From NCBI GenBank assembly GCA_963667035.1, contig OY762964.1, positions 2,688,001-2,752,000 of the forward strand: a stretch of DNA of 64,000 nucleotides. The letters are read 5' to 3'. This stretch comes from Candidatus Cloacimonadales bacterium (GTDB lineage Bacteria > Cloacimonadota > Cloacimonadia > Cloacimonadales > JAFGVF01). This document shows positions 1 through 64,000 of the stretch, one piece after another. The position numbers were made by a program, and so were the translations under genes. How positions within the stretch are numbered: position 1 is the first letter of the stretch; each line of letters begins with the position of its first letter. The notes below the pieces were generated by a model. That model saw only the letters and a list, made by a program, of their open reading frames with translations, ran no database searches and was not told the DNA's origin.

Positions 1-154
1 TTAGGGAAATTAATAGCAAAATTTATCATCAATTACATGATTTTCAACTCCAATTTACACGAAAATAGAGCTAAATCTCGCATGTTTAGGTTTGGGCTCA
101 GTTAAAATGAAGAAAAATGACTTTCAACAATATATCCATGTAAATTAGAATGTT

Positions 155-168
155 TTTGTCAACAGTCT
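155..168. mobile_element. Possible terminal inverted-repeat end of an IS (IS1182/IS5-like) abutting a terminator
   Basis: TTTGTCAACAGTCT resembles IS1182/IS5-type ends as I recall them and lies 1 bp from a terminator hairpin. The partner IR and transposase would be outside the window. Confidence 0.3.
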
Positions 169-169
169 G

Positions 170-197
170 AGGCTAAAGCTTAACTGCTTTAGCCTTT
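170..197. terminator. Stem-loop downstream of the C25 peptidase gene
   Basis: AGGCTAAAGC-ttaact-GCTTTAGCCT is a perfect 10-bp stem with a T-run on the + strand, about 20 bp past the stop at 218. Confidence 0.65.
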
Positions 198-217
198 TCT
201 CTTTCAACACAATTCAT

Positions 218-3200
218 CTATCTTCTTAATCTGAAAATGCTATTGTTCCTTTTAGTAACTTCTTCTTTAACTGCAGCTACTCGATAGTATTTAACTTTAT
301 CAGACACTGAAACACTCCAACTATTAGTTGTTACTGTTACATAAGTTGCTTCAATAAAATCCTCTGTGCCTGAGAAATATACTTTGTATCCTGTAGCGGA
401 AGGTATTACTGTCCATGATAATACAAGTATATCTTCCTCAATATTAAGAGTAAGGTTTTGGGGTATAGGTATTGTAGTGATTGCATTAAGGATTTGTGGT
501 TGAGATGCATTTCCAATAACTACACCGGGAACTATTGTTACTGTGTTCTCAATATCATATATCTCGTCACTAGATGTATCATAGATTTGGAAATTAACTA
601 TCTCGGATGTGCCTGAAGTTTGGATTAGGAGAGTGGTATAAGCGTTATTTCTTGATACAAGCGTAATCTCTCCATAGCCTCTACATTCTTCGTCAACAAA
701 AGCCCCGATTTCATCACCTGTGGATGCAGGAATGCCATCAATGTTCACTTCACAATACACGGTAGCAGTATTATTGGGATATATTGCCACTTCTTCATTC
801 CAAGATGGATTATTCTGTGATTCAATAACAGTTAGAGTAACAGGAATTGTGATTGAACTCTCATCGATGTCATTGCTGGTAAGTAATATGTTCTTGTTGT
901 AGTTTCCTACTTCTAGACCTGTGGTATTGACTTCAATATTTATCTGGTAGTTACTTCTTGGAGTGATTGTTCCTGACACTGATGAGCCATTATCTATCGT
1001 TAACCAGTCGGTTACGCCACCTGTCGCTGTAATAACGACATTATCCATAGCCCAAAACCAATCATATTCGGCATCATAGTATCTAAATCTAACTTTTAGG
1101 CTATTGTTTGCATATTCTGATATATCAATAGATTGATGATCAGGGGTAGACCAAGCTCCATAATCTGCTGAACTCATAGCAAGTACATTTACCCATTCGG
1201 TTCCATTCCATACATCTACATCCGCTTTTTCTTCTCCACCTGAACTATAATAATTGTAATACTGATCAAAATCCAGATAAAGAGATTGAGCTCCCGAGCA
1301 TGGAATAGTGGGTGTAATGAGTTCATCATCAAAGTTAACACCTGCTCCTGCTTGATCACTATCAATAAACATGAAACCGGTATCGTCAATTGAGTTACTA
1401 TTGTAATCTGTACGATTCACCCATGTATAACCTGTACCTGCACCATCAATGATTTGCCAGTCTGAAGGTAAGCCTGAATCAAAGTTCTCATCAAGCAAAA
1501 CTCCGGAATTAGCTTGTATTGCTATGAAGTAGCTTAAGTCTTCTCCTCCAACATTAGTAATCGTTAGTGATTGATTCTCAATATTGTTAGTAAGCGACGA
1601 GAAGTATAAGCTTTCCGGATTGATTTCGATATCAGCAGGAGTATAACCTGTTCCGGTTACAGGAATATTAAGAGTAGGGTTTGAGATGTCATTATTTGAA
1701 ATTACAATACTTCCGTTATAAATGTTATCTCCTAATGGAGAGAAAGTTATCTCATACATAACACTATTTCCGGAACTAATATCAAAATTTAAACTGTTAC
1801 GAATAAACTGTTTTGTAACTATTGATGCACTATAACATGCTGGAGTTACCAGAGTTCCAATTAAATTGTTATTACCTTGATTGCTTATTGTTAGAGTTCT
1901 TACTTTGTTACCGTTTATAGGTGTTGAACCAAAATCAAATTCTGTATTATCTATCGAAATAACAGGTACTTGGGCAGATGAATAGTTTAATGTACAAGGA
2001 ATAGTTAAAACGCTTTCATCTGGGTCATTACTAGTAATAACCAGATTCATATTATAAACGCCATAATCAAGGTTATTCGTGTCAAAACTGACTGTTAAAT
2101 CATCACCGGCTCCCGGGGCAATCGTACCACTCGTTGATGAGCAACTAATCCAGGGGTTACCGGTCGAGTTCTGTATTAATACTGCTAAGCCGTTACTGGT
2201 GTATCCGCTTGCTGCAATTTGAAGTCCGTCTGTTCCATCATAATTCTCAATTCCTATATGATGATCTGTTTGAGTTCCAACACTTTCATATTGGAATAGA
2301 ATACTGCCGTTAGGATAGAGAACTACTTCAAATGTAACCGGATCTGTAGGGGTAGATGAATCCCAATGAGATACATTCTCATACTGTACGACGTAGTTTC
2401 CATTGATAGTCTGTGAATATACAGTTCCCCAAATTGTTCCCGTAGGTTTTAGATCATTCCATAAAGGGCAAATAATATTATTAGGAAACTCACTATTGGG
2501 GATATGGGTGTCTTCATAATTTGTTGTACCTGTACCAAATGAGAGCAATCCGTTAGAACCAACATAGATTGAGTTATAGGTGTTTCCATAGAATTCAAAA
2601 CTAAATGGGAGAGTCTCTTCCGTATAATCATCATCATTTAAAGAAAGAGCAGTTCCTGTAGTAGATATATCAATCCAAGAATAGACCGGTCCATTCATTT
2701 CATTACTATCAATCCAGGAATATCCGAAAGTATCAGGTCCTCCGGCTCCACGAGTAGTATTCTCCAGACTAACATTGTATGTCAGATCATAATTACCATT
2801 ATTAGCAATATGGAAAGTTCTATTTGTTATGGTTTCTATAAGGCTATCAACAGTAATAGAAGTAGGCGTAACATCTATATCAGGAGTTACACCATAGCCG
2901 GAAACGGATATATAATTACTCTGATTATTTACGTCGTTTGAAGTTATGGTGATATTACCATTATATGCTACGGCATTTAATGGTGTAAACTCTACGTCGA
3001 AACTTGTAGATTCACCGGGATTAACGTTATAGTTTAATGTATTTCTTTCTTGAGTTTGTAAATAATGTTTATCAGAGGAAGATACCTTCTTTGTTTTTTT
3101 ACGACTTAGAATATTCGTATCTCTGTCATGATTACTGATAACATAAGCATAAGGCGTTATAATAGTTCCGGAAAGAATTGCTCCCCCTGAGTTACTAATA

Positions 3201-6200
3201 GTGATAGTTTCGGTTTCAGTATTACCTATAATGATATTACCGAAGTCAATGGAGTTAGTATCTATAGAGAATATTGGCTCAGAGGAAAGTCCTACACTTA
3301 TTGATACCGGTACAGTTATTATCGGATTATTCGGGTCATTTGTTGCAATTTTAATATCTTTCTGATACAATCCTTCTGAAAGACCGGTCATATCAAAACT
3401 TACATTCAGAGTGTCTGCTGAGTTACTTGAAATTAAACCACTAATAGGTGAAACTGCTAGCCACTCAGGAATAGCTTCACTATTAGTAAATTCGACTACA
3501 TAGTTATCTGTTATAGTAACACCGGCATTTCCTGATGCAACGGTTAATCCGTCAGTTCCATCTGAATTCTCAATACCAATTGTTTCCGAGCTTAAGTCTA
3601 AAGAAGAACCAACATAATCGTATTGAATTCTTATTTTACCGTTTTCAAAAAGAATAACTTGTGCTTGGATACAATCATCCGGGGTCGAAGTACCGTCATA
3701 TTCCATGTAATCCTGGAAGCTTATTATGAAAGCATTCATTCCGTTTACAAGCTGATTTTGGTAGTAAACATGACCAACATAATTGCTTTCAGTAGGATTC
3801 ATATCATCCCAAAACCAGGCAATCATGTTATTAGGCTCACTAGAATTTGGTAATGATACGTTTGCTAAAGATGTTGAACCTGACCCAAAAGTAATGTGTC
3901 CGTTAGAATTTACATACAATGAATTATAAGTATTCTCATAGAAAGGAAAGCTAAATCCTATAGGTATTTCCGAACCTGCACTATCATCGTCTAGTCCAAC
4001 AATTTCATTTGCAGTATTGGGAGTAATCCATAAGAAATCAGGACCATCAGGTTCATTACTATCTTGCCACGTATATCCGTAATTATCAGGTCCACCTGAG
4101 TTTCTTGTGTGATCTACAATATTGACTGAATAAGTCATTTCAAGATTACCTGAGTTAAACAGTACAAGATTTCTTGATGCTGTTTGCCCAATATTCATAC
4201 TACCATCCATAGATGTAGGATTGACACTTGCCTCAATTGTGGATCCACATCCTGAGACGGGTAACAGATATGTCGAAGTATCTAAATCATTAGAATTAAT
4301 GGTAATATCATAATTGTAACAGGAAGAGGATGTAGGAGCAAAAATAACTCTAAAGTCTTTTGAAGATCCTGATAAGATTGTGTAGCTAACAGTATTTCTT
4401 TTGGCTTTTGTAACTAAATGCTCCTTAGAACGTGTTGTAATCTCTTGTACCGAATATCCGGAAGGTGTAACTATTGAACCGGAAAGGGTCAATGTACCTG
4501 TATTTGAGATTGTAAAAGTTTCTTCATTTGTAGCTCCAATGGCTACATTACCAAAGTCTAATGAAGTTGGTGATACACTAATCTCAGGCTCAGGAACAAC
4601 AATCTGACAAGGAGGGAAAACAATGTTATCAACCCAAGCACAATCCGAACCATCAGATTCAGAACTGTCTTTTTCATAAGCCCATTTAAATGTATGATTA
4701 CCAACTGTTACAGGATATGATACTTGAGTCCAAGAAGCTATTCCTGCCCATTGACCTTGCCTGACATCATCAATATAAAATCTCAGATAGTCATATCCTG
4801 ATTCGGAAGAGACATTATAATAGAAAGATATATTATCTGCAGAAGTAACATCTACATCAATTGAAAACTCTGAACTCTCTGAATGGTCTATTGTACCACT
4901 CTGAGCACTATAGTTTCCTTCATAAGCTGATGTTGAAATTGTCCAGTCTGCTTCACCACTCATCATCCAAGTTAAGTTGTCAAAGTTTCCGGATTCAAAA
5001 TCTTCTTGAACAATACCTATAGCTAGAGTAAAATTATCACTATTGCTGTAACCTGTACCATTAATGGTAAGTGTGAAAATAGCATTATCGCCTATCTGAG
5101 CTAATGAACTGACAGTTACCGGAAAGCTAATCGTTGAAGATTCACCTGCTTCGACAGTTGTGACTTCTGTATCATCATTTATCGAGATATTGCTATAATT
5201 AGTGTTCAGTACGAAACTAAAGCTACCGGCGTCGGCTCCTCCACTGTTAAGTATGGATAACTGCAAGACAGTGCTCTCATTTGGATCAAGATTTCCATTT
5301 GCTCCATCATTTACTATTACTCTACTTACACTCAAATCAGGAGCATAGGACATGAGAGTAATTGTACTTTCCCATGTCTCTCCACTTCCGGTGATAGTTG
5401 TATTCAAAACAATTGTATGATTATCAGGGCAATTAGGTGATACATTAAAAGCAATGCAATTAGAGGATGAAACTGTTGCCCCGGAAGCAATCGTACCAAA
5501 AGATTGATTGCTATCAATAAGAGATATATAGCTATCAGACTCATTTACATTTAATACAACAGAACTTGCTGAGGATGTTCCAACATTTTCAAGATTAATA
5601 GTAAGATATACTGTTTCTCCACTAGCAATAATATTGTCATCACCCGCACTTACAATTACATCTTCTATAGAAATATAAGGACCTGAGAGAGGTTGAATAG
5701 GAAGAGTTGTAACAACAGGTTGTCTTTGTGGTTTCGTAATAACCAAATCTGCAGTGCCTGTTACACTAAAAGCTACTATAGGAACATCAACAGTCCCTGT
5801 GGAACCTACAAGAGCTGCTCCATGAAGCTCGCCATTTTGGGATATGGCTACATAAGATCCCGGCTCTGCGTTAACAGTGAAAGTATTAGCACTTATCGGA
5901 ATGAAAGCATTAGTACTGTATGTATTAACTGTACCTTGACTCCAATACGGAACTATTGAAGGGTCTCCAAAAAGCATATATGCTTGCCAGTAATAGATAT
6001 CACTTGAATGGGTTGGGAAGTTTTGGGCATGAACTTCAGTAACCGCAAGGTTACCCAGATATTTAGTTGCGTCTGTAGTGACGTAATCTGTCATGAAAGG
6101 TCCGTCATAAGCACCCCAACTTGTTTCATCATAGGTTGGAACATAACCGTTGTTATCTCCTGAAATCGGGAATGCTCCAACTGACCAATAGAAATCTTCA

Positions 6201-7738
6201 AACCAATATGTATTAGGAGCGGAACCAATATATGAATAAGCTCCTTTATTGCCGACTCTTATAAACTGTTCAGCGAAACAAGTACCTACTTCTGCATACT
6301 GACCGGTAACACAGCAGTTACCAATAGCAAATGGATACTTGCCTGTATTCGTCATGCTACTTATATTAGATGTGGAAAAAGAAGGACCTGACCAACTGGT
6401 TGTAGAACCATGTGCTGTGTAATTAATAAAGCCCACTCCACTGTTCATAGTATCATAACAACCGGAATATGATGTAAGATAATCATATACATTTGCATAT
6501 CCGTGGGCAGAATTGAAATACTGATTCATTCCGTATTGTATGGTTGCTTGAGCTACATTGGGATTCCAAGTGCTATCCTCACCGGCTATCAAGGTTACAT
6601 TATCAAGATACGAAGGTGAGGTAAACTGATATTGTTCGTAATAAAGGGTTTTATCTATGATGTTTTGGAGTTCGGTTGTTGTTGTTACTGACCAACGACC
6701 GTAGTATATATCAGGTATATAATCAGAGCCCCCATCATAACAGTAATAGTATAAGTCAGTACCTTTGTTACTATTGGAGCCTGTTCCATATTCTGTAACT
6801 TGAGCAACATCACCTACTATAAGAGCAAATGATGGTGCCGGATTGGTTGGAGTTGCATTATCGTAGTAGCTTTGTAGCCAATTCTTGATTTCTGTAGCAG
6901 AACTACCTATTGTGTCAGTATAATCGGCAATGACTTCAAATCCTTTCTTAGTTTTCCATTCTATGAATTGTTGTAGGGTATTCTCAAACATTCGATTTGC
7001 TACGATAAGGTATTTAATGGGGTATCTTCTCATATCCGGATTAGAAGGATAATCATGATTGGGGTATGTTCGATTTACTCTGTTATAAATAACCTCATAA
7101 TACGGAGAATAAGCTTTATCTTTATTGTATTCTGTTAGAGTCATATTGCTACCGGATAACTCAATATTGAATTCAATGTCATTTATAACTTGTATAGTAT
7201 TGGAAACAGGATTATACTTAACCGGATTGATCACAAGCCGGGCAATTCTGACACCTCTCATTATTCCTACTTCTTCAAGTGAGACAAGTTTTTCAGTATT
7301 ATAGTTGTCATCATTATAAATAGCATTATTAATCTCAAAAGGAATGTCATTAACATCTACATTCTTTGCAATTGACGGTTGAACAGGGTAAAGCTTTTCC
7401 CCTTCAAGCTTTATCTTATTTGTTGTATAACTCTTAATCTTAATTGAATACTTTGCTTCCCAAGGTATTTCAATCAACTTCTTCCTAACTGGTAAACCCG
7501 GATTCCCAACTTTACCATCTATAACAGTATTGGAAATGATAAGTTGTGAGTAATCTCCATTATCGGTTTTCAAATCTGTAACATCAATTTTACTAATCCC
7601 ATAAGTATAGCTAATCTCACTAAGGGAAGAACGCACTAATAGTAAATCTTCATTATCAGTATTAAGTTGGATTGGATTAGCATTAAGTAATGCCGTTAAT
7701 CCTAATAATAGTAGTACTACTAACCCCACTCTTTTCAT
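218..7738 (-). CDS. Gingipain-like (peptidase family C25, Kgp-like) secreted multidomain cysteine protease, 2506 aa
   Basis: Signal peptide and C25 propeptide (GxPxLP...LI.IP). Catalytic motifs NYTAHGS (His443) and GNCC (Cys475/476), plus SYIGSAPNTYWFEDFYWSVGA. Followed by repeated Ig-like, GGPD-type and adhesin-like modules. Confidence 0.9.
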   Translation of the reverse strand: MKRVGLVVLLLLGLTALLNANPIQLNTDNEDLLLVRSSLSEISYTYGISKIDVTDLKTDNGDYSQLIISNTVIDGKVGNPGLPVRKKLIEIPWEAKYSIKIKSYTTNKIKLEGEKLYPVQPSIAKNVDVNDIPFEINNAIYNDDNYNTEKLVSLEEVGIMRGVRIARLVINPVKYNPVSNTIQVINDIEFNIELSGSNMTLTEYNKDKAYSPYYEVIYNRVNRTYPNHDYPSNPDMRRYPIKYLIVANRMFENTLQQFIEWKTKKGFEVIADYTDTIGSSATEIKNWLQSYYDNATPTNPAPSFALIVGDVAQVTEYGTGSNSNKGTDLYYYCYDGGSDYIPDIYYGRWSVTTTTELQNIIDKTLYYEQYQFTSPSYLDNVTLIAGEDSTWNPNVAQATIQYGMNQYFNSAHGYANVYDYLTSYSGCYDTMNSGVGFINYTAHGSTTSWSGPSFSTSNISSMTNTGKYPFAIGNCCVTGQYAEVGTCFAEQFIRVGNKGAYSYIGSAPNTYWFEDFYWSVGAFPISGDNNGYVPTYDETSWGAYDGPFMTDYVTTDATKYLGNLAVTEVHAQNFPTHSSDIYYWQAYMLFGDPSIVPYWSQGTVNTYSTNAFIPISANTFTVNAEPGSYVAISQNGELHGAALVGSTGTVDVPIVAFSVTGTADLVITKPQRQPVVTTLPIQPLSGPYISIEDVIVSAGDDNIIASGETVYLTINLENVGTSSASSVVLNVNESDSYISLIDSNQSFGTIASGATVSSSNCIAFNVSPNCPDNHTIVLNTTITGSGETWESTITLMSYAPDLSVSRVIVNDGANGNLDPNESTVLQLSILNSGGADAGSFSFVLNTNYSNISINDDTEVTTVEAGESSTISFPVTVSSLAQIGDNAIFTLTINGTGYSNSDNFTLAIGIVQEDFESGNFDNLTWMMSGEADWTISTSAYEGNYSAQSGTIDHSESSEFSIDVDVTSADNISFYYNVSSESGYDYLRFYIDDVRQGQWAGIASWTQVSYPVTVGNHTFKWAYEKDSSESDGSDCAWVDNIVFPPCQIVVPEPEISVSPTSLDFGNVAIGATNEETFTISNTGTLTLSGSIVTPSGYSVQEITTRSKEHLVTKAKRNTVSYTILSGSSKDFRVIFAPTSSSCYNYDITINSNDLDTSTYLLPVSGCGSTIEASVNPTSMDGSMNIGQTASRNLVLFNSGNLEMTYSVNIVDHTRNSGGPDNYGYTWQDSNEPDGPDFLWITPNTANEIVGLDDDSAGSEIPIGFSFPFYENTYNSLYVNSNGHITFGSGSTSLANVSLPNSSEPNNMIAWFWDDMNPTESNYVGHVYYQNQLVNGMNAFIISFQDYMEYDGTSTPDDCIQAQVILFENGKIRIQYDYVGSSLDLSSETIGIENSDGTDGLTVASGNAGVTITDNYVVEFTNSEAIPEWLAVSPISGLISSNSADTLNVSFDMTGLSEGLYQKDIKIATNDPNNPIITVPVSISVGLSSEPIFSIDTNSIDFGNIIIGNTETETITISNSGGAILSGTIITPYAYVISNHDRDTNILSRKKTKKVSSSDKHYLQTQERNTLNYNVNPGESTSFDVEFTPLNAVAYNGNITITSNDVNNQSNYISVSGYGVTPDIDVTPTSITVDSLIETITNRTFHIANNGNYDLTYNVSLENTTRGAGGPDTFGYSWIDSNEMNGPVYSWIDISTTGTALSLNDDDYTEETLPFSFEFYGNTYNSIYVGSNGLLSFGTGTTNYEDTHIPNSEFPNNIICPLWNDLKPTGTIWGTVYSQTINGNYVVQYENVSHWDSSTPTDPVTFEVVLYPNGSILFQYESVGTQTDHHIGIENYDGTDGLQIAASGYTSNGLAVLIQNSTGNPWISCSSTSGTIAPGAGDDLTVSFDTNNLDYGVYNMNLVITSNDPDESVLTIPCTLNYSSAQVPVISIDNTEFDFGSTPINGNKVRTLTISNQGNNNLIGTLVTPACYSASIVTKQFIRNSLNFDISSGNSVMYEITFSPLGDNIYNGSIVISNNDISNPTLNIPVTGTGYTPADIEINPESLYFSSLTNNIENQSLTITNVGGEDLSYFIAIQANSGVLLDENFDSGLPSDWQIIDGAGTGYTWVNRTDYNSNSIDDTGFMFIDSDQAGAGVNFDDELITPTIPCSGAQSLYLDFDQYYNYYSSGGEEKADVDVWNGTEWVNVLAMSSADYGAWSTPDHQSIDISEYANNSLKVRFRYYDAEYDWFWAMDNVVITATGGVTDWLTIDNGSSVSGTITPRSNYQINIEVNTTGLEVGNYNKNILLTSNDIDESSITIPVTLTVIESQNNPSWNEEVAIYPNNTATVYCEVNIDGIPASTGDEIGAFVDEECRGYGEITLVSRNNAYTTLLIQTSGTSEIVNFQIYDTSSDEIYDIENTVTIVPGVVIGNASQPQILNAITTIPIPQNLTLNIEEDILVLSWTVIPSATGYKVYFSGTEDFIEATYVTVTTNSWSVSVSDKVKYYRVAAVKEEVTKRNNSIFRLRR

Positions 7739-8052
7739 TTAATGTCTCCTTCAATATCATAAATCAGTTTGTAACTTCATTGATGATAGCATTTTGCTAA
7801 TAACTGTTATCAATGCAAGAAAAATATCTTTTCTCCAACTCATTTTGTATCATTAACATGAATATGTGATAGCTCTTTATACTATCATTATATCAGTTTT
7901 AGTAACATAGAGACATTTTATTGTTTTATTTAACTTTGTATTAACGAGATATTAATATGAAGAGTCGGGTAAGAATTATCTTGCCGTGAATCAAACTCAT
8001 AAATTTATTGTTCCTCATTAAAGGGCTTAAATAAAAACAATAAGGAGCATTC

Positions 8053-10368
8053 ATGAAGAAAATAATCCTAATGCTTGCTTTAGCTACATGGGGAATACTA
8101 TACTCAGCTATAGTAAGCGGATATATTTATGATGCGGCAACAGGAGAACCGATTAGATATGCCAATATAATGGTTCGTAAGTCAAGTATGGGAACTCAGA
8201 CTAATAGGCAAGGCTACTTTTCTTTATCCTTTGCCAATAGAGGTAAGAGAGTTTTACAATTCACACAGATTTCTTATAAAACAGTATTACAAGAGATTAA
8301 TATTGATGATAAAGATAAGGATATTGAACTGAGAATTGAGATGGAGAAGAGTTCTGTGAAAGTAGATGGCATTCAAGTTATAGGTGAGATAACAACTGAA
8401 GTTAATACAAGGGAAATAAAGGTTGGTACAATCTTTACTCCGGCCCAAGAGTTGGCATCTTTACCACAAGTAGCTGAATCAGACCTCATGCGTTCATTAA
8501 TGGCATTACCGGGTGTAACTCCGGTATCAGATTTCTCTAATGGAATGTATGTAAGGGGTGGATCACCCGACCAAAATCTTATCAAGCTTGATGACACTGA
8601 TATCTATAATCCCGCTCATTTTGGCGGTGTTTTCAGTACTTTCAATACGGATGCGATAGATACCGTGGAGTTAATGAAGGGAGGATATCCTTCTTATTAT
8701 GGTGGAAGATTATCCTCAGTTCTAAACATTACTAACAGAGATGGTAATCGTAAAGATTTCACAGGAACTTTGAAACTAAGTATGATTAGTGCAAGTACTA
8801 CTTTAGAGGGTCCTTGGAGGATTGGTAAGCTTAAAGGGTCATGGATGGGTTCTTTTAGAAGAACTTATATTGATGCCTTAAAACCTTTCTATGATGAGAT
8901 TCCTGATTACTATTTCTACGATGGACACGGGAAAGTAAACTTTGACTTGAGTAATAGTAATAAAGCTAGTGTTAGTTTCTACAATGGGAAAGATAATCTG
9001 TTAATGGATATCGGTGGAGACTTTCTTATGTCATGGGGTAATTCCGCTTATACGGGACAGTGGACTCATATTTTTAATCCAGGTGTCTTTGGGCATTTTG
9101 TTCTTTCTCATAGTCATTTCGAGTCTTCTATGGACTATTCAGATGACGGTTCCCTCATATTTCTGAGAAGTAATTACATCGATGATGTAACTTTTAGAGC
9201 TAAGATTAGCCACAGATTCAATGATAAAAACACAGCTGATTACGGGTTCGAATCCAAGTTCATGGATATCTTCTTTGTCACTGATTCGGATGAGCAGTAT
9301 GATGAAGATGGTATGCCATATATTGATAGTAAATCTATTACTAATTCAATTTTCTATCATCATAATTATACAACCGATAACTTCTGGACCTTTGAGCCGG
9401 GAATCCGTTTTAATCATTATAGAAATATGGAGATATCACTTCCAAGCTCAAAATCAAGTGATAACTTCAATATCTCACCAAGATTTTCTATACGTAGACA
9501 ACTTGATTTTAACAGCAATGTTTATTTCAGTACGGGACGTTTTTATCAGTATTTGGCTTTAGCATCTGCGGATGAAAGTTCTCCTCTTGATATATGGTTC
9601 CCGATTGACAATACGGTAAAGCCGGCTGTGTCCAATCATTTTATTCTAGGTTACAAACATCAGATTTCCGATTATTTGGCATTTGAATCAGAGGCTTATT
9701 ACAAGACTTATGATAATTTGCTTGAGTATGATATGGCAACCGATGCAACTTGGGATAACACTATCATGACAATGTCCAATGCTTTCCACGAAGGCAATGG
9801 TGAATCGGTTGGAGTTGATTTACAACTAAGAAACGATTGGAATGGTATTCAAGGTTTTGTTGCTTACACTTTTGGAGTTACCAAAAGGAAGATGGATGGC
9901 TACAATAGCAATCCTTATGATGGTTCATTCCGGAAGTATTATCCAAGATATGATAGAACTAATCAGGTTAACTTAGTTGAAAACCTTAATTATACTCAAT
10001 TAACGGGTAAGGAAGTGTGGGGAGCCGAGTTCAAGTTTGGTATGAATCTATCATACTATACAGGTCAGCCATACAGAGAACCTGAAAGAGTTTTCTCTGA
10101 TGGTGAAAACTACTATTTTCTTAACAGCTATGCCGACAAAGTAAGGCTACCCGACTACTTACGTTTGGATTTGAACTTTAAGCTTAAATGGCAAATGAGA
10201 AGATATAGTCTTGAGCCTTATATTGAGATTATTAATGCTACAAATCATGCTAATACTTGGTATAGAATATATACTGCAGAAGAGAATGATGGAATCTTGA
10301 GTGTTGAGCATGAGGATGTCTCAATGTTTCCTTTCCTTCCATTCTTGGGACTTAACATTGAGTTTTAA
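8053..10368 (+). CDS. TonB-dependent receptor with N-terminal carboxypeptidase-regulatory-like domain
   Basis: Signal peptide; GYIYDAATGEPI prealbumin-like domain; plug motifs LPGV, VRGGSPDQN, YGGRLSSV; C-terminal Phe. RBS AAGGAG. Confidence 0.9.
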   Translation: MKKIILMLALATWGILYSAIVSGYIYDAATGEPIRYANIMVRKSSMGTQTNRQGYFSLSFANRGKRVLQFTQISYKTVLQEINIDDKDKDIELRIEMEKSSVKVDGIQVIGEITTEVNTREIKVGTIFTPAQELASLPQVAESDLMRSLMALPGVTPVSDFSNGMYVRGGSPDQNLIKLDDTDIYNPAHFGGVFSTFNTDAIDTVELMKGGYPSYYGGRLSSVLNITNRDGNRKDFTGTLKLSMISASTTLEGPWRIGKLKGSWMGSFRRTYIDALKPFYDEIPDYYFYDGHGKVNFDLSNSNKASVSFYNGKDNLLMDIGGDFLMSWGNSAYTGQWTHIFNPGVFGHFVLSHSHFESSMDYSDDGSLIFLRSNYIDDVTFRAKISHRFNDKNTADYGFESKFMDIFFVTDSDEQYDEDGMPYIDSKSITNSIFYHHNYTTDNFWTFEPGIRFNHYRNMEISLPSSKSSDNFNISPRFSIRRQLDFNSNVYFSTGRFYQYLALASADESSPLDIWFPIDNTVKPAVSNHFILGYKHQISDYLAFESEAYYKTYDNLLEYDMATDATWDNTIMTMSNAFHEGNGESVGVDLQLRNDWNGIQGFVAYTFGVTKRKMDGYNSNPYDGSFRKYYPRYDRTNQVNLVENLNYTQLTGKEVWGAEFKFGMNLSYYTGQPYREPERVFSDGENYYFLNSYADKVRLPDYLRLDLNFKLKWQMRRYSLEPYIEIINATNHANTWYRIYTAEENDGILSVEHEDVSMFPFLPFLGLNIEF

Positions 10369-10378
10369 GGAGATTTGA

Positions 10379-11326
10379 ATGAAAAGAATAATACCAATAT
10401 TGATGTTAGTAGTATTTATAGCAGGTTGTAACCTAACATCAGGAGATAGATGGGGCAATAATACCGTAGTAATTGCCGGAGCCCTTCCTGCAGGTGGATA
10501 TGTTGATGAGATGCATCCGATAGTGATTGGAAAAGCAATTAAAGCTGATGGGGGAGATATCTCCGATTTAGTTTCTGACGATGCTATAGTCAAGTTGATT
10601 AACGTCACTCGTCAGGACACAATTTCTCTGCAATTCTATCTGGGATTTACAGCTGACAATAATGTTAAATACGGATATATAGATGCAGGACTTGAAATGC
10701 TTGTCAATTATGGGGAAACATATAGAATAGAAGCTTCTGTAGACAGTAGTTTTGCTTATGGTGAAACAATAGTTCCTTTAGAAGTATCTGTAAATGTTGA
10801 TGCTCTTGGCAATCAATCGGAAACAAGAGGTTACTCTACGATTTTGAGTGATCCTCTTCCTGAGATTGTTTATGACCAATGCGATGATGATTTTCCTATT
10901 GAGATTACGACAGAAGACAGTCAAACTCAATATGTTAGATATTTACACTATTGTCTCGAAGAGTTTTCTACCGATATTGAATACACTCTCCAAATTTTAG
11001 GTATGGACCATTTGGAAGAAGAGGATGAGGATAACTGGGATCCTGTCATTGGAAGTGGCATTCGAGAGAATAGTTGGACATCGAGATATACTCCCATTAT
11101 GAGTAATGACGGAGAATATATCATCATAGATGATTTCTATGCAAGCGGTTTCAGTTTTTATGGTCGCTATAAGTTCGATATTATCATAATGGATAGAAAC
11201 TACTATATGTATAAAACTGTCCCTGAAGGATTCATTAATGGTGGTATTAACGGTGGAGTGGGATACTTTGGCTCATGTATCGTTAATACATACTACACAA
11301 ATATTGTTAAAGAATACAGCAATTAA
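10379..11326 (+). CDS. Lipoprotein partner of the TBDR (DUF4249-like)
   Basis: Lipobox FIAGC; YGETYRIEA and C-terminal INGGVGYFGS motifs; starts 10 bp after the TBDR. Confidence 0.7.
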   Translation: MKRIIPILMLVVFIAGCNLTSGDRWGNNTVVIAGALPAGGYVDEMHPIVIGKAIKADGGDISDLVSDDAIVKLINVTRQDTISLQFYLGFTADNNVKYGYIDAGLEMLVNYGETYRIEASVDSSFAYGETIVPLEVSVNVDALGNQSETRGYSTILSDPLPEIVYDQCDDDFPIEITTEDSQTQYVRYLHYCLEEFSTDIEYTLQILGMDHLEEEDEDNWDPVIGSGIRENSWTSRYTPIMSNDGEYIIIDDFYASGFSFYGRYKFDIIIMDRNYYMYKTVPEGFINGGINGGVGYFGSCIVNTYYTNIVKEYSN

Positions 11327-11335
11327 TAATTACTA

Positions 11336-11375
11336 TTAATACCCGACTCCGATTAAAATCGGAGTCGGGTATTAA
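11336..11375. repeat. Perfect 19-bp inverted repeat (terminator or REP-like palindrome)
   Basis: TTAATACCCGACTCCGATT-aa-AATCGGAGTCGGGTATTAA, 9 bp after the stop. No U-tail. Confidence 0.85.
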
Positions 11376-11591
11376 ATCAGAACTCTATTTAAGTATAGGA
11401 TTTTGTATGCATTGACACAGATGATGCAGTTTAACAAATGTACTGCAACTCCCCTTAACTGCTGTAACGACAAAATCATTAGAAGTTTTATTCATGTGCT
11501 CAGCTTGTTTATGAATAGGAGGGAATCTCAAAAACATATAGCTCTTCGAGCTATGTGGAGATACTGCGAACTCTTACTCTCTTCCTAATGT

Positions 11592-11721
11592 TCTTTTATA
11601 ACACACGGGAATAATGCGAGATTTTCTCGAGACAAGAGCAGGAATTTCTCGGGCAAAGCCCCGAGTGATTCCCGAGAGAGTCCCGGGAGATTCCCGAGTA
11701 AGTCCCGAGAATTATAAAAGA
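11592..11721. repeat. Palindromic array of ten 11-bp units (copy A)
   Basis: Five CTCGGG-type units (11601-11655) then five inverted CCCGAG-type units (11656-11710), flanked by the inverted repeat TCTTTTATAA/TTATAAAAGA. Confidence 0.85.
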
Positions 11722-11820
11722 GCAATGAATAGTAGTATACTTGAGTAAATAGAGGTAATTGCCATTTATTTAAACTTGACAACTAAATAGTTTTTTAAAT
11801 GGTTATGTAGTGAGGTTCTA

Positions 11821-12492
11821 ATGAAATCTAAGAATAAAGAATACTTTGATCGTGTCTTGTTAATTACTAACCAGAAATTGTCTGAAGAAATTTTTAGTAG
11901 CATCGTGAGTGGTACGGGAGCAATATTAACAGTTACTGCCATGGTTCTGTTAATAGTTTATTCTGCCCTCAAAGGTGATGCAAATAGAGTTGTTGCTTTC
12001 TCACTATGGGGATCCTTCCTGTTTCTGGCTCATATGTTTAGTGTATTAAACCATGCTTTAACGCATAGAAAAGCTAAGAAAGTGTTTCGCATTTTCGATA
12101 GCTTTTCCGGTTACTTAGTATTAATAGGAACTATTATTCCACTAACCTTAATAGGATTCAGTTCTACCTATAAATGGGTAGTTGCAGGAATATTCATTGC
12201 CTACGGTTCGTTGGGAATAGTCCTTAAAACAACTCTTCCTAAAAAAGAACAGCTATATACGGTAGTTTTAAATACTTTGATAGTTATAACATTCGGTATT
12301 TTTGCAAAACTGTTCTATAGAGAACTTCCCATACAAGTTATTCACTACTTTCTTTTAAGTATCGCATTCTGTTTGGTAGGACTTGTTTATAGAGTAATGG
12401 CAGGGATTAAGTTCAATCACGGCATCTATCATTTGATGCTGATATTTGCAAATCTATTTCATTACTTTGCCTTTATGAGATATATGCTGTAG
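11821..12492 (+). CDS. Hemolysin III / PAQR (YqfA/TrhA-like) membrane protein
   Basis: About 7 TM segments; SxxxH (SVLNH), FRIFD and HxxxH (HGIYH) motifs. Confidence 0.8.
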   Translation: MKSKNKEYFDRVLLITNQKLSEEIFSSIVSGTGAILTVTAMVLLIVYSALKGDANRVVAFSLWGSFLFLAHMFSVLNHALTHRKAKKVFRIFDSFSGYLVLIGTIIPLTLIGFSSTYKWVVAGIFIAYGSLGIVLKTTLPKKEQLYTVVLNTLIVITFGIFAKLFYRELPIQVIHYFLLSIAFCLVGLVYRVMAGIKFNHGIYHLMLIFANLFHYFAFMRYML

Positions 12493-12499
12493 GACGTAA

Positions 12500-13573
12500 A
12501 TGAACAAAAAAAAAGATAAGAAACTGATTTCCCACAAAAAGATAAGAATCAGAAATATTGAAGTTGGGGATTTGAATGATTATGATGATATCACCTTCGT
12601 TAAACAGGTGAAAGGTATAAAAAAGCATTCTGATAAAAATGTATCCAGTAAATCCGACCTTAATCTGAAAACAGGTCGGGTAATAGAAATCCAATCAAAC
12701 CACAAATGCCTTGTAGAATTCGAAGACTGTAGTGTTGAAAGCTGTGTGATTGGTGGAAGATTAAAGCAATACAATTTCTCAACTCATGCTTTAGCTGTTG
12801 TAGGTGACCTTGTGAAAGTCGATATGCTAAAGAATAAGAGTTTGAGAATTGAAGAAATTATACCTCGCAAGAACTGCTTTTCACGTTTTTCAGAGGGAGG
12901 ATTTCAGAAAGAAATACCAATAGCAAGTAATCTGGATTTAATAGTAATAACTACGTCATGGGCATATCCGATGATAAAATACGGTTTGATAGATAGATAT
13001 CTTTGCCTTGCAACTAAATATGAGATTACACCTTTAGTCTGCTTAAATAAAATAGATTTGGCTACAGACATAGATTTCGTAAAAGAAGATGTAGCATATT
13101 ATGAAGAAAGCGGTATCAAAATAATATTGACCTCCTGTGAAACCGGATTGGGTATTGAAGAACTAAAGAACGAATTGGCTGGAAAGATTTCATTGTTTAG
13201 CGGTCAATCCGGAGTGGGTAAAAGTTCTATAATCAATCAATTACATCCCGGGCTTGAACTTAAAACGGCAGAGATTAGCGATTTTAACGAGAAAGGACGA
13301 CATACAACAACAAGCTCCACACTCATTAAATGGAACTTTGGGGGGTATCTTGTTGATACTCCCGGTATTAAAACCGTTACACTTCATAGTACGGATTATG
13401 AAAGCATTCCGAACCTGTTCCCTGGGTTTGATAGATTCAATGATAAATGCCAGTTCAGAAATTGTACACATACCCACGAACAACAATGTGGAGTCAAAGA
13501 GGCGGTAGATGCTCTTGAGATTCCTTTGGAACGCTATGAATCATATCTAAGGTTGTTGGATTCCTTGAAATGA
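12500..13573 (+). CDS. rsgA: Ribosome small subunit-dependent GTPase A
   Basis: Circularly permuted GTPase (NKID, GQSGVGKSS, GRHTTT, DTPG) with Zn motif CQFRNCTHTHEQQC. Confidence 0.95.
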   Translation: MNKKKDKKLISHKKIRIRNIEVGDLNDYDDITFVKQVKGIKKHSDKNVSSKSDLNLKTGRVIEIQSNHKCLVEFEDCSVESCVIGGRLKQYNFSTHALAVVGDLVKVDMLKNKSLRIEEIIPRKNCFSRFSEGGFQKEIPIASNLDLIVITTSWAYPMIKYGLIDRYLCLATKYEITPLVCLNKIDLATDIDFVKEDVAYYEESGIKIILTSCETGLGIEELKNELAGKISLFSGQSGVGKSSIINQLHPGLELKTAEISDFNEKGRHTTTSSTLIKWNFGGYLVDTPGIKTVTLHSTDYESIPNLFPGFDRFNDKCQFRNCTHTHEQQCGVKEAVDALEIPLERYESYLRLLDSLK

Positions 13574-14430
13574 AAAACATAATCGCCTATATAAATCCTG
13601 AAAGAGGTAACATTCCTGAAGTTAAGAATATGATTATTGCAATGCACAAAAAGCATAAGATTAACTTCTGGTCACTTCCTCAACAGACAAATCTCTTCCC
13701 CGATACAATTAACTCAGCTACAGAAAAGGAATTGAGAAAACTGAAATGCGATTGTATACTCGTATTCGGAGGAGACGGCTCTATACTTCAAGCAAAAGAT
13801 GCTGCTTTAAAATTTAATACGCCTATTCTTGGAGTTAATCTCGGTAAGCTAGGTTTCTTGGCTGAGACAGATATTGCGGATTTAGAAAAATCGATAGATG
13901 AATTAGTTCAAAATAAGTTTCGCATTCAATCCAGAATGTTGATAAGTGCTCAAGTTTGGCGTAAAAAAGAGATGATATTCTCCGCTCTTGCTTTGAACGA
14001 TGCTGTAATCTATAAGTCTGTATCACCAAAGCTTATTGAAGTAAAGATTCTGGATAATAATCGGCATGTTTTGACTTCCAGATGTGATGGTTTTGTTGCT
14101 GCAACTCCAACAGGTTCTACAGCATATTCTCTTGCGGGTGGAGGTCCGATATTGACTCCCGTAATGGATGCTATTGTAATCACTCCATTGAATCCCCATA
14201 TTATGGCAATAAGACCTATTGTTTTTCCCGCTAGAAATAGAATCAACTTTAAGATGATTGATCAAGAACACAGTTCTATGCTTCAAATAGACGGAGTCAA
14301 TACTATTGAATTGATGGAAGGAGATGTTGTTAGGATAAGAGGAGCTCGCAGAAAAGTGAACTTTATAAAGATGTCTAACAGAACCTTCTACCAGATTCTT
14401 AGAAATAAAATGCATATGGGAAGAATATGA
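13570..14430 (+). CDS. nadK: NAD kinase
   Basis: GGDG, GVNLGKLGFL, LND and TPTGSTAYSLAGGGP motifs. Confidence 0.95.
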   Translation: MKNIIAYINPERGNIPEVKNMIIAMHKKHKINFWSLPQQTNLFPDTINSATEKELRKLKCDCILVFGGDGSILQAKDAALKFNTPILGVNLGKLGFLAETDIADLEKSIDELVQNKFRIQSRMLISAQVWRKKEMIFSALALNDAVIYKSVSPKLIEVKILDNNRHVLTSRCDGFVAATPTGSTAYSLAGGGPILTPVMDAIVITPLNPHIMAIRPIVFPARNRINFKMIDQEHSSMLQIDGVNTIELMEGDVVRIRGARRKVNFIKMSNRTFYQILRNKMHMGRI

Positions 14431-16148
14431 TAAAAAAGATTATACTTTCCAACTTCATCTTAATAGATAAACTAGAAGTCAACTTTAACAAAGGCTTCAA
14501 TGTTATTACGGGTGAAACCGGAGCCGGTAAATCTATTTTAATGGGTGCAATTGATCTTGTGCTTGGCAGTAAGCTTAAGAGTACTGTTGCTTATAATCAA
14601 GAAGAACCGGTTTATTTGCAGGCTGACTTTAGTATCGATAATGATAATCCGGAGCTCATGAGTTTGATAGAAGAGCTTGACTTAGATACTTCCGATGAGG
14701 AGCTCTTCTTTTCCAAAAAGATTAACACGCTAGGCAAAGCAACCAGTTATATAAATGGAATTCGTGTTACAAACAGTGTAATTATAAAGTTTCGTGACCA
14801 ATTGATAGATTTTCATAATCAAAATGATCAGCAATTACTTCTCAAACAGGATTATCAGCTTGATATTCTTGATTCTTATGCTAATATACTCAGTGAAAGA
14901 GATGAGTTTAATAGAGAATTAGACAATCTCAAAGATCTTAGAAAGCAGATAAAAGATTTGATTTCAGAAGAACAGGCTAAAAGAGAGAAACATGATTTAT
15001 ACATGTTTCAGATTAATGAAATAGAAAGCTTTAGCCTGAAAGAAGGTGAAGATACTGATTTAGAAGATGAGATAGAATTGCTTGGTCATGCAGAAGATAT
15101 TATAAAGTACAGTAATGAACTCAGAAATGAAGTTTATGAAAATGATAACTCAATATATGATAAGCTCCAAACAATTACCCGAAGCTTGGGTAATATAAAA
15201 AGCGAGCATTCAGGAATTACAAATCTACGTAAAACTCTTGATGAGGCTTTGGTGATTTTAGATGAGTTGGCAGCGATTGCCGGAGATATACCTGATTCCA
15301 TTGATAGTGATCCTGCTAGATTAGAAGAATTAACTAATCGCTCCGATGCAATCAATGAACTTAAAACTAAGTATCACCGGAACTCTATAGCCGGAATTCT
15401 TGAGTACTATAAAACCATATCACAAGAAGTCTCAAAAGATGTGGCTAATAAAAAGCAATTGGAAGATTTACTGAAGAAAGAGCAACAACAGGTAAAGAAA
15501 CTTAATAATCTGGGAGAGAAGTTGTCCGAATTAAGACAAAAAGCTTCCATTAAGCTGGCAAATGAACTACAAACTCAGATAAGAAAACTAGCAATGCCTG
15601 ATAGTCACTTTCAAATATTAATTGACAAAAAATCCAAACTGCTGACTCCTAATAATTCAGGAGAGAAGGAGTTAGTGAGGAATGGTTTTGATTCAGTAAA
15701 TTTCTTCTTCTCTTCTAATAAGGGAATCGATACTAAGGTATTGAAAAAAGCAGTATCAGGTGGTGAGTTGTCTCGAGTAATGCTTGCTGTAAAAAAAGTA
15801 TTATCGGGATATATAATGAAAAGATTGCTCATCTTTGATGAGATTGATTCCGGTATTGGCGGAAAAACCGCAGATACCATATCCGGTATATTATTTGAAA
15901 TGAGTAGATTTCATCAGATATTATGCATTACTCATCTCCCCCAGATTGCTTCGGTAGGTGAAAATCATTTACATATTAGTAAGGATTCGTCCGGAGAAAA
16001 AACAATGACTGTTATTAGTACTTTGAATGGGGAAAAAAGAGTTGAAGAAATTGCTCGAATGCTTTCAGGTATTGAAAGCTCAATAGCTTTACAGCATGCT
16101 GAAGAATTATTAAAAAGAAATAAATGGAGTAATAATGGCAATAAGTAG
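14427..16148 (+). CDS. recN: DNA repair protein RecN
   Basis: TGETGAGKS Walker A, coiled coil, SGGELSR signature, IFDEIDSGIGG, ITHLPQIA, EEIARMLSG. The nadK-recN order is typical. Confidence 0.95.
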   Translation: MIKKIILSNFILIDKLEVNFNKGFNVITGETGAGKSILMGAIDLVLGSKLKSTVAYNQEEPVYLQADFSIDNDNPELMSLIEELDLDTSDEELFFSKKINTLGKATSYINGIRVTNSVIIKFRDQLIDFHNQNDQQLLLKQDYQLDILDSYANILSERDEFNRELDNLKDLRKQIKDLISEEQAKREKHDLYMFQINEIESFSLKEGEDTDLEDEIELLGHAEDIIKYSNELRNEVYENDNSIYDKLQTITRSLGNIKSEHSGITNLRKTLDEALVILDELAAIAGDIPDSIDSDPARLEELTNRSDAINELKTKYHRNSIAGILEYYKTISQEVSKDVANKKQLEDLLKKEQQQVKKLNNLGEKLSELRQKASIKLANELQTQIRKLAMPDSHFQILIDKKSKLLTPNNSGEKELVRNGFDSVNFFFSSNKGIDTKVLKKAVSGGELSRVMLAVKKVLSGYIMKRLLIFDEIDSGIGGKTADTISGILFEMSRFHQILCITHLPQIASVGENHLHISKDSSGEKTMTVISTLNGEKRVEEIARMLSGIESSIALQHAEELLKRNKWSNNGNK

Positions 16149-17019
16149 AAAAGTTAGTAGAAGTTTAGCTATCTTTATTGTAGGCATTTCAATTGTTATC
16201 GCATTCTATCGTAATCCGGAGCAACCGGTTAATAGAATTAGTAAGGAAAAAGCAGAAACTGTTTTTGAAGAGAATATGAGTCAGTACCATGAATCAATTT
16301 CTTTCGATGTAATTATGGATAGTACCGGTATTGACCATCCTGTGTTTGGGGAAGACTATACAATCCTTTTTCAAGAAAACAAAGGAAATTATCTTAATTA
16401 CGTAATTGAGTCTCCCACAGCTTCAACACCTGAACTTCTTAGCCAAATCAAAGCTGCAGGGTTAACCCAAGGAGAAGAAAGACTAATTGTCAATGCAATC
16501 CCAAAGCAAAAAGCTCAAACATTGCAACGTTTAAGAAAGAGATTTAAAGAACACGAAGAAGCAAGAGCTAATTTCAAGAATAAGCTAATATCAAGTCAAT
16601 ATGGCTTAGACAAGTATAAAGAACTGGTAAAAGATGAAGAAGTTAAACTCGATAGTCTTCAAAGACGTATCGATGATCTTGATGAAGGAACTTATGACAT
16701 AATCATGGTTACTTTCATGAAAAAAATGGCTGAAAAAGTAGGGACGAAAACTAGAGTAACTAAGATGATTATTGATACCATATTCAATATCGCAGCCTTA
16801 TCAATTCTCATTATTGTCCTATTCTATGGTGGTAAACTGTTAAATATGTTCCTTGATTGGTTTGGAGTAGGTTCAAAGAATAAGGGTTATAACTATCGCG
16901 GTTACTATAACGGATATTACAGCAAACCTGATAGTAAGAAAAACAAAGGTAAGAGAAAAGTTAAAAGGATTTATAAAGATAAAGTAGCTTCAGATTCTGA
17001 TAAGAAGCAAGAAGATTAA
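16135..17019 (+). CDS. Hypothetical membrane protein (two TM, coiled coil, Tyr/Gly- then Lys-rich tail)
   Basis: N- and C-proximal hydrophobic helices; overlaps the recN stop; RBS GGAG. Confidence 0.7.
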   Translation: MAISRKVSRSLAIFIVGISIVIAFYRNPEQPVNRISKEKAETVFEENMSQYHESISFDVIMDSTGIDHPVFGEDYTILFQENKGNYLNYVIESPTASTPELLSQIKAAGLTQGEERLIVNAIPKQKAQTLQRLRKRFKEHEEARANFKNKLISSQYGLDKYKELVKDEEVKLDSLQRRIDDLDEGTYDIIMVTFMKKMAEKVGTKTRVTKMIIDTIFNIAALSILIIVLFYGGKLLNMFLDWFGVGSKNKGYNYRGYYNGYYSKPDSKKNKGKRKVKRIYKDKVASDSDKKQED

Positions 17020-17044
17020 ATATAATCCCTAACAGGAGGAGCTT

Positions 17045-17494
17045 ATGAGTTTGTCTCCATGGAATATATGGATGATACTCGGTATAATCTGTATAATAAT
17101 CGAAATACTTGATCCTGCTTTCTTTTTCTTAAGTCTGGGTATAGGATGTATCGCAACGGGATTATTCTCATTGTTCCCGTTTATTTATAATTCAATCCCT
17201 ATTCAAATTGCACTGTTTGCAGTATTCAGTTTCATTGCATTCCTGCTAATGAGAAAGCTTGGTAAAAAAGTCCTTGAGACATCGGGAGAAGAAACAAATG
17301 TCTACGCTCTCAAAGGTAAAATTGGTGTTGTAACTACCGAGATTATAGCAGAGGGAAAAGGATATGTAAAGATCGGAGGAGAAGAGTGGTCGGCAGTAAG
17401 TGATGATAGATCACTAATCCCTATTAACACTAAAGTGGAAATTGTTGATATTTCCGGTAATAAACTTATTGTGAAGAAAATGGAGGTTAACTAA
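17045..17494 (+). CDS. NfeD-like (YbbJ-type) protein
   Basis: Three N-terminal TM segments and an OB-fold with GYVKIGGEEWSA; paired with an SPFH gene. Confidence 0.9.
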   Translation: MSLSPWNIWMILGIICIIIEILDPAFFFLSLGIGCIATGLFSLFPFIYNSIPIQIALFAVFSFIAFLLMRKLGKKVLETSGEETNVYALKGKIGVVTTEIIAEGKGYVKIGGEEWSAVSDDRSLIPINTKVEIVDISGNKLIVKKMEVN

Positions 17495-18429
17495 TGGAAG
17501 TTTTTCTTATAGTTTTAGCAGTTCTAATTATCATCGTTATTTTGAAAGGACTGATTATTGTTCGACAAGCTGAAGTTGTTGTAATAGAACGACTCGGTTC
17601 ATACAATAAAACTTTTAGTAGCGGTTTACATCTTATTGTTCCAATATTTGATAAACCACGCTCAATCACATGGAGGTCTGTAAATACTGACGTAAGAGGT
17701 AGAACCATAATAAATCAAAAAACAGTATCTCGTATTGATTTAAGAGAAACTGTTTATGATTTTCCGCGCCAGAATGTTATTACAAAAGATAATGTTACAA
17801 TTAACATCAATGCACTTCTTTATTTCCAAGTAACCGACCCTTATAAAGCGGTTTATGAGATTAGGAATTTACCTCATGCAATAGAGAAACTCACACAAAC
17901 GACTTTGCGTAATGTTATCGGTGAGCTTGAGCTTGACGCTACGCTTTCATCCAGAGATACTATTAACTCCAAGCTTAGAGATATTCTTGACGAAGCTACC
18001 GATAAGTGGGGAGTTAAAGTTAACCGAGTTGAGTTACAAGATATAGACCCACCGGAGGAAATCAAACAAGCAATGGAAAAACAGATGCGTGCTGAGCGCG
18101 ATAAACGTGCTAAGATACTTGAAGCAGAAGGTGAAAGAGAGTATAAAACAAGGACTGCTGAAGGTATCAAACAAGCAGCTATACGTGAAGCTGAAGGTAA
18201 AGCTCAAGCAAAGATACTGGTTGCAGAAGCTGAAAAGAGAGGGATTGAGCTTATTGAGGAAGCACTTAAAAATTCCAATATAGGTCCCGCTCAATATCAG
18301 TTAATGTTAAAGTATATAAGTGCATTTAATGACATTGTTCAGCAAGGCGACAAAACTGTTGTTATTCCTTACGAATCATCCGCACTTCTCGGTTCAATGA
18401 AAACAATAAAAGAGTTATTCAACCAATAG
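17494..18429 (+). CDS. SPFH/Band 7 (QmcA/YbbK-like) protein
   Basis: VVIERLG, VITKDNV, TTLRNVIG, WGVKVNRVE, AMEKQMRAER motifs; TAATG coupling to the nfeD-like gene. Confidence 0.95.
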   Translation: MEVFLIVLAVLIIIVILKGLIIVRQAEVVVIERLGSYNKTFSSGLHLIVPIFDKPRSITWRSVNTDVRGRTIINQKTVSRIDLRETVYDFPRQNVITKDNVTININALLYFQVTDPYKAVYEIRNLPHAIEKLTQTTLRNVIGELELDATLSSRDTINSKLRDILDEATDKWGVKVNRVELQDIDPPEEIKQAMEKQMRAERDKRAKILEAEGEREYKTRTAEGIKQAAIREAEGKAQAKILVAEAEKRGIELIEEALKNSNIGPAQYQLMLKYISAFNDIVQQGDKTVVIPYESSALLGSMKTIKELFNQ

Positions 18430-18439
18430 ATTATTATTC

Positions 18440-18471
18440 AAGAGACCTTTGCGAAAGCAGAGGTCTTTTTT
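18440..18471. terminator. Intrinsic terminator between convergent SPFH and nrdG genes
   Basis: AAGAGACCTTTGC-gaaa-GCAGAGGTCTTTT with a T-run. Confidence 0.8.
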
Positions 18472-19159
18472 ATCTTACTTCCAGTTTAATGGATTTTGCT
18501 GAAGCATAATTATGCAATTCGTCAATTATTAAGCTATCCAGACCGGTTCTTTTCTTATATTCAGGATTTAATGTTGCTATCGACTGGAATTGTTGAAGGT
18601 AGTATTTTTCTTCTTGTAGGAGTAAATCAATACAGTTCTTTATTATTTCTAGAGAATGTAATCCCGATACGATAGTGGTTCTAAATTCATAATCTTTGGC
18701 ATATTCCCTGATAATCTCCATAGACTCTATCATTTCATTGTAATAATCGAAACCTCCCGAAGCCATTTTGAATGACTCGAAGTCAGCTTTAATATCCATA
18801 GCTACATAATCAATAATGCCCTTTTTAAGGATTTTTTGTAGCAATAAAGGTCTAGTGCCATTTGTATCCAGTTTTACTGAAAAACCAAGCTTTTTAATTG
18901 TCTCAATTAATTCTAGAAGCTGTTCATGAAGTAGTGGCTCTCCTCCTGTGAAGGTTACGGCATCAAGTTTCCCTAATCTTGTTCTTAAAAAAGAGAGTAA
19001 TGTTTCTTCATTGATTAACCTGCTATACTGTTCAGGCAGAACTAAAGACGGATTATGGCAAAAAGGGCATCTGAGATTACAACCTCTGGTAAAGACTACT
19101 GCAGTTAATTTCCCCGGATAATCTATCATTGAGAATTTCTGGATTTGAGATATATACAT
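18470..19159 (-). CDS. nrdG: Anaerobic ribonucleotide reductase activating enzyme (radical SAM)
   Basis: CNLRCPFCHN, TGGEP and DTNG motifs; directly downstream of nrdD. Confidence 0.9.
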   Translation of the reverse strand: MYISQIQKFSMIDYPGKLTAVVFTRGCNLRCPFCHNPSLVLPEQYSRLINEETLLSFLRTRLGKLDAVTFTGGEPLLHEQLLELIETIKKLGFSVKLDTNGTRPLLLQKILKKGIIDYVAMDIKADFESFKMASGGFDYYNEMIESMEIIREYAKDYEFRTTIVSGLHSLEIIKNCIDLLLQEEKYYLQQFQSIATLNPEYKKRTGLDSLIIDELHNYASAKSIKLEVR

Positions 19160-19170
19160 ATTTTAAAAAG

Positions 19171-19197
19171 ACAAGGGAACTGTCTCCAGTCCCTTGT
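19171..19197 (-). terminator. Intra-operon stem-loop between nrdD and nrdG
   Basis: Minus strand ACAAGGGACTG-gaga-CAGTTCCCTTGT (one bulge) followed by CTTTTT. Confidence 0.55.
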
Positions 19198-19210
19198 TAA
19201 CGAAGTTTGA

Positions 19211-21394
19211 TTAGTTAGAGCCGATGGCTTCTACAAAGCGTTTCTGTTCATTTGCAGAAGCTAAATCGTTATCAGGTTCTTCAATCATAGAACCGTTTTT
19301 AATAGTTGGTGAATCCTTAAATTCGAATGTAGTTCTTATATCAAACTCAGCTTGCTTACCTTCATTCCATTGTGCAACAGGTCTAAGATAACCGACGACA
19401 CGAGAATATACCTCACATATGCTCTCACATTTAGGGCAAACATTGTGCTCACCGTTTAAATAGCCATGCTCAGGGCAAACGCTAAAAGTCGGAGAAAAAG
19501 TAAAGTAAGGCAATTTATAGTTAAAGCAAACCTTCTTTACCAGAGATTTGATAGTATCCAGATTGTTGATTCTCTCCCCTGCAAAAATATGCAGCACAGT
19601 TCCACCAGTATATTTTGCTTGTAGTTCGTCTTGAAGATCAAGAACTTCAAATACGTCATTTGAGAAGTCAACCGGCAACTGAGTAGAATTAGTATAGAAA
19701 GGTTCTGCATTAATACCACTGTTTGCAACTTGAATATCAGGATGGCTCTTCTTATCAAGACGAGCAAGTCTATAAGTAGTTCCTTCGGCAGGTGTCGCTT
19801 CCAGATTATAATTATTACCTGTTTCCTCTTGGAAACTAACCAATTTACTTCTCAGATAGTCCATTACTTTAATAGCAAAGTTGTTTCCTTCCTCACTGGC
19901 AATATCGCAGGACAAGAAGTTCTTACAAGATTCATTCATGCCGATAATTCCGATAGTAGAGAAATGATTCTTCCAGAATTTATTGAACCTGTCTTTCACA
20001 TTCTTAAGGTAGAATTTAGTATAAGGGTATAAACCGCTATCGGTGAATGTTTCAAGTACTTTACGCTTAATTTCCAAACTGGATTTTGCCATCGATATCA
20101 GTTTATCCAATCTGTCGAAATAATCCTCTTCATCTAAAGCTAAATAACCTATACGAGGAAGGTTAATAGTGACGACACCGATAGAACCTGTTAGCGGATT
20201 AGCACCGAAGAGTCCACCACCACGAGCTTCTAGTTTTGATGTATCCAATCTCAAACGACAACACATTGAGCGAGAGTCATCAGGACTCATACTGGAATTT
20301 ACGAAGTTTGAGAAGTAAGGGATACCGTATTTAGCGGTTGCTTCCCAAAGATAATCGAGATTCTTGTTATCCCAATCAAAGTCTTTAGTGATGTTATATG
20401 TAGGAATCGGGAAAGTGAATACGCGTCCTAGTGCGTCACCTTCAACCATAACTTCCAAGAAAGCTCTATTCAGCATGTTCATTTCGTTCTGGTAATCAGA
20501 GTAGACTTTGTCTTGAGGAATTCCTCCGATAACAACAGGTTGATTTGCATAAGCTTTAGGAGGAAGTAAATCAAGTGTAATATTAGTAAAAGGAGTTTGG
20601 AATCCAACCCTTGTCGGTACATTAATATTGAACACGAACTCTTGTAATGCTTGTTTTACTTCGGTATATGTAAGTTTATCCTCTCTAATAAAAGGTGCGA
20701 GTAAAGTGTCAAAACTTGAGAAAGCTTGAGCTCCGGCAGCTTCTCCCTGTAAAGTGTAGAAGAAGTTTATGATTTGTCCTAATGCCGATCTAAAATGTTT
20801 CGCAGGTCCGCTTTCGACTTTTCCTTTAGCTCCCTTGAAACCTTGAACCAGTAAATCCATCAAATCCCAACCGACACAATAAACAGATATTAAACCTAAA
20901 TCATGAATATGTAAGTCTCCTTCAGCGTGAGCATTCTTTATCTCAGGAGGATAGATTTTATTCAGCCAGTATGTTTTACTAACTTCGGAAGCAATGTAAT
21001 TATTCAGTCCTTGCAGTGAGTAAGCCATATTACTATTCTCATTCACCTGCCAGTCAAGTTTCTCCAGATATTGGTCTATTAAGTTAACATTTGAAGTAGA
21101 GATAATTTCTCTAATCTTTGCATGCTGGTCACGATAGATAATATAAGCTTTTGCTGTCTTTTTATAAGGAGAAGATAACAGTATTTCCTCAACTATGTCC
21201 TGTAATTCTTCCACGGCAACAATGCTTTTGTTGTATAATTGTTGTGAGAGATTAACGACTTTCAAAGTCATCTTAATTGCTTCTTTCTTTCCGAATTCTC
21301 CTGTAGCTTCACCTGCTTTAGCAAGTGCTTCAGTAATCTTATTACTGTCAAACCTGGCTATTAACCCATTTCTTTTACGAACTGCCTCGAACAT
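19211..21394 (-). CDS. nrdD: Class III (anaerobic) ribonucleoside-triphosphate reductase with ATP cone
   Basis: N-terminal ATP cone (VRKRNG...FDSNKI), HIHDL, SMCCRL, EATPAEG, Zn site CPEHG...CPKC, glycyl-radical loop YSRVVGYLRP. Confidence 0.95.
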   Translation of the reverse strand: MFEAVRKRNGLIARFDSNKITEALAKAGEATGEFGKKEAIKMTLKVVNLSQQLYNKSIVAVEELQDIVEEILLSSPYKKTAKAYIIYRDQHAKIREIISTSNVNLIDQYLEKLDWQVNENSNMAYSLQGLNNYIASEVSKTYWLNKIYPPEIKNAHAEGDLHIHDLGLISVYCVGWDLMDLLVQGFKGAKGKVESGPAKHFRSALGQIINFFYTLQGEAAGAQAFSSFDTLLAPFIREDKLTYTEVKQALQEFVFNINVPTRVGFQTPFTNITLDLLPPKAYANQPVVIGGIPQDKVYSDYQNEMNMLNRAFLEVMVEGDALGRVFTFPIPTYNITKDFDWDNKNLDYLWEATAKYGIPYFSNFVNSSMSPDDSRSMCCRLRLDTSKLEARGGGLFGANPLTGSIGVVTINLPRIGYLALDEEDYFDRLDKLISMAKSSLEIKRKVLETFTDSGLYPYTKFYLKNVKDRFNKFWKNHFSTIGIIGMNESCKNFLSCDIASEEGNNFAIKVMDYLRSKLVSFQEETGNNYNLEATPAEGTTYRLARLDKKSHPDIQVANSGINAEPFYTNSTQLPVDFSNDVFEVLDLQDELQAKYTGGTVLHIFAGERINNLDTIKSLVKKVCFNYKLPYFTFSPTFSVCPEHGYLNGEHNVCPKCESICEVYSRVVGYLRPVAQWNEGKQAEFDIRTTFEFKDSPTIKNGSMIEEPDNDLASANEQKRFVEAIGSN

Positions 21395-21847
21395 TGTACT
21401 CCTCGCTGAAAGTGATATTTATAATTACATAATTTTCAATAACTTATGTTTTCATTGTAAATATTTTCAATAACGTTTATGATTGTTTTACTGTGCTAAG
21501 AGACAGTCATTTCTGAAAGTTGTCAATAACTCTTTTTCTCCAAGATTTCTCAGATAATTCTAGTTACCTTTGTTTAGCAATAATTGTAGCTTCGAAAAAA
21601 GTTTTCTCCCCTATATTAGGAATAAATATACTTTTTTGGAACAAAACTTACAGTCAATGAGTTACCAACATCTGACAAAAATTCATCTATTCACTCGTAT
21701 CAATTTTCCCTTGGCGAGCCACCCTTAAAAGTATCCATCCTAGGGAGGTCAAAGTTCAACAAAAAAACTACGTAAATTAAATGATATAATATCATCAATA
21801 GTGACCGGTGTCTTTATGGATTATATACTTGATAAAAATGCAGAGTA

Positions 21848-21896
21848 AATGTTTCATCCACGCAAAGAGCGTAGCGAATGGAGGGGATGAAACATT
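21848..21896. repeat. 12-bp stem-loop with REP-like GAGCGTAGCGA loop
   Basis: AATGTTTCATCC ... GGATGAAACATT, flanked by TGGATTATATA direct repeats at 21817-21827 and 21910-21920. Confidence 0.55.
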
Positions 21897-22034
21897 CGCC
21901 TTGAATACTTGGATTATATATATCCTACAAAAAAGAGTGTCAGCAATCTTTGCAGATTACGTAATTGTTTACATAAAAGGGTTACCTTCCGGGTGATGAA
22001 AACAATCTATTCTTCTTTACTTCTCCTTCATCTC

Positions 22035-22111
22035 CCTGCAGTAATTCCTGTGAAACCCTTGTGAAACACTTGGGCAATCCTTAGGTAATCCTTGGGTTAA
22101 TTACCAAGAAG
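22035..22111. repeat. 11-bp-period array, divergent sequence type (copy C)
   Basis: TCCTGTGAAAC CCTTGTGAAAC ACTTGGGCAAT CCTTAGGTAAT CCTTGGGTTAA, then the inverted unit TTACCAAGAAG. Confidence 0.65.
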
Positions 22112-22360
22112 TAGCTAATTTATTAATAAGTTAGAATTGATTTTAAAACAATTGTTACTGCTTAGAGTAGAGAGAGGAATATGAATTAGGGGGAGTAAAA
22201 AGAAAGTGGCGAGTCACCCTGAGCGGAATGACAAAAGGTAAGAATATTCTAAAAGTGTGGGGAGTAAAAAAATATTGCTATAATAGAAAAAGTCTGAATA
22301 ATTGAATTTATGAGAATGTAATAGTGTGAGTTAGCTATCACTATTCAGAAGGAGGAGAAT

Positions 22361-24085
22361 ATGAAAAGGCTGATATTATACATAATTTTTGCTACTTTAA
22401 TAACCTTTTGTTTTGCCGAAATAATCCATATTAGCGGAGCAGTAGAGACATTAGATAATTCCGAGTACATGCCGATACCAATAGAAGGAGCAACAATCCA
22501 TATTGATAATGTGGAAGATGATATTCTTACTAATGAAAACGGTCACTATGAAGTAGATGTAAATTGGATTTGGAATGGACCTATTGTGATAACTTGTTCT
22601 AAACAGGGCTTTACAACAGTAACAGAGACTCTTTTCCCAAGTCATCCATACGAATATGTTAACTTTATTCTTGAAGTTGAAATTCCAACAAATCAGATTA
22701 TCGGAAATGTATTTTATGTAAACGATGTTAATGAAAACGTTCCGATACAAGGAGCATTCATTCAGATCGCTGGGGTTGAAGAATGTGTTGAAACGGATGC
22801 TACGGGTAACTACTCAATTGAATTTGTCTGGAATTGGGATAGTGCGGTAGTTATATGTTGTGAGCATATTGATTATGAGACAGAAACATATAGCTTTTTC
22901 CCTGATGAGAATCCTGCTACAGTTAATTTTGAGATGACTCCTGTTCCGGGACCTTTTACAAATATGATTTACGGTTATGTATCAGATGTTAACTCGGGAA
23001 ATCCCATAGAAAATGCTTTGATAAGTATAAACTCGACACAAGAGACCGAGCAAACGGATTCATCAGGCTACTATGAAATATGTTTTAATTGGAATTGGGA
23101 TAGTGCAGTCGTTATTAATTGCTCTTATACAGGCTATGAGCAACAGACAATCAGTTTGTTTCCTGACGATTATGAAACTCAAGTGGACTTCTATCTTTCA
23201 ACTCAATCATCTCCTGAACCAATAACTATCCAAGGTACTGTTTTTTGCAGTGATTCAAGTGACCAGCCTATTGAAGGAGCAGTACTTACTTTTGGAGCTC
23301 CTGGAGAAGTGCCAAGTTCCGCTACTAATAGTCAAGCTAACGGCACTTACTCTGCATCACTTGTATGGAATTGGTATGGTCCGATTGAGATTACTTGCCA
23401 TGTTCCCGGATACTATCATAGAATAATTGACTATCTTCCTACTGACGATATCTATAATTATGATATCTGCATGCAGGCTCTTCCTGCTTCATTTGAACCG
23501 CCGATTGGATTAACCGGATATTTGGTAAATAATGACAGAGTTGTTCTTGATTGGGTTGAACCAACGACATGGCCGTTATCATATCCCTTAACATATAGAG
23601 TGTATATTAGGGAAAATGATAACCAATATTTTCACCCTCTGGAAAGCATCAGTTACTCTGAGACAACTTACGATTTTACTCTTTCCATGACCGGAGATTG
23701 GGAAGCTGATTTTGCTGTGACAGTATTCGAAGATTCTACTGAAACTACTTTTAGCAATATCTTCCACATCGGATATTCTATCTCAACAGATGATGAATTT
23801 CAGATAACTGTTGAACCGCAACTGTCCGTATACCCTAATCCATTTAATCCTACTACGACAATAAAGCTGGACCTACTCGAAGATGAACAGGTTAAAGCAA
23901 ATATCTACAATATCAAAGGGCAGTTAATAAAAACTCTGATTAACGGTAGGCTTGATAAAGGTGAAAACAATATTATCTGGGACGGAATTGATAACAATAA
24001 CCAAAGCGTAAGTTCGGGAGTTTATCTGTTAAAAGTCGAGACGCATGGAAGAAGTTATATAAGAAAATTATCCTTAATGAAATAG
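22361..24085 (+). CDS. Secreted protein: four carboxypeptidase-regulatory-like repeats, FN3-like domain, FlgD-Ig/T9SS-like C-terminal domain
   Basis: Signal peptide; four PIxGA...TxxxGxY...WxW repeats; C-terminal YPNPFNP...IYNIKGQLI...WDG...SSGVY...KLSLMK. RBS AGGAGG. Confidence 0.85.
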   Translation: MKRLILYIIFATLITFCFAEIIHISGAVETLDNSEYMPIPIEGATIHIDNVEDDILTNENGHYEVDVNWIWNGPIVITCSKQGFTTVTETLFPSHPYEYVNFILEVEIPTNQIIGNVFYVNDVNENVPIQGAFIQIAGVEECVETDATGNYSIEFVWNWDSAVVICCEHIDYETETYSFFPDENPATVNFEMTPVPGPFTNMIYGYVSDVNSGNPIENALISINSTQETEQTDSSGYYEICFNWNWDSAVVINCSYTGYEQQTISLFPDDYETQVDFYLSTQSSPEPITIQGTVFCSDSSDQPIEGAVLTFGAPGEVPSSATNSQANGTYSASLVWNWYGPIEITCHVPGYYHRIIDYLPTDDIYNYDICMQALPASFEPPIGLTGYLVNNDRVVLDWVEPTTWPLSYPLTYRVYIRENDNQYFHPLESISYSETTYDFTLSMTGDWEADFAVTVFEDSTETTFSNIFHIGYSISTDDEFQITVEPQLSVYPNPFNPTTTIKLDLLEDEQVKANIYNIKGQLIKTLINGRLDKGENNIIWDGIDNNNQSVSSGVYLLKVETHGRSYIRKLSLMK

Positions 24086-24094
24086 AGTTTACTG

Positions 24095-24125
24095 AGCGGG
24101 ATGCTGATAGTATCCCGCTTTTTTT
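24095..24125 (+). terminator. Rho-independent terminator
   Basis: AGCGGGATGCT-gat-AGTATCCCGCT followed by a T-run. Confidence 0.85.
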
Positions 24126-24520
24126 ACAGATTGACTCGAGCAAATAAATCTAAACTACTTAACTTACTGTAAAACAGGATTGCTTTTCAAAGCAGAGTAA
24201 CGGCATTCACAAAAATAGTAAAAATTTAGTTTACAGTCATTGCAAAGTTAAAAAAATCACTTCATTATTAATTGCTCTGTCCTTTTATGGGAGAAGAGCG
24301 AAAATTTATGAATGTTTTCAAAAGTATTTCAGAACTTGGATGGTCTGAAGAATTAATCGCATAATGATTTCTTAACTATAAGTAAGAATCACTTATTTCA
24401 TTTTAAAAGGTTGTTAGGTAACTATTGCAAACAGAAAGATGTTGATTACTCTATCAATGTGCAGAGCTGTTTCAATCAATCTTTACTTCCGGAGAAAATG
24501 ATGAAAAATTGGATTATAAT

Positions 24521-26296
24521 ATGAAAAGCAAAAAGAAGACTAAGCAGTTTGCCCGTGTTATTCCGCTACTAAAGAAATCTTGGCACAAAATAGCCCTCGG
24601 TATTGTAACCCTAGTAATTGTAGACACAATTCAATTGGTAATACCTAAGTTTACTCAAAAAGCAATTGATGGTATTCAAACCGGTGTCCTCGACAAATCA
24701 GGATTAGCTTTGATAGCGATGCATATCTTGCTTCTTACTTTAGGAATTGTTGTAATGAGATTCCTGTGGCGATACTTGATTGTGGGGAATTCGTTTTTCA
24801 TTGAAACTGAGTTAAGACAAAACTTCTATAATCATTTGTTGAAGCTATCTCAGAATTTCTATAATTACAACAAAATCGGTGATTTGATGGCTCATGCAAC
24901 TAATGACCTTAATGCCGTAAGAATGCTTTTCGGATTCGGGGTTATTGCTGCTTCCGATATCTTTCTTATGTTTCTGGCGTCATTAGGATTTATGGTTAAT
25001 ATTGATGCAAGATTGACCCTGCTAGCTATCATACCATTACCAATCTTAACAGTGATAATCCTATCATTCGGAAGAAGAGTTCACAAATACTTTGGACAAG
25101 TACAGAACTCATTTTCTCAATTAAGTGGTATGATTCAAGAAAGCATTAGTGGAGTAAGAGTGATAAAAGCTTTCTCACAAGAAGGTAGTGAATTACAGAA
25201 GCTGAGCGATTATTCTCTGGATTACGTAAAGAAAAACATAACAATGGCTAAATTGCAAGGGGTATTCAATCCTTTGATGACAGTTGTTGTAAGTTTAAGT
25301 ATGGTGATTACGCTTGTTTTTGGTGGTAGAGCAGCAATTGCTGGTGAAATTACTATTGGTGAATTCATAGCTTTCTATTCATATCTTGGTATGCTTGTGT
25401 GGCCTATGATCGCAGTTGGCTTTATCATCAATATGTATCAGAGAGGTACTGCTTCACTTGTCAGACTTAATAAGATTTTTGAATCAGAACCTGAATTGAA
25501 TAATAAGAATGCTGATAAGAATATAAAAGAACTTAGGGGAAAGGTTGAGTTTAAAAACCTAACCTTCTCATATAAAAAAGATGAACTTCCGACAGTTTTA
25601 GAGGATCTTAACTTCACAATTAATCCGGGTGAGACCTTGGCGATTGTTGGACCAACAGGCTGCGGGAAGACTACGATAATTGATCTCTTGGCCCGTGTCT
25701 ATGATCCGGATAATAACTCAATATTGCTTGATGATAATGACATTCATAAAGTACAAACAGACATCCTTTACAGAGATTTATTGACGGTCCCTCAAGAAAT
25801 ATTCCTATTCTCGGATACAATTGCAAACAATATTGCTTTATCAAAACCTGATGCAACAAAAGAAGAAATCATGCAAGCTGCTGAATTAGCTCAAGTTCAT
25901 GCTGATATTGAAGGATTTGAACAGGGATATGAGACCATTGTCGGCGAAAGAGGCGTGACTCTCTCAGGTGGACAAAAACAAAGAGTTGCAATTGCAAGAG
26001 CACTATTGGGTAATCCAAAGATACTTGTATTGGATGACGCGTTATCTGCTGTTGATACTAAAACGGAACGCTCCATTATTAATCATTTGGTAAGAATCAG
26101 AAAAGATAAAACCACTATTATTATAGCTCATAGAATCTCTTCAATCCAACATGCTGATAACATTATCGTAATTGATAATAAGAGAATTGCTGAAAGTGGT
26201 ACACATGGGGAGCTGCTAAGTAAACAGGGACTCTATTGGGACTTAAATGAGAAACAGAAATTAGAAGAGAAATTAAGTGGAGGTCATGATGCCTAG
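24521..26296 (+). CDS. Heterodimeric ABC exporter subunit 1 (MdlA/YheI-like)
   Basis: Six-TM domain plus NBD: GPTGCGKT, LSGGQKQR, degenerate Walker B LDDA. Start placed at ATG 24521. Confidence 0.9.
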   Translation: MKSKKKTKQFARVIPLLKKSWHKIALGIVTLVIVDTIQLVIPKFTQKAIDGIQTGVLDKSGLALIAMHILLLTLGIVVMRFLWRYLIVGNSFFIETELRQNFYNHLLKLSQNFYNYNKIGDLMAHATNDLNAVRMLFGFGVIAASDIFLMFLASLGFMVNIDARLTLLAIIPLPILTVIILSFGRRVHKYFGQVQNSFSQLSGMIQESISGVRVIKAFSQEGSELQKLSDYSLDYVKKNITMAKLQGVFNPLMTVVVSLSMVITLVFGGRAAIAGEITIGEFIAFYSYLGMLVWPMIAVGFIINMYQRGTASLVRLNKIFESEPELNNKNADKNIKELRGKVEFKNLTFSYKKDELPTVLEDLNFTINPGETLAIVGPTGCGKTTIIDLLARVYDPDNNSILLDDNDIHKVQTDILYRDLLTVPQEIFLFSDTIANNIALSKPDATKEEIMQAAELAQVHADIEGFEQGYETIVGERGVTLSGGQKQRVAIARALLGNPKILVLDDALSAVDTKTERSIINHLVRIRKDKTTIIIAHRISSIQHADNIIVIDNKRIAESGTHGELLSKQGLYWDLNEKQKLEEKLSGGHDA

Positions 26297-28412
26297 AGGT
26301 GGTGGATTCGGAATGAATGTTGATGATCTGCAAGGTAAGATTTATGATAGAAAACTTTATGGTAGACTATTCCCATATATCAAGCCTTATATGCATATCA
26401 TTGCAGTTGCCTTCATTATCATGCTTGCCTTAGCTTTTATTGAAATATATCTTCCTCTGATTACAAAAACGGCTATGGATGATCATGTTGTTTCAAACAG
26501 GTCTATTCTAATTCTCGATACGAAAGCAAAACAGGATGAATTTGATAAGCGTTATGGAAAGCTTAAGTTTACTAAATATCAAAACAATGATATTGAGTAT
26601 GTTATTGTCCCTACTAAGAAGCGAAAACATCTAGGTAAAAAAGAGATAGCTGCCTATACCAAAGCAGGTACATTGACAAAAGAGAACTATTATTTTACAC
26701 AAAGTAGCCCTGAATATATAGAAATATTGAATAAATACAATCCGACCGGAAATGAAGTAATCCGACTTTCTAATCAAGAGTTGGCTTTCTCGGAAGTCAT
26801 TTCTAAAAGATTTGATAAAAAAGATTGGCTTCATCTGCGACAACGAGATGCGGATAAACTTATGCATTACGGATTGTTGTATTTAGCATTTATATTGCTT
26901 CAATTTGTCTTTAACTTTCTACAAGTGTTTTTAACAACTTATTCATCACAGCATGCGATGAATGACTTAAGAAAGGATTTATTTGGTCATCTACAAAGAA
27001 TGCCTGTATCCTTTTTCGATAAGAACCCTGTAGGAAGACTTGTGACCAGAGTGACAAATGATATACGTACTCTTGATGAAATGCTTGCCACAGGTGCAAT
27101 AACAATTATTCAAGATTTCTTAAAGATAATTGCTATTATGATTCTTATGCTGAATTTGAATGTTGAGTTATCCCTTGTATCATTCAGTTTAATCCCTATT
27201 ATAATTTTACTGATTGTGCTATATAAAAGGAAAATTAGACCTATTTACAGGGAAGTTAGAAAGAAAATAGCATCACTTAATGCTACTTTAGCAGAGCATA
27301 TGTCAGGCTCAAAGATTATTCAAATATTCAATCAGTATGATAATAAGAGGAAAGAGTTTAGTGAGAAGAACGAAAGCTATTATAAAACAACACTTCAACA
27401 GTTGACTCTGAATGCTTTCTTCAATCCGCTTATTCATATCTGTACTCATATAGCTATTGCTCTCATTATCTGGTATGGCGGTGGTAAGATTCTTGATAAT
27501 GTTATTACAATAGGTCTGTTTATGGCATTCACGGAGTATGTCAGAAAGTTGTTTGAACCAATCAATCAGTTTAGCCAGAAGTTTGATATCTTACAAGCAG
27601 CCCTTACAGGTGCTGAGAGAATATTTGGATTGATGGATGAAAAACAAGATGATTATAGAGAAGGGTTAACTAGTAATAAGAAGTTTGATGGCAGTATAGA
27701 ATTCAAGAATCTTTGGTTAGCTTATAATCCTGAGGAATGGGTACTGAAGGATGTCTCATTCAAGATTAATCCTGGTGAAAAAGTTGCTTTGGTTGGTCAT
27801 ACAGGTTCAGGTAAAACCTCCATAGTTAATCTTATTCTCGGTATGTATCCCTTCCAGAAAGGACAAATACTGCTAGATGGTAAAGTAATTAAAGATTACT
27901 CTTTAGCAGATATTAGGAGTAATATCGGTATTGTTCAACAAGATGTATTCCTTTTCTCAGGTACTATTAAAGATAACATTGTTCTGAACAATAATGCTTT
28001 AACTCAAAGAAGGTTGGAAGAAGTATCACACATGGTAAATGTGGATAAGTTTATAAACTCACTTCCGGGTAAATATGAGGAACCTGTCCAAGAACGTGGA
28101 GCTACATTCTCTGTTGGACAAAGACAGTTAATAGCTTTTGCAAGAGTTCTTGCTTATGATCCCTCTATCTTTATTCTTGATGAGGCTACTTCCAATATTG
28201 ATACCGAAACAGAGATACTAATCCAATCAGCTCTTGAGAGGGTGATGGAAAATAGAACATCAATAATTATTGCTCATAGACTCTCTACAATCCAGCATTG
28301 CGATAGAATTATAGTTCTTCATAAAGGAAGAATTATTGAAGAAGGAAACCATCAGGAGCTCCTTCAAGAAGAAGGATTGTATTACGATTTGTACAAATTA
28401 CAATATAATTAA
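26289..28412 (+). CDS. Heterodimeric ABC exporter subunit 2 (MdlB/YheH-like) with a long loop after TM1
   Basis: GHTGSGKT, degenerate signature FSVGQ, LDEAT, AHRLST. GGAGG precedes ATG 26289. Confidence 0.9.
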   Translation: MPRGGGFGMNVDDLQGKIYDRKLYGRLFPYIKPYMHIIAVAFIIMLALAFIEIYLPLITKTAMDDHVVSNRSILILDTKAKQDEFDKRYGKLKFTKYQNNDIEYVIVPTKKRKHLGKKEIAAYTKAGTLTKENYYFTQSSPEYIEILNKYNPTGNEVIRLSNQELAFSEVISKRFDKKDWLHLRQRDADKLMHYGLLYLAFILLQFVFNFLQVFLTTYSSQHAMNDLRKDLFGHLQRMPVSFFDKNPVGRLVTRVTNDIRTLDEMLATGAITIIQDFLKIIAIMILMLNLNVELSLVSFSLIPIIILLIVLYKRKIRPIYREVRKKIASLNATLAEHMSGSKIIQIFNQYDNKRKEFSEKNESYYKTTLQQLTLNAFFNPLIHICTHIAIALIIWYGGGKILDNVITIGLFMAFTEYVRKLFEPINQFSQKFDILQAALTGAERIFGLMDEKQDDYREGLTSNKKFDGSIEFKNLWLAYNPEEWVLKDVSFKINPGEKVALVGHTGSGKTSIVNLILGMYPFQKGQILLDGKVIKDYSLADIRSNIGIVQQDVFLFSGTIKDNIVLNNNALTQRRLEEVSHMVNVDKFINSLPGKYEEPVQERGATFSVGQRQLIAFARVLAYDPSIFILDEATSNIDTETEILIQSALERVMENRTSIIIAHRLSTIQHCDRIIVLHKGRIIEEGNHQELLQEEGLYYDLYKLQYN

Positions 28413-28513
28413 ATAATTAATGTTAGTGTAAATATTGCTGATTATACTGTATGACAGAAACAAAAATGATGTAGTACACGGCTAATAGAGCACTTTAGCC
28501 TTACATTTATAGT

Positions 28514-28541
28514 TTGACAGGAAAAACAGCAGATATATATT
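28514..28541 (+). promoter_or_regulatory. Candidate sigma70 promoter
   Basis: TTGACA-16 bp-TATATT about 65 bp upstream of the 28606 start. Confidence 0.45.
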
Positions 28542-28605
28542 TTGAAATTAATGCAATGAAGAAAAAGAATAATAAACGGATTAACCGTATAACAGAGGAG
28601 GAATT

Positions 28606-31416
28606 ATGAAGAAAGCTCTAGTAATTGCAAGCATTTTTATCTTTGCTTGTAGTTTATTTGCTTTGGATTTCCAGCAAGATAACTACTCAACTCAAAGCTC
28701 TCAGTTGAATAACCGTTATGTTGAAGTCTCTTATTCAGAAGACTTCGAGAACGGTATGGGAGACTGGACAACATTTGATGGTACAGTTCCTGCTGGAATG
28801 TGGCGTACTTACGATTACAATGGTGAAATGGTCTGGTGGATGGGTGATGAATCTTTAGCCAGTGGTAACCATATTGGTGGTTACTTAGATCAGACTTATG
28901 TTGTTCTTGATACTCCGGCTTTCACTGTTGACGCAAACACATTAACATTTGATTTAAACTATGAAATCGAAACTCCAGGTGGAGAAGACCCTCCTTACAG
29001 TGGTTGGGATGGATGTAATGTAAGAATTTCTACAGACCAAGGTGCTACTTGGACTGTTATAAACCCTACAAGCCCTGCTTATAACTGTTCTGCTTTATTC
29101 TCTTTTGGTAGTATCCACGGAGAAGGCACAAGTATTGCAGGTTGGGGGGGATCATCTAACGGCTGGCAACAAGCTTCTGTCGATATGTCTTCTTATTTGA
29201 ACCAATCAGTTATGATTCGTTTTGCATTTGCTTCTGACGGTGCATATTGTACTTCAGATAACGCTAGCTTATTTGGTATGATGGTTGACAATATCTCTTG
29301 CGGAACTTTCAGTAATGATGCAAGCACTAATACAGGATTTGTTCCATCAAGCATGGTTCCATTAGGTGGAGACATTTGGAATGTTAGAACAAGTACTACC
29401 GCTCCATCAGGAAGCAATATTTTAGCTTGTGTTAGTGATAACAACCAATACCTTCCAAACTTATTAAACTATGTAATTAGTCCTACTATTACTCTTCCTG
29501 AAACAGGTGAGATTTGGGCTGATTTCAAGGTTAAAACAAACTTCAGAGACCCACAATCATCTGAAACTAATCCATCACTTTCCGTACTTGATTATTTCGG
29601 TTTTGAAATATCACCTGATAATGGATCTACATGGTATGCCATGAACAATCCTTATCATGAATCTAATATTCAGGATTATGTTTACACCGGACCGACAAAT
29701 GGCGGTTTAAGTGATTGGGGTTCAATGATTGATAGCTATTCTAGTATCAATGGTAGAATCGATGATTATGCAGGTCAAGACGTTAAATTCCGTATTTATT
29801 TCCGTTCAGATGCTGATACTCCTGGCGGAGATACAGATACTGACGGTTATGGTATTTTTGTTGATGACTTCACGATTTATAATGATATCTACTTACCTCA
29901 ACCTACCGGTATGAACGGTGAGTTTGATCAATCTACCGGTGTTAGTCTTAGTTGGAATGCTCCAGATGCAGCTTCTCCAATTGATATTACATATACAAAC
30001 GGTAGTTGGGCTAGCTATGTTAACGATTCTCAGCCTTATGCAATGAAGATTGAAAACACATATGATATAGCTTTACCACTGCATACAATTAATATTGCGA
30101 TGTATGATACAAGTTCAGAGTTTACTGGAACAGTAGATTTATATGTATATGAAGATTCAAATGGCGAACCTTCTACTACACCTCTTTTCACACTTGAAGA
30201 CCAAGGAAATATCCTTCACAATGAATGGACATCAGTTAATGTTTCTGAATTAGAGTATTCAGTTCCTGCCGGTGCAACTATTTGGGTTGCAGTTGGTGGT
30301 TTCGATACAACAACTCAAGGTCTGTTGTGTGATGATTCTTCTCCAACTTCTGGAAGTGCATGTTATACAAATGGAATGTGGGTTGATTTTAACGAGAGTT
30401 ATGAAACTTTAGTTAACTGTGGTATTAGTGCAACTTTACTTGTTCCTAATCCTGATGTTCCTGTAGCCGATGGCTACAATGTTTACCACTCACTTGATCA
30501 AGATTCTTGGTCAAATATTGGCAGTGTTACCGGAGCTACAACAACTTCTTATATCCATACAGCTCCAACAGCCGGTCAATATAACTATTATAGAGTGACA
30601 GCTTATTATGGAAACAATGAATCTGAAACTTCTAATACAGCTTCTGTATTCGTAATTACTGATGATTATGTATATCTTAATAACACAGACGGAACATCTG
30701 AAATGGGATATACTGTTGGTTTCAATAGCTCTATGGCAACGTATTTCGAGCATGACTATGTTCCTGAAATAGTTAACATAGGTGTTTATGTTGAAACATT
30801 AAACACAGCTCCGCTTGTAATCAGAATATATGATGATAATAATGGCGTTCCAGCAGATAATTATACATACCAGACAACTTATGCTAACGCATCAATTGTA
30901 GCTGGTCTTAATGAAATTGTTGCACCGGAAGGAATGAATGAACAAATTAGCGATATAGTTGACGACGGAAAATTCTGGATTGCTTTATTCGAATTTCCTA
31001 ATGCATCACCTATAGGAGTTGATACATCAGCATCCGGTAACTCTATGAAGAAATTAGGTACTGGTGCTTGGGAAGCAATTACAGAAGGAAATATTATCGT
31101 TCGTACTCTTGTACGTAATGGAACTCAAGATACTCAAGAAGTAGTTAATCCAACAATTCCAATGACAATTAATAACTACCCTAACCCATTCAATCCTGAA
31201 ACTACAATTAAGTATAATTTACCTACATCAGGTCAAACAACACTTAAGATTTATAATATGAAAGGTCAACTTGTTGATACTTTAGTTAACGAAAATCAAG
31301 CTCAAGGACCACAAGAAATTGTTTGGACAGCAGACAATCACACAAGTGGTGTTTATTTCTATAAACTAGAGAATGGCGGAAAAACAGTAGTTAATAAAAT
31401 GGTTCTTATGAAGTAA
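28606..31416 (+). CDS. Secreted modular protein (two beta-sandwich adhesin/InhA-like domains, FN3, FlgD-Ig/T9SS-like C-terminal domain)
   Basis: Signal peptide; two EDFE/ISxDxGxTW/RFxFxSD/G..VDxI modules; FN3 halves; NYPNPFNPETTI...KMVLMK C-terminus. Confidence 0.85.
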   Translation: MKKALVIASIFIFACSLFALDFQQDNYSTQSSQLNNRYVEVSYSEDFENGMGDWTTFDGTVPAGMWRTYDYNGEMVWWMGDESLASGNHIGGYLDQTYVVLDTPAFTVDANTLTFDLNYEIETPGGEDPPYSGWDGCNVRISTDQGATWTVINPTSPAYNCSALFSFGSIHGEGTSIAGWGGSSNGWQQASVDMSSYLNQSVMIRFAFASDGAYCTSDNASLFGMMVDNISCGTFSNDASTNTGFVPSSMVPLGGDIWNVRTSTTAPSGSNILACVSDNNQYLPNLLNYVISPTITLPETGEIWADFKVKTNFRDPQSSETNPSLSVLDYFGFEISPDNGSTWYAMNNPYHESNIQDYVYTGPTNGGLSDWGSMIDSYSSINGRIDDYAGQDVKFRIYFRSDADTPGGDTDTDGYGIFVDDFTIYNDIYLPQPTGMNGEFDQSTGVSLSWNAPDAASPIDITYTNGSWASYVNDSQPYAMKIENTYDIALPLHTINIAMYDTSSEFTGTVDLYVYEDSNGEPSTTPLFTLEDQGNILHNEWTSVNVSELEYSVPAGATIWVAVGGFDTTTQGLLCDDSSPTSGSACYTNGMWVDFNESYETLVNCGISATLLVPNPDVPVADGYNVYHSLDQDSWSNIGSVTGATTTSYIHTAPTAGQYNYYRVTAYYGNNESETSNTASVFVITDDYVYLNNTDGTSEMGYTVGFNSSMATYFEHDYVPEIVNIGVYVETLNTAPLVIRIYDDNNGVPADNYTYQTTYANASIVAGLNEIVAPEGMNEQISDIVDDGKFWIALFEFPNASPIGVDTSASGNSMKKLGTGAWEAITEGNIIVRTLVRNGTQDTQEVVNPTIPMTINNYPNPFNPETTIKYNLPTSGQTTLKIYNMKGQLVDTLVNENQAQGPQEIVWTADNHTSGVYFYKLENGGKTVVNKMVLMK

Positions 31417-31436
31417 CCATTCTATTATAGAATAAT

Positions 31437-31470
31437 AAAGGCTGATGAGTTATTCATCAGCTTTTTTTTT
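31437..31470 (+). terminator. Rho-independent terminator
   Basis: GCTGATGA-gttat-TCATCAGC followed by T9. Confidence 0.9.
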
Positions 31471-31478
31471 GTGTAACG

Positions 31479-31502
31479 AAAACCACCTGCTATGTAGGTG
31501 GT
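31479..31502. mobile_element. Orphan hairpin resembling an IS200/IS605-family end
   Basis: AAAACCACCTGC-TAT-GTAGGTGGT. No transposase nearby. Confidence 0.4.
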
Positions 31503-31600
31503 CATGATTCTATTTTGAAGAATTGATAATGTATGAAAAATAGCTTGCCACAATGAGCTTAATGAATCCTTAGTTTGGTACTAAACAAAGATAGGTATTT

Positions 31601-32497
31601 ATGAGTTCATTTTTTGTTAAAATCATACCGATTATATTAATATTTGCCACTGGTTATATCAGTAAGCTTATAGGTTTATTTAAAATCAAAGATGGCGATT
31701 TATTTCTTAAACTTGTTTTAAATATTACTCTACCGGCACTAATTATTGCAACTGCTCAGGATATTGTTTTCGAAAAGGAATACTTATATTTACCTGTAAT
31801 AGCAATAGCTGTGATTTTACTAACTGCTATTGTTGCTTATTTAAGTGGTAGATACTTGAAGCTTTCAAAGAGAGCTCTGGGAAGTTTTCTTTGTGGTTCA
31901 ATGATAATGAATACAGGATTTTGCTTACCCTTTTTTCAGGCCGTTATGGGTAACAAAGGTGTGCTTTTAGCTAATCTCTTTGATCTCGGTAACACATTCA
32001 TGATATATACTTTTATCTATTTGCATGCTGTTAAATTCGGTGATTCTGGAAATGGTAAGGCAGACTGGAAGAAACTTTTAAAGCTTCCTCCTTTATGGGG
32101 ATTGATTATAGGATTCGGACTAAGTTTTGTCGGTATTGGATTACCTGAAGTATTAGTAAAGTATTGCTATGATATAGGTTCTCCGACTACTCCCTTGATA
32201 ATGCTTTCTCTAGGCATTTATTTTCATCCTCAACCTGCAAGAATTCCTAAGGCTTTAGTCGCTGTTGCTATTAGAATGGGAGTAGGATTATTACTTGGAT
32301 ATATAGCAGTTAACTTATTAAACATAAATGGAATTGCAAGACCGATAATAATAATAAGTTGCGGGGCACCGATTGGATTCAATACTATAGTCTTTGCCAA
32401 TATGGAGGGGCTTGATAAAGAATTTGCTTCTACAATGGTCTCAATATCACTGATTTTAGGACTTGCTTTAGTACCTCTTTTTCTTTATCTTTTATAG
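31601..32497 (+). CDS. AEC (auxin efflux carrier) family transporter
   Basis: About 10 TM segments; TLPAL, NTGF..LP, P.LWGL..G, PL.M.SLG motifs. Confidence 0.85.
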   Translation: MSSFFVKIIPIILIFATGYISKLIGLFKIKDGDLFLKLVLNITLPALIIATAQDIVFEKEYLYLPVIAIAVILLTAIVAYLSGRYLKLSKRALGSFLCGSMIMNTGFCLPFFQAVMGNKGVLLANLFDLGNTFMIYTFIYLHAVKFGDSGNGKADWKKLLKLPPLWGLIIGFGLSFVGIGLPEVLVKYCYDIGSPTTPLIMLSLGIYFHPQPARIPKALVAVAIRMGVGLLLGYIAVNLLNINGIARPIIIISCGAPIGFNTIVFANMEGLDKEFASTMVSISLILGLALVPLFLYLL

Positions 32498-32543
32498 ACT
32501 GACTTAGTAATTAAGTAACATTTAAATTTTGTGAGGAGAAACA

Positions 32544-33461
32544 ATGAGACGACTAATATTTATTTTGCCTGTACTAGTTCTATTAGTAGCATGTAATAAA
32601 ACTGAGAGTTCTAAAGAGAGTATTTTTGTAAGTATATTACCTCAAAAGTATTTTGCTGATAGAATTGTTGGAGATCTGTTTGATGTTGAAGTAATGGTAG
32701 CTCCGGGAAGTAATCCTGCAACTTATGAACCTACCCCTCGTCAGATGAGTAAATTAGGTAGAAGTAAGCTCTTTTATGCTATTGGCGTGCCTTTCGAACA
32801 AGCTTGGATTCCAAAAATACAGAAGAATTATCCGGAATTGTTTATTGAAGACACATCAGTTAGTATCAGAAAAAGACCAATGGATGAATCTGCTTCTATA
32901 ACAGAAGAAGAGCATCATGATATTCACGAACAAGATGGACATCATGAGCATGGACATATCCATAAACCAGGGTCGAGAGATCCGCATGTATGGTTAGATC
33001 CTGAATATGCGAAAGTTATAAGTAGAACAATGTTCCAATCTCTTTCAAATAAGTATCCTGAACATAATGCAGAGTTTAAATCGAATTATGATTTGTTAGT
33101 TAAAGATCTTGATAGTTTATCGAATGACCTTGCTGAGGTGTTAGACGGAGTTGAGAGCAGAAATCTACTAGTATTCCATCCATCTTGGGGTTATTTAGCA
33201 GATAGATATGGGTTTCGACAGATTCCCATAGAGATTGACAACAGAAATCCAACAGCAAAAGAAACTGCTCAAACGGTTGAATTTGCTAAGCATAAAGAGA
33301 TTAAATATATTTTTATAAACAGCCAAGTCGATTCTTCTCAAGCAGAGAAAATTGCCGAAGAGATTGGTGCAAAAGTTATTTCTATAGATCCATTAGCTTA
33401 CGACTATATCGACAATCTAAAAAAAGTAGCTACAGTTATTTCAGGAAGAATTAGTGAGTAG
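32544..33461 (+). CDS. znuA: Zn/Mn ABC transporter substrate-binding lipoprotein
   Basis: Lipobox LVAC, PATYEPTP, His-rich loop, DPHVWLDP, HPSWGY. Confidence 0.9.
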   Translation: MRRLIFILPVLVLLVACNKTESSKESIFVSILPQKYFADRIVGDLFDVEVMVAPGSNPATYEPTPRQMSKLGRSKLFYAIGVPFEQAWIPKIQKNYPELFIEDTSVSIRKRPMDESASITEEEHHDIHEQDGHHEHGHIHKPGSRDPHVWLDPEYAKVISRTMFQSLSNKYPEHNAEFKSNYDLLVKDLDSLSNDLAEVLDGVESRNLLVFHPSWGYLADRYGFRQIPIEIDNRNPTAKETAQTVEFAKHKEIKYIFINSQVDSSQAEKIAEEIGAKVISIDPLAYDYIDNLKKVATVISGRISE

Positions 33462-34185
33462 GATTACTCCTGTTAGCTTCAAGAATGTTAGTTTTGCCTT
33501 CAAGAATAATCTGGTTCTCGAAGATGTCTCTTTCGAACTTGAAGAGAAAGACTTTGTAGCAATTGTTGGACCGAATGGTGGTGGTAAAACAACCTTAGTT
33601 AAGCTTATGCTTGGATTATTAGAAGTCGATAAGGGTGAAGTAAGAATATTAAATGAAAAGCCAACCAAAGTAAGTCAGAAGATTGGTTATGTTCCTCAGT
33701 TTTCATCATTTAACAAACAATATCCAATAACAGTTAAAGAGGTAGTATTGAGTGGTTCCTTGCATAGTAAGTCAATTCTACCGTATTACAGTAAGGATGA
33801 TAAAGAGAGAGCAAAGAGGCTTTTAGAGGAAATGAAAATTACTGCTTTAGGCAACAATCAGGTTAATGAGCTATCGGGAGGACAAATGCAAAGAATGCTT
33901 ATTGCACGAGCTATGATGACGAATCCTGATATTCTCATTCTTGATGAGCCCACAGCAAGTGTTGATATTGCCATGGAGATAGATATATTTGATCTATTGC
34001 ATAATCTAAACAAAGATAAAACTATATTAGTTGTATCTCATGACGTTAATTTTGTCAGTACTTTCGCCAACAAAGTCATTTGTCTAAACAGAAAACTTGT
34101 TATTCACTCTACTTCTGAATTAACTAAGTCTGATAGTAATACAGAACCAAGAACTACTGAAATATTTCATCATTGTCATTTGTAG
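33454..34185 (+). CDS. znuC: Zn/Mn ABC transporter ATPase
   Basis: GPNGGGKT, IGYVPQ, LSGGQ, LDEPT, VSHD. Confidence 0.9.
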   Translation: MSRITPVSFKNVSFAFKNNLVLEDVSFELEEKDFVAIVGPNGGGKTTLVKLMLGLLEVDKGEVRILNEKPTKVSQKIGYVPQFSSFNKQYPITVKEVVLSGSLHSKSILPYYSKDDKERAKRLLEEMKITALGNNQVNELSGGQMQRMLIARAMMTNPDILILDEPTASVDIAMEIDIFDLLHNLNKDKTILVVSHDVNFVSTFANKVICLNRKLVIHSTSELTKSDSNTEPRTTEIFHHCHL

Positions 34186-34191
34186 GAATCT

Positions 34192-35025
34192 ATGGAACAA
34201 CTCTTTTATGATATAACTCATTATAAGTTCCTGATCAATGCTATTCTCGCAAGCATATTTGCAAGCATTATACTAGGTTTACTTGGTCCGTTGATAGTAG
34301 TGAAACGAATCTCATCAATATGTGGCGGGATTGCTCATTCAGCACTAGGCGGTATTGGATTAGCAGTGTTTCTTGGTCTCTCTCCTGTAGTTGGGGCATC
34401 AGTTGCCTCGGTTGTTTCAGCTTTGATAATTAGCTATACTAAGCTTAAAGGGGCTCAACATGAAGAGATTATTATAAGTGTTTTGTGGTCACTGGGAATG
34501 GCTATAGGTCTTATTTTCATTGCATTAACTCCTGGTTATAAAGCTAATCTCATGACCTATCTCTTTGGTAATATCCTTCTGGTTACAGATTCAGAAATTA
34601 TTACCGGATTTATACTTAGTCTTAGTGTTTTTGTTGCAATATTCCTCTTTTATAGGCAATTTATAACGCTTACTTTTGATGAAGAGTTTACTTCTGTCAG
34701 AAGATTAGGTAAAGATAGTTTCTTTACATTGCTACTTCTGTTAGTTTCAATTGCAGTTGTAACACTTATAAAGATTACAGGAATGATATTAGTTATTGCT
34801 TTAATGACTCTTCCTTCGGCAACATCCCTTTTACTTGCAAATAAAATGAGTATTGTTATGCTGTTATCAGTCATATTGAGTCTTATTTATTGTCTATTGG
34901 GAATTGTAATGGGATACTTGCTTAATCTTCCTATTGGGGCAACAATTATAGTGATAAGTAGTCTTAGCTATTTTATTGTTTTGATTGTAAAAAAGATTCC
35001 ATATTTACAGGGAAGTAGATTGTAA
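34192..35025 (+). CDS. znuB: Zn/Mn ABC transporter permease
   Basis: ABC-3 motifs IAHSALGG, YLFGNIL, FDEEF. Confidence 0.9.
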   Translation: MEQLFYDITHYKFLINAILASIFASIILGLLGPLIVVKRISSICGGIAHSALGGIGLAVFLGLSPVVGASVASVVSALIISYTKLKGAQHEEIIISVLWSLGMAIGLIFIALTPGYKANLMTYLFGNILLVTDSEIITGFILSLSVFVAIFLFYRQFITLTFDEEFTSVRRLGKDSFFTLLLLLVSIAVVTLIKITGMILVIALMTLPSATSLLLANKMSIVMLLSVILSLIYCLLGIVMGYLLNLPIGATIIVISSLSYFIVLIVKKIPYLQGSRL

Positions 35026-36781
35026 ACTCTGAGCCTTTTCCTATTTCGCTTTTGACTTCTATTTTTCCGCCTGATTTTACAAGATAGTCATGGCTTAAGT
35101 ACAACCCAAGCCCTGCTCCTTTCTCAGCGTTTGTTCCATAAGTTGGCTTACTTTGTTCTAGTGTGAAAAGTTTACTGATTGCCTCTTGTGGCATACCAAT
35201 GCCATTATCCCTAATACTAATCTTTATAAAATCTTTTTCAGTCTTTTCTGTAATTGTAATATTTCCTTTATCGGGAGTAAACTTAATAGCATTTCTGAGA
35301 ATATTTCTTATGACAAGAGAAGGTACATTCTTATCTCCATATAAGAATAAATCCTTCTTAACAAGATTTTTAAGAGTTATATCTTTCTTCTCTATGAACG
35401 ACTTATTGAGTTCAACAATCGAATCAATAATCGGAAGTAGATTTATTTTCTCAATTGAAAACGAATCTTTCTGTAAGCTACTCTTACCCCATTGAAGAAG
35501 GTTATCAAGTAGAAACATTGTTGATTTTGTGTCATTGTAGAGTTCATCAATCAAAGTACTCATTTCCTTTGGAGTTGTTTCGTCTGTCATAAGCAACATC
35601 TCAAGAACTGAATACACGTTGTTGATTGGTCCTCTTAAATCATGAGCAATAACAGAATACAGTTTATCTCTAACAGCTATAGCATTAGCTAACTCTTCAT
35701 TTTTGATTTTATAAAGTTCTTTATCCATCTCATGTTCTTTAGTTTTATGCTTAACCTGTAATTCAGCTAACTTCTGCTGATGAAGTTTATTGTTATACTC
35801 ATCGTTAGCTATTTTTTGTTCTTTAAGATAGTGATATGCATTCTCATAGTCTTTTAGTTCTTCATAAGTTCTGGTAATAATCTCTAATGCTGTGTATATC
35901 AATTGAGTATAGGAAGAGGTTTTAGCCATCTCCAAACCACGGTTAGTTACTTCTAAGGTTTCTTTGTAGTTCTTTAACAGTAGATTACATTCTCCAAGGT
36001 TTACATAACTTCTAGCTAGAGACCTCATATCCTTAGAGTTCTTCTTAATCTCAATTGATTTTTCGAAATATTCCTTACTCATATGATAGTTGCCAAGTGA
36101 TGCTTCAATAATTCCCAGATTATTGTAAATATTGGCAATACCGCTATAGTCCTTTAATTCATTGAACTTTGATAATGCTTCAAGGTATAGTTGTTTGGCT
36201 TTATCATAATTATTAGTTCTGTTGTATATTGAACCAAGGTTTATGAGAATGTTGTTTATGAAGAGGGTTTTATTTTCATAGTCAATATCATTTATGTTTA
36301 AGAGGGTCTTCCCTTCATCAAAGCAAAGCTTGAACTGTTCTTCAGCATGTTTATAGTCATTTAAATAAAAATAGATTATCCCGAAATCATTCTTTATTAA
36401 TAGACTTATATATTTCTCTTTTGGAGGACACTTAGCTTGAGCTTTATAAAGGTTACTGAAAGAGTCTTCATAATTTGCTTGTTGGTATTCAACAACAGCC
36501 AGTTTCCTGTAAGACATAGCAATATGGGCATTCAATGTATCATCAATATCTTTTTGCTGTATTGCAAGATTCAGCAATTTATAAGCAAAATCGAATTTTG
36601 CATAAGATATCAACTCATCGGAGAAATCGTGTATAAGATACCAATATTCATTCTCGACGGCAATTTCTAATGCTTCGAGAATTTGTTTATATGCATCTTC
36701 AGGATGATCCACTAAGTTTTTTTTAGCAAAATCATAACAATTCTGAATAGCTTCATTGTCAAAGCTTCTTCTCATCCCCAT
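34973..36781 (-). CDS. TPR-repeat sensor histidine kinase (no TM helix)
   Basis: TPR motifs (NLG..Y); H-box AHDLRGP, N-box NAIKFT, DNGIGM, GAGLGL, GKGSEF. Confidence 0.9.
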   Translation of the reverse strand: MGMRRSFDNEAIQNCYDFAKKNLVDHPEDAYKQILEALEIAVENEYWYLIHDFSDELISYAKFDFAYKLLNLAIQQKDIDDTLNAHIAMSYRKLAVVEYQQANYEDSFSNLYKAQAKCPPKEKYISLLIKNDFGIIYFYLNDYKHAEEQFKLCFDEGKTLLNINDIDYENKTLFINNILINLGSIYNRTNNYDKAKQLYLEALSKFNELKDYSGIANIYNNLGIIEASLGNYHMSKEYFEKSIEIKKNSKDMRSLARSYVNLGECNLLLKNYKETLEVTNRGLEMAKTSSYTQLIYTALEIITRTYEELKDYENAYHYLKEQKIANDEYNNKLHQQKLAELQVKHKTKEHEMDKELYKIKNEELANAIAVRDKLYSVIAHDLRGPINNVYSVLEMLLMTDETTPKEMSTLIDELYNDTKSTMFLLDNLLQWGKSSLQKDSFSIEKINLLPIIDSIVELNKSFIEKKDITLKNLVKKDLFLYGDKNVPSLVIRNILRNAIKFTPDKGNITITEKTEKDFIKISIRDNGIGMPQEAISKLFTLEQSKPTYGTNAEKGAGLGLYLSHDYLVKSGGKIEVKSEIGKGSEFTIYFPVNMESFLQSKQ

Positions 36782-36800
36782 ATTTCCTTCCTGAAACAGA

Positions 36801-38150
36801 TTATTTCTTCTTTTCCAACTCCCTTAAAAGTTTCTCCTTACTAATATCGGGATGTTCAAGCCAAATCTCACGAGCTTGTTTTAAAAACTCCCCTATAAGC
36901 TCGCCTTCACTGATTTCAAATGTATTCATTATATCATGTCCACTGAGAGGAAACGGAGTATCATTATATTCTTCTTTTATTTTATCTAAACGTTTCCTAA
37001 TGAATTCGACTTGCCTAGGCATATTAAAATCAGTTGCATGAGATACATTATCAGCATGAACTAAATCGAGTAACTTGTCAATTAAATCCCCGATATGGTA
37101 GTAGATTTTTCTTAATGTTTTATTTGTCAAGTTTTCTGCTAGATACCCACTATTTTTGAATTTCATGTGATTCTTTATCAAATTACATACATTTACAATA
37201 AACTGCTTTGAGTATCTTAAATTGGTTAGCATTTCAAAGGCAATTTCAGCACTATAACTTTCATGTTTGTAAAAATGAATTCCTTTGCTATCCTCGGTTC
37301 TACTTTTGTACTTACCAACATCGTGTAGTAGTGCCCCCATTCTCGTTTCAAGATCAATCGGAGTATTTTCTACAACGACAACAGTGTGATTCCACACATC
37401 TCCAAAATGGTATTTGTTTTGCTCAAGATTTCTTAAATTCACTAAATCAGGAAGTATATATTTCATAACACCAGTATCCTGTAGTAAGTTAAGACCATAA
37501 CCAACGTTATCACCTATTAGTATCTTCGTTAATTCATCTTTAATTCTTTCTTTGGATATATATTCCAGTTTATCAACATGTTCTTTCATTCCAAACTCAG
37601 TATTGCTCTCTATTTTGTAATTGAATCTTGCAGCAAATCTGATAGCTCTCAATATTCTCAAGGGATCTTCAACAAATATAATTCCAGGGTCAGAAGTTGA
37701 TCTGATAATTCCTTCTTCTATATCGGAATACCCATATCCGCTAATATCAATAATCTCTCCGCTGACAACTTCTTGTAGTAACGAGTTAATAGTAAAATCT
37801 CTTCTATAGATATCATCTTCAATTGTACCTGCTTCAACATCCGGTTTTCTGGATTTATCTCTATAAGACTCTTTTCTAGCCATAACAAATTCAATTGAAT
37901 AGCCATTGATTTGAATCATTGATGTGCCGAAACTCTCAAATATAACTGGCTCGGAGCTAACACCTTTTTCATAAAGGTATTGTGAAAGAAGTACTCCTCC
38001 ATTTGGAATAGCTACAACAATATCCATGTCATTGGAAAGGTGTCCTTTATCCATTACTAAGTCTCTTACGTAACCACCAACAAGATATGTTTTCCCATCA
38101 AACTCAGTTCCAAGTATACATTTTTTGATTAGTTCTCTAATCTTATCCAA
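36801..38150 (-). CDS. cca: CCA-adding enzyme / poly(A) polymerase family nucleotidyltransferase with HD domain
   Basis: LVGGYVRD, DMD, RRDFTIN, EDPLRILRAIRF, LLHDVGK. Start moved to TTG 38150, downstream of AAAGGTGG. Confidence 0.85.
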   Translation of the reverse strand: MDKIRELIKKCILGTEFDGKTYLVGGYVRDLVMDKGHLSNDMDIVVAIPNGGVLLSQYLYEKGVSSEPVIFESFGTSMIQINGYSIEFVMARKESYRDKSRKPDVEAGTIEDDIYRRDFTINSLLQEVVSGEIIDISGYGYSDIEEGIIRSTSDPGIIFVEDPLRILRAIRFAARFNYKIESNTEFGMKEHVDKLEYISKERIKDELTKILIGDNVGYGLNLLQDTGVMKYILPDLVNLRNLEQNKYHFGDVWNHTVVVVENTPIDLETRMGALLHDVGKYKSRTEDSKGIHFYKHESYSAEIAFEMLTNLRYSKQFIVNVCNLIKNHMKFKNSGYLAENLTNKTLRKIYYHIGDLIDKLLDLVHADNVSHATDFNMPRQVEFIRKRLDKIKEEYNDTPFPLSGHDIMNTFEISEGELIGEFLKQAREIWLEHPDISKEKLLRELEKKK

Positions 38151-38288
38151 GATTCCACCTTTAAATAATTTATATTTATATAATAGGACAAGCTCAAATA
38201 AGTCAATGATAATTAACAAGAAAAGACTAGAATGAGAAAAGGAGTGAATGCAATTAGCAAGCACTCCTTAAAAAAATACACGGATTTA

Positions 38289-40583
38289 TTACTTCTCTGT
38301 TGGTACTACAATTCCCTTGATAATAATGTTCTGGAAGAATATAAACACCAAGAATGTTGGAATTGCAGCAATAACAAGAGCGGCAAACCCAACCCCTGGA
38401 GCTGCTCTTTGCATTAATTGGTAAATACTTACCATCATCGTCCACATAGATTTATCTTGGCAGACAATAAAAGCAAACATGAAGTTTCTGTATGCTGCAT
38501 TAAAAGCACTTAAGGCAATAACAGCCATTATTGGTTTTGAAAGTTGCATAGCTATCTGCCAGAAAAGTCTACTCTCACTAGCTCCGTCTACTGTGGCACT
38601 TTCAAATAATTCTTGTGGCAGAGAATCGAAAAATCCTTTTAAAAGAAAGATAAAATAGCCATCGGCTAGCCCGGGTAAAATAAGAGCCCAAAATGTGTTC
38701 AGCATACCCAGTCTTTTTAATATAAGGAAATTTGGTATTCCCATGACCATTGGAGGGAAAGCCATAGTTAACATCAAAACAAGAATAATCTTATATGCAG
38801 AAGGAAGTTTGAAGCGACTAAGGGCATAGGCTGCTAAAGGATTAACTATTAAAGCAGAAATGATAGCTAATGAAACATAGATAAATGTGTTAAACATTGC
38901 TCTTCCATTATAGAACATTTCATTTAGAACCATAGCATAATTTCTTATAAGATGTTCTCTAAAGATAGCGGGTTTAGTATCTTTGAAATTAAGATAATCT
39001 ATTGTTTGCCAATCAATATTAACATGAGTAAAATCAGAATATACCAGCTTATAAGTTTGATTAATAGTCTCAATGTCTCCGTATTTTTCCTTTAAGTAAC
39101 TAATCCAATTAACTTGCTCCCTGTCTACGTTAACCTCTAAGAATAGTTCAGGCATAGCATTTTTTATAAAGAAGAGCCATTCTCTTTTGTAACTCTCTTT
39201 AATCGGTACGATTTGACTTGGATATATATCATGCTCAGATTTATAACTTGTCCCAAACTCTTTATTCATTCGCTCCAAATCTATTGAATTCCCGTCTATA
39301 GGAAATCTCTTCTTTATATAGTTTATAAAGCTGATTTGAGCACGAGGATTAACGCTTATATTGTTAACATTTGCATAGTTTTTCACAAAATCTTCCCAGT
39401 CTGCAGATATGAATGTGTTTCCGTTAGGGAATTCAGAGCTTAACGCTATATCATTAAAGCTATTAAATCCCTTTTCATACCGTTGATTCAGTTGGGTAAT
39501 ATTGTCATATTTGTTCTTCAACCATTCACGATATCTGTATTCAATACCGATAATGTAAATATCATCAGGAGAGGCTATTGACTCAATAAAGAATGTCCAA
39601 TCTACAAGTAATGCTCCTGATGTAGGAAGCTTATCATGTATTGTTATCTCTGAGAATTTTGCATAATCAGATGAATACGTTCGATTAAGTAGTTCTATAT
39701 CATCATATTTTTCTTTAAGAAAGTTCTGATATTGAGAGATTGCAGAATCCTTAACTCTAAGGTGATGTACATTGAGTGATTTCTTAACAAAATGATCCCA
39801 ATACTTTTGGAGTTTTCCGCTTGGTCTATACATTGGAGTCACGAATTCACCCCATTCAGAAAGATTTAGTCCTAACTGAGCATTGGTGTGTTCAAGGTCA
39901 TTTTGGAAGGCTGGTATGAGTTCATTTGAAACGAAATAACCGTCTATATCAGCATATACTCTCTGCTCATAAGGAACTGCTTTACTGAATTCATTAAATC
40001 TTTGCGTAATGCCTCTAAAATCACCTGAAAAGCTTCTAGAAAGAATGTCTTTAATCTCAATATTGATTTCATCCCATGATTGAACGGAGGAATTATACTT
40101 CTTATTGTATTCCTCCAGAGAATTGTTATTCTCTTTTTTCACAGTTTGCCTAAATCTTCTGTTATTGTATGGTTCAATACTCCTTCCGAAGGATTCAGAC
40201 AAATAGTAATCAAATTGATCATGATTCTTTCCTTCAAGTTTTAGAAACTCATTCCAATCATCACGCTTAATATTGATTGGATCGCTAACTGTTTTAACAA
40301 ACTCAAAGGAAAGAAATCTGTGACCATATACTTCGTTCATGAGATTGGTCTCTTCGTTCATTCTGGACTCAATATGCTTCTTATAGAGCATTTCCTCATT
40401 ATAGAAGTATTTTGGGATTATACTGAAGTATTTAGAATCAACATTGCTTTTAAAAGAAGCAGAAACCATTATCAGAAACGGATATATCATAGTAATTGCT
40501 CCTAAAAGCAATATAAAATGTATAGTTCCGTTTAAAGCTCTAACTTTAAATGTTTTTCTGCCGACTCTTCCTATTATGGGCAT
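38289..40583 (-). CDS. Carbohydrate ABC permease (MalG-type) with a roughly 500-aa extracytoplasmic insertion
   Basis: TM1 IYPFLIMVSASFK; C-terminal AAYALSR, LPQELFESATVDGAS (EAA loop), P...F..FQ..II.G. Confidence 0.85.
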   Translation of the reverse strand: MPIIGRVGRKTFKVRALNGTIHFILLLGAITMIYPFLIMVSASFKSNVDSKYFSIIPKYFYNEEMLYKKHIESRMNEETNLMNEVYGHRFLSFEFVKTVSDPINIKRDDWNEFLKLEGKNHDQFDYYLSESFGRSIEPYNNRRFRQTVKKENNNSLEEYNKKYNSSVQSWDEINIEIKDILSRSFSGDFRGITQRFNEFSKAVPYEQRVYADIDGYFVSNELIPAFQNDLEHTNAQLGLNLSEWGEFVTPMYRPSGKLQKYWDHFVKKSLNVHHLRVKDSAISQYQNFLKEKYDDIELLNRTYSSDYAKFSEITIHDKLPTSGALLVDWTFFIESIASPDDIYIIGIEYRYREWLKNKYDNITQLNQRYEKGFNSFNDIALSSEFPNGNTFISADWEDFVKNYANVNNISVNPRAQISFINYIKKRFPIDGNSIDLERMNKEFGTSYKSEHDIYPSQIVPIKESYKREWLFFIKNAMPELFLEVNVDREQVNWISYLKEKYGDIETINQTYKLVYSDFTHVNIDWQTIDYLNFKDTKPAIFREHLIRNYAMVLNEMFYNGRAMFNTFIYVSLAIISALIVNPLAAYALSRFKLPSAYKIILVLMLTMAFPPMVMGIPNFLILKRLGMLNTFWALILPGLADGYFIFLLKGFFDSLPQELFESATVDGASESRLFWQIAMQLSKPIMAVIALSAFNAAYRNFMFAFIVCQDKSMWTMMVSIYQLMQRAAPGVGFAALVIAAIPTFLVFIFFQNIIIKGIVVPTEK

Positions 40584-40592
40584 TATCCAACC

Positions 40593-41030
40593 TTAATCTC
40601 TATTTTCTTTGAAAGACTCCCTACCATCAGGTTCAAAGAATTGTGAATATTTAAATCTGTCTTCACTGTTAATAACATCGATGAATTTTCTCATTTCTTC
40701 TTTTGATAACTCTGATTTCTTACCTAATTCATCATATGCGGTGCTGTTAGGAACTGAATTCTTATAGAAATACAGATGTACTCTTGCATCACTATGAAAC
40801 TCATGTTTTTCCCTTCCGAATTTCTTCAATGTAGTCTGAGGGAATTCCTTCTCTCCATCATATTCAAAAACATAGATATACATTTCATCGCCAGGATAAT
40901 GATAATCACTCATTCCATGCACATAATAGACAGTATTAACAAAATCATCAGAGTAATAAACATCTTCTTTTTTACTGCATCCCACCAATAAAACCATTAC
41001 GACGAATACTAATAATAGTAATTTTTTCAT
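40593..41030 (-). CDS. Hypothetical lipoprotein
   Basis: MKKLLLLVFVVMVLLVGC lipobox; RBS AGGAGGA. Confidence 0.75.
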   Translation of the reverse strand: MKKLLLLVFVVMVLLVGCSKKEDVYYSDDFVNTVYYVHGMSDYHYPGDEMYIYVFEYDGEKEFPQTTLKKFGREKHEFHSDARVHLYFYKNSVPNSTAYDELGKKSELSKEEMRKFIDVINSEDRFKYSQFFEPDGRESFKENRD

Positions 41031-41084
41031 AACCAAATCCTCCTGAATTGATTCAATTTATTTAATGAATCTGCCTGTATTAAA

Positions 41085-43547
41085 TTAATTTTTAGATGTA
41101 TCTACAGTCCTAAATTCCATATTCTTCAACTTCTTAAGTTGAATAATTGTGAATCCCATCAGCATCATTCCTAGCATCCAGGCCATTGTAGTAGCGATAC
41201 CGAATTTCAGATATAGATATGCTCTTTCGAAGATTAATAGATCTGCTACTTTTGTGGCTTCATTAGGTCCACCAAAAGTCATTACTAATATAAAACCACT
41301 TTGTTGAGCCGAAGCGATAAATGCAGCAATAAATTGCATTATTATCAATGCTTTTAAGCTAGGAACAACAATATGAGAAAGTTTCTGGAAAAAGTTTGCT
41401 CCATCAATATCAGCAGCATCATAAAGGTCATCAGGGATACCCTTTAAAGCTGCTAGATAAATAAGACATCCCGGTCCTACTCCTGCCCAGATTGACGGTA
41501 TTACCGTGCAAAGCATAGCTAAAGATTCATCTTTAATCCACTTACTTTTTTCAAGTCCAAGCCACATCAAAATCTGGTTAAGACCACCGGCATCGGAGGG
41601 ATCATAAAGCAATTTCCACAAATATATAACGATCACACCGCTTACAACAGCAGGCAGATAGTAAATAACTCTATAAACTATTTTCCCATGAGAGACTTCT
41701 TGAAGAAGAATAGCCAATATAATTGGAGGACAGAATCCCAATCCAAGAGATAAAGCCATATAATAGAGAGTTCTCCATAAAGAAGCCCACCAAACTGGAT
41801 CAAACAATACGTCCGCAAAGTTTTGTAATCCTATCCATTCGGATGCTCCGACAAGTTGATAATCTTGGAATGCCATCATAGAACCCATTAGAACAGGAAT
41901 ATATTTCCAAAGTATTATAGATACTAAAGCTGGCAATATCATTAAATACGGTAACCATCGCATGCGGTTTTTCTTTTTTACAGACCAAGTCTGATCTGGT
42001 GTAAAGTATCTCCAAATGTGGATTAAGGCAGCTATAAAGGCTGCGAAAATAATTATGGCAATGACAACTGCTATATTGTTTCTTTTCTTTCTTTCTTCCA
42101 GAGATATCTTACCGATCATCTCCTTATTAGTTCTCATTGCACCTTTATCGAGAAGCTCTTTTATCTTTTCTCTTTTTTCTTCTGTATTATTTCCAAGTTC
42201 ACCGTTTTCTTCCAAAGATATACACTTTTCAACAGGCACGGTCATGAATTCATATACTTTCTGAGTATTACGTCCATAAGGCTCAGGTTTACCGTTTTCA
42301 ATCGCTTCTTCAAATGTTTCAATCCAACCTTTCGGTACATACTTTAAGTATTCGTCATAGCCGTATCTCTTTAAATAGAGTGGATTTTGAAGTTTACCGT
42401 ATCCGGCTTCTATCATCACTTTGATTCTTATCTTTCTAGCTTCTTCACTATCAAAGAATTTTATGTATTTGAAAGCGGCATCTTTTACTTTGTAAGAATC
42501 TCTATCGCCTAGACCTGCATTATTACTTTCTCCTGCTCCTGCAAAAATACCCATCATTCTGCAATTTATTTCAGACCCTCTTACGCCTGTTGGACCTAAA
42601 GGGCATGGTGCAAGCCCATAAAGATTAGGGTCAAGATTTCCACCTAGGGATTGTTGATTCATATATCCCATCTTCATCCCTATTTTCCCTTCATCCCAAT
42701 TACGAGCCCAATCACCTTCTCTTATAACAAAGCCTTTTTGAGGATTGCCTGAAGAATCTGTCCATTTAGTAGTAAGAAGCTTTAAGTAATACTCCATTGC
42801 CATTACACCGGCATCTGAGTTAAAAGCAGCTAGCCATTCTCCTGAGTCAGGATCTTGAACAACGGCTTCTCCTCCTGCACTCCAAAGATATGTTATCCAG
42901 TCATAGGCTGCTTGAGGACCAGAAGCTAAATACATTCCGAAAATTCCCTCTTCGGGAATTGTCATTTGTCTGGAAAAACTAAGTAATTCATCCCAATCTT
43001 TGGGAGGATGATTAGGATCAAGACCTACACGCCCGAAAAGGTCTTTTCTATACATTAAAACTCTTACCAATGTCTCGTAAGGTAGACACCAGAAATGCTC
43101 TTCAGTTTCACCATATTTTTTACGTTTTACAACCGGCATTACAGGTTTCTCAATTCTTAGTTTAAGTTCTTCTTCCGTAAACTCGTCCATGAACTCGTCT
43201 AAGGGATAGAGAAAGTTACTTTCAATGTAAGTAGCTGATTGTCTAAAGTTAACGTATATGATATCCGGAGATACTCCTCCGGCAATAGCCATCAATGGTC
43301 CGGCATCCAGATCCATATTCTCGATTCTTATTCCTGAATATGAACGTAATTCTATCCAAGGATACTTTTTCTGAAAGGCTTTTACAACTTCTAGATTGGC
43401 TTTATTGTAAGGACTATTGTCTCGTGGGTCGGGAAGGTCAAAGACTTTTACAATAACTTTGTTCTGCGAACTGCCGGTTGTGGCTGAGAGAGTTGTAAAC
43501 AGTATTATTATTACAACCAGGGCAAGAACTGCCTTGGAAATCCTCAT
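41085..43547 (-). CDS. Sugar-binding protein fused to MalF-type permease
   Basis: Signal peptide; SBP family-1 features (IAGG..PDI, LMYRKDLF...GLDP..PPK.WDEL); C-terminal permease WIGLQNF, YYLPAV, YLAALKGIPDDLYDAADIDGA. Confidence 0.85.
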   Translation of the reverse strand: MRISKAVLALVVIIILFTTLSATTGSSQNKVIVKVFDLPDPRDNSPYNKANLEVVKAFQKKYPWIELRSYSGIRIENMDLDAGPLMAIAGGVSPDIIYVNFRQSATYIESNFLYPLDEFMDEFTEEELKLRIEKPVMPVVKRKKYGETEEHFWCLPYETLVRVLMYRKDLFGRVGLDPNHPPKDWDELLSFSRQMTIPEEGIFGMYLASGPQAAYDWITYLWSAGGEAVVQDPDSGEWLAAFNSDAGVMAMEYYLKLLTTKWTDSSGNPQKGFVIREGDWARNWDEGKIGMKMGYMNQQSLGGNLDPNLYGLAPCPLGPTGVRGSEINCRMMGIFAGAGESNNAGLGDRDSYKVKDAAFKYIKFFDSEEARKIRIKVMIEAGYGKLQNPLYLKRYGYDEYLKYVPKGWIETFEEAIENGKPEPYGRNTQKVYEFMTVPVEKCISLEENGELGNNTEEKREKIKELLDKGAMRTNKEMIGKISLEERKKRNNIAVVIAIIIFAAFIAALIHIWRYFTPDQTWSVKKKNRMRWLPYLMILPALVSIILWKYIPVLMGSMMAFQDYQLVGASEWIGLQNFADVLFDPVWWASLWRTLYYMALSLGLGFCPPIILAILLQEVSHGKIVYRVIYYLPAVVSGVIVIYLWKLLYDPSDAGGLNQILMWLGLEKSKWIKDESLAMLCTVIPSIWAGVGPGCLIYLAALKGIPDDLYDAADIDGANFFQKLSHIVVPSLKALIIMQFIAAFIASAQQSGFILVMTFGGPNEATKVADLLIFERAYLYLKFGIATTMAWMLGMMLMGFTIIQLKKLKNMEFRTVDTSKN

Positions 43548-43801
43548 CAATAAATCCTCATTTTAAAATATTTGACATGCAGAATATTAAGTTTATAGTA
43601 ATCAAGAGATTATGCTTATATTCTCCAAATTGCTCTAAATATGTTTATTGTTTTTATTTGTGTCAACTAATATCTGGGATTTTGTTCCAACTTATTGCAT
43701 GAATACTATAACATATTCCAAAATATACAATTAGAAGTTGATATTAATTAAAGAATCAGTTAGATATTGTAGTATAATTATTGAGATTAATTCAATATGA
43801 G

Positions 43802-44527
43802 TTAATCAACTACTTTTATAATCTCTATAGCTTTATCCAGATCATGTTGAGTATCAATACCAATGCCTTGGTAGTCGGTCTTCACCATACGGATTTTTAT
43901 ACCGTTCTCCAATAATCTTAATTGCTCTAGTTTTTCAATTAGTTCAAGTTTGCCTTGATTAAGCTTAACAAATAAGCCTAGAGTATCTTTTCTAAAAGCA
44001 TATACTCCAATATGTCTATACGAAGTAAACTCGACAGCATCCCTAGAATAAGGCAATGGTGAGCGACTAAAGTATAGTGCATTGTTATTGTTATCGCAAA
44101 CAACTTTCACACAATTTGGATTTGAGTAATCCGTTTCATTAGCAATTTGTGTCATTAAGGAAGCAACTTCAACTTCAGGGTCTTTAAAAGCTTCAAGTAG
44201 TTCCGAGAGAGTTTTATCATCTATAAATGGCTCATCACCTTGCACATTCACGATAACATCGCAATCTTTACTTCTTGATGCCTCAAACACTCTGTCTGTT
44301 CCGCTTTTACAATCGGAAGAAGTCATTACGCTTTGACCATGAAAAGAGCTTACTTCATTTGCAATTCTAGTGTCATCGGTAGCGACAATTATTTCATCAA
44401 AGAGCTTTGTTGATACTACAGCTTCATATACTCTATGAATCATAGTCTTACCACAAATATCCTTAAGGGGCTTACCCGGTAAACGAGTAGATTCATATCG
44501 AGCGGGAATAACAGCTATTGCTTTCAT
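43802..44527 (-). CDS. kdsB: 3-deoxy-manno-octulosonate cytidylyltransferase (CMP-KDO synthetase)
   Basis: IPARYESTRLPGKPL, SGTDR, VNVQGDEP, YFSRS, LEQLR. Confidence 0.95.
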   Translation of the reverse strand: MKAIAVIPARYESTRLPGKPLKDICGKTMIHRVYEAVVSTKLFDEIIVATDDTRIANEVSSFHGQSVMTSSDCKSGTDRVFEASRSKDCDVIVNVQGDEPFIDDKTLSELLEAFKDPEVEVASLMTQIANETDYSNPNCVKVVCDNNNNALYFSRSPLPYSRDAVEFTSYRHIGVYAFRKDTLGLFVKLNQGKLELIEKLEQLRLLENGIKIRMVKTDYQGIGIDTQHDLDKAIEIIKVVD

Positions 44528-44537
44528 TGCGACCTCA

Positions 44538-46376
44538 TTATTTCAAATGCTTTTTCTTTTTAAGATATATCATTAATGCAGACACATCTGTGAAATTAAC
44601 TCCTGAAATCCTCATCACTTGACCCATATTTCTCGGTTGTATCTTCATCATTTTCTCTCGTGCTTCATAGGAGATTGATTGTATTTCCATGAAATCCAAA
44701 TCAGGGGGGATATCCATGTTTTCCATTTTAGTGTATTTATCAATATCGGCTAATTGTCTTTTAAGATAGCCTTCATATTTACATTCCAATGAAAGTTTTC
44801 TTATGACTTCATCGGTTACATCATTAGGCTTTTTATAGCCGAATCTCTGTAAATCGTCAAAACTATAATCGGGACGTTTGAGTATTTGATATAGTTTTAC
44901 GGGCTCTGCTAATTCAGCTGATTTTGTAGACTTCCTGTTTCTTAGAAACTCCATTTCTCTATTCTTAACTTCCATCACTTTTTTGTATCTGTTCCATCTA
45001 GTATCTGAAACAAGTCCCAGTTTATAACCAGTTTGCATCAATCTTTCATCTGCATTGTCTTGTCTGAGGAAGAGTCTATATTCAGCTCTGGAAGTGAATA
45101 ATCTGTAAGGTTCGGTTGTTCCTTTAGTGACGAGGTCGTCAAGTAGAACTCCAATATAAGAGTTGGAACGGTCAAAAATCAAAGGATCTTTTTTATCTAG
45201 TGATAACACTGCATTTATACCGGCTGAAAAGCCTTGTGCCGCAGCTTCTTCGTAACCGGAAGTTCCGTTAATCTGCCCTGCGAGATATAGTCCTTCAATT
45301 TTCTTTGTTTCCATAGTAACTTTGATTTCTGAAGGAACAACATAGTCGTATTCTATTGCATAGCCATAACGCATAATAGTAGCTTTTTCCAATCCCGGTA
45401 TAGTTTGAAGCATTTTCTGCTGTATATAGGGAGGAAGACTGTTTGAGACTCCATTCACATAAGCCTCAAATGTGTTTACACCTTCCGGTTCAATAAACAC
45501 ATGATGACGGTCTTTTCCTGTAAACTTCACAATCTTATCTTCAATAGAGGGACAATATCTGGGTCCTGTTCCGGATATAAAGCCACCGTAGAGAGAGGAG
45601 TACTTAAGATTATCAGAAATCACTTTATGTGTTTCCGGATTGGTCCAACTTAAATAACAACTGATATCATTTCTTAATTTTAAATCTCTATAATATGAGA
45701 AGCCTTCCGGGTTTTCATCTCCCGGTTGCTCTTCCACTTTACTTAAATCAACGGTTCTCAAATCTACTCTAGGCGGAGTACCGGTTTTAAAACGCTCAAC
45801 CTGAAAACCTTCTTTTAATAGCCATTCAGATAAACCGTCAGAGGATGGTTCACCGGATCTGCCACCCGGTACATTAATTGATCCTACATGGATAGTTCCC
45901 CTAAGGAAAGTACCGTTTGCCAATATTACTTTAGAAGCATAATATCTTTCACCAATTGATGTAACAACGCCGGCAACTTTCTTGTTATCCAAAATCACTT
46001 CCATAACATCAGATTCAATCAGATGCAGGTTCTTTTGCTTTTCCAAGAATTCTCTCATAACAATAGAATACATTTGTCGGTCATTCTGACTTCTAGGAGC
46101 CCAAACTGCAGGTCCTTTACTTCTGTTCAACATTCTGAACTGGATACCTGTTAAATCGGCAACATGTCCTATCACTCCTCCAAGAGCATCAAGCTCTCTT
46201 GCCAGATGTCCTTTAGCAGGTCCTCCGACTGTCGGATTACAAGACATTCGACCTATGGATTCCATTTTTAGTACAAAGCAGGCAGTGTTTGCACCCATTT
46301 TGGCACTGGCAAGGGCTGCTTCACACCCTGCATGTCCGGCACCAACAACTATTACATCAAATTTATTGCTCATCAT
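44538..46376 (-). CDS. mnmG: tRNA U34 5-carboxymethylaminomethyl modification enzyme
   Basis: [60 protein letters not shown]. Confidence 0.97.
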
Positions 46377-46747
46377 CAAGTTATCCTTAATAAATATATT
46401 TATTACCTATTTAATGATTCTCATTTTATGTCAAGCCGATAGTAAAATACTAGACATCGGTTTGTTACATACAATCTTTAAGGAACAGATACTAATTTGG
46501 TTTTAAATCCGATTTCTTATAATAGTTGTTTTGCTTAACTTTATGTCATAAGTTATATTCACAAACTTTGAGATAGCTTGCATGTTCATGTGTGTAACCT
46601 CCTTTTTATGGTCTATAATATGCTATCATCAAAGAACGTAAAAATCGTGGCAATCCTATGTTTCAGATTACTATCGGAGATAACAAAACTGGATACTTTA
46701 AAGGGTTACCTCCCATATCTTTCTCTGGATATTATGAACATGCTACC

Positions 46748-46901
46748 CCCTCTTTCAACACTCGGGACTCACACGGGAATCTCGCGGGACTCACACGGGA
46801 ATCTCGCGGGACTCTCTCGGGAATCACTCGGGACTTTACCCGAGAAATTCCCGCGAAACTCTCAAACAAATCCCGAATAATTCCCGAGAGTTAAAAGGAG
46901 G
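46748..46901. repeat. Palindromic array of twelve 11-bp units (copy B, inverted relative to copy A)
   Basis: Seven CGGGA(A/C) units (46758-46834), including an exact 22-bp tandem duplication, then five inverted units (46837-46891). Imperfect flanking inverted repeat. Confidence 0.85.
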
Positions 46902-47123
46902 CACAGAAAGTTCTGGGTAGATGAAACGAAAACGAAAGCTGCCTTCAGAATAATCATCTTTCTTTTATTCTTTAGATATGATCTGATGTTAAAACGGTTA
47001 AAGAGTTTATGGAAGAAGTATTAACGTCTATATCCTTAACCTCGAGCATTATGTTTTATAATAATCAGGTTGACATAAGTTAAGAGAGAATAATCTTAGA
47101 TTTAAGTTCTTTGAGAAAGCAAA

Positions 47124-47213
47124 CACGTATTTTGGGGTACTGCTGTTAATCAGTGGTTGAGATCAAACCCATCATACCTGATCCGGATAATGCCGGCGTA
47201 GGGAAAATATGTT
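47124..47213 (+). ncRNA. TPP (thiamine pyrophosphate) riboswitch
   Basis: P1 ACGTATTTT/AAAATATGT; GGGGTAC...GTTGAGA...ACCC; ACCTGATCCGGATAATGCCGGCGTAGGGA. Upstream of a TBDR and an S-component gene. Confidence 0.95.
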
Positions 47214-47225
47214 CGAATAATATTT

Positions 47226-47259
47226 AAACCATATCGTCCACGGCGTTATGGTTTTTTTT
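47226..47259 (+). terminator. Riboswitch expression-platform terminator
   Basis: AAACCATA...TATGGTTT stem with a T-run, between the aptamer and the 47311 start. Confidence 0.75.
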
Positions 47260-47310
47260 ATTCCGCATAATTTTCTCTTCAATTCTCAATGAGAAATTGA
47301 TGGAGGAAAA

Positions 47311-49755
47311 ATGAAAAAGAAACTCTTAACTCTCGCAATGCTGTTAATCGGAATAATTTCCGTTTGTTCAGCAAAACAACTCAGTGGAACCGTAACTGAT
47401 AAAACTACGGGTAATCCGATAGAAAACGCAATTGTTTCCACTGAACAATCAACAGTTACAACTGATACTAAAGGTCATTTCATAATTGAGACATCAGATA
47501 ATGAAATCAATGTTAAAAGAATGGGCTATGAAGAGCTTGAAGTTGCCGTTAATTCAGATTATCTTAAAATTAAACTGGAAAGAAAATCTGTCGAACTTTC
47601 AGGAGTGAAAGTCTCGACAACTCGTGTAAAGACAGAAACTTCACCTATTACTATCACTAATATTGACCAGGAAGAGATTCTCGAAGTTAGTTATGGACAA
47701 GACATTCCACTTCTTCTTGACGATGTACCAAACTTGCACACATACTCAGAGGCCGGTTCAGCTTTAGGTTACTCTCACATGAAAGTTCGAGGATTTGATG
47801 AGAGGAGAATCGGTATTATGGTTAATGGAATACCTTTCAATGATCCTGAAGACCATTCCGTATACTGGGTTGATATGCCGGACTTGGCAGAAAATGTTGA
47901 AAATATTCAGTTCCAAAAAGGTGTAGGTAATTCTCAATATGGTGTTTCAACTTTTGGTGGTTCACTTAATTTAATGACAAACAGCCTTAACAATCCTTAT
48001 CTTGCTGAGATTAGTTCCAATTACGGAAGTTTCAATACATGGAAGTATAGTGCAAAAATAGCAAAAGACCTTGGAAAAGGTTTTATCTCATCATTACGAT
48101 TCTCACAAATGGCATCTGACGGTTATAGAGATAATACTGCTTCCAAGATGTGGTCATACTTCTATAATCTTTCTTATATAGGTAAAAACTCGGTAACCGA
48201 GTTTAACACTTATGGAGGTAACGAAGTTACTCATGCGGCTTGGTATGCTTCTCCGATAGCTGAATTGAATGATAACCCTCAACATAATCCCAAAACTTAT
48301 GACAATGAAATAGATGATTTTTCTCAACCTCACTATGAGCTTCATAATCGTTGGAGAATAAATGATAAGTTGCTTTGGCAGAACTCAGCCTTTTACATCA
48401 GAGGTAAAGGTTTCTATGAACAGCTTAAGGATGAGGATGATTTATATTATTACTCACTTTCAAGCGATGATAACGACTCTGTTGCAGATGTTGTCAGACA
48501 GAAATGGGTTAAAAAACAGCACTATGGTTTAGTTTCAAACCTCACATGGTCACATCTGATGGGAGAGATTACATTCGGAACTTATCTTGCTAAGTTTGAT
48601 AGCGACCACTGGGGAGAAATTAAGAATGTATCCAATGCTGTAGATGCTGATGGAAATTCATTAGATGTAGATTATAGTGTAGGACAGAAGTATCACCAAT
48701 ACAAAGGTAATAAGGATTACATCACATTCTATGTAAATGAAAACTTTAATCTTAATGAATCCCTTTCTATGGTGGCTAACCTTCATTATCAGGGAATCAA
48801 ATACACATTTGAACAGGAAGAAGTAGGTAACTTCACTGGTGAAAACCTTCATAGTTATGATGTTGACTATGAATTCCTCAATCCGAGATTTGGTTTAAAC
48901 TATAGAGTATCTGAAGATATGAACTTGTATGGTAATGTTTCTTTTGCCGAGAGAGAGCCTGCTGATCAGGAACTCTATAACATCTGGGACGATGCTTCAG
49001 ACCTTGGAACAGCTCCTCTCTTTGAAACAAGCCATGAAGTTGTTGATAGTGAAGGAAATGTTGTGAGAATAGAATGGGAAGATCCTGTTGTAAAACCTGA
49101 AAAGGTTATTAACTATGAGATCGGACAAAGAGTTAATATTGAAGGTTGGAACATCGAAACCGCTATTTTCTGGATGGACTTTGATAAAGAAATCGTTCGT
49201 TACGGTGGTGTAGATTCCGATGGCTATCCTAACATGGGTAATGCCGATAAAACAATCCACAGAGGTGTTGAATTAGCTATTAAGAAAGAATTCTTTAATA
49301 ATTTAGGACTGTCGGCTAACGTAGCATATAATGATAACTATTTCAAGAATTTCAAAGCTTATGACACTAATTGGGATACTTACGAAACATTCGTTGTTGA
49401 CTATTCAGGAAACAAGATTGCTAACTTCCCTGATGTAATTGCCAATGCCAAGATAAGCTATAATTGGAGATGGTTAACCGCAACTTGTGAATATAAGTAT
49501 GTTGGCGAACAGTATCTTGATAATACTCAAAATCCTGATAGAACAATACCTGAATATAGTCTTGTTAATGCAGGGTTGAAATTTAAACTCACTAACATTG
49601 GTTTATTGAAGACAACAAGTATTACATTTAACGTTAATAACTTGTTTGATAAAACTTATTATACAGATGGTTATTATGATGCTTGGGATGGCGGAAATAA
49701 CTACTGGATAGGTTCAGAACGTAACTTTATGATAGGATTTAGAACCGGTATATAA
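47311..49755 (+). CDS. TonB-dependent receptor, probably for thiamine
   Basis: Signal peptide, prealbumin-like domain, plug GQDIP...VRGFD...NGIPFNDPEDH.VYW, NVNNLFD; under a TPP riboswitch. Confidence 0.9.
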   Translation: MKKKLLTLAMLLIGIISVCSAKQLSGTVTDKTTGNPIENAIVSTEQSTVTTDTKGHFIIETSDNEINVKRMGYEELEVAVNSDYLKIKLERKSVELSGVKVSTTRVKTETSPITITNIDQEEILEVSYGQDIPLLLDDVPNLHTYSEAGSALGYSHMKVRGFDERRIGIMVNGIPFNDPEDHSVYWVDMPDLAENVENIQFQKGVGNSQYGVSTFGGSLNLMTNSLNNPYLAEISSNYGSFNTWKYSAKIAKDLGKGFISSLRFSQMASDGYRDNTASKMWSYFYNLSYIGKNSVTEFNTYGGNEVTHAAWYASPIAELNDNPQHNPKTYDNEIDDFSQPHYELHNRWRINDKLLWQNSAFYIRGKGFYEQLKDEDDLYYYSLSSDDNDSVADVVRQKWVKKQHYGLVSNLTWSHLMGEITFGTYLAKFDSDHWGEIKNVSNAVDADGNSLDVDYSVGQKYHQYKGNKDYITFYVNENFNLNESLSMVANLHYQGIKYTFEQEEVGNFTGENLHSYDVDYEFLNPRFGLNYRVSEDMNLYGNVSFAEREPADQELYNIWDDASDLGTAPLFETSHEVVDSEGNVVRIEWEDPVVKPEKVINYEIGQRVNIEGWNIETAIFWMDFDKEIVRYGGVDSDGYPNMGNADKTIHRGVELAIKKEFFNNLGLSANVAYNDNYFKNFKAYDTNWDTYETFVVDYSGNKIANFPDVIANAKISYNWRWLTATCEYKYVGEQYLDNTQNPDRTIPEYSLVNAGLKFKLTNIGLLKTTSITFNVNNLFDKTYYTDGYYDAWDGGNNYWIGSERNFMIGFRTGI

Positions 49756-49764
49756 ATAATTAAT

Positions 49765-49800
49765 AATACCTGTGCCACAATTAAGTGGCACAGGTTATTT
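49765..49800 (+). terminator. Stem-loop between the TBDR and S-component genes
   Basis: ACCTGTGCCAC-aattaa-GTGGCACAGGT, an 11-bp stem with a weak U-tail. Confidence 0.6.
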
Positions 49801-49813
49801 AATAGAGGATACA

Positions 49814-50380
49814 ATGAAAAAACTTAAATTATCCGAGATAATCTTTATTACTGTAGTATCAACAGCTATGGGTGTATTCTGGTGGGGATATACCTTCTTG
49901 TACGATATTGTTTCACCTTTTTTAAAACCTCTGGGAATTGAAAATCTGATGTCCGGTGTTTGGTTAATGGGAGCAGTATTCTTTCCATTTATCATTAGAA
50001 AACCGGGAAGTGCTATTCTTGGAGAAACTGTTGCAGCATTTGTCCAAGGCTTCATTGCTAGATGGGGGATTACCTCAATTCTTTTCGGATTTGGTCAGAG
50101 CGTACTTGTTGAACTGTTTTTCCTCTCCTTAGGATATAAACGTTGGAACAGAGCGGTAATGATGATAGCTGCCATGCTCTCGGCAATAAGCTCATACCTT
50201 GTATCATTGTTTTACGAAAAGTGGTATACCTACTCGGTTGCTTTCAATATTAAACAAATAATATGTTACCTTATTGGGGGTGTTTTGTTTGCGGGAATTC
50301 TTAGTATCTTTGTTGCTAACAGATTAAAGAAGACAGGTATATTAAACCAGTTCGAAATTGTAATGGATGATTTGAAATAA
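49814..50380 (+). CDS. ECF transporter S component (YkoE-like, thiamine or precursor)
   Basis: Six TM segments; G.W.M, IIRKPGSA..GE..AA, Q...ELFF motifs. GAGGA precedes ATG 49814. Confidence 0.8.
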   Translation: MKKLKLSEIIFITVVSTAMGVFWWGYTFLYDIVSPFLKPLGIENLMSGVWLMGAVFFPFIIRKPGSAILGETVAAFVQGFIARWGITSILFGFGQSVLVELFFLSLGYKRWNRAVMMIAAMLSAISSYLVSLFYEKWYTYSVAFNIKQIICYLIGGVLFAGILSIFVANRLKKTGILNQFEIVMDDLK

Positions 50381-50382
50381 GT

Positions 50383-51456
50383 TTATTTTAGAGCAGTATA
50401 TCTGCTTCCGGCTATTCTTCTAATCATCCCGTCCATCTCAAGCTCCAAGAGATTTGCGGATAACTCACCGAAGCTTTGACCGGTTAATTCAATCAAAGTA
50501 TCAATATCCAAAGGCTCGTTAGCTTCAGAAATAAACTTGTAAATTGGATTTGAAGAATCAGGTATATTTGTTTGTTTTAACCTCGTAGACTTTATCCCGA
50601 GTTCAACCATTAATTCATCAATATCAGTAATCGGGGTTGCACCCATATTGATAAGCTTGTTTGCACCTTTTGCCGTTTCTCTTGTAATATCACCGGGAAC
50701 GGCAAACAAGGCTCGATTCTGTTCAATGGCAAATCTTGCAGTAATCAGAGCTCCGCTTTTCTCTCCACCTTCTATTAGAATGACAGCTCTGGAAATACCG
50801 CTAATCAATCTGTTTCTTTCAGGGAAATGCCATCTTTCAACTTTCTCTCCCGGAAGGTATTCCGATAACAATAATCCTTTTTGTGCTATTGCTTCTGCCA
50901 TTTCTCTATGTCCAGGAGGATAAATGAGGTCGATGCTTCCCGGTAGTATAGCAATAGTGCTTCCATTTTTCTTGAGAGCTACCCGGTGGGCCTCGGCATC
51001 AACTCCATAGCTTAATCCGCTAACAATCGTTACACCCGCTTCTGCTAGTCTTTCGACAATTGAATTTGTAACTCTAACACCATAATTGCTAATCTTTCTG
51101 GTTCCAATGATAGCTATACAATCATTAGTGATAGAAAGATTACCTTTATAAAATAGAAATAGAGGAGGACAATACAAGGATTTGAGAATTTCAGGATACT
51201 CAGGATCAAGGATAGAGCAGAAGCTCATGTCCAATTCATCAAATATTCTATTCTGATGTTGGTCGAACTCAAGATCGGTTTTACTCCATATCTTTGAGAC
51301 ATTGTAAGGAATGATACTGTCTTCATGAATAGAGGAATGGGGTGTTCCTATATAATTATAAGGTTCACCCCATTTGTTAATAATCTTATATTTATCAATT
51401 AACCGGATTCCCTTCTGATTTCTGAGAGTAATCCAGGCTTTGATTCTTTTATTCAT
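50383..51456 (-). CDS. dprA: DNA processing protein DprA/Smf
   Basis: YP..L...PP.LFYKG, IAIIGTR, VSGL.YGVD..AH, FPERNRLISG, SGALITA, VPG; C-terminal winged helix. Confidence 0.95.
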   Translation of the reverse strand: MNKRIKAWITLRNQKGIRLIDKYKIINKWGEPYNYIGTPHSSIHEDSIIPYNVSKIWSKTDLEFDQHQNRIFDELDMSFCSILDPEYPEILKSLYCPPLFLFYKGNLSITNDCIAIIGTRKISNYGVRVTNSIVERLAEAGVTIVSGLSYGVDAEAHRVALKKNGSTIAILPGSIDLIYPPGHREMAEAIAQKGLLLSEYLPGEKVERWHFPERNRLISGISRAVILIEGGEKSGALITARFAIEQNRALFAVPGDITRETAKGANKLINMGATPITDIDELMVELGIKSTRLKQTNIPDSSNPIYKFISEANEPLDIDTLIELTGQSFGELSANLLELEMDGMIRRIAGSRYTALK

Positions 51457-52459
51457 GCTTCTCTGAAAGAGTAAACAGTTTTCGTTTTAAGATATTAATA
51501 TTCTTCCCGGATACGGATGATATTGCCATTATCTCTTCATGTACTTGTTCTGCAAACACTTCTTTAAGCTCTTTGAGTCTTTCGTCAATATCATCTGCAG
51601 GAATCGTATCAATCTTACTCATAACTATCAAGTGAGGTTTTCTATCTAAGAATTCATCATAGTTATGAAGTTCTGACTTTAAAATCTGATAATCATTAAG
51701 AGGATCAGAAGAGTTAATATCCAATAAGAAGAGCAATACCTTCGTTCTCTGTATATGCTGAAGGAATTGTATTCCAAGACCTTTGCCTAGATGTGCACCT
51801 TCAATAATTCCGGGTATATCAGCCATAACAAAGTTCTCATATTCACTAACAGAAATAACACCTAGTGATGGTTCAAGAGTAGTGAACTGATAATCGGCAA
51901 TCTTAGGTCTGGCGGCAGAAACAGTGCTAAGCAAAGTAGACTTACCGGCGTTAGGGAATCCTACCAAACCGACATCAGCCATAAGTTTGAGCACTAACTC
52001 AAGACTTTTGGATTGACCCGGTCTTCCATCTGTTGCGGTTCTAGGAGTTCTATGGGTAGCAGTTGCAAATCTTGTATTTCCTTTACCTCCCCGCCCACCT
52101 TTAGCAATGATTATCTCTTCATCAGAATCAATAATATCTGCAATCTTAATTCTCTCTCCGTCTATCATTTCCCATATCTCTGTGCCAATAGGAACTTCAA
52201 TGACCTCATTTTTCCCACTTCTACCAGTACGATTACCACCTCCTCCATTCTGACCGTTCTCCGCATTAATAGTTTGAACATGTCTAAAACTAAGTAGTGT
52301 ATTTATGTTACTGTTTCCTTTGAAAACAACATGACCACCATATCCACCGTCTCCCCCATCGGGCCCACCTTTGGGAATAAACTTTTCTCTTCTGAAACTA
52401 ATACAACCGTGTCCTCCGTTACCTGCACGTACTCTCACTTTCGCATGATCAATAAACAT
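51449..52459 (-). CDS. obgE: GTPase Obg/CgtA
   Basis: FRREKFIPKGGPDGGDGG, GFPNAGKST, YQFTTL, DIPG. Confidence 0.97.
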   Translation of the reverse strand: MFIDHAKVRVRAGNGGHGCISFRREKFIPKGGPDGGDGGYGGHVVFKGNSNINTLLSFRHVQTINAENGQNGGGGNRTGRSGKNEVIEVPIGTEIWEMIDGERIKIADIIDSDEEIIIAKGGRGGKGNTRFATATHRTPRTATDGRPGQSKSLELVLKLMADVGLVGFPNAGKSTLLSTVSAARPKIADYQFTTLEPSLGVISVSEYENFVMADIPGIIEGAHLGKGLGIQFLQHIQRTKVLLFLLDINSSDPLNDYQILKSELHNYDEFLDRKPHLIVMSKIDTIPADDIDERLKELKEVFAEQVHEEIMAISSVSGKNINILKRKLFTLSEKHE

Positions 52460-52601
52460 TCTATTTCCTTTATTTCTTATTCGTATTATTTTACTTCAAC
52501 ATAAAAATATCTCTGTCATGTAAAGTCAATTGTAAATTTTCATTGACGTATATTGTTAAGATTTAATACTCTTAGTAATAACAGTAGGTAATGGGAAATT
52601 C

Positions 52602-53210
52602 ATGAACTATAAATTATTTTTGGTGCTGATTAGTTTGGTCTTGCTATCAGCATGTTCGTTAAACAAAAGTCACAGTAAGCGGAGTAGTGATATGGAATTA
52701 AGATTTCCGCAAGATAAGATTGCATCTGAAGAAATTAATAAAAAAAAGAAACAACCTTATGCAGAAGAAAAGGGTCATTATATATTAGTAATCAAGCACC
52801 TCTTCAAACTCTATCATTACGAGAATGGTATTCCGGTTGCAGAATATTTTGTTGCTACCGGACTAAATTCAGGAGATAAACAATCAGTAGGTGATATGAG
52901 AACACCTGTTGGCAGATTTCCGATAGTAAGTATAGAGGATTCATCAACTTGGGAACATGATTTTAATGATGGGCATGGCTCAATAAAGGGAGCTTACGGA
53001 CCTTGGTTTATAAGACTTATGACTAATAGCGATACAACAGTAAGCAAGCAGACTTGGACCGGTATTGGTATACACGGTACTCATGCACCTGAATCTATTG
53101 GAAAAAGAGCAACAGAAGGTTGTATAAGATTAAAAAATAAGGACATCAGAGATTTAGTTAAATCTTTACCAGATAATGGGATTAATACAATCGTAGAGAT
53201 TATTGAGTAA
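52602..53210 (+). CDS. L,D-transpeptidase (YkuD family) lipoprotein
   Basis: Lipobox LSAC; RTPVG, IGIHGT...GCIRL catalytic His/Cys. Confidence 0.9.
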   Translation: MNYKLFLVLISLVLLSACSLNKSHSKRSSDMELRFPQDKIASEEINKKKKQPYAEEKGHYILVIKHLFKLYHYENGIPVAEYFVATGLNSGDKQSVGDMRTPVGRFPIVSIEDSSTWEHDFNDGHGSIKGAYGPWFIRLMTNSDTTVSKQTWTGIGIHGTHAPESIGKRATEGCIRLKNKDIRDLVKSLPDNGINTIVEIIE

Positions 53211-53216
53211 TTTTGT

Positions 53217-54056
53217 CTATATGTAGCTCTTTAATAAAGCTATTTCATTAGCCCAAATGTCCTCATTGGGAGTTTCCAAGATAAGAGGAATTTCATCGAA
53301 TCTACTATCTTGCATAATTAATCTGAAAGCTGTTAGACCAATCTTCCCTTCACCAAGATTCTCATGTCTATCTACATTTGAGGAAAGCTCTTTTTTAGAG
53401 TCATTCAAATGCATTCCTTTGAGCATGTTAAAACCTATAATACGATTAAACTCACTAAATACTTTATCAAAACCCTCTTCCGAGCTTAAATCATAACCTG
53501 CTGTATATGCATGACATGTATCAATACAGACACCTACCCTTGAAACGTCAATCACACCATCAATAATCGTTGCAATCTGCTCAAACGTATAACCCAGATT
53601 AGACCCTTGTCCAGCCGTGTTCTCTATTACAGTTATAACATTACTGCATCTTCTATGGGCTCTATTTATTGATTCAGAGATTAATTGAAGTGCACTATCT
53701 TCTTCAATTAACTTAAGATGACTTCCGGAATGAAAGTTAAGTAGCTTTAAACCTAACTGATTACATCTTTGCATTTCATCAATGAATGCTTGTAAAGATT
53801 TCTCCCTTAATTCACTATCAGGATGTCCTAAGTTTATTAAATAGCTATCATGAGGTAGAATTTTGTCCAAATTAAATTCGTTTGTAATACAGTTCTGCTT
53901 AAAATTTACAATAGACTCGGTAGTTAATGGTTTACTAACCCATCTTCTTTGATTCTTAACAAACAAGGCAAAAGTATCTGCCCCTATCTTTTTTGCATTT
54001 AGTGGAGCCTTATCCACTCCTCCCGATGCACTTACGTGAGCACCAATATACTTCAT
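53217..54056 (-). CDS. nfo: Endonuclease IV
   Basis: [46 protein letters not shown]. Confidence 0.95.
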
Positions 54057-54277
54057 TGAAAACTCCAGAATGAATTTATGAGCATTCTATGAAGCAACTG
54101 ATAATGTGCAAGTTTTTTAACATAAGTTCGTATTAAACAAACAAAAGGAAATGAGATGACCTTGGAAAATAAAGCTTAAGTTATATATAATAACAATATC
54201 AAACAAAAAAAGAATTGCAGAAAAACCCGATTTAGGATTAAAATGAACCAAATCTAATATCTTGAGGTTAAGAAAGA

Positions 54278-54913
54278 GTGAGTGAATCATATACATCTAA
54301 CACTATTATTTCATATATAAACTCATTTTTGAGTTATCCCAATCCCGTTTTACCGGAAATGGAAAGGAAGCATCAGACAAGAATAAACATTCAACCTAAT
54401 ATGAGTTTACAGGGAGCTACATTATTACAGTGTCTTTTAATAATGAACAATGCAAAACATGTAATCGAGATAGGTGCATGTATAGGTTACTCGGCAATAT
54501 TCATTGGTGAAGTAATGAAAAAGAACGGTGGTAAGTTGTACACTATAGAGATTGATGAAAGATTTATCCCTGAAATCTATGAAAACATCTTATCTGCTGA
54601 TTTATACAAACAGATTGAAGTAATTAACGGAGATGCCGAGGAAAAACTTGATACAATATCCGGAGAAGCCGACTGTATCGTGTTGGATGCTAATAAACCT
54701 TTGTATCCGAGAATACTTACAAAATGTATTGATAAACTTAGGGTTGGCGGTTTTATTTTTGCAGATGATACCCTCTTTAAGCCTATGGGATTAGCAAAAA
54801 GACTCAGTGAGCCCATGGACGAATACAATAAGCTGGTTTTTAATCAAAGCAATCTGATTAGTACAATATTGCCTATAGGTGATGGAATTACTCTAAGTAT
54901 AAAAACAAGTTAA
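54278..54913 (+). CDS. SAM-dependent O-methyltransferase (COMT/YrrM-like)
   Basis: IEIGACIGYS, TIE, GDA, LDANK..Y, GG....DD, LPIGDG. Confidence 0.85.
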   Translation: MSESYTSNTIISYINSFLSYPNPVLPEMERKHQTRINIQPNMSLQGATLLQCLLIMNNAKHVIEIGACIGYSAIFIGEVMKKNGGKLYTIEIDERFIPEIYENILSADLYKQIEVINGDAEEKLDTISGEADCIVLDANKPLYPRILTKCIDKLRVGGFIFADDTLFKPMGLAKRLSEPMDEYNKLVFNQSNLISTILPIGDGITLSIKTS

Positions 54914-54923
54914 GGAGAACTAA

Positions 54924-55478
54924 ATGATAAAAAAGAGTATTTACATAATTGTTGTTATAGCTTTAGCTATTGTAATGATGGCAGCAGACAGTGATAACGA
55001 AGTTAAGAAGCTATTTAGAAAATCAAGAATTAAACAGTGTGGCGGCACTCTGATACAAAAAGAAGACGGATGGTATTTAAAAGCAGATAATAATCAGGAA
55101 CCAATGCTTTATATTGACTCTGCTGATATTGAGAACAACGAGAAAGTGAATTGGGTTAATGGGGCTACAGTAAAATTAGTAGGTCTTGCTCATCAGGAAA
55201 AGCTCTTAGTTACTACTGTCATTACTGAAACTGATACAATATTTGTAAGGGACTCTAAAGGTGATAAATATACGGAAGAAGGTCTTGCTTCAAAGTGGAG
55301 TGTCATTCCTGAAAAATGTATAGGTTGTGGACTCTGTGTAAGATTATGTCCTGTTGATGCAATAACTATGGTTAAAGGCAAAGCTTTGATTGATCAATCA
55401 AAGTGCATTAATTGCGGTAATTGTGCTCATGGTGGAATCAGAGGAAGAGGTTGTCCTACAAGTGCAATTAAGAAATGA
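54924..55478 (+). CDS. Exported protein: N-terminal beta-rich domain plus 2[4Fe-4S] ferredoxin domain (Fd1)
   Basis: Signal peptide MIKKSIYIIVVIALAIVMMA; CIGCGLCVRLCP and CINCGNC-x9-CP. Confidence 0.85.
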   Translation: MIKKSIYIIVVIALAIVMMAADSDNEVKKLFRKSRIKQCGGTLIQKEDGWYLKADNNQEPMLYIDSADIENNEKVNWVNGATVKLVGLAHQEKLLVTTVITETDTIFVRDSKGDKYTEEGLASKWSVIPEKCIGCGLCVRLCPVDAITMVKGKALIDQSKCINCGNCAHGGIRGRGCPTSAIKK

Positions 55479-56466
55479 AATTATCCTATTCATATTAGTA
55501 ACTGTTTTTTTACTATTAGTCGGATGCAACGATTCCATATCCAAACTTTCTGTTGCAAGCAATATTGCACCCGACCCAATATCCGGACTTACAACACTTA
55601 AAGTAAATGACAATTATATTCAAGTTATTTGGGATATACCTATTAGTGATTACTTGGACCATTACATGGTTTATATATGTGAGAATAGCGATGTATTGAC
55701 TTTAACTGATAACTTATATACTGATAAGCTCCTCGGATTTGCAGGAAAGAATAGACAGGGTATCACTATTAGAAATCTGCAAGCATCTACAGAGTATAAA
55801 CTTGGTGTTATTTCTGTTAACAAGTATGGAGCAAATAATGGACTTCAAGATTCAATTGTAGTTACAACTACCGACTTGCATATAAATGATACTGAAGTGC
55901 CACAAACACCGGAGTTAGTTAATATCTCAGCCCATTTAACAAAAGGTATTGATTCCGCAGCTAATACTGAGATTGAAATAGAGTTTACCCCTGGGAATGG
56001 AGAAGAGTTAATTACACCTGATATTAGGTTTTCTCCTATGCCTGCTTTTGCGAACTGGGATTCAGCTTTTCCAATCACTAATTCGGAATTATTTGTTCCT
56101 GAGGTTTTAAATGGAGAGACAGGTGTTATAAGATTTAATTTTCAAGATGCAGCTTGGCCTATACCGTTCCAAATGAATGATTTTGAGTTTATGATATTAC
56201 TTAAAAGCAAAGATGCAGAAAACAACGTATCAGAAAACTCCATAAATACTATGGGTATATTCAAAGTTGAAGTTCAATCAGGCTGTATAAAATGCTGGAA
56301 CTGCATAAATATTTGTCCTGAAAACGCTATTTCTAAATCAAGTTCAAAGGCCGTAATTGATATAACAAAATGCACCAGATGTGGCGATTGTGTGTTGAAA
56401 TGTGCAGATAAAGGTTCTGAAGTAATCTTCTTCAAGACTGAAGAAACCGGAGGCTCCAAATGGTAA
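55462..56466 (+). CDS. Lipoprotein: FN3-like domain(s) plus C-terminal 2[4Fe-4S] ferredoxin domain (Fd2)
   Basis: GTG start after GAGGAAGAGG gives MQLRNEIILFILVTVFLLLVG-C. FN3 hallmarks (W, Y, NL...TEY.L.V.SVN); CIKCWNCINICP and CTRCGDCVLKC. Confidence 0.8.
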   Translation: MQLRNEIILFILVTVFLLLVGCNDSISKLSVASNIAPDPISGLTTLKVNDNYIQVIWDIPISDYLDHYMVYICENSDVLTLTDNLYTDKLLGFAGKNRQGITIRNLQASTEYKLGVISVNKYGANNGLQDSIVVTTTDLHINDTEVPQTPELVNISAHLTKGIDSAANTEIEIEFTPGNGEELITPDIRFSPMPAFANWDSAFPITNSELFVPEVLNGETGVIRFNFQDAAWPIPFQMNDFEFMILLKSKDAENNVSENSINTMGIFKVEVQSGCIKCWNCINICPENAISKSSSKAVIDITKCTRCGDCVLKCADKGSEVIFFKTEETGGSKW

Positions 56467-56711
56467 AGAAACTGGTATTGCTTGGCTTAATACTTATAAC
56501 GATTCTTCTTGCAGTAACTATTGAAGACAAGCGTAGCCCACTGGTTCTCAAGAATAAATGCGTAGGATGTGGAGACTGTATTGAGGCATGTCCGGTTGAA
56601 GCTATTGAGCTTAAAAAAGGTAAAGCTACTATAGACAACCAAATATGTATAAATTGCGGAATATGCTTCAAAACTTGTACATACAGTGCCATCAGGAGTG
56701 AGAATGAATAA
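56460..56711 (+). CDS. Small exported or anchored 2[4Fe-4S] ferredoxin (Fd3)
   Basis: MVKKLVLLGLILITILLA leader; CVGCGDCIEACP and CINCGICFKTC; RBS GGAGG. Confidence 0.85.
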   Translation: MVKKLVLLGLILITILLAVTIEDKRSPLVLKNKCVGCGDCIEACPVEAIELKKGKATIDNQICINCGICFKTCTYSAIRSENE

Positions 56712-56946
56712 GATAGTTATCGTTCTTGTCATAATGGTTGTTGCACTTGCTATCGGTTGTGATAAAGTTACAAAGCCCGAATATAACGTTGAGAATTCAA
56801 CATGTAATGCTTGTGGTAACTGCATTGATGTATGTCCTAACGATGCTATAGAGTTTGATAAAAATGGAAAAGCAATTATAGACCAAACTAAATGTATTCA
56901 ATGTGCCAAGTGCATTCCGGTTTGCCCTCAAGGAGCGATATACTAA
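56704..56946 (+). CDS. Small lipoprotein 2[4Fe-4S] ferredoxin (Fd4)
   Basis: ATG 56704 after AGGAG; MNKIVIVLVIMVVALAIG-C lipobox; CNACGNCIDVCP and CIQCAKCIPVCP. Confidence 0.85.
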   Translation: MNKIVIVLVIMVVALAIGCDKVTKPEYNVENSTCNACGNCIDVCPNDAIEFDKNGKAIIDQTKCIQCAKCIPVCPQGAIY

Positions 56947-58154
56947 TGAAATACTTAACTATAATTATACTTTTGTTTGTCATTAGTTCCGCTTTTTCTT
57001 TTGACCTTAAAAATCTCAATGATTTCTCGATAGGATACTATAGTGTTGATGGAAAGAACTTAATGAATTCTAGGGAGAAGCTCTTCACGGACATATCTTT
57101 TAATAGCTATTTCGCCGGTGGTATTGAGCTTGACCTTTTGATCTCAGAAAATGAATATAAACAAAAGAATTTCTATGTTTATGATAGATTTAAATCATAT
57201 CTAACTTGGAACTATGAGAGCACAACTCTCTCTACTTCTTTCAGTAACACTCTTTTTGATAATGCTAAAACCAATGAGATAATTTTAACAGGTTTGTTCG
57301 ATCCGGTAATAAAACCTGTTTCAAAAAACAGTCTTACTTTTGCAGCTACACATAATCAGTGGAATTTTAACATTGATGGAGCAATCAGGTATAGGAACCT
57401 TAATTATGATTATCATCTATCTGAGGAAACAGAGCATGAGAACGACCTATTTATCGATTTAACGCTTTCAAGAGATATTATTGAGGGATTAGGAGCCTTT
57501 ACAACAATATATTATAAGAATGATTTGAATGATATACCTAATTCGGAGATTCCGGATAACTTCGAGATTAACGACCCGAGTAAATATTATAATGAACTTA
57601 CACTAGGGGGAGGAGTATACTGGAAAAAACGTTTTAGTAATAATCAAGTGATTAAAGTATCAACAGCATATCTACATAGAGACGGTGAAACAATTCCTGA
57701 TTATCTAACTCACTATTTTATAACGGATGTACGCTACCCATATTCATTATCACCACTTCTATATGGTTATATCTCAGGTATTAGCAGAGGATGTTATAAT
57801 GAACAGGACGATAAGTTTTACAGAGTTTCCAATCTTATTAGAGCTCAATTAAAGTATTCACTTAATCCTTTTGATTCTCGGGCTTATATTTGTGCCGGTT
57901 TTAAATACAATCCGGAGAACAAAACAGATAGATATTACGGGGAAGTTTCGTATCCGATTGATAGATTCTTAACTCTAAGGGTTGCCGATTATATCTCTCC
58001 TAAATATTACAATAACGTTGTTACCGGAATAGAATACTCTTTTGCAAAATACAATTCGATATATTTGGAGAACACTTATTCTATCGTCAAAAGTGATGTA
58101 CTCGCATTAGCTGATAACAATGAGTTAAGATTAGGTACAAGGATAGCATTTTAA
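56946..58154 (+). CDS. Putative outer-membrane beta-barrel protein
   Basis: ATG 56946 overlaps the Fd4 stop (TAATG). Signal peptide ending SAFS; many amphipathic Tyr/Phe-rich strands; C-terminal ELRLGTRIAF. Confidence 0.7.
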   Translation: MKYLTIIILLFVISSAFSFDLKNLNDFSIGYYSVDGKNLMNSREKLFTDISFNSYFAGGIELDLLISENEYKQKNFYVYDRFKSYLTWNYESTTLSTSFSNTLFDNAKTNEIILTGLFDPVIKPVSKNSLTFAATHNQWNFNIDGAIRYRNLNYDYHLSEETEHENDLFIDLTLSRDIIEGLGAFTTIYYKNDLNDIPNSEIPDNFEINDPSKYYNELTLGGGVYWKKRFSNNQVIKVSTAYLHRDGETIPDYLTHYFITDVRYPYSLSPLLYGYISGISRGCYNEQDDKFYRVSNLIRAQLKYSLNPFDSRAYICAGFKYNPENKTDRYYGEVSYPIDRFLTLRVADYISPKYYNNVVTGIEYSFAKYNSIYLENTYSIVKSDVLALADNNELRLGTRIAF

Positions 58155-59125
58155 TGTTTAAAACTTTCACGGAAGGATTTATTCTGGGACTAACAACCGG
58201 TACTGTGTGCTTGGTTAGCTGCACTCCCATATATCTACCTTTTATAATTTCAGAAAAACGTTCTATCAGTAAAAACTTTCTGAAAGTAATGGAAATCTCT
58301 GCAGGTAGATTCTTTTCTTACTTGTCATTTGGTGCCTTAGCAGGATGGTTAGGTGGAAATATTGCTACGATAGATAGAAATCTGTTCACGGGAATCGCCT
58401 ATATTCTTTTAACGGTTTTTATGCTTCTATCGTTCTTTAGATTAACTAGAAAAGAGAAGAGTTGCCATATACCCAAATTTGTTAATGTAACTAGAAGTGC
58501 ATTTTTATTAGGCATATTTACCGGGATTAACTTTTGTCCTTCCTTTTTAATTGCATTATCGAAAGCAATTGACTTGGCAGGTCCTTTGAGTGGAATCTTG
58601 TTATTCTTTGGTTTCTTTGTCGGCACTTCACTTTTCCTAATTCCTTTAGCATTTACCGGATTTCTTTCAAAGATGAAGCTTATGAAAGTAATTGCAAGAT
58701 ATGCTTCAATTGCAATAGCTCTCTACTTCTTATACTCAGGTATCCATAAGATAAAGGATTTTATTGTTTCATCTCAAGCCAGAATTGTAGATCCGATATC
58801 AGTTGAATACAAGTTAACTTTGTTTACTGATGATCCTAATTCTGAATTTTATAAAGTACTTTCAGATTCATTAATAGCAATTAAATCTAATCAGTTCACA
58901 TTTGTAAGTACTGATAAACTAGGAATATCAACTTTAGCATCTGTTCAGAAAGGGACAATTCTATTGATAGCTCCGAATTTGGTAAACGATACAAACATCA
59001 AAGCTATTAAAAATACTGACCATTATATCATGAATCCACAGCATTCACCAGCCGGCGTGATTAATTTCATGAGGAATTATAGTATTAAGGTTGGAAAGAA
59101 CCAATTCTTAGAATGGGAATTTTAA
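58154..59125 (+). CDS. DsbD_2 / CcdA-like six-TM protein with C-terminal soluble domain
   Basis: CLVSC in TM1 (Cys19/23), GRFFSY, GINFCP (Cys128), F..GT; TAATG coupling. Confidence 0.75.
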   Translation: MFKTFTEGFILGLTTGTVCLVSCTPIYLPFIISEKRSISKNFLKVMEISAGRFFSYLSFGALAGWLGGNIATIDRNLFTGIAYILLTVFMLLSFFRLTRKEKSCHIPKFVNVTRSAFLLGIFTGINFCPSFLIALSKAIDLAGPLSGILLFFGFFVGTSLFLIPLAFTGFLSKMKLMKVIARYASIAIALYFLYSGIHKIKDFIVSSQARIVDPISVEYKLTLFTDDPNSEFYKVLSDSLIAIKSNQFTFVSTDKLGISTLASVQKGTILLIAPNLVNDTNIKAIKNTDHYIMNPQHSPAGVINFMRNYSIKVGKNQFLEWEF

Positions 59126-59406
59126 ATACTGCCGAACTATAATGTAATGACTGTTAATTTAGACAGCCATTCATGTTTTATAATAGAGATTGAATACCAA
59201 AACTGTTTATCCTATACTGAGATTATTGAGTTTCAGATTATCCAAAAATGGGTAAATACTCAAAAAAATGGGGCAATAAATAAAAAAACTTGATTGATTT
59301 AGGTGTTATCAGAATATGATTTAAAGAAGAATTGGTGGAAAACTTGCATAACTGTATTTACATTTTATAATTAATATAATAGTTAAATAAATCTACGGAG
59401 GATTTG

Positions 59407-61008
59407 ATGCGCAAGAGCTTACTAATTGCCGTAACTCTCTTAATGCTACTTATTAGTAGCCTGTTAGCTCAGGCTAGCCCTGAAGTTGAGTTCGAGTTCC
59501 AAAGGGGAGATGGAACCGGAACACTGTTAATGAAATTCACTATTCCTGAACACTATTATCAATCATATGTTGTTGGCGATGATATGCCAATGTTCTATAT
59601 GGAGGCAAGTGCTGAAGGTTTTGAGTTTGAACCAGCTAACTATCCTAATCCTGACAATGTTAAAATCGGAGAGACAGTTAAGTATAAACATGAAGCAGTA
59701 TTATCTCAAACTTTCACTTATAATCCAGAGACAAAAGATGGTAAGATAAAAATTGCTTACGGTTATCAGTTATGTGAAGCAGGAGCTGCTTGCGAGTTAC
59801 CTATAGATGACGAAGTAACTCTTTCTTTTGCAACCGGAAAACCTATACAAAACGAAGAAGTTGTAATGGAAGAAACTATCTCTGAAGGAGATGCCGAAGA
59901 AAATCAAAAAATCATTGAAGCTTTCACAAAACTAAATGATAGATATGTTGTAAAAGGCTCAAAAACAGGATTTATTAAAGCGGAAAAGTTTATTGCTTTC
60001 CTCGAAAATCCAAGTGCAATCGGTGATTCAGGCTCAGAAGTTTCTGATAAGAAAGAAGGATTCGAAGGCAAAAGCATCTGGCTTATACTAATATCCATTT
60101 TGATCGGTGGACTTTTAATGAATCTTACACCATGTGTACTGCCAATGATACCGATAACAGTTGCTATAATCGGAGCAGGTTCACAAGGGCAATCAAAAGG
60201 CAAAGGCATAATGCTGGGGACTAGTTACGGACTCGGAATGGCAATCGCCTATGGAGCTTTAGGATTAATAGCAGCGTTAACCGGTTCTGCTTTTGGACAA
60301 CTTAACTCTTCATGGATCTTTAATGCAGTTATTGCATTAATCTTTATATTGTTAGCTCTAGCCATGTTTGATGTATTTGCAATAGACTTTTCAAAATATC
60401 AGAATCCTAACAAGAGGGCTCAACAGCGTGGTAAAGTAGCAGGAGTTTTTGTAATGGGTATCTTTGCTGCTCTATTAGCAGGAGCATGTGTTGCCCCAAT
60501 CCTCATTGCTGTTATTATTTATGCCGGGAATTTATACAGTCAGGGTAATGTTCTCGGATTGGCTCTTCCTTTCCTTCTTGGTATTGGAATGGCACTACCT
60601 TGGCCATTCTTAGGTGGAGGTATGTCTATTCTTCCGAAACCAGGTAACTGGATGAAGTGGGTAAAGATTATATTTGGTGTTTTCATACTATTTATGGCAT
60701 ATAAATATAGCTCTAATGCTTACCATATCCTCAAGCCCAAACCGGTTGTTGGAACAATATCTCAAATTGAGACAGCTATAAAAGAAAAGAAACCCATATT
60801 CTTAGATTTTACAGCGTCCTGGTGTAGTTCATGTAAAGAAATGGATAGGTCAACATTCAAAGATGATGGTGTTATTGAGACTCTTAAAAAATATGAGTTT
60901 ATTAAATACTATGCCGAAAAGCCAAGTAACTCACCAGCAAAGGAAGTTATGAATTTATTTAGTGTTAAAGGTCTTCCAACCTATATTATTTTAGAGCCTA
61001 GGGAATAG
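59407..61008 (+). CDS. dsbD: Thiol:disulfide interchange protein DsbD (three-domain)
   Basis: Signal peptide; N-domain CEAGAAC; TM domain LTPCVLPMIP and ACVAP; thioredoxin domain FTASWCSSC. Confidence 0.9.
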   Translation: MRKSLLIAVTLLMLLISSLLAQASPEVEFEFQRGDGTGTLLMKFTIPEHYYQSYVVGDDMPMFYMEASAEGFEFEPANYPNPDNVKIGETVKYKHEAVLSQTFTYNPETKDGKIKIAYGYQLCEAGAACELPIDDEVTLSFATGKPIQNEEVVMEETISEGDAEENQKIIEAFTKLNDRYVVKGSKTGFIKAEKFIAFLENPSAIGDSGSEVSDKKEGFEGKSIWLILISILIGGLLMNLTPCVLPMIPITVAIIGAGSQGQSKGKGIMLGTSYGLGMAIAYGALGLIAALTGSAFGQLNSSWIFNAVIALIFILLALAMFDVFAIDFSKYQNPNKRAQQRGKVAGVFVMGIFAALLAGACVAPILIAVIIYAGNLYSQGNVLGLALPFLLGIGMALPWPFLGGGMSILPKPGNWMKWVKIIFGVFILFMAYKYSSNAYHILKPKPVVGTISQIETAIKEKKPIFLDFTASWCSSCKEMDRSTFKDDGVIETLKKYEFIKYYAEKPSNSPAKEVMNLFSVKGLPTYIILEPRE

Positions 61009-61010
61009 AT

Positions 61011-62402
61011 ATGAAGAGATTTTCAATTATAATTGCTTTATTACTTACAATTAGTGCTTGCGAGAGATTTACAAAACCGGAACCGGAACCTACAATAACT
61101 GAAAAGGTTACCGATTACTTTGATAATTACGTTGAATCAGCTTTAAATGATATGACAGTTGACGATGTAGGTAGTATTATGGCTCTATACAGCGATGATT
61201 ACCTTAATAATGGTCTTGAAAAAACAGATATTAAACAATCATTCTTGGATTATGCTAGTCAGAATAACATTAATAACTTAACCATTTCATTTACTATTGA
61301 GAATGAAGATTCACTAAAAGTTAGCTGGTCTTTCAATAATAGTAAAAACATACCCCAGATAGATTACTTAATTCCTGATTCAACAAGTAAGTACAAGTTC
61401 TATGGAAATCAAGTATCCTCGATGCAAGATATGATATATACTTTCTTTGAAGAGGAAATCTTACCTGCAATAGAACAAATTTCAGAGTCTGATGTAAGTA
61501 GTATAATGGCATTTTATTGTGATGACTACTTAAACAATGGATCTGTAAAATCAGATGTTGAGCAAGAATATATTGATTTTTTGAGTAATGGTAATGTAGT
61601 CCAATTCTCAATGCATGTAACAATTGTTAATGAAGAGCAGATGAAAGTTAGCTGGTCTTTTTGCCAAACCGAAACGATGAAGAGAATTGACTACCTGATG
61701 GAGAATGGTGATAGTTTCTTATTCTATGGGGACCAACAACAACTTCCACCAACAGAAACAACTAAAGCTTTCATTGAAGTTCTCACAGCAACTTGGTGCC
61801 CTAACTGTCCCGAGTTAGAGCACAAGATAGAAGAAATGAAAGAAACTTATGGAAATGATTTGTTCTACGTTGAATATCACTATAACGATAACCTTAGTGG
61901 TGATTTTAGTGACATCCAAAGCTGGTATAACATATATAGTGCTCCTACCGGAGTATTGCAAGGAACCAACATATTTGTTGGCTCGGAAAGTACTACGCTT
62001 AACCAGTACAATAATATTATCAGTAGCATAACCGCAACAAATGCTGATATTGTACTTAATAATTTAGAATACACTCATGAAGGTGATAAATATAGTTTCA
62101 GCATAGATATTGATAATCCCGGTATGGTTGATACAGAAGATTTGTATTTAAGATATCTTATTGTTGAAGATACATCTTCATCACTTAACAATGCAGGGAA
62201 TCCATGCAAAAATGTAATGTTGGAACAGAATAAAATAGCATTATCCGATGTTGATTTTTATGGAACTTATGAGTTTGATCATACATTGTTAAATACTTTA
62301 CCGGAAGATGCTAAGATAATTATATTTGTTCAGACTATGCCTGAAACATTTAATGAATCAACATGTAAAATCCATAACGTAATGGAAGCAGACCTAAACT
62401 AA
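61011..62402 (+). CDS. Lipoprotein with duplicated N-terminal domain and thioredoxin-like/Omp28-like C-terminal region
   Basis: Lipobox ISAC; two ~100-aa repeats; EVLTATWCPNCP, VEYH, AP; C-terminal Ig-like part with IIIFVQ. Confidence 0.75.
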   Translation: MKRFSIIIALLLTISACERFTKPEPEPTITEKVTDYFDNYVESALNDMTVDDVGSIMALYSDDYLNNGLEKTDIKQSFLDYASQNNINNLTISFTIENEDSLKVSWSFNNSKNIPQIDYLIPDSTSKYKFYGNQVSSMQDMIYTFFEEEILPAIEQISESDVSSIMAFYCDDYLNNGSVKSDVEQEYIDFLSNGNVVQFSMHVTIVNEEQMKVSWSFCQTETMKRIDYLMENGDSFLFYGDQQQLPPTETTKAFIEVLTATWCPNCPELEHKIEEMKETYGNDLFYVEYHYNDNLSGDFSDIQSWYNIYSAPTGVLQGTNIFVGSESTTLNQYNNIISSITATNADIVLNNLEYTHEGDKYSFSIDIDNPGMVDTEDLYLRYLIVEDTSSSLNNAGNPCKNVMLEQNKIALSDVDFYGTYEFDHTLLNTLPEDAKIIIFVQTMPETFNESTCKIHNVMEADLN

Positions 62403-62413
62403 TAGGAGTAATA

Positions 62414-62935
62414 ATGAAACATAGACTTATATTAATAGCAATCGTACTTTTACTTGCCGGTTCTCTTTTTGCAGAGAAGAAGTTTGCAGATTTCAAGCTC
62501 GAAGATGTTAAAGGTAATAAAGTGTCATTAGACACTTTACTCAAAGATGGTCCTATCGTAGTTGATTTTTGGGCAAGTTGGTGTGATCCATGTAAAAAAG
62601 CTCTTCCGCATCTTGATGAGATTGATAAGAAATATGACGGTATAAAAGTTGTAGCAATCTCAATAGACTCTCCAAGAAAAATGACCCGAGCAAAAGCCTT
62701 TGTTAAAAAGAATAAATATGACTTTATTACTCTGTTTGATAGTGATCAGATGATTTCAAAAAACATGGGTGTAAAGAATATACCACATACATTTATAGTT
62801 GATAAAGATGGTACTGTTGTGTTTGAGTTTATGTCAGGTAAACCCGGAGGGGAGAAGATACTTGAAGCTGAAATCCAGAAACTTTTAGGTATTGAGACTT
62901 CTACCGAAGAAGTAGAAGAAGAAGTGGTTGAATAG
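62414..62935 (+). CDS. TlpA/ResA-family thiol-disulfide oxidoreductase
   Basis: Signal peptide; DFKLED..G, VDFWASWCDPC, IP.TFIVDK.G. Confidence 0.9.
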   Translation: MKHRLILIAIVLLLAGSLFAEKKFADFKLEDVKGNKVSLDTLLKDGPIVVDFWASWCDPCKKALPHLDEIDKKYDGIKVVAISIDSPRKMTRAKAFVKKNKYDFITLFDSDQMISKNMGVKNIPHTFIVDKDGTVVFEFMSGKPGGEKILEAEIQKLLGIETSTEEVEEEVVE

Positions 62936-62944
62936 GAGTTGTTA

Positions 62945-64000
62945 ATGAAAAAAGTTTTTACAGCTCTACTTCTTCTCATATCATTATCGATTATTCTAGC
63001 TGATGAATTTGAGTTAAGCGGAACAAATGAGATGGAAGTCATTTACAAAACGGTTGATGACTCTCTGAATACCTACTTCTACAATGAGTTAAGTCTTTTA
63101 GCTAATTACAAAGACATAGTATTCGGAATGAAATTCCTAGCTTCAATGCCTAAATATGAAAGCGATGCTCCTATTGATGAGTTAGACACAAAAGATGTAG
63201 AGGTAGAATGGGACGAAAGATACCTAACTTTTGAGAAAGATAACCTAGCACTTCATGTAGGAACAACGGAAGACTTTGTTGGTTCAGGTATGCTGTTTAG
63301 AGCTTATCGAGATGATGATGTGGATGTAGATACAAGATTAGAAGCTGCTCTTGTAAAAGCTTCAACAGATTATTTTGAGGTGAAAGGTTTATATGGTGCA
63401 ATGCCAAGCGAGGATTATGAAGGTAAAAAAGAACTTGCAGGTCTTTTTGACATACAAAGCAGTTATTTCTCTCATACGAAAATTGGAGCTTCTTATTTCG
63501 AAAATCAAAGACTTGCAACTAGTACTGAATACTCTCTTACTCAAGCTTACGGATTCCGTATGACACAGGAATGGGATTTCTTAGATTTCTACGGTGAATA
63601 CGCAAGAACCTTGAACGACGATAGCGGAATCAATGGGGAAGGTTATTATGCTAATCTAAACACATATTTCGGAGATTTTAGCATTGTCGGTACATATAAA
63701 AACTTTTGGAATATGAATTATGACCTTAATGATACTCCAACTGCCAACTACCATGAAGAAACTCTATCAGATGATTTAGCCAGTGGTGCAGATGAAGAAG
63801 GTTTCATGGGAGAGTTTGGATGGGACCCGGAAGGCTATCATCTCCTTCTAAGCTATGCAGAAGCCTGGGATTCAGATAATGAAAGAAAAATGAACGATTT
63901 CTTCGGAGCAGTTGGTAAGATGATTGGTGAAAAAGAGATTACTGCAGAATTGGGTTATTGGGAAAAAGTTAATGATGAGGCAATCTCTTGGAAAAGAGAG
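62945..64000 (+). CDS. Outer-membrane beta-barrel protein (DUF6029-like), runs off the window end
   Basis: Not in the ORF track because it has no stop in the window. ATG 62945 after AGGAG; MKKVFTALLLLISLSIILA signal; VG...FVGSGMLFRAYRD...D.RL motif; open to 64000. Confidence 0.7.
   Translation, partial: MKKVFTALLLLISLSIILADEFELSGTNEMEVIYKTVDDSLNTYFYNELSLLANYKDIVFGMKFLASMPKYESDAPIDELDTKDVEVEWDERYLTFEKDNLALHVGTTEDFVGSGMLFRAYRDDDVDVDTRLEAALVKASTDYFEVKGLYGAMPSEDYEGKKELAGLFDIQSSYFSHTKIGASYFENQRLATSTEYSLTQAYGFRMTQEWDFLDFYGEYARTLNDDSGINGEGYYANLNTYFGDFSIVGTYKNFWNMNYDLNDTPTANYHEETLSDDLASGADEEGFMGEFGWDPEGYHLLLSYAEAWDSDNERKMNDFFGAVGKMIGEKEITAELGYWEKVNDEAISWKRE

Follow-up and report, generated by a model that had tools for sequence, protein, structure and literature searches.

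Predicted Sec-exported ferredoxins encoded beside an outer-membrane barrel in Cloacimonadota: a candidate iron-sulfur counterpart of porin-cytochrome complexes

The operon described here lies in a 64,000-nucleotide stretch of DNA (the window) from a Cloacimonadales genome (G000), and all of its genes are on the + strand. orf1 (family A, 54924-55478) begins with MIKKS and encodes a Sec/SPI leader, an N-terminal domain of about 100 aa and a C-terminal eight-cysteine ferredoxin domain; leader classes here and below were assigned by in-house heuristics, not SignalP. orf2 (family B, 55462-56466) starts at a GTG, begins with MQLRNE and combines a lipobox (Cys22), an FN3 domain and a C-terminal eight-cysteine ferredoxin domain. 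orf3 (family D, 56460-56711, MVKKL) and orf4 (family E, 56704-56946, MNKI) each encode one 2[4Fe-4S]-type ferredoxin domain, preceded by a Sec/SPI leader and a lipobox leader (Cys19), respectively. The stop codon of orf4 overlaps the start codon of an outer-membrane beta-barrel gene (56946-58154), whose 402 aa product has a Sec leader, 20 predicted strands, no plug and a C-terminal Phe. The barrel stop codon overlaps the start of a gene for a DsbD_2/CcdA-like inner-membrane protein with a C-terminal alpha/beta domain (58154-59125; DsbD_2 71.7 bits, cut-off 24.9). All four ferredoxins had Fer4-type Pfam matches above cut-off, and the N-terminal domain of orf1 matched no Pfam family above cut-off. 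In a scan of genome contigs, one full-length relative was found, the remaining matches being generic ferredoxin domains. The initial annotation overlooked that the four genes are the leading half of a conserved cassette in the order ferredoxin, ferredoxin, barrel.

An SD-like motif is present at every chosen start of orf1 to orf4. The absence of a twin-arginine motif from all four leaders, reported in the initial annotation, was confirmed. Each frame was also walked back to the previous stop, and no in-frame start added a Tat motif, so the true starts do not lie upstream in a way that would supply one. The single upstream RR pair is in the orf3 frame, with no start codon ahead of it. The leaders contain 16-17 uncharged residues, in agreement with their earlier description as short and hydrophobic; the basic N-terminus given in the same description does not hold for orf2, whose n-region has a net charge of 0. 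For comparison, the leaders of 113 type IX-tailed proteins encoded in this genome show a median of 19 uncharged residues (IQR 16-21), and the membrane anchor of RnfB has 30. The orf1-orf4 leaders are thus like the type IX-tailed set and unlike RnfB, and those of orf2 and orf4 end in the lipobox Cys.

An ATG-only leader test applied to the 35 ferredoxin-motif ORFs of the genome gave four positives: orf1, orf3, orf4 and a ferredoxin with a type IX tail encoded elsewhere (C1:491164-491982; PF18962 31.8 bits, cut-off 27). orf2 was missed by this test because of its GTG start, which is kept in a same-genus genome (G001). Contigs from two sequencing runs of one sample (X1 and X3), possibly the source of the assembly, showed 0 differences and 0 gaps against the stretch. 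A frameshift at the orf1/orf2 junction, where an ATG overlaps the orf1 stop, was considered and rejected, since the GTG start is conserved in the same-genus genome and the contigs carry no indel.

Whether the genome encodes tatAC had been left open. Neither TatA nor TatC matched in a profile search of this one closed contig, which is 98.2% complete and in which 11 of 14 controls matched. TatC was found in 3 of 151 genomes of the phylum, none of which is barrel-positive. SecD/F, Lgt, LspA, SprA and PorV are all present in G000. As the cell appears to be without Tat, its lipobox proteins must use Sec, and from the leaders we consider Sec export of the ferredoxins very probable. No strict Tat motif or CxxCH occurs in any of the 431 leader-bearing ORFs of the genome, no ORF carries two CxxCH motifs, and no cytochrome c assembly gene (Cytochrom_C_asm) was found. 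Across the phylum, cytochrome c assembly was detected in 2 of 151 genomes, and in 1 of the 78 that carry the barrel. Searches of G000 for DsbB and SufBD returned nothing. The Fe-S assembly genes that were found consist of one IscU-type gene beside an IscS-like gene (the latter read by eye), both cytoplasmic.

Conservation was assessed at 71 loci chosen from DsbD_2 and barrel matches, 62 of which contain a barrel. At 60 of these 62 loci the gene immediately before the barrel is a family E member, and the two exceptions (L101 and L210) both have partial barrels. Family D is the next gene upstream of E at 59 loci within the distance limit and at a 60th (L091) just beyond it. In the 19 profile-independent loci (L191-L209) the D-E-barrel order was found 19 times, and it is this fixed gene order across loci that defines the core. 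The same kinds of parts, with a barrel beyond profile recognition, recur at two divergent loci from metagenomes (L186 and L188), and in L188 the order differs. Identity-matrix correlations over 38 loci were 0.71 for barrel-E, 0.37 for barrel-D and 0.28 for D-E, values that give a hint only because they are confounded by kinship. A phylogeny of 69 short ferredoxin domains was poorly supported and allows no firm statement on their origin. In Fermentibacterota the ESM Atlas has a ferredoxin cluster resembling this one (at 0.88), which we treat as a lead only.

The export signals are conserved together with the genes. A set of 133 leader-bearing ferredoxins, preselected by Sec-like leader, was taken from 48 loci; none has a strict Tat motif and two have a loose RR. 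In assembling it, 12 ORFs without a Sec-like leader were left out (they were fragments, misread frames, two unrelated enzymes or ORFs with missed starts) and four NapH-like proteins were excluded; loci L105 and L121 were missed by the pattern. Ferredoxins with a type IX tail occur in 10 of the 48 loci. Relatives in family C match TIGR04183 with 41.6 and 42.7 bits (cut-off 23) and join a Sec leader to a type A C-terminal domain; with SprA and PorV in the genome, the features of type IX cargo are present. Such cargo passes the inner membrane through Sec and acquires its fold in the periplasm, according to the accessible sections of PMC11285876. Family B relatives are lipoproteins as long as 1720 aa whose FN3 stalk, in which up to 13 FN3 matches were counted, is capped by a ferredoxin at either end.

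These data bear on the proposal that no cluster is loaded outside the cytoplasm, either because the leaders are uncleaved anchors and the ferredoxins face the cytoplasm, or because the proteins leave folded by an unrecognised non-Tat route. Export is indeed predicted from sequence, the orf2 n-region is neutral, and the cleavage site of the SPI-type families rests on heuristics rather than a trained tool. All 41 family E sequences, however, retain the lipobox Cys, and the n-side charge is at least as high as the c-side charge in 129 of the 133 ferredoxins, partly by selection. Type IX tails above cut-off and the long FN3 stalks of relatives argue against a cytoplasm-facing role, which had been named earlier as an observation that would overturn the original reading, and a constant association with an outer-membrane barrel likewise makes little cytoplasmic sense. 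We therefore regard this proposal as very improbable.

The exported domains have the hallmark of 2[4Fe-4S] ferredoxins, eight cysteines in two CxxCxxCxxxC motifs together with the residues of the ferredoxin fold. In family A, seven of the eight Cys columns are conserved in 19/19 sequences and one in 17/19. All eight are invariant in the 40 sequences of family D, and in family E seven of the eight ligand Cys, like the lipobox Cys, are invariant (41/41), with the eighth kept in at least 90%. Ligand Cys and fold residues are near-invariant at a mean identity of 47-51%, and eight Cys with cluster spacing are kept in five separate exported families. The best solved relatives of the ferredoxin domains (MvhB, FwdF, RnfB and small ferredoxins) are true [4Fe-4S] proteins. 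The ligand pattern in five families, the lack of a DsbB match and these closest solved relatives favor cluster binding, and we consider it likely that the exported domains bind clusters.

A repurposed fold is less likely, and we rate it as improbable. In this case the eight Cys would be ligands of Zn, Cu or some other metal, or partners in disulfides, and the domains would contain no Fe-S cluster. Such repurposing would agree with the usual export of cofactor-loaded Fe-S proteins, which leave the cytoplasm folded via Tat according to part of PMC5449189, and with the assembly genes found, the cytoplasmic IscS/IscU-type pair alone with no SufBD. The motifs also deviate in places: the last motif of orf1, the second of its ferredoxin domain, has a 9-residue spacer (family A), and the final Pro is absent from the motif in family D. 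These deviations leave the ligands intact, however, and a disulfide function is difficult to reconcile with a genome in which no DsbB was found. The retention of eight Cys, cluster spacing and fold residues in five exported families also speaks against repurposing.

An AlphaFold2 model of the barrel, built from a 41-row alignment (mean pLDDT 89.7), predicts a 20-strand plug-less barrel. The protein matched no Pfam or NCBIfam family and has no sequence relative of known function among those found. A profile search of 1.84 billion representatives returned 125 relatives, a small family; matches in the ESM Atlas were unnamed, with recognition below threshold. Ten distant barrels included one with an informative taxon, which was Cloacimonadota. 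Within the phylum, 78 of 151 genomes carry the barrel and 73 have no match, the distribution of a patchy cassette. Fold searches returned generic barrels only, with metal-uptake receptors as the top structural matches. The electron porin MtrB aligned to the model with Z 16.7 (rmsd 5.7 over 363 residues), and TonB-dependent receptors reached Z 17.5. Because MtrB ties with the TonB-dependent receptors, the fold gives no preference between an electron porin and a transporter.

The structural matches are one reason to consider iron or Fe-S acquisition or storage, in which exported apo-ferredoxins would capture iron and sulfur, or reduce Fe(III), at the surface and pass them inward via the barrel and the four-Cys membrane protein. 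Some neighbors also point this way: in L022 the operon is followed by Fur-like and FeoB-like genes, and one genus has a gene for a heavy-metal P-type ATPase ahead of the operon, all identified by eye. These neighbors are not conserved across loci, however, the barrel has no plug, and its top matches are the commonest large barrels. We consider an uptake or storage role quite unlikely.

The CcdA-like protein encoded after the barrel has four cysteines (C19, C23, C104 and C128) that are invariant in 46 sequences. Its structure model shows six membrane helices plus the alpha/beta domain. Foldseek gave a weak match to CcdA (5vkv, E 0.16) and none at E<=0.001, and a fold search gave nothing clear (best Z 8.9). 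The gene lies directly downstream of the barrel at 41 of 62 loci, an association that is frequent and not obligatory; at 7 of 48 loci it stands apart from any exported ferredoxin. A DsbD_2 gene was found in 59 of 151 genomes of the phylum (two of them weak matches) and went unmatched in 27 of the 78 barrel genomes, a result that led us to reject the CcdA-like protein as a universal cluster loader. The DsbD/thioredoxin genes downstream in this window were likewise rejected as members of the system, since they are not conserved and are not adjacent to it in the same-genus genome.

The same genes are relevant to a further alternative, an envelope redox relay without a current across the outer membrane. 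Genuine clusters would be acquired outside the cytoplasm, and low-potential electrons would pass from the proteins into reactions in the periplasm or at the surface, such as thiol reduction, reduction of a substrate or metal chelate, or redox sensing, with the barrel acting as a scaffold or a lipoprotein export channel. The CcdA-like gene that adjoins the barrel at 41/62 loci, the DsbD/thioredoxin/TlpA cluster downstream in the window and the 108 type IX-tailed secreted proteins of the genome (a crude motif count) are compatible with such a relay. In the same-genus genome, however, the DsbD/thioredoxin cluster is not adjacent, and type IX tails, together with ferredoxins at both ends of stalks with up to 13 FN3 matches, fit a reach beyond the surface better than a housekeeping role. 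We judge a relay confined in this way to be unlikely.

A link to the inner membrane may be provided by NapH-like proteins. Their gene was found in 118 of 151 genomes, comprising 73 of the 78 with the barrel and 45 without it (tables read by hand). It lies within 12 of 48 loci, and in G000 it is about 750 kb from the operon. H35, C38, C44 and C143 are invariant in the family and kept in this distant copy, and the positive-inside rule predicts that the His/Cys loops lie outside. In flavinylation systems, NapH-like proteins have been proposed to carry electrons across the membrane to extracytosolic carriers, according to the accessible text of PMC8238504. No gene for a terminal electron donor or acceptor was linked to the operon loci.

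Our preferred reading is that the system is a porin-ferredoxin electron conduit with clusters loaded after export, an iron-sulfur counterpart of porin-cytochrome complexes; it seems to us about evenly balanced between right and wrong. Electron transfer across the outer membrane, taken as a claim of its own, is likewise an even call. Two stacked ferredoxin domains would place four clusters over approximately the width of a membrane. E, and probably D too, could occupy the empty barrel or dock on it and so form a chain of up to four clusters spanning the outer membrane. Family A ferredoxins would serve as a periplasmic relay from the NapH-like inner-membrane polyferredoxin, with its conserved His/Cys site on the predicted outer face. 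FN3-stalked lipoproteins and type IX-tailed ferredoxins would lengthen the chain at the surface, and in this way a fermenter might exchange electrons, to or from, with partners or minerals.

The apoproteins would pass SecYEG unfolded, E would be lipidated by Lgt/LspA, and the thiols would be kept reduced because the cell has no detectable DsbB. If the domains hold clusters, the Sec route and the lack of Tat imply that these are gained after export. Loading of [4Fe-4S] outside the cytoplasm would most likely start from ferrous iron and sulfide and proceed by thiol-templated self-assembly, possibly with assistance from the Cys-rich membrane proteins. In water, iron and sulfide can assemble spontaneously into Fe-S clusters on cysteine, according to part of PMC8505563. 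Loading could be a chemical process with no dedicated pathway, and self-assembly on reduced thiols is the route we prefer. Because cluster occupancy is putative and no gene common to all carriers resembles a loader, we infer insertion outside the cytoplasm rather than observe it. The interpretation in the initial annotation is therefore borne out in part: the Tat independence on which it built holds, and its extracytoplasmic cluster insertion, the outcome we think most likely to follow, keeps the standing of an inference.

In layout, the operon resembles the Geobacter Pcc OmaB-OmbB-OmcB and Shewanella MtrCAB systems, in which genes for a soluble exported redox protein, a redox lipoprotein and a plug-less barrel are adjacent (cluster layout in the available portions of PMC13591261 and PMC11434368). 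The 20-strand barrel falls inside the range of 18-22 strands predicted for Pcc porins in the accessible part of PMC4245776. The redox modules here, however, are eight-Cys ferredoxin domains rather than multihaem cytochromes, and the barrel has no sequence family match. Without haem motifs (CxxCH) or cytochrome c maturation genes, the system resembles a porin-cytochrome conduit, yet is not a member of that class.

NrfC and hydrogenase small subunits are Tat-exported Fe-S proteins. With NapG and polytopic polyferredoxins of this kind, the system shares 2[4Fe-4S]-type domains outside the cytoplasm and, at 12 of 48 loci, an association with a NapH-like polyferredoxin. It differs in having no twin-arginine motif, no Tat machinery and no catalytic molybdo- or hydrogenase partner. 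The accessible text of PMC5449189 describes Tat as the route for folded, cofactor-bearing proteins and NapG as Tat-dependent. Clostridial-type 2[4Fe-4S] ferredoxins and polyferredoxins share the pair of CxxCxxCxxxC(P) motifs and the residues of the fold, whereas the proteins described here add Sec or lipoprotein leaders, FN3 stalks and type IX tails. CcdA and DsbD relay electrons through a single redox Cys pair to thioredoxin partners. The CcdA-like protein shares their six-helix DsbD_2 membrane domain and differs in its four invariant Cys, its extra C-terminal alpha/beta domain and the lack of a conserved thioredoxin partner gene (redox Cys pairs of CcdA/DsbD in part of PMC8238504). Flavinylation-linked systems likewise have a NapH-like Fe-S membrane protein with a proposed role in electron transfer across the membrane, but here the outer carriers are ferredoxin domains and an outer-membrane barrel is included. 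No FMN-binding domain matched in the operon proteins scanned.

A search of full-text literature, with most subscription journals outside its scope, found no account of an operon of this kind or of ferredoxins exported by Sec. In a survey of ferredoxins from more than 7,000 organisms, the words "signal" and "periplasm" are absent from the text (PMC7039249), and the accessible sections of two Cloacimonadota genome papers (PMC8542988 and PMC8359207) do not mention the system.

The working rule for Fe-S proteins is that they are loaded in the cytoplasm and exit folded via Tat. Sec and lipoprotein leaders on eight-Cys ferredoxins in Tat-less genomes mean either that clusters are made outside the cytoplasm or that the fold does something else, and both outcomes are testable on 60-residue proteins. 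In its most extended form, which we hold more tentatively and think somewhat doubtful, the proposal is that Cloacimonadota and some other lineages possess a complete haem-free wire of [4Fe-4S] ferredoxin modules from the cytoplasm to the surface, with the outer clusters assembled after Sec export. Its modules would be the NapH-like protein, a periplasmic ferredoxin, two ferredoxins in the 20-strand barrel and stalked or type IX surface ferredoxins. If the conduit is real, it would offer a candidate way for cytochrome-free fermenters to carry out extracellular electron transfer, one that is invisible to haem-motif searches. If the complete wire is real, it would represent a route of Fe-S biogenesis outside the cytoplasm and a new mechanism of electron transfer between species or to and from minerals.

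Downstream of the ferredoxin-barrel operon, window positions 59407-62935 encode a DsbD fusion together with a thioredoxin-like lipoprotein bearing the motif WCPNC and a TlpA-like protein bearing WCDPC. These genes are a thiol-reducing cluster separate from the operon. In the same-genus genome G001, the DsbD/thioredoxin/TlpA cluster does not adjoin the operon. DsbB is absent from the source genome, G000, which bears the 59407-62935 cluster. The gene next after the TlpA-like gene, starting at window position 62945, encodes a DUF6029 protein.

Fur-like and FeoB-like genes were recognized by eye downstream of the operon in genome G030 (L022:9710-12431), and a heavy-metal P-type ATPase, likewise assigned by eye, lies upstream of it in genus g2 (L033:1215-3668). 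Within the window, a TonB-dependent receptor is followed by an ECF-type permease of the ABC_cobalt family (47311-50380), and this pair possibly mediates thiamine or cobalamin uptake.

NapH-like membrane polyferredoxins were found in 118 of the 151 phylum genomes sampled. G000 encodes one as a stand-alone gene (L212, C1:1992789-1993571), whose conserved His/Cys site is predicted to lie on the outer face of the membrane. A second locus type (L029, L032, L036, L037, and L040) combines a NapH-like gene with a leader-bearing ferredoxin, with the barrel not nearby. This locus type is also present in genomes without a barrel match, e.g., G037 and G017. Divergent copies of the operon were observed on metagenome contigs (L186 and L188), and L186 carries an additional NapH-type polyferredoxin of 508 aa with 31 Cys.

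Other ferredoxin-domain architectures were also observed. A 1720-aa lipoprotein (L099:2190-7352) contains 13 FN3-like matches flanked by two ferredoxin domains, and the length of this FN3 stalk differs greatly from genome to genome. In G001, a DUF362-like protein identified by eye (L021:15982-17046) starts with what looks like a Sec leader and contains two ferredoxin motifs; its G000 look-alike (C1:731682-732740) lacks the leader. A fifth exported ferredoxin of G000 (L211, C1:491164-491982), remote from the operon, combines a leader, an 8-Cys domain, a CarboxypepD_reg domain, and a type IX tail. By a crude genome-wide motif count, about 108 G000 proteins are type IX-tailed. G000, a non-Bacteroidota genome, also has above-cut-off hits to SprA (one gene) and to the PorV family (five genes).

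Follow-up and report, generated by a model that had tools for sequence, protein, structure and literature searches.

A cluster of four ferredoxin genes with export signals, an outer-membrane barrel and a CcdA-like protein in Cloacimonadota: a candidate haem-free envelope redox relay

The window analysed here, a stretch of 64,000 nucleotides from the genome of an anaerobe (Candidatus Cloacimonadales), raises the question whether electrons could be moved across a bacterial envelope by ferredoxins, without cytochromes. Six genes on the same strand abut or overlap, by 17, 7, 8, 1 and 1 bp in order (from the coordinates, with start codons read directly), see Table 1. A preliminary description had read them as four ferredoxins, a barrel and a DsbD_2-like protein, together forming an envelope electron conduit. 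Its ORF coordinates match ours, and the gene content is confirmed by ORFs and Pfam. We suggest that the six genes encode a haem-free envelope redox relay reaching the cell surface. This is the best reading of the cluster, held with confidence and doubt in about equal parts.

Table 1. Genes of the cluster at 54924-59125 (positions in the window).
Feature	Position	Strand	Description
Fd1	54924-55478	+	184 aa; Fer4 dicluster
Fd2	55462 (GTG start)-56466	+	334 aa; fn3 and Fer4 dicluster; lipoprotein-type signal
Fd3	56460-56711	+	83 aa; signal peptide, minimal 2x[4Fe-4S] ferredoxin
Fd4	56704-56946	+	80 aa; lipoprotein signal, minimal 2x[4Fe-4S] ferredoxin
Outer-membrane beta-barrel	56946-58154	+	402 aa; AF2 model and Foldseek; no Pfam/NCBIfam family
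DsbD_2/CcdA-like inner-membrane protein	58154-59125	+	323 aa; PF13386, six TM helices

The ferredoxin genes

All four ferredoxins match Fer4, Fer4_6, Fer4_7 or Fer4_9 above the Pfam gathering score, and by these Fer4 clan models Fd1-Fd4 are predicted to be cluster-binding 2x[4Fe-4S] ferredoxin-domain proteins. In Fd1 (Fer4 at residues 127-169, E 1.2e-14), an N-terminal signal or anchor is followed by a non-Pfam domain of about 100 aa, for which there is only a weak Atlas lead (0.76), and by the C-terminal dicluster, which has eight cysteines and a long insert before the last cysteine of the second cluster motif. Fd2 starts with a signal ending in ..LLVGC, then N-D-S, and continues with an fn3 domain (27.8 bits, cut-off 25) and a C-terminal dicluster (Fer4_9, 30.5 bits). 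It has an orthologue of 65% identity in one related locus (L013), and it is the short form of fn3-rich, Fer4-bearing lipoproteins of 600-1720 aa in the relatives, where a lipobox precedes fn3 arrays with Fer4 domains at both ends.

The other two are smaller. Fd3 matches Fer4_6 (E 4.3e-13), and its orthologues keep all eight cluster cysteines (40/40 sequences) and each have an N-terminal hydrophobic leader. In Fd4, an ..AIGC lipobox and a 14-residue tether precede the ferredoxin. Among 40 sequences of this type, seven cluster cysteines are invariant while the eighth is either Cys or, in 4 sequences, Asp, a known alternative [4Fe-4S] ligand.

The four ferredoxins had been proposed to be paralogous from a shared linker. 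On its own the linker does not prove this, as 'AI..GKA.ID' usually connects the two cluster motifs in Fer4 diclusters. In the relatives, the four domains do give mutual BLASTP matches (27-59% identity, 36-106 residues). Genome-wide (3.1 Mb), the motif CxxCxxCxxxC is found in 35 open frames, and only five of these have a signal-like N-terminus by a heuristic criterion. Four of the five are Fd1-Fd4, so the grouping of exported ferredoxin genes is not a chance event.

Export signals and the side of the membrane

Signal peptides and lipoboxes were assigned by a heuristic reading of the N-termini, i.e., an n-region with K/R followed by a hydrophobic run. All of Fd1-Fd4 show this pattern, and the run ends in ..VGC in Fd2 and ..IGC in Fd4, in agreement with the leaders (Fd1, Fd3) and lipoboxes (Fd2, Fd4) recognised earlier. 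The same type of leader is present in 109 of the 115 small ferredoxin ORFs of related clusters, and all 40 sequences of the Fd4 type share the lipobox cysteine.

Hydrophobic N-termini can also anchor a protein the other way around. RnfB has an N-terminal helix and cytoplasmic Fer4 domains, and by this precedent the ferredoxins could be anchored N-out, face the cytoplasm and feed the DsbD_2 protein for thiol reduction in the periplasm, the barrel being unrelated. A DsbD/thioredoxin/TlpA set does follow the cluster in this window, and there are NCBIfam RnfB matches, weak and far below the cut-off. However, the DsbD/TlpA genes adjoin the cluster in 0/11 relatives, i.e., they do not belong to the conserved cluster, whereas the barrel is syntenic in 49/63 loci. 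The position of K/R on the N-terminal side of the leaders, the invariant lipobox cysteine, the type IX C-terminal domains and fn3 arrays on paralogues, and the twin-arginine leaders on one orthologue pair all argue for ferredoxin domains facing outward, as originally claimed. We regard the cytoplasmic orientation as highly improbable.

The preliminary description also stated that 2[4Fe-4S] ferredoxins are normally cytoplasmic. This is true in general but not absolute, as exported ferredoxin-type proteins of the Tat-dependent NapG type are known. In the NapGH, NosGH and MauMN systems, a periplasmic polyferredoxin exported by Tat is paired with a membrane Fe-S protein of the NapH type. Similarly, Fer4-type ferredoxins would lie outside the cytoplasm here, and NapH-like Fer4_5 proteins are encoded in many related clusters. 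However, the window's cluster has no NapH gene, each protein would hold two clusters and not four, and the signals of Fd1-Fd4 are of the Sec or lipoprotein type, in a phylum sample without TatC. We know of no barrel or DsbD_2 partner in the Nap, Nos or Mau systems.

The leaders of Fd1-Fd4 carry KK, K or R, but never RR. A search for TatC in this genome and 40 relatives gave no match (0/41), nor did one for TatA in this genome (0/1). Export of these ferredoxins must therefore occur via Sec, with the polypeptides crossing unfolded. RR leaders are confined to an orthologue pair in a Chitinispirillaceae version of the cluster (L094), from a genome that also encodes TatC. To our knowledge, no Fe-S assembly takes place outside the cytoplasm. 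Without Tat, the relay would thus depend on cofactor loading in that compartment, which counts against it.

Ferredoxins that arrive as apo-proteins are also what would be expected if the cluster handled iron or sulfide. The Cys-rich domains would then bind Fe-S or assemble it outside the cytoplasm, so that Fe(II) or sulfide could be taken up, stored or detoxified; the barrel would be the uptake channel, and the DsbD_2 protein, as a member of the LysE/DsbD superfamily, would transport metal or Fe-S. A heavy-metal ATPase of the P1B type lies directly upstream of the cluster in one genus, as this would suggest. However, the ferredoxins keep the full electron-carrier signature, CP motifs included, and the Cys-to-Asp switch is typical of redox ferredoxins. 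The twin-arginine version would export holo-proteins and yet retains DsbD_2, and the linked NapH-like proteins and flavoprotein oxidoreductases suggest electron flow. We find a role in iron or sulfide handling rather unlikely.

A further export route is seen beyond the four ferredoxins. None of Fd1-Fd4 carries a Por_Secre_tail (Pfam), but the fifth signal-bearing ferredoxin of the genome does (263 aa, unlinked, C1:491164-491955; 31.7 bits), as does a 178-aa ferredoxin encoded within the relatives' clusters (28.9 bits, cut-off 27). The genome has a match to a SprA-type translocon and 129 type IX secretion C-terminal domains. Both ferredoxins thus resemble type IX cargo of the FCB group, although their passenger, an Fe-S ferredoxin domain, differs from that of known cargo; our literature search found no report of a ferredoxin domain secreted in this way.

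The barrel and the CcdA-like protein

The protein encoded at 56946 is, by its AF2 model, an outer-membrane barrel, as had been proposed. It has a signal peptide, 20 predicted strands (pLDDT 82.2, pTM 0.73) and the C-terminal Phe noticed earlier, which is invariant in 14/14 homologues. A Foldseek search of the PDB with this model gives 429 hits at E<=0.001; the 50 listed are outer-membrane barrels without exception, and those closest in structure are substrate porins and TonB-receptor barrels. At E<=0.01 the protein is matched by no family in Pfam or NCBIfam, and its own family is small, with 82 representatives at E<=0.001 among 1.84 billion.

The last gene encodes a six-helix protein with a clear match to DsbD_2 (PF13386, 71.7 bits, cut-off 24.9, E 1e-19), while DsbD_TM (PF02683) stays below threshold (18.3, cut-off 27.1). 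As first described, the protein contains cysteines, four of them invariant: C19 and C23 form a CxxxC in TM1, C128 is located in TM4 (NFCPSF) and C104 belongs to a Cys-His pair in loop 3. The first two and C128 do not vary among 36 sequences. From the distribution of K/R, loops 1, 3 and 5 are probably cytoplasmic and the C-terminal domain, 115 aa of alpha/beta type and of no family, periplasmic. There are 235 homologues; among the 120 listed, all with a taxon name are from Cloacimonadota.

Structurally, the AF2 model (pLDDT 84.3) is most similar to CcdA 5vkv (TM 0.41/0.54), a weak match (E 0.18), and its best Z of 8-9 is within the range common for helical bundles. The helix number, the cysteines in TM1 and TM4 and the PF13386 match are shared with CcdA/DsbD. 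In contrast to these, it has two more invariant cysteines, in the CxxxC and the Cys-His pair, an additional C-terminal domain, and ferredoxins and a barrel as conserved partners instead of a thioredoxin-fold protein; no conserved gene for such a partner is found in 11 neighbourhoods. PF13386 also includes metal transporters, such as UreH-like metal permeases. This, and the weakness of the CcdA match, count against the relay, and the cysteines in TM1 and TM4 together with a Cys-His pair in a cytoplasmic loop would suit the metal or Fe-S transporter of the iron and sulfide explanation.

Conservation and the proposed relay

Among related loci, 63 have 2.3 kb or more of upstream sequence, and 49 of these contain the core of two small ferredoxins, barrel and DsbD_2, which bears out the synteny expected earlier. 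In 11 neighbourhoods, Fd3-type and Fd4-type genes always lie upstream of the barrel (11/11), DsbD_2 follows it in ten, and ten have an Fd1-type gene. However, 14/63 loci do not have the core arrangement, some having DsbD_2 without ferredoxins, and of the 202 Cloacimonadota genomes searched, 86 have a match to the barrel and 116 have none. This patchiness speaks against the relay. Genome-wide, none of 8776 ORFs of at least 60 aa has two or more CxxCH, and the six cluster proteins have none at all, so 'cytochrome-free' was an apt description.

From the domain content, the conserved export signals, the barrel fold, the synteny and the fact that neither Tat nor multihaem cytochromes were found, the following mechanism can be proposed. 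All four ferredoxins would be exported by Sec; Fd1 and Fd3 would act as periplasmic carriers, either soluble or signal-anchored, Fd4 as a lipoprotein on a short tether and Fd2 as a lipoprotein on an fn3 stalk, possibly at the surface. After loading outside the cytoplasm, they would make contact with each other and with the dedicated barrel, which could be a docking site or a passage for them through the outer membrane. The CcdA-like protein would connect the module to the cytoplasm and could feed in reducing equivalents, either by starting the chain or by keeping the 32 cluster-ligand cysteines reduced; alternatively, it could provide the metal from which clusters are built once the proteins have passed Sec. 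Type IX secretion would send the separately encoded fifth ferredoxin to the cell surface. Low-potential electrons would then move between a donor and an acceptor, from the inner membrane to the cell surface or in the opposite direction. However, two ferredoxins of 60 residues are too short to bridge a periplasm unless they diffuse.

The conduit reading of the preliminary description is thus partly supported. Three points on which it could have failed were examined in silico, and it withstood each: the ferredoxins do not appear to face the cytoplasm, the genes are syntenic and the fifth protein is a barrel. As further steps, the exported proteins would carry their Fe-S clusters beyond the cytoplasm, form a chain by way of the barrel and pass electrons out of or into the cell.

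The layout is similar to that of the porin-cytochrome conduits (MtrCAB, PioAB and Geobacter Pcc/Ext), in which a single operon also encodes a periplasmic carrier, an adjacent dedicated barrel and a redox lipoprotein. The presumed task, to move electrons across the outer membrane, would be the same. The cofactors are different, as [4Fe-4S] clusters of much lower potential would replace haem. MtrB has 26 strands, while the barrel here has 20 predicted strands and, with no Pfam or NCBIfam match at E<=0.01, shows no homology to MtrB or PioB. The CcdA-like inner-membrane protein and surface display via type IX secretion are additions. We found no description of this gene cluster or architecture in a literature search. 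If the relay is true, it would allow extracellular or interspecies electron transfer without cytochromes. Direct interspecies electron transfer has been proposed for Cloacimonadota, and in passages of PMC13082233 pili and poly-glutamate are the sole candidates.

The same anatomy and export evidence would also fit a redox enzyme system outside the cytoplasm that is not a through-conduit. In such a system the ferredoxins would serve a periplasmic or surface substrate, such as sulfur/polysulfide, disulfides, metal(loid)s, humics or traces of O2, with the barrel as substrate porin and DsbD_2 as reductant supply. The structural proximity of the barrel to substrate porins and TonB-receptor barrels agrees with this, and the neighbours of the cluster, which vary by lineage (metal P-type ATPases, xanthine-dehydrogenase-family genes, sensor kinases), fit a general-purpose supply of reductant. 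However, the conserved core contains no exported catalytic subunit of the molybdopterin, haem, flavin or Ni-Fe type, and type IX secretion and fn3-stalk display point past the periplasm. We consider a redox enzyme system possible, but on the unlikely side.

For the relay, the source of electrons is a weak point in this genome, as the window's cluster has no obvious donor or terminal enzyme and the sole NapH-like gene is 750 kb away. The relatives provide candidates for electron input, which favour the relay: several have NapH-like Fer4_5 membrane proteins inside their clusters, and a linked flavoprotein of 830 aa (Pyr_redox_2/Fer4_20/DHO_dh/Fer4) is found beside the xanthine-dehydrogenase-family genes.

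Layout of the gene cluster and its conservation

The six genes lie on one strand, and the preliminary description had their frames overlapping or abutting by 17, 7, 8, 1 and 1 bp; reading the coordinates and start codons gave the same six genes and the same overlaps, see the table. The next gene downstream of the DsbD_2 gene follows after 278 bp. Pfam finds Fer4-type dicluster domains in Fd1, Fd2, Fd3 and Fd4, an fn3 domain in addition in Fd2, no domain in the 402-aa protein and a DsbD_2 domain (PF13386, 71.7 bits against a cut-off of 24.9) in the 323-aa protein. None of the six proteins is above a family cut-off in NCBIfam, and the N-terminal domain of Fd1 has a top Atlas score of 0.76 (MamS_MamX in 53% of members), which is under the lead threshold.

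The host genome (G000) is a single contig of 3.1 Mb and is 98% complete. The sequencing runs listed as containing the stretch are DNA or unknown-type runs from two studies, with no RNA run among them. The motif CxxCxxCxxxC occurs in 35 of its open frames, and only five of these 35 also have a signal-like N-terminus, for which our own heuristic asks for a hydrophobic leader behind a K/R n-region. Fd1 to Fd4 are four of these five, so the grouping of signal-bearing ferredoxins is not by chance.

Features of the gene cluster, the genes downstream of it and the unlinked fifth ferredoxin (window positions unless a contig or locus is named; C1 is the contig of the host genome and L099 its stretch around the fifth ferredoxin)
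Feature	Position	Strand	Basis and remarks
Fd1	54924-55478	+	open frame
Fd2	55462-56466	+	open frame; start codon GTG, read directly
Fd3	56460-56711	+	open frame
Fd4	56704-56946	+	open frame; ATG start preceded by AGGAG
402-aa protein (barrel)	56946-58154	+	open frame; junction with Fd4 is TAATG
323-aa DsbD_2 protein	58154-59125	+	open frame
Full DsbD (DsbD_N, DsbD_TM, thioredoxin)	59404-61008	+	Pfam
463-aa lipoprotein, weak thioredoxin_3 match	61011-62402	+	Pfam
TlpA/ResA-like redoxin	62414-62935	+	Pfam
DUF6029 protein	62939 to window end (64000)	+	Pfam
Fifth signal-bearing ferredoxin	G000:C1:491164-491955 (= L099:6165-6956)	-	outside the window, unlinked to the cluster

In blastp comparisons, the two small ferredoxin genes (Fd3-type and Fd4-type) are directly upstream of the barrel gene in 11 of 11 same-order neighbourhoods, with DsbD_2 directly downstream of it in 10/11 and an Fd1-type gene in 10/11. 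For a wider sample, an alignment of DsbD_2 was scanned against one genome per species, which gave 75 loci. Most of these (67) are labelled as Cloacimonad-something, and the rest include Fibrobacterota, Chitinispirillaceae, Chitinivibrionales, one 'Delongbacteria' and one 'Armatimonadota'. The order of two small Fer4 genes, a gene for 330-520 aa and DsbD_2 is found in 49 of the 63 loci that have at least 2.3 kb of upstream DNA, and the middle gene matches the barrel HMM in 41 of these 49. It is absent from 14 of the 63, some of which hold DsbD_2 paralogues without ferredoxins. The ferredoxin-barrel-DsbD_2 synteny is thus kept among relatives. Of 202 Cloacimonadota genomes that are at least 80% complete, 86 have the barrel, 83 of them as a single match; among the high-quality genomes it is 64 of 151, and by genus 28 of 60.

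The thiol-disulfide genes downstream in the window (DsbD, thioredoxin-like and TlpA) were considered as part of the system and rejected, because they lie beside the cluster in none of 11 relatives.

The outer-membrane barrel and the DsbD_2 membrane protein

The 402-aa protein had been read as an outer-membrane barrel, and this is what the predictions indicate. In a full-length alignment of fourteen homologues the C-terminal Phe is invariant, and the AlphaFold2 model built from this alignment (pLDDT 82.2, pTM 0.73) has a signal helix followed by 20 strands. Foldseek against the PDB gives 429 matches at E<=0.001, the best 50 of which are all outer-membrane barrels; they include porins, OccK channels, TonB-receptor barrels and an usher, with TM up to 0.60 (22-strand receptors). 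In the Atlas the protein falls in unnamed or porin-like clusters with scores of 0.94-0.96, which say nothing beyond 'barrel'. A full HMM scan of 1.84 billion cluster representatives finds 82 family members at E<=0.001 and 72 at E<=1e-10, compared with only four retrieved by a word-indexed search. On these counts the family is small and private.

One alternative would make the barrel a substrate porin and the cluster a supply for an extracytoplasmic reductase. Porins are indeed among the structural matches; we consider this alternative unlikely. Co-folding of the barrel with Fd3, Fd4 and four 4Fe-4S clusters scored 0.80, a control with Fd3 swapped for an unrelated protein 0.81, and two controls with the barrel swapped 0.00 and 0.00; these scores speak neither in favour of binding nor against it.

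The 323-aa protein belongs to the DsbD_2 family, from which it differs by additional invariant Cys and an extra domain. It has 235 homologues, and among the 120 matches listed all carry PF13386, the names are 'sulfite exporter TauE/SafE family' or 'hypothetical protein', every name bearing a taxon is that of a Cloacimonadota MAG, and the closest named organism is Candidatus Zophobacter franzmannii (72% identity). Four Cys are invariant in 36 sequences, Fibrobacterota-type ones included: C19 and C23 form a CxxxC motif in helix 1, C104, mostly followed by His, is in loop 3, and C128 is in the NFCPSF motif of helix 4. In the AlphaFold2 model (pLDDT 84.3), six long helices are followed by an alpha/beta domain at the C-terminus (residues 209-322). 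Since loops 1, 3 and 5 contain 14 K/R and the opposite side about 2, we infer that the N-terminus and the C-terminal domain probably face the periplasm and C104 the cytoplasm.

Structural comparison of this protein gives few leads. Foldseek has no match in the PDB at E<=0.001, and the only sizeable overlap is a weak match to CcdA (5vkv, TM 0.41/0.54). The best hit of a sequence profile search of the PDB had an E of 0.31, which is not meaningful. The C-terminal domain has only generic alpha/beta matches in VIA-align (LacI or periplasmic-binding type, Z about 7.5). VIA-align also gives Z 8.4 to the Rnf chain 8ahx_A and 8.2 to NqrE 7xk3_E, values that are common for helical bundles (Z 8-9), so an intramembrane Fe-S site as in RnfA/E and NqrD/E was kept as an idea only. 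It is quite improbable that the cluster serves iron or sulfide handling with DsbD_2 as a metal transporter.

Export of ferredoxins in genomes without Tat

The ferredoxin domains had been described as exported, and several independent lines agree with this. In the related clusters, the combination of a K/R n-region and a hydrophobic leader is present in 109 of the 115 small ferredoxins, in all 20 mid-size ORFs that have Fer4 at the N-terminus and in 24 of the 26 large ones; it is missing from the five 830-aa flavoproteins of these clusters. The Cys that ends the Fd4-type leader is invariant in 40 sequences while the leader itself varies freely, which argues for a lipobox. A small residue and Cys also end the leader in 18 of the 26 large (at least 300 aa) Fer4 ORFs, and the Fd2 counterparts in relatives are 600-1720 aa long with Fer4 at one or both ends and up to seven fn3 domains. 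Both small ferredoxins of the Chitinispirillaceae locus L094 (5238-5749) begin with a twin-arginine leader, and TatC is encoded in that genome. TatC is likewise present in the genomes of the Fibrobacterota-type loci L095, L096 and L098, whose small-ferredoxin leaders have no clear RR.

Further ferredoxins carry domains for type IX secretion. The 178-aa ferredoxin that substitutes for Fd2 in a sister genus bears a Por_Secre_tail, the C-terminal sorting domain (28.9 bits against a cut-off of 27), and another ferredoxin matches FlgD_ig and CHU_C under their cut-offs. The fifth signal-bearing ferredoxin of the host genome consists of a signal, a Fer4 dicluster, CarboxypepD_reg and Por_Secre_tail (31.7 bits), an architecture found in only four proteins of a 5.8-billion collection. 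A 2063-aa frame of the host genome matches SprA_N, and Por_Secre_tail is matched 129 times in this genome, all of these being above the cut-off. Two of the 129 are inside the window at 23828-24070 and 31177-31404 (+), where they end frames of 586 and 943 aa, and are unrelated type IX cargo.

Anchored ferredoxins that face the cytoplasm, with an RnfB-like topology, would be an alternative to export. This is contradicted by the leaders, the lipobox Cys, the type IX domains, the fn3 lipoproteins and the RR leaders, and judged from these sequences it is very unlikely. A Bacteroidota-type lipoprotein export signal on Fd2 was set aside. According to the accessible text of PMC5080379, acidic residues come after a polar one in that signal; Fd2 continues after the lipobox as C-N-D-S and its large relatives as C-T/S-D-x, which is a partial resemblance to a signal defined in a different phylum.

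The cluster ligands are well kept. Across 40 Fd3-type sequences, none of the eight cluster Cys varies. In the 40 Fd4-type sequences the same holds for seven of them; the remaining one, which is the second Cys of the second motif, is Asp (CxxDGxC) in four loci from four Cloacimonadota lineages (L047, L050, L054, L057). A Cys-to-Asp change of this kind also occurs in functional [4Fe-4S] ferredoxins, e.g. that of Pyrococcus. By their ligands, the Fd3- and Fd4-type proteins thus resemble genuine electron carriers.

Neither TatC nor TatA was found in the host genome, and TatC was found in none of the 41 genomes of the order that were searched (35 of high quality), nor in two further Cloacimonadota. 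The same search detected TatC in 11 of the 14 controls and in each of the three Fibrobacterota-type genomes bearing the cluster. By the accepted view, Fe-S proteins exit the cytoplasm only folded, via Tat, and this genome without Tat has five signal-bearing ferredoxins. This is a second surprise that went beyond the preliminary description. In the absence of Tat, the ferredoxins of this organism have to cross the inner membrane unfolded through Sec, and any cluster has to be inserted afterwards; we know of no extracytoplasmic Fe-S maturation that has been described. Clostridial-type ferredoxins can be rebuilt chemically from their apo-protein with Fe(II), sulfide and thiol, so by analogy reduced Cys in a sulfidic, anoxic periplasm could be sufficient. 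The obvious candidate to hold the 32 Cys reduced, in the way that CcdA keeps apocytochrome Cys reduced, or to export metal is DsbD_2. As DsbD_2 is retained in the one Tat-type version, we also considered it as the electron entry of the chain.

A possible haem-free relay, known systems and neighbouring genes

No open frame of at least 60 aa in the host genome (0 of 8776) has two or more CxxCH motifs, and 26 have one. We suggest that the cluster could be a haem-free envelope redox relay, a reading to which we give an even chance. In such a relay, reducing equivalents would reach the periplasmic side via DsbD_2, or via a NapH-like protein where present, and Fd1 and Fd3 would be the carriers across the periplasm. 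Fd4 would sit on a 14-residue lipid tether at the membrane face, most simply at the mouth of the barrel, and the barrel would be the route by which a ferredoxin domain, or a chain of them, reaches the outside. Surface clusters would be presented by Fd2 on its fn3 stalk and by the type IX-secreted ferredoxin. The anatomy, signals, synteny and absences on which this scheme builds are observed; its contacts, cofactor loading, direction of flow and partners are proposed. Of the four tests that the preliminary description had named as capable of refuting its cytochrome-free conduit, the conduit passed the three that lend themselves to in silico work (domain orientation, synteny and barrel), and the function is still a hypothesis.

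A more speculative proposal includes cofactor loading. In Cloacimonadota without Tat and c-type cytochromes, apo-ferredoxins would leave via Sec, Lol and type IX, [4Fe-4S] clusters would be loaded outside the cytoplasm with the help of DsbD_2 (as thiol reductant or Fe/Fe-S exporter), and the holo-proteins would be threaded through the private 20-strand barrel. We regard the complete scheme as doubtful; if true, it would be a first in two respects, as a route of Fe-S maturation outside the cytoplasm and as an outer-membrane electron conduit that uses Fe-S instead of haem. Partners such as CO2-reducing methanogens would then receive electrons at the potential of ferredoxin.

The cluster would function in the manner of a porin-cytochrome conduit without belonging to this group, as it has neither a haem partner nor a barrel of the MtrB/PioB family. 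Exported ferredoxins are a feature that it has in common with NapGH-type systems, but Tat signals and, in the window, NapH are missing. Extracellular electron transfer is today ascribed to multihaem cytochromes, flavins and pili, and Cloacimonadota are abundant syntrophs in digesters and anoxic sediments. Conserved surface-directed ferredoxins with their own barrel are a concrete, testable candidate for electron transfer in this phylum. If either this or the Fe-S export is true, the recognition of electroactive organisms in metagenomes would change, since counting cytochromes would miss such organisms, and low-potential surface redox parts would become available for bioelectrochemistry.

In the accessible full text on exported ferredoxins, Cloacimonadota, type IX or cytochrome-independent transfer, subscription journals aside, no description of such a cluster was found. 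The accessible parts of Cloacimonadota and digester genomics papers (PMC8542988, PMC7382037, PMC13082233, PMC12590816) do not mention exported ferredoxins. In the text seen, direct interspecies electron transfer with Methanothrix is proposed for Cloacimonadota via pili or poly-glutamate only (PMC13082233), and porin-cytochrome variants with Fe-S subunits exist always alongside cytochromes (PMC5566968).

The cluster of the window has no obvious electron donor gene, and the single NapH-like gene of the host genome is unlinked to it. Relatives have NapH-like Fer4_5 membrane proteins within their clusters (e.g. L035, L081), with fused polyferredoxin forms in L094 and L096. The cluster of another clade contains an 830-aa Pyr_redox_2/Fer4_20/DHO_dh/Fer4 flavoprotein adjoining xanthine-dehydrogenase-family genes. 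On the same strand upstream of the cluster, xanthine-dehydrogenase-family genes are found in L037, L047, L067 and L075 and the dihydropyrimidine-dehydrogenase-like 830-aa flavoprotein in L037, L047, L054 and L075; in L037 and L075 these genes run straight into DsbD_2 without a barrel. Genes for OMP decarboxylase, phosphoribosyltransferase and amidohydrolase lie beside other loci. Together, these neighbours suggest a link to nucleobase metabolism.

Other neighbours were seen in single lineages. In one genus, a heavy-metal P1B-type ATPase (HMA, E1-E2 ATPase) and a type IX-tagged beta-lactamase-fold protein are encoded just upstream of Fd1 on the same strand (Pfam-tested in L026 and L031, same-size ORFs in the same place in L033 and L093). 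In L051, L058 and L076, which belong to one clade, DsbD_2 is followed by a TPR/HisKA protein, a histidine-kinase ATPase protein and a sigma-54 response regulator, and L058 has HydF upstream of the cluster. In the window, a class-3 O-methyltransferase (PF01596, 54278-54913, +) ends 10 bp ahead of Fd1; the sister species (L013) has an orthologue with 88% identity at the corresponding position, and none was seen in other genera.

Follow-up and report, generated by a model that had tools for sequence, protein, structure and literature searches.

The Ferredoxin Operon

The window analysed here is a stretch of 64,000 nucleotides from a Candidatus Cloacimonadales bacterium (contig OY762964.1), and the gene of interest within it (58154..59125, forward strand) starts with ATG and encodes a 323-amino acid, four-cysteine inner-membrane protein of the DsbD_2 family with a C-terminal soluble domain, as judged from the open reading frame (ORF), the Pfam family PF13386, the homologues and an AF2 model. 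According to Pfam, four genes for ferredoxin-domain (4Fe-4S) proteins, together with a gene for a barrel-like protein, lie upstream of it on the same strand. The first ferredoxin gene encodes FdA, a 184-amino acid protein of the Fer4 families with an N-terminal signal or anchor (54924..55478, +). It is followed by the gene for an FN3-domain protein whose C-terminal end is formed by a ferredoxin domain (fn3 and Fer4 families, 55390..56466, +), which has a lipobox-like leader, whose true start is probably downstream of 55390 and whose FN3-rich counterparts at other loci are larger, up to 1720 amino acids. Two small 2x[4Fe-4S] ferredoxins of the Fer4 families come next, that is, FdC with an N-terminal signal or anchor (56460..56711, +) and FdD with a lipoprotein-type signal (56704..56946, +). 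All eight cysteines of FdC are invariant in 27 orthologues, and in the 27 orthologues of FdD the cysteine at the end of the signal is invariant, as are all but one of the eight cluster cysteines, the remaining one being conserved in at least 90%; furthermore, the hydrophobic leader of FdD ends in a cysteine in all 59 orthologues listed. The last gene before that of the DsbD_2 protein encodes a protein of about 400 amino acids (56946..58154, +), which has a signal peptide, belongs to no Pfam family and is a putative outer-membrane barrel; the TAA of this ORF, 420 amino acids long as called, overlaps the ATG of the following gene by one base (ttTAATGttt).

The leaders of the operon's ferredoxins are of the Sec or lipoprotein type, and no match to TatC was found in the host genome, which consists of one contig and is 98.2% complete. 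Genes for DsbD, a thioredoxin-like protein and a TlpA-like protein lie downstream and were considered as part of the same unit, but this was rejected because they are not conserved beside orthologues of the DsbD_2 gene, near which they recur in at most 4 of 79 loci. Since the largest gene cluster found downstream of the orthologues covers only 7 of 51 loci, the DsbD_2 gene is regarded as the last conserved gene of the operon.

Family and Cysteines of the DsbD_2 Protein

Residues 9–193 of the protein match the Pfam family PF13386 (DsbD_2) with an E value of 1e-19 and 71.7 bits against a gathering cut-off of 24.9; the match spans positions 3–198 of the 199 in the profile and was recovered also in a whole-genome scan. 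The score with PF02683 (DsbD_TM) is 18.3 bits, below the cut-off of 27.1, while the canonical DsbD of the same window scores 153.1. The original prediction of a CcdA/DsbD_2-like protein is thus upheld, because PF13386 outscores PF02683. These two are the only Pfam families matched at E ≤ 0.01, and no NCBIfam family was found. In public sources the homologues go by the name “sulfite exporter TauE/SafE family protein”; PF01925 (TauE/SafE) itself is not matched at E ≤ 0.01. A total of 235 homologues was found, and the best 120 of the 235 are full length, including the C-terminal part.

The protein contains four cysteines in total: C19 and C23, which form C19-x3-C23 in helix 1 (codons of C19-L-V-S-C23 at 58208..58222, +), C104 in a K/R-rich loop before helix 4 (58463..58465, +) and C128 in the F127-C128-P129 motif of helix 4 (58532..58540, +); in addition, it carries G51-R52-F-F-S-Y56. 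These cysteines, the GRxxSY motif and an extra C-terminal domain of about 120 amino acids, which had been read from the sequence beforehand, are all present. In alignment A1, made of 30 Cloacimonadota homologues with 42–79% identity, C19, C23, C104 and C128 are invariant, as are G51, R52, F53, Y56 and P129, so the cysteines are conserved as the earlier reading presupposed; exactly four cysteines are found in 27 of the 30. The residues E34, R36, E47 and R52, located at the predicted cytoplasmic face, are invariant in A1 as well. Among remote relatives (A2, 35 sequences; A3, 55 sequences, of which A4 is a subset), C19, C23, C128 and R52 remain invariant, and C104 is conserved in at least 90%. 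C19 is aligned with the helix-1 cysteine of the canonical DsbD of the window, in a weak hhalign match (probability 9%) that ends before helix 4.

We define here a four-cysteine DsbD_2 subfamily by C-x3-C in helix 1, G-R-x-x-x-Y in helix 2, a cysteine in the loop that precedes helix 4, and C-P within helix 4 itself, all of which the protein has. On sequence grounds, then, it is a member of the DsbD/CcdA superfamily and of the four-cysteine subfamily of DsbD_2. Among the papers listed by literature searches, judged by titles and abstract openings, none deals with this subfamily or with the ferredoxin operon.

Structure and Topology

The AF2 model of the protein (pLDDT 82) has helices at residues 2–33, 38–65, 75–101, 108–140, 144–173 and 175–207, of which the fourth is broken at 126–128, the site of F127-C128-P129, between the helical segments 116–125 and 129–140. 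Residues 1–204 (58154..58765, +) make up the six-helix membrane domain. Averaged over 30 sequences, the K + R content is 3.3 in loop 1-2, 6.2 in loop 3-4 and 2.4 in loop 5-6, as opposed to 0.7 in the N-terminus, 1.2 in loop 2-3 and 1.0 in loop 4-5. Because of these charges the N- and C-termini are predicted to be outside and C104 inside. In 11 remote relatives, moreover, helix 6 is directly followed by an FMN_bind domain with the [ST]GAT flavinylation motif, and flavinylated FMN_bind domains are described as extracytosolic in the parts of PMC8238504 that bear on them. One representative, P0248, has a radical SAM domain fused after helix 6, which is at odds with a C-terminus on the outside, unless the fusion stems from an error in gene calling. 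We did not accept it as proof of a cytoplasmic C-terminus, since it is a single case and corresponds to a pair of neighbouring genes run together (compare L093).

The remaining 119 amino acids (residues 205–323; 58766..59122, +) are modelled with a pLDDT of 95.7 as an alpha/beta domain, apparently a flavodoxin-like or receiver-like sandwich, which is predicted to face outward. The domain contains no cysteine, D238-S239 is invariant, and no Pfam family matches it even at E ≤ 10. Its best structural matches are generic, namely half a domain of a LacI-family protein (Z 7.6, rmsd 3.0, 94 residues aligned) and receiver domains (Z 6.2–6.6). Foldseek gave no match for it at E ≤ 0.001, the ESM Atlas gave nothing usable, and a sequence search of solved structures returned a ribose-binding protein on the C-terminal part at a nonsignificant E of 0.81. 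Neither a thioredoxin match in the structural search nor a recognisable cofactor motif was found for the domain. With the whole model, Foldseek returned membrane helices fused to Rossmann or flavodoxin-like parts, none of them convincing, and the structural matches listed did not include any chain of CcdA or DsbD, an absence that excludes no fold.

Conservation in Cloacimonadota

Genes with ferredoxin motifs are located just upstream of the DsbD_2 orthologue in 64 of the 68 Cloacimonadota loci having enough upstream DNA, and as a rule an anchored ferredoxin is followed by a lipoprotein ferredoxin, then by the barrel-like protein and lastly by the DsbD_2 protein, with the barrel homologue directly upstream of the orthologue in most loci. 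The barrel homologue was found in 101 of 201 sampled genomes of the phylum, and of the 69 genomes with the two genes, 63 have them side by side. The coupling to the ferredoxin operon that had been proposed at the outset is therefore borne out, its ferredoxins being of the signal-peptide and lipoprotein kinds. As to co-occurrence, synteny is tight and the orthologues do not occur independently of exported ferredoxins outright, but 32 of the 101 barrel-bearing genomes show no match to the DsbD_2 protein, which is therefore not essential to the ferredoxin/barrel system. Ferredoxin genes still stand beside the barrel gene in four of seven such loci inspected, and four genomes that are 95–99% complete and have ferredoxin and barrel genes gave no match to the DsbD_2 family at E ≤ 0.001, although the positive control worked. 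At one barrel and ferredoxin operon of this kind (L178), a 262-amino acid membrane protein with one ferredoxin motif is encoded inside the operon instead; it is similar in size to the products of Pfam-confirmed NapH-like genes.

On the other hand, 14 genomes have the DsbD_2 protein without a detectable barrel, and FdA-like genes are directly upstream of the orthologue in some barrel-less loci (L061, L180). At two of the loci inspected (L182, L183) the orthologue has no Fe-S neighbour, and at a third (L077) none occurs within 3 kb upstream. Variant operons contain a cytoplasmic Fer4_20 + Pyr_redox_2 (GltD/DPD-like) oxidoreductase followed by FdA and the orthologue, with or without a xanthine-dehydrogenase-like enzyme, or else a NapH-like Fer4_5 protein, an exported polyferredoxin and the orthologue in that order.

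The Four-Cysteine Module in Other Phyla

The four-cysteine membrane module is present also in Clostridium, Methanosarcina, Planctomycetota, Patescibacteria and others, across many anaerobic phyla, where it adjoins or is fused with NapH/NosR-type membrane polyferredoxins, flavinylatable FMN_bind domains or a radical SAM enzyme. Of 73 loci with the standalone module, 39 have a ferredoxin-motif gene fused to it or within two same-strand genes of it, while the background frequency is 1 in 363 genes, and these neighbours are mostly NapH/MauN-like proteins of about 390 amino acids. A cytoplasmic radical SAM enzyme is a neighbour in 15 of the 73 loci. Among 23 remote-relative proteins scanned, 11 have the architecture DsbD_2-FMN_bind-Fer4_5. 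None of 118 neighbouring proteins scanned has a heavy-metal domain, and metal-binding or metal-regulator domains were absent among them except for one Rrf2, so the link of GRxxSY-type members to metal handling that the original prediction mentioned finds no backing here.

Possible Functions

The original prediction left a choice between a dedicated maturation factor of the exported ferredoxins and their electron entry point. The former is weakened, and the latter is fitted better, by the pairing of the module with NapH, NosR and FMN proteins elsewhere and by the ferredoxin/barrel loci without the DsbD_2 gene. For these reasons we tentatively favour, with somewhat less than even confidence, the reading that the protein is a transmembrane redox module through which electrons enter the exported ferredoxins; in the same guarded way, it may be the inner-membrane subunit of an envelope iron-sulfur system of Cloacimonadota. 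This reading also draws on the family membership with its invariant cysteines, the predicted topology, the conserved operon and the leaders of the ferredoxins, and on the variant operons and the NapH-sized protein encoded at L178. Reducing equivalents from cytoplasmic Fe-S proteins or flavoproteins would be delivered to C104 on the cytoplasmic loop, and C19, C23 and C128 would form a mid-membrane relay, working either by CcdA-like thiol/disulfide chemistry or through a cysteine-bound metal centre. Once exported, FdA, FdC and FdD would bind at the outer face to the flavodoxin-like C-terminal domain, and these ferredoxins would lead on to the barrel-like protein, although the electron flow could also run in reverse. 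What counts against electron entry is that no thioredoxin-type partner is conserved beside the gene (at most 4 of 79 loci, as above), that the C-terminal domain has neither a cysteine nor a recognisable cofactor motif, that a dithiol is no obvious donor for low-potential ferredoxins, and that there are the 32 barrel-bearing genomes without the gene, the two loci without an Fe-S neighbour and the 14 genomes without a detectable barrel; the radical SAM neighbours outside the phylum are also explained poorly by it, and the P0248 fusion is in conflict with it unless it is an artefact.

A maturation factor would work by passing CcdA-like reductant outward to keep the eight cluster cysteines of Sec-exported apo-ferredoxins reduced for Fe-S insertion outside. 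The protein's place in the DsbD/CcdA superfamily, apparently with a cysteine at each of the two canonical positions (the one in helix 1 from the weak hhalign match), is consistent with this, as is the tight synteny, and the Sec and lipoprotein leaders together with the lack of a TatC match imply that the cofactors are inserted outside the cytoplasm. However, the four nearly complete genomes have ferredoxin and barrel without the DsbD_2 family, no thioredoxin-like shuttle is conserved, and other phyla pair the module not with lipoprotein ferredoxins but with NapH-like proteins, whose clusters are cytoplasmic, so that we consider this role unlikely. About equally doubtful is a transporter of thiophilic cargo, in which a cysteine-lined site would move Fe2+, a soft metal or an Fe-S cluster by alternating access, either to provide the exported ferredoxins with iron or clusters or to take up metal reduced by NapH/FMN-type partners. 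The name given to the homologues by public sources points this way, as do the grouping of DsbD_2 with exporters of metals and small solutes in the LysE-type superfamily and the four cysteines, three in mid-membrane and one at the surface, which with the invariant E34, R36, E47 and R52 would suit a metal or cluster site. In addition, exported Fe-S proteins in a Tat-less genome need iron and sulfur outside, and the fusions with NosR-like FMN/Fe-S modules would agree with a reductive handling of metals. Nevertheless, PF01925 is not matched, the cargo is putative, the scanned neighbours are nearly devoid of metal-related domains, and ferredoxin and barrel exist without the gene.

That the protein is an unrelated housekeeping membrane protein merely adjoining ferredoxin genes would agree with L182, L183 and L077, but is very improbable, since ferredoxin genes precede it in nearly all loci, the barrel gene is usually adjacent, its start overlaps the preceding stop, and the Fe-S link recurs in unrelated phyla far above background. 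We also think it rather improbable that the invariant cysteines hold or carry an Fe-S centre in the membrane, as a relay that evolved in the DsbD superfamily independently of Rnf/Nqr or as an Fe or Fe-S exporter. Such a relay would wire cytoplasmic polyferredoxins across the membrane to outward FMN domains or exported ferredoxins in quinone-free and haem-free anaerobes, and with such an exporter a bacterium lacking Tat could assemble its ferredoxins on the outside.

The general view is that Fe-S proteins with their cofactor in place are exported in the folded state, via Tat, yet here ferredoxins with Sec and lipoprotein leaders are encoded together with one conserved inner-membrane protein in a genome without a TatC match. 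If this protein feeds them electrons, it would be the missing inner-membrane step of a haem-free envelope route; if it feeds iron, sulfur or reductant, it would be part of an unknown route of Fe-S assembly outside the cytoplasm. The module is found beside NapH/NosR-like proteins in Clostridium ljungdahlii, C. carboxidivorans and Methanosarcina, which are culturable acetogens and methanogens, and its chemistry is therefore directly testable in organisms that can be grown. The homologue of the two Clostridium species is 211 amino acids long, and the acetogen module comprises three genes, for the DsbD_2 protein, a NapH-like protein and a secreted protein of 150 amino acids.

Comparison with Known Systems

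CcdA and DsbD are transmembrane thiol-disulfide electron carriers (PMC8238504). The DsbD_2 protein resembles CcdA and the beta domain of DsbD (PF02683) in superfamily, six helices, tentatively matching cysteines in helices 1 and 4, termini predicted outside and envelope redox context. It differs from them in falling below the PF02683 cut-off, in having two extra invariant cysteines (C23 and C104) and in having no conserved thioredoxin-like partner, either nearby or fused; where DsbD has a thioredoxin-like gamma domain, it has a cysteine-free flavodoxin-like one. NapH-like and NosR-type flavinylated modules (PF12801 with or without PF04205), to which relatives of the protein are fused or beside which they are encoded, are read as carrying electrons across the membrane in the sections on them in Meheust et al. 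2021 (PMC8238504); the DsbD class of that study is defined by PF02683, and PF13386 has no occurrence in its main text. Unlike these modules, the protein itself has neither Fer4_5 nor FMN_bind.

There is also a likeness to RnfA/RnfE and NqrD/NqrE, in that these have six helices, the first and fourth of which contain cysteines, and are located between cytoplasmic Fe-S proteins and an outward covalent FMN domain. These subunits are described as holding an intramembrane Fe-S centre by means of their cysteines. Homology to Rnf/Nqr (PF02508) was rejected at the level of sequence profiles, as hhalign of A4 against the four Rnf/Nqr subunits of the genome gave a probability of 0.1%. Whole-domain structural alignment gave an rmsd of about 6 Å and Z values of 6.8–8.3, which are in the range of unrelated helical bundles; the likeness is an analogy at most. 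Finally, the porin-cytochrome conduits (MtrCAB, Pcc) consist of an exported redox chain and a dedicated outer-membrane protein encoded together. The operon, known here from its genes, resembles them in combining a chain of exported redox proteins with a putative outer-membrane protein, but it has ferredoxin domains instead of multihaem cytochromes, and its component in the inner membrane belongs to DsbD_2.

Family, cysteines and topology of the membrane protein

The G + C content of the window is about 35%, and its closest protein relatives are found in Candidatus Cloacimonadota MAGs such as Ca. Zophobacter franzmannii. The open reading frame (ORF) at 58154-59125 (+) encodes the 323-aa protein under study, here called the target, and its ATG shares one base with the TAA of the preceding 420-aa ORF. 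The target had been called CcdA/DsbD_2-like in the original prediction, and Pfam agrees: PF13386 (DsbD_2) matches with 71.7 bits (E 1e-19, cut-off 24.9), whereas PF02683 (DsbD_TM) gives a weak 18.3 bits, under its cut-off of 27.1. No model matched in an NCBIfam scan of the target. A word-indexed search gave 235 homologues, and all of the best 120 of these have a query coverage of at least 91% and a length of 315-342 aa; the named ones among these 120, from Cloacimonadota, are called 'sulfite exporter TauE/SafE family protein', a name without Pfam support.

The target contains exactly four cysteines, C19, C23, C104 and C128 (in F-C-P), the same pattern that had been predicted, and all four are invariant in an alignment of 30 homologues (42-79% identity), as are G51-R52-F53, Y56 and several prolines; exactly four cysteines are present in 27 of the 30. 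C19 aligns to the helix-1 cysteine of the canonical DsbD encoded in the window, a weak match (hhalign E 0.0035, probability 9%). The AF2 model (pLDDT 82) has six long helices, the fourth interrupted at 126-128, the site of C128, and a well-packed alpha/beta domain from about residue 208. Mean Lys + Arg numbers in the family (30 sequences) are 3.3, 6.2 and 2.4 in loops 1-2, 3-4 and 5-6, and 0.7, 1.2 and 1.0 in the N-terminus and loops 2-3 and 4-5, so the positive-inside rule predicts an outside location for the two termini and the C-terminal domain, and a cytoplasmic one for C104. In agreement with an outward C-terminus, helix 6 of remote relatives leads directly into an FMN_bind domain that carries the [ST]GAT flavinylation motif, and domains of this type are described as extracytosolic in PMC8238504.

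The C-terminal domain, folded alone, reaches a pLDDT of 95.7; it is cysteine-free and its sole invariant residues are D238 and S239. Its likeness in structural searches is confined to generic flavodoxin-like folds (a LacI-family half domain, Z 7.6, rmsd 3.0 Å, 94 residues aligned; receiver domains, Z 6.2-6.6), and Foldseek gave no match at E <= 0.001. The target, a member of the DsbD/CcdA superfamily, has two additional invariant cysteines, a new domain predicted to face outward, and Fe-S partners.

The ferredoxin operon

The target is the last gene of a run on the + strand, which consists of FdA (54924-55478), an FN3-ferredoxin protein (about 55390-56466), FdC (56460-56711) and FdD (56704-56946), all four with 4Fe-4S ferredoxin family matches, and a ~400-aa protein (56946-58154) that has a signal peptide and matches no Pfam family, a putative outer-membrane barrel. 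A class-3 O-methyltransferase gene (54278-54913, +; PF01596, 81.8 bits) stops 10 bp 5' of FdA and has the same position only in the locus of the closest relative (L001/L009).

Eighty target loci, of which L001 and L009 coincide, were taken from species-representative genomes. The source label is Delongbacteria for one locus, Armatimonadota for another and 'uncultured bacterium' for two; for the remaining 76 it is Cloacimonadota/Cloacimonetes or a Candidatus genus presumably of that phylum. The proposed coupling to a ferredoxin operon is upheld by them, since a same-strand CxxCxxCxxxC ORF lies within 3 kb upstream of the target in 64 of the 68 loci whose upstream DNA extends for 2.5 kb or more (all except L054, L056, L077 and L079). 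The commonest order is a large FN3-ferredoxin protein, FdC, FdD, the ~400-aa protein and the target. No conserved gene was found 3' of the target, the largest downstream gene family occurring in 7 of 51 loci, and the DsbD, thioredoxin-like and TlpA-like genes downstream in the window are near a target orthologue in at most 4 loci. They are part of a separate envelope thiol-redox cassette directly 3' of the target (59404-64000, +), not kept beside its orthologues, which encodes the canonical DsbD (534 aa; PF02683, 153 bits; DsbD_N and thioredoxin domain), a lipoprotein-like protein of 463 aa (weak thioredoxin match), a 173-aa TlpA/ResA-like redoxin and, cut off by the window end, a DUF6029 protein.

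In the 59 loci with both small ferredoxins, the FdC leader is basic and hydrophobic and the FdD leader, with N-termini read by eye, always ends in cysteine (59/59), the strict lipobox pattern being matched by 42. The leader-end cysteine is invariant among 27 FdD orthologues, and of the eight cluster cysteines seven never vary and one is retained in at least 90%. The window's genome, one contig of 3.10 Mb (98.2% complete), gave no match in a TatC search that was positive in 11 of 14 control genomes; we therefore infer that the ferredoxins, if exported, travel unfolded via Sec.

Distribution and variant loci in the Cloacimonadota

Among an even sample of 201 Cloacimonadota genomes, the target family (E <= 1e-20) is present in 83, one copy each, and the barrel-like protein (E <= 1e-10) in 101; 69 genomes have both, 14 the target only, 32 the barrel only and 86 neither. 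Where both occur, the genes share a contig and strand and are separated by less than 250 bp in 63 of the 69 genomes; they are far apart in G033, G089 and G170, and on different contigs in G183, G165 and G065. The match of the barrel homologue crosses one in-frame TGA in four genomes of one genus (G024, G028, G077, G142), which could reflect an alignment that extends beyond the true start, recoding of the codon or an error.

Seven loci of barrel-only genomes were inspected. Three (L172, L174, L177) have the barrel and one or two ferredoxin genes with nothing resembling the target, three (L173, L175, L176) have a barrel homologue without adjacent ferredoxins, and L178 has a full ferredoxin operon without the target, containing a membrane protein of 262 aa with a single ferredoxin motif, which is likely NapH-like, as judged from its size matching Pfam-confirmed NapH-like genes elsewhere. 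Directly after this operon (L178:5710-8431) are ORFs of 142 and 745 aa, judged from N-terminal sequence to be Fur-like and FeoB-like. A profile of the module, that is, the four-cysteine membrane domain in its standalone form, had no match at E <= 0.001 in G118, G036, G063, G031, G076, G040 and G039 (95-99% complete), and matched the window's genome, the positive control, at 1.7e-58.

Loci of target-only genomes have other neighbours. In two of these (L179, L180) a cytoplasmic Fer4_20 + Pyr_redox_2 protein of ~830 aa is encoded near the target, preceded by ORFs of 768-770 and 427-500 aa, taken from their N-termini as a xanthine-dehydrogenase-like pair; only in L180 does an FdA-like gene lie between the Fer4_20/Pyr_redox_2 gene and the target. 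A NapH-like gene precedes the target alone in L184 and with a leader-bearing polyferredoxin in L181 and L185, and no Fe-S neighbour was found in L182 and L183. These neighbour types are Pfam-confirmed in related loci (L017, L030, L037, L039, L050, L053, L061, L066). One genus (L054, L056, L064, L079; genomes G033, G044, G089, G170) has a 454-461-aa target form, whose profile match is split in two stretches and which apparently carries the C-terminal domain twice; three of these four loci have an ORF of ~1786 aa in front of it instead of ferredoxins, and that of L054, the one scanned, is a beta-helix/NosD-like protein.

The module in other phyla

An exhaustive profile search gave 739 cluster representatives at E <= 1e-3, the best 150 including membrane-domain-only forms of ~200 aa and long fusions. 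A scan of 23 representatives identified 11 DsbD_2-FMN_bind-Fer4_5 proteins, some of which have additional 4Fe-4S domains, a single DsbD_2-Fer4_5 protein and a single DsbD_2-Radical_SAM protein. In remote alignments (35 and 55 sequences) C19, C23, C128 and R52 never vary, and C104 is conserved in at least 90%. A genome scan with an 18-sequence subset profile gave 283 stretches, and the best 80 loci belong to Methanosarcina, Methanospirillum, Clostridium (ljungdahlii, ragsdalei, carboxidivorans, drakei, magnum), Omnitrophota, Patescibacteria, Planctomycetota, Chloroflexota, Bacteroidota and others. By our own gene calls at the 73 loci with the module recovered, a ferredoxin-motif gene is fused to it or within two same-strand genes in 39, a radical-SAM-like gene takes its place in 15 and neither is seen in 19, several at contig ends; as background, the motif occurs in 1 of the 363 genes that lie at least three positions from the module.

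One partner type is NapH/MauN-like proteins (~390 aa) that contain Fer4_5 and a dicluster domain (Pfam, NCBIfam), which are under the NapH cut-off and therefore relatives of NapH, not NapH. Eight Clostridium loci repeat three ORFs of 211 to 223, 391 and 149 to 152 aa, which in C. carboxidivorans are the DsbD_2 module, the NapH-like protein and a leader-bearing protein without family, and in about eight loci of other phyla the module is followed by ORF pairs of about 385-400 and 150-160 aa. This three-gene module, unannotated as a unit, lies at L113:4995-7267 in C. carboxidivorans P7 (~211, ~391 and ~150 aa), with equal ORF sizes in L109, L112, L118, L121, L128, L132 and L144 (Clostridium), and ranges over acetogenic clostridia, Planctomycetota, Bacteroidota and Bacillota MAGs. 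The other partner type is an AmmeMemoRadiSam radical SAM enzyme (TIGR04337, 372 bits, cut-off 220), which adjoins the module in Patescibacteria, Omnitrophota and MAGs labelled Gammaproteobacteria (L089, L092, L093, L097, L099, L106, L107, L119, L122); Memo and AMMECR1 genes are close by in L089 and L106, and Fer4_5 is fused to the module in L089, L092 and L097. In a single cluster representative, P0248 (589 aa), a radical SAM enzyme is fused to the module straight after helix 6, which would place it on the predicted outer side, and this protein may be two adjacent genes read through, possibly by another genetic code or assembly error.

Possible functions of the target

A dedicated ferredoxin maturation factor and an electron entry point were both offered in the original prediction, and electron entry fits better. 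That the target is a transmembrane redox module is favoured tentatively, at a little under an even chance, because no other polytopic inner-membrane protein is conserved in the operon, known members of the superfamily move reducing equivalents across the membrane, variant operons put it after cytoplasmic NAD(P)H-type oxidoreductases, and the target-less L178 has the likely NapH-like membrane Fe-S protein instead; furthermore, the module of other phyla, with nothing before it, leads into an outward flavinylatable FMN domain and then a polyferredoxin. A supply of reductant for ferredoxin maturation is rather unlikely: dedicated maturation fits less well because the module is linked to membrane or exported Fe-S redox proteins in general and because ferredoxin and barrel genes also exist together without the target. 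Equally doubtful is transport of a cargo, with the cysteines lining a path for iron or clusters; the cysteines might form a thiol relay, a metal or Fe-S centre, or such a transport path. A coincidental position of the target beside the ferredoxin genes is highly improbable.

Comparison with known systems

NapH-like (PF12801) and DsbD (PF02683) systems are covered in the main text of PMC8238504, which makes no mention there of PF13386. A literature search found nothing on PF13386, the four-cysteine subfamily or Sec-exported ferredoxin operons. Profile comparison of the module with the genome's own Rnf/Nqr subunits found nothing, and structural comparison with Rnf/Nqr gave Z 6.8-8.3 at an rmsd of about 6 Å, within the range of unrelated helical bundles. 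The path in Rnf/Nqr leads from cytoplasmic Fe-S through a membrane cysteine centre to outer FMN, and it is in this layout that the module with its outward FMN domain and polyferredoxin in other phyla resembles these complexes, by analogy and not by homology.
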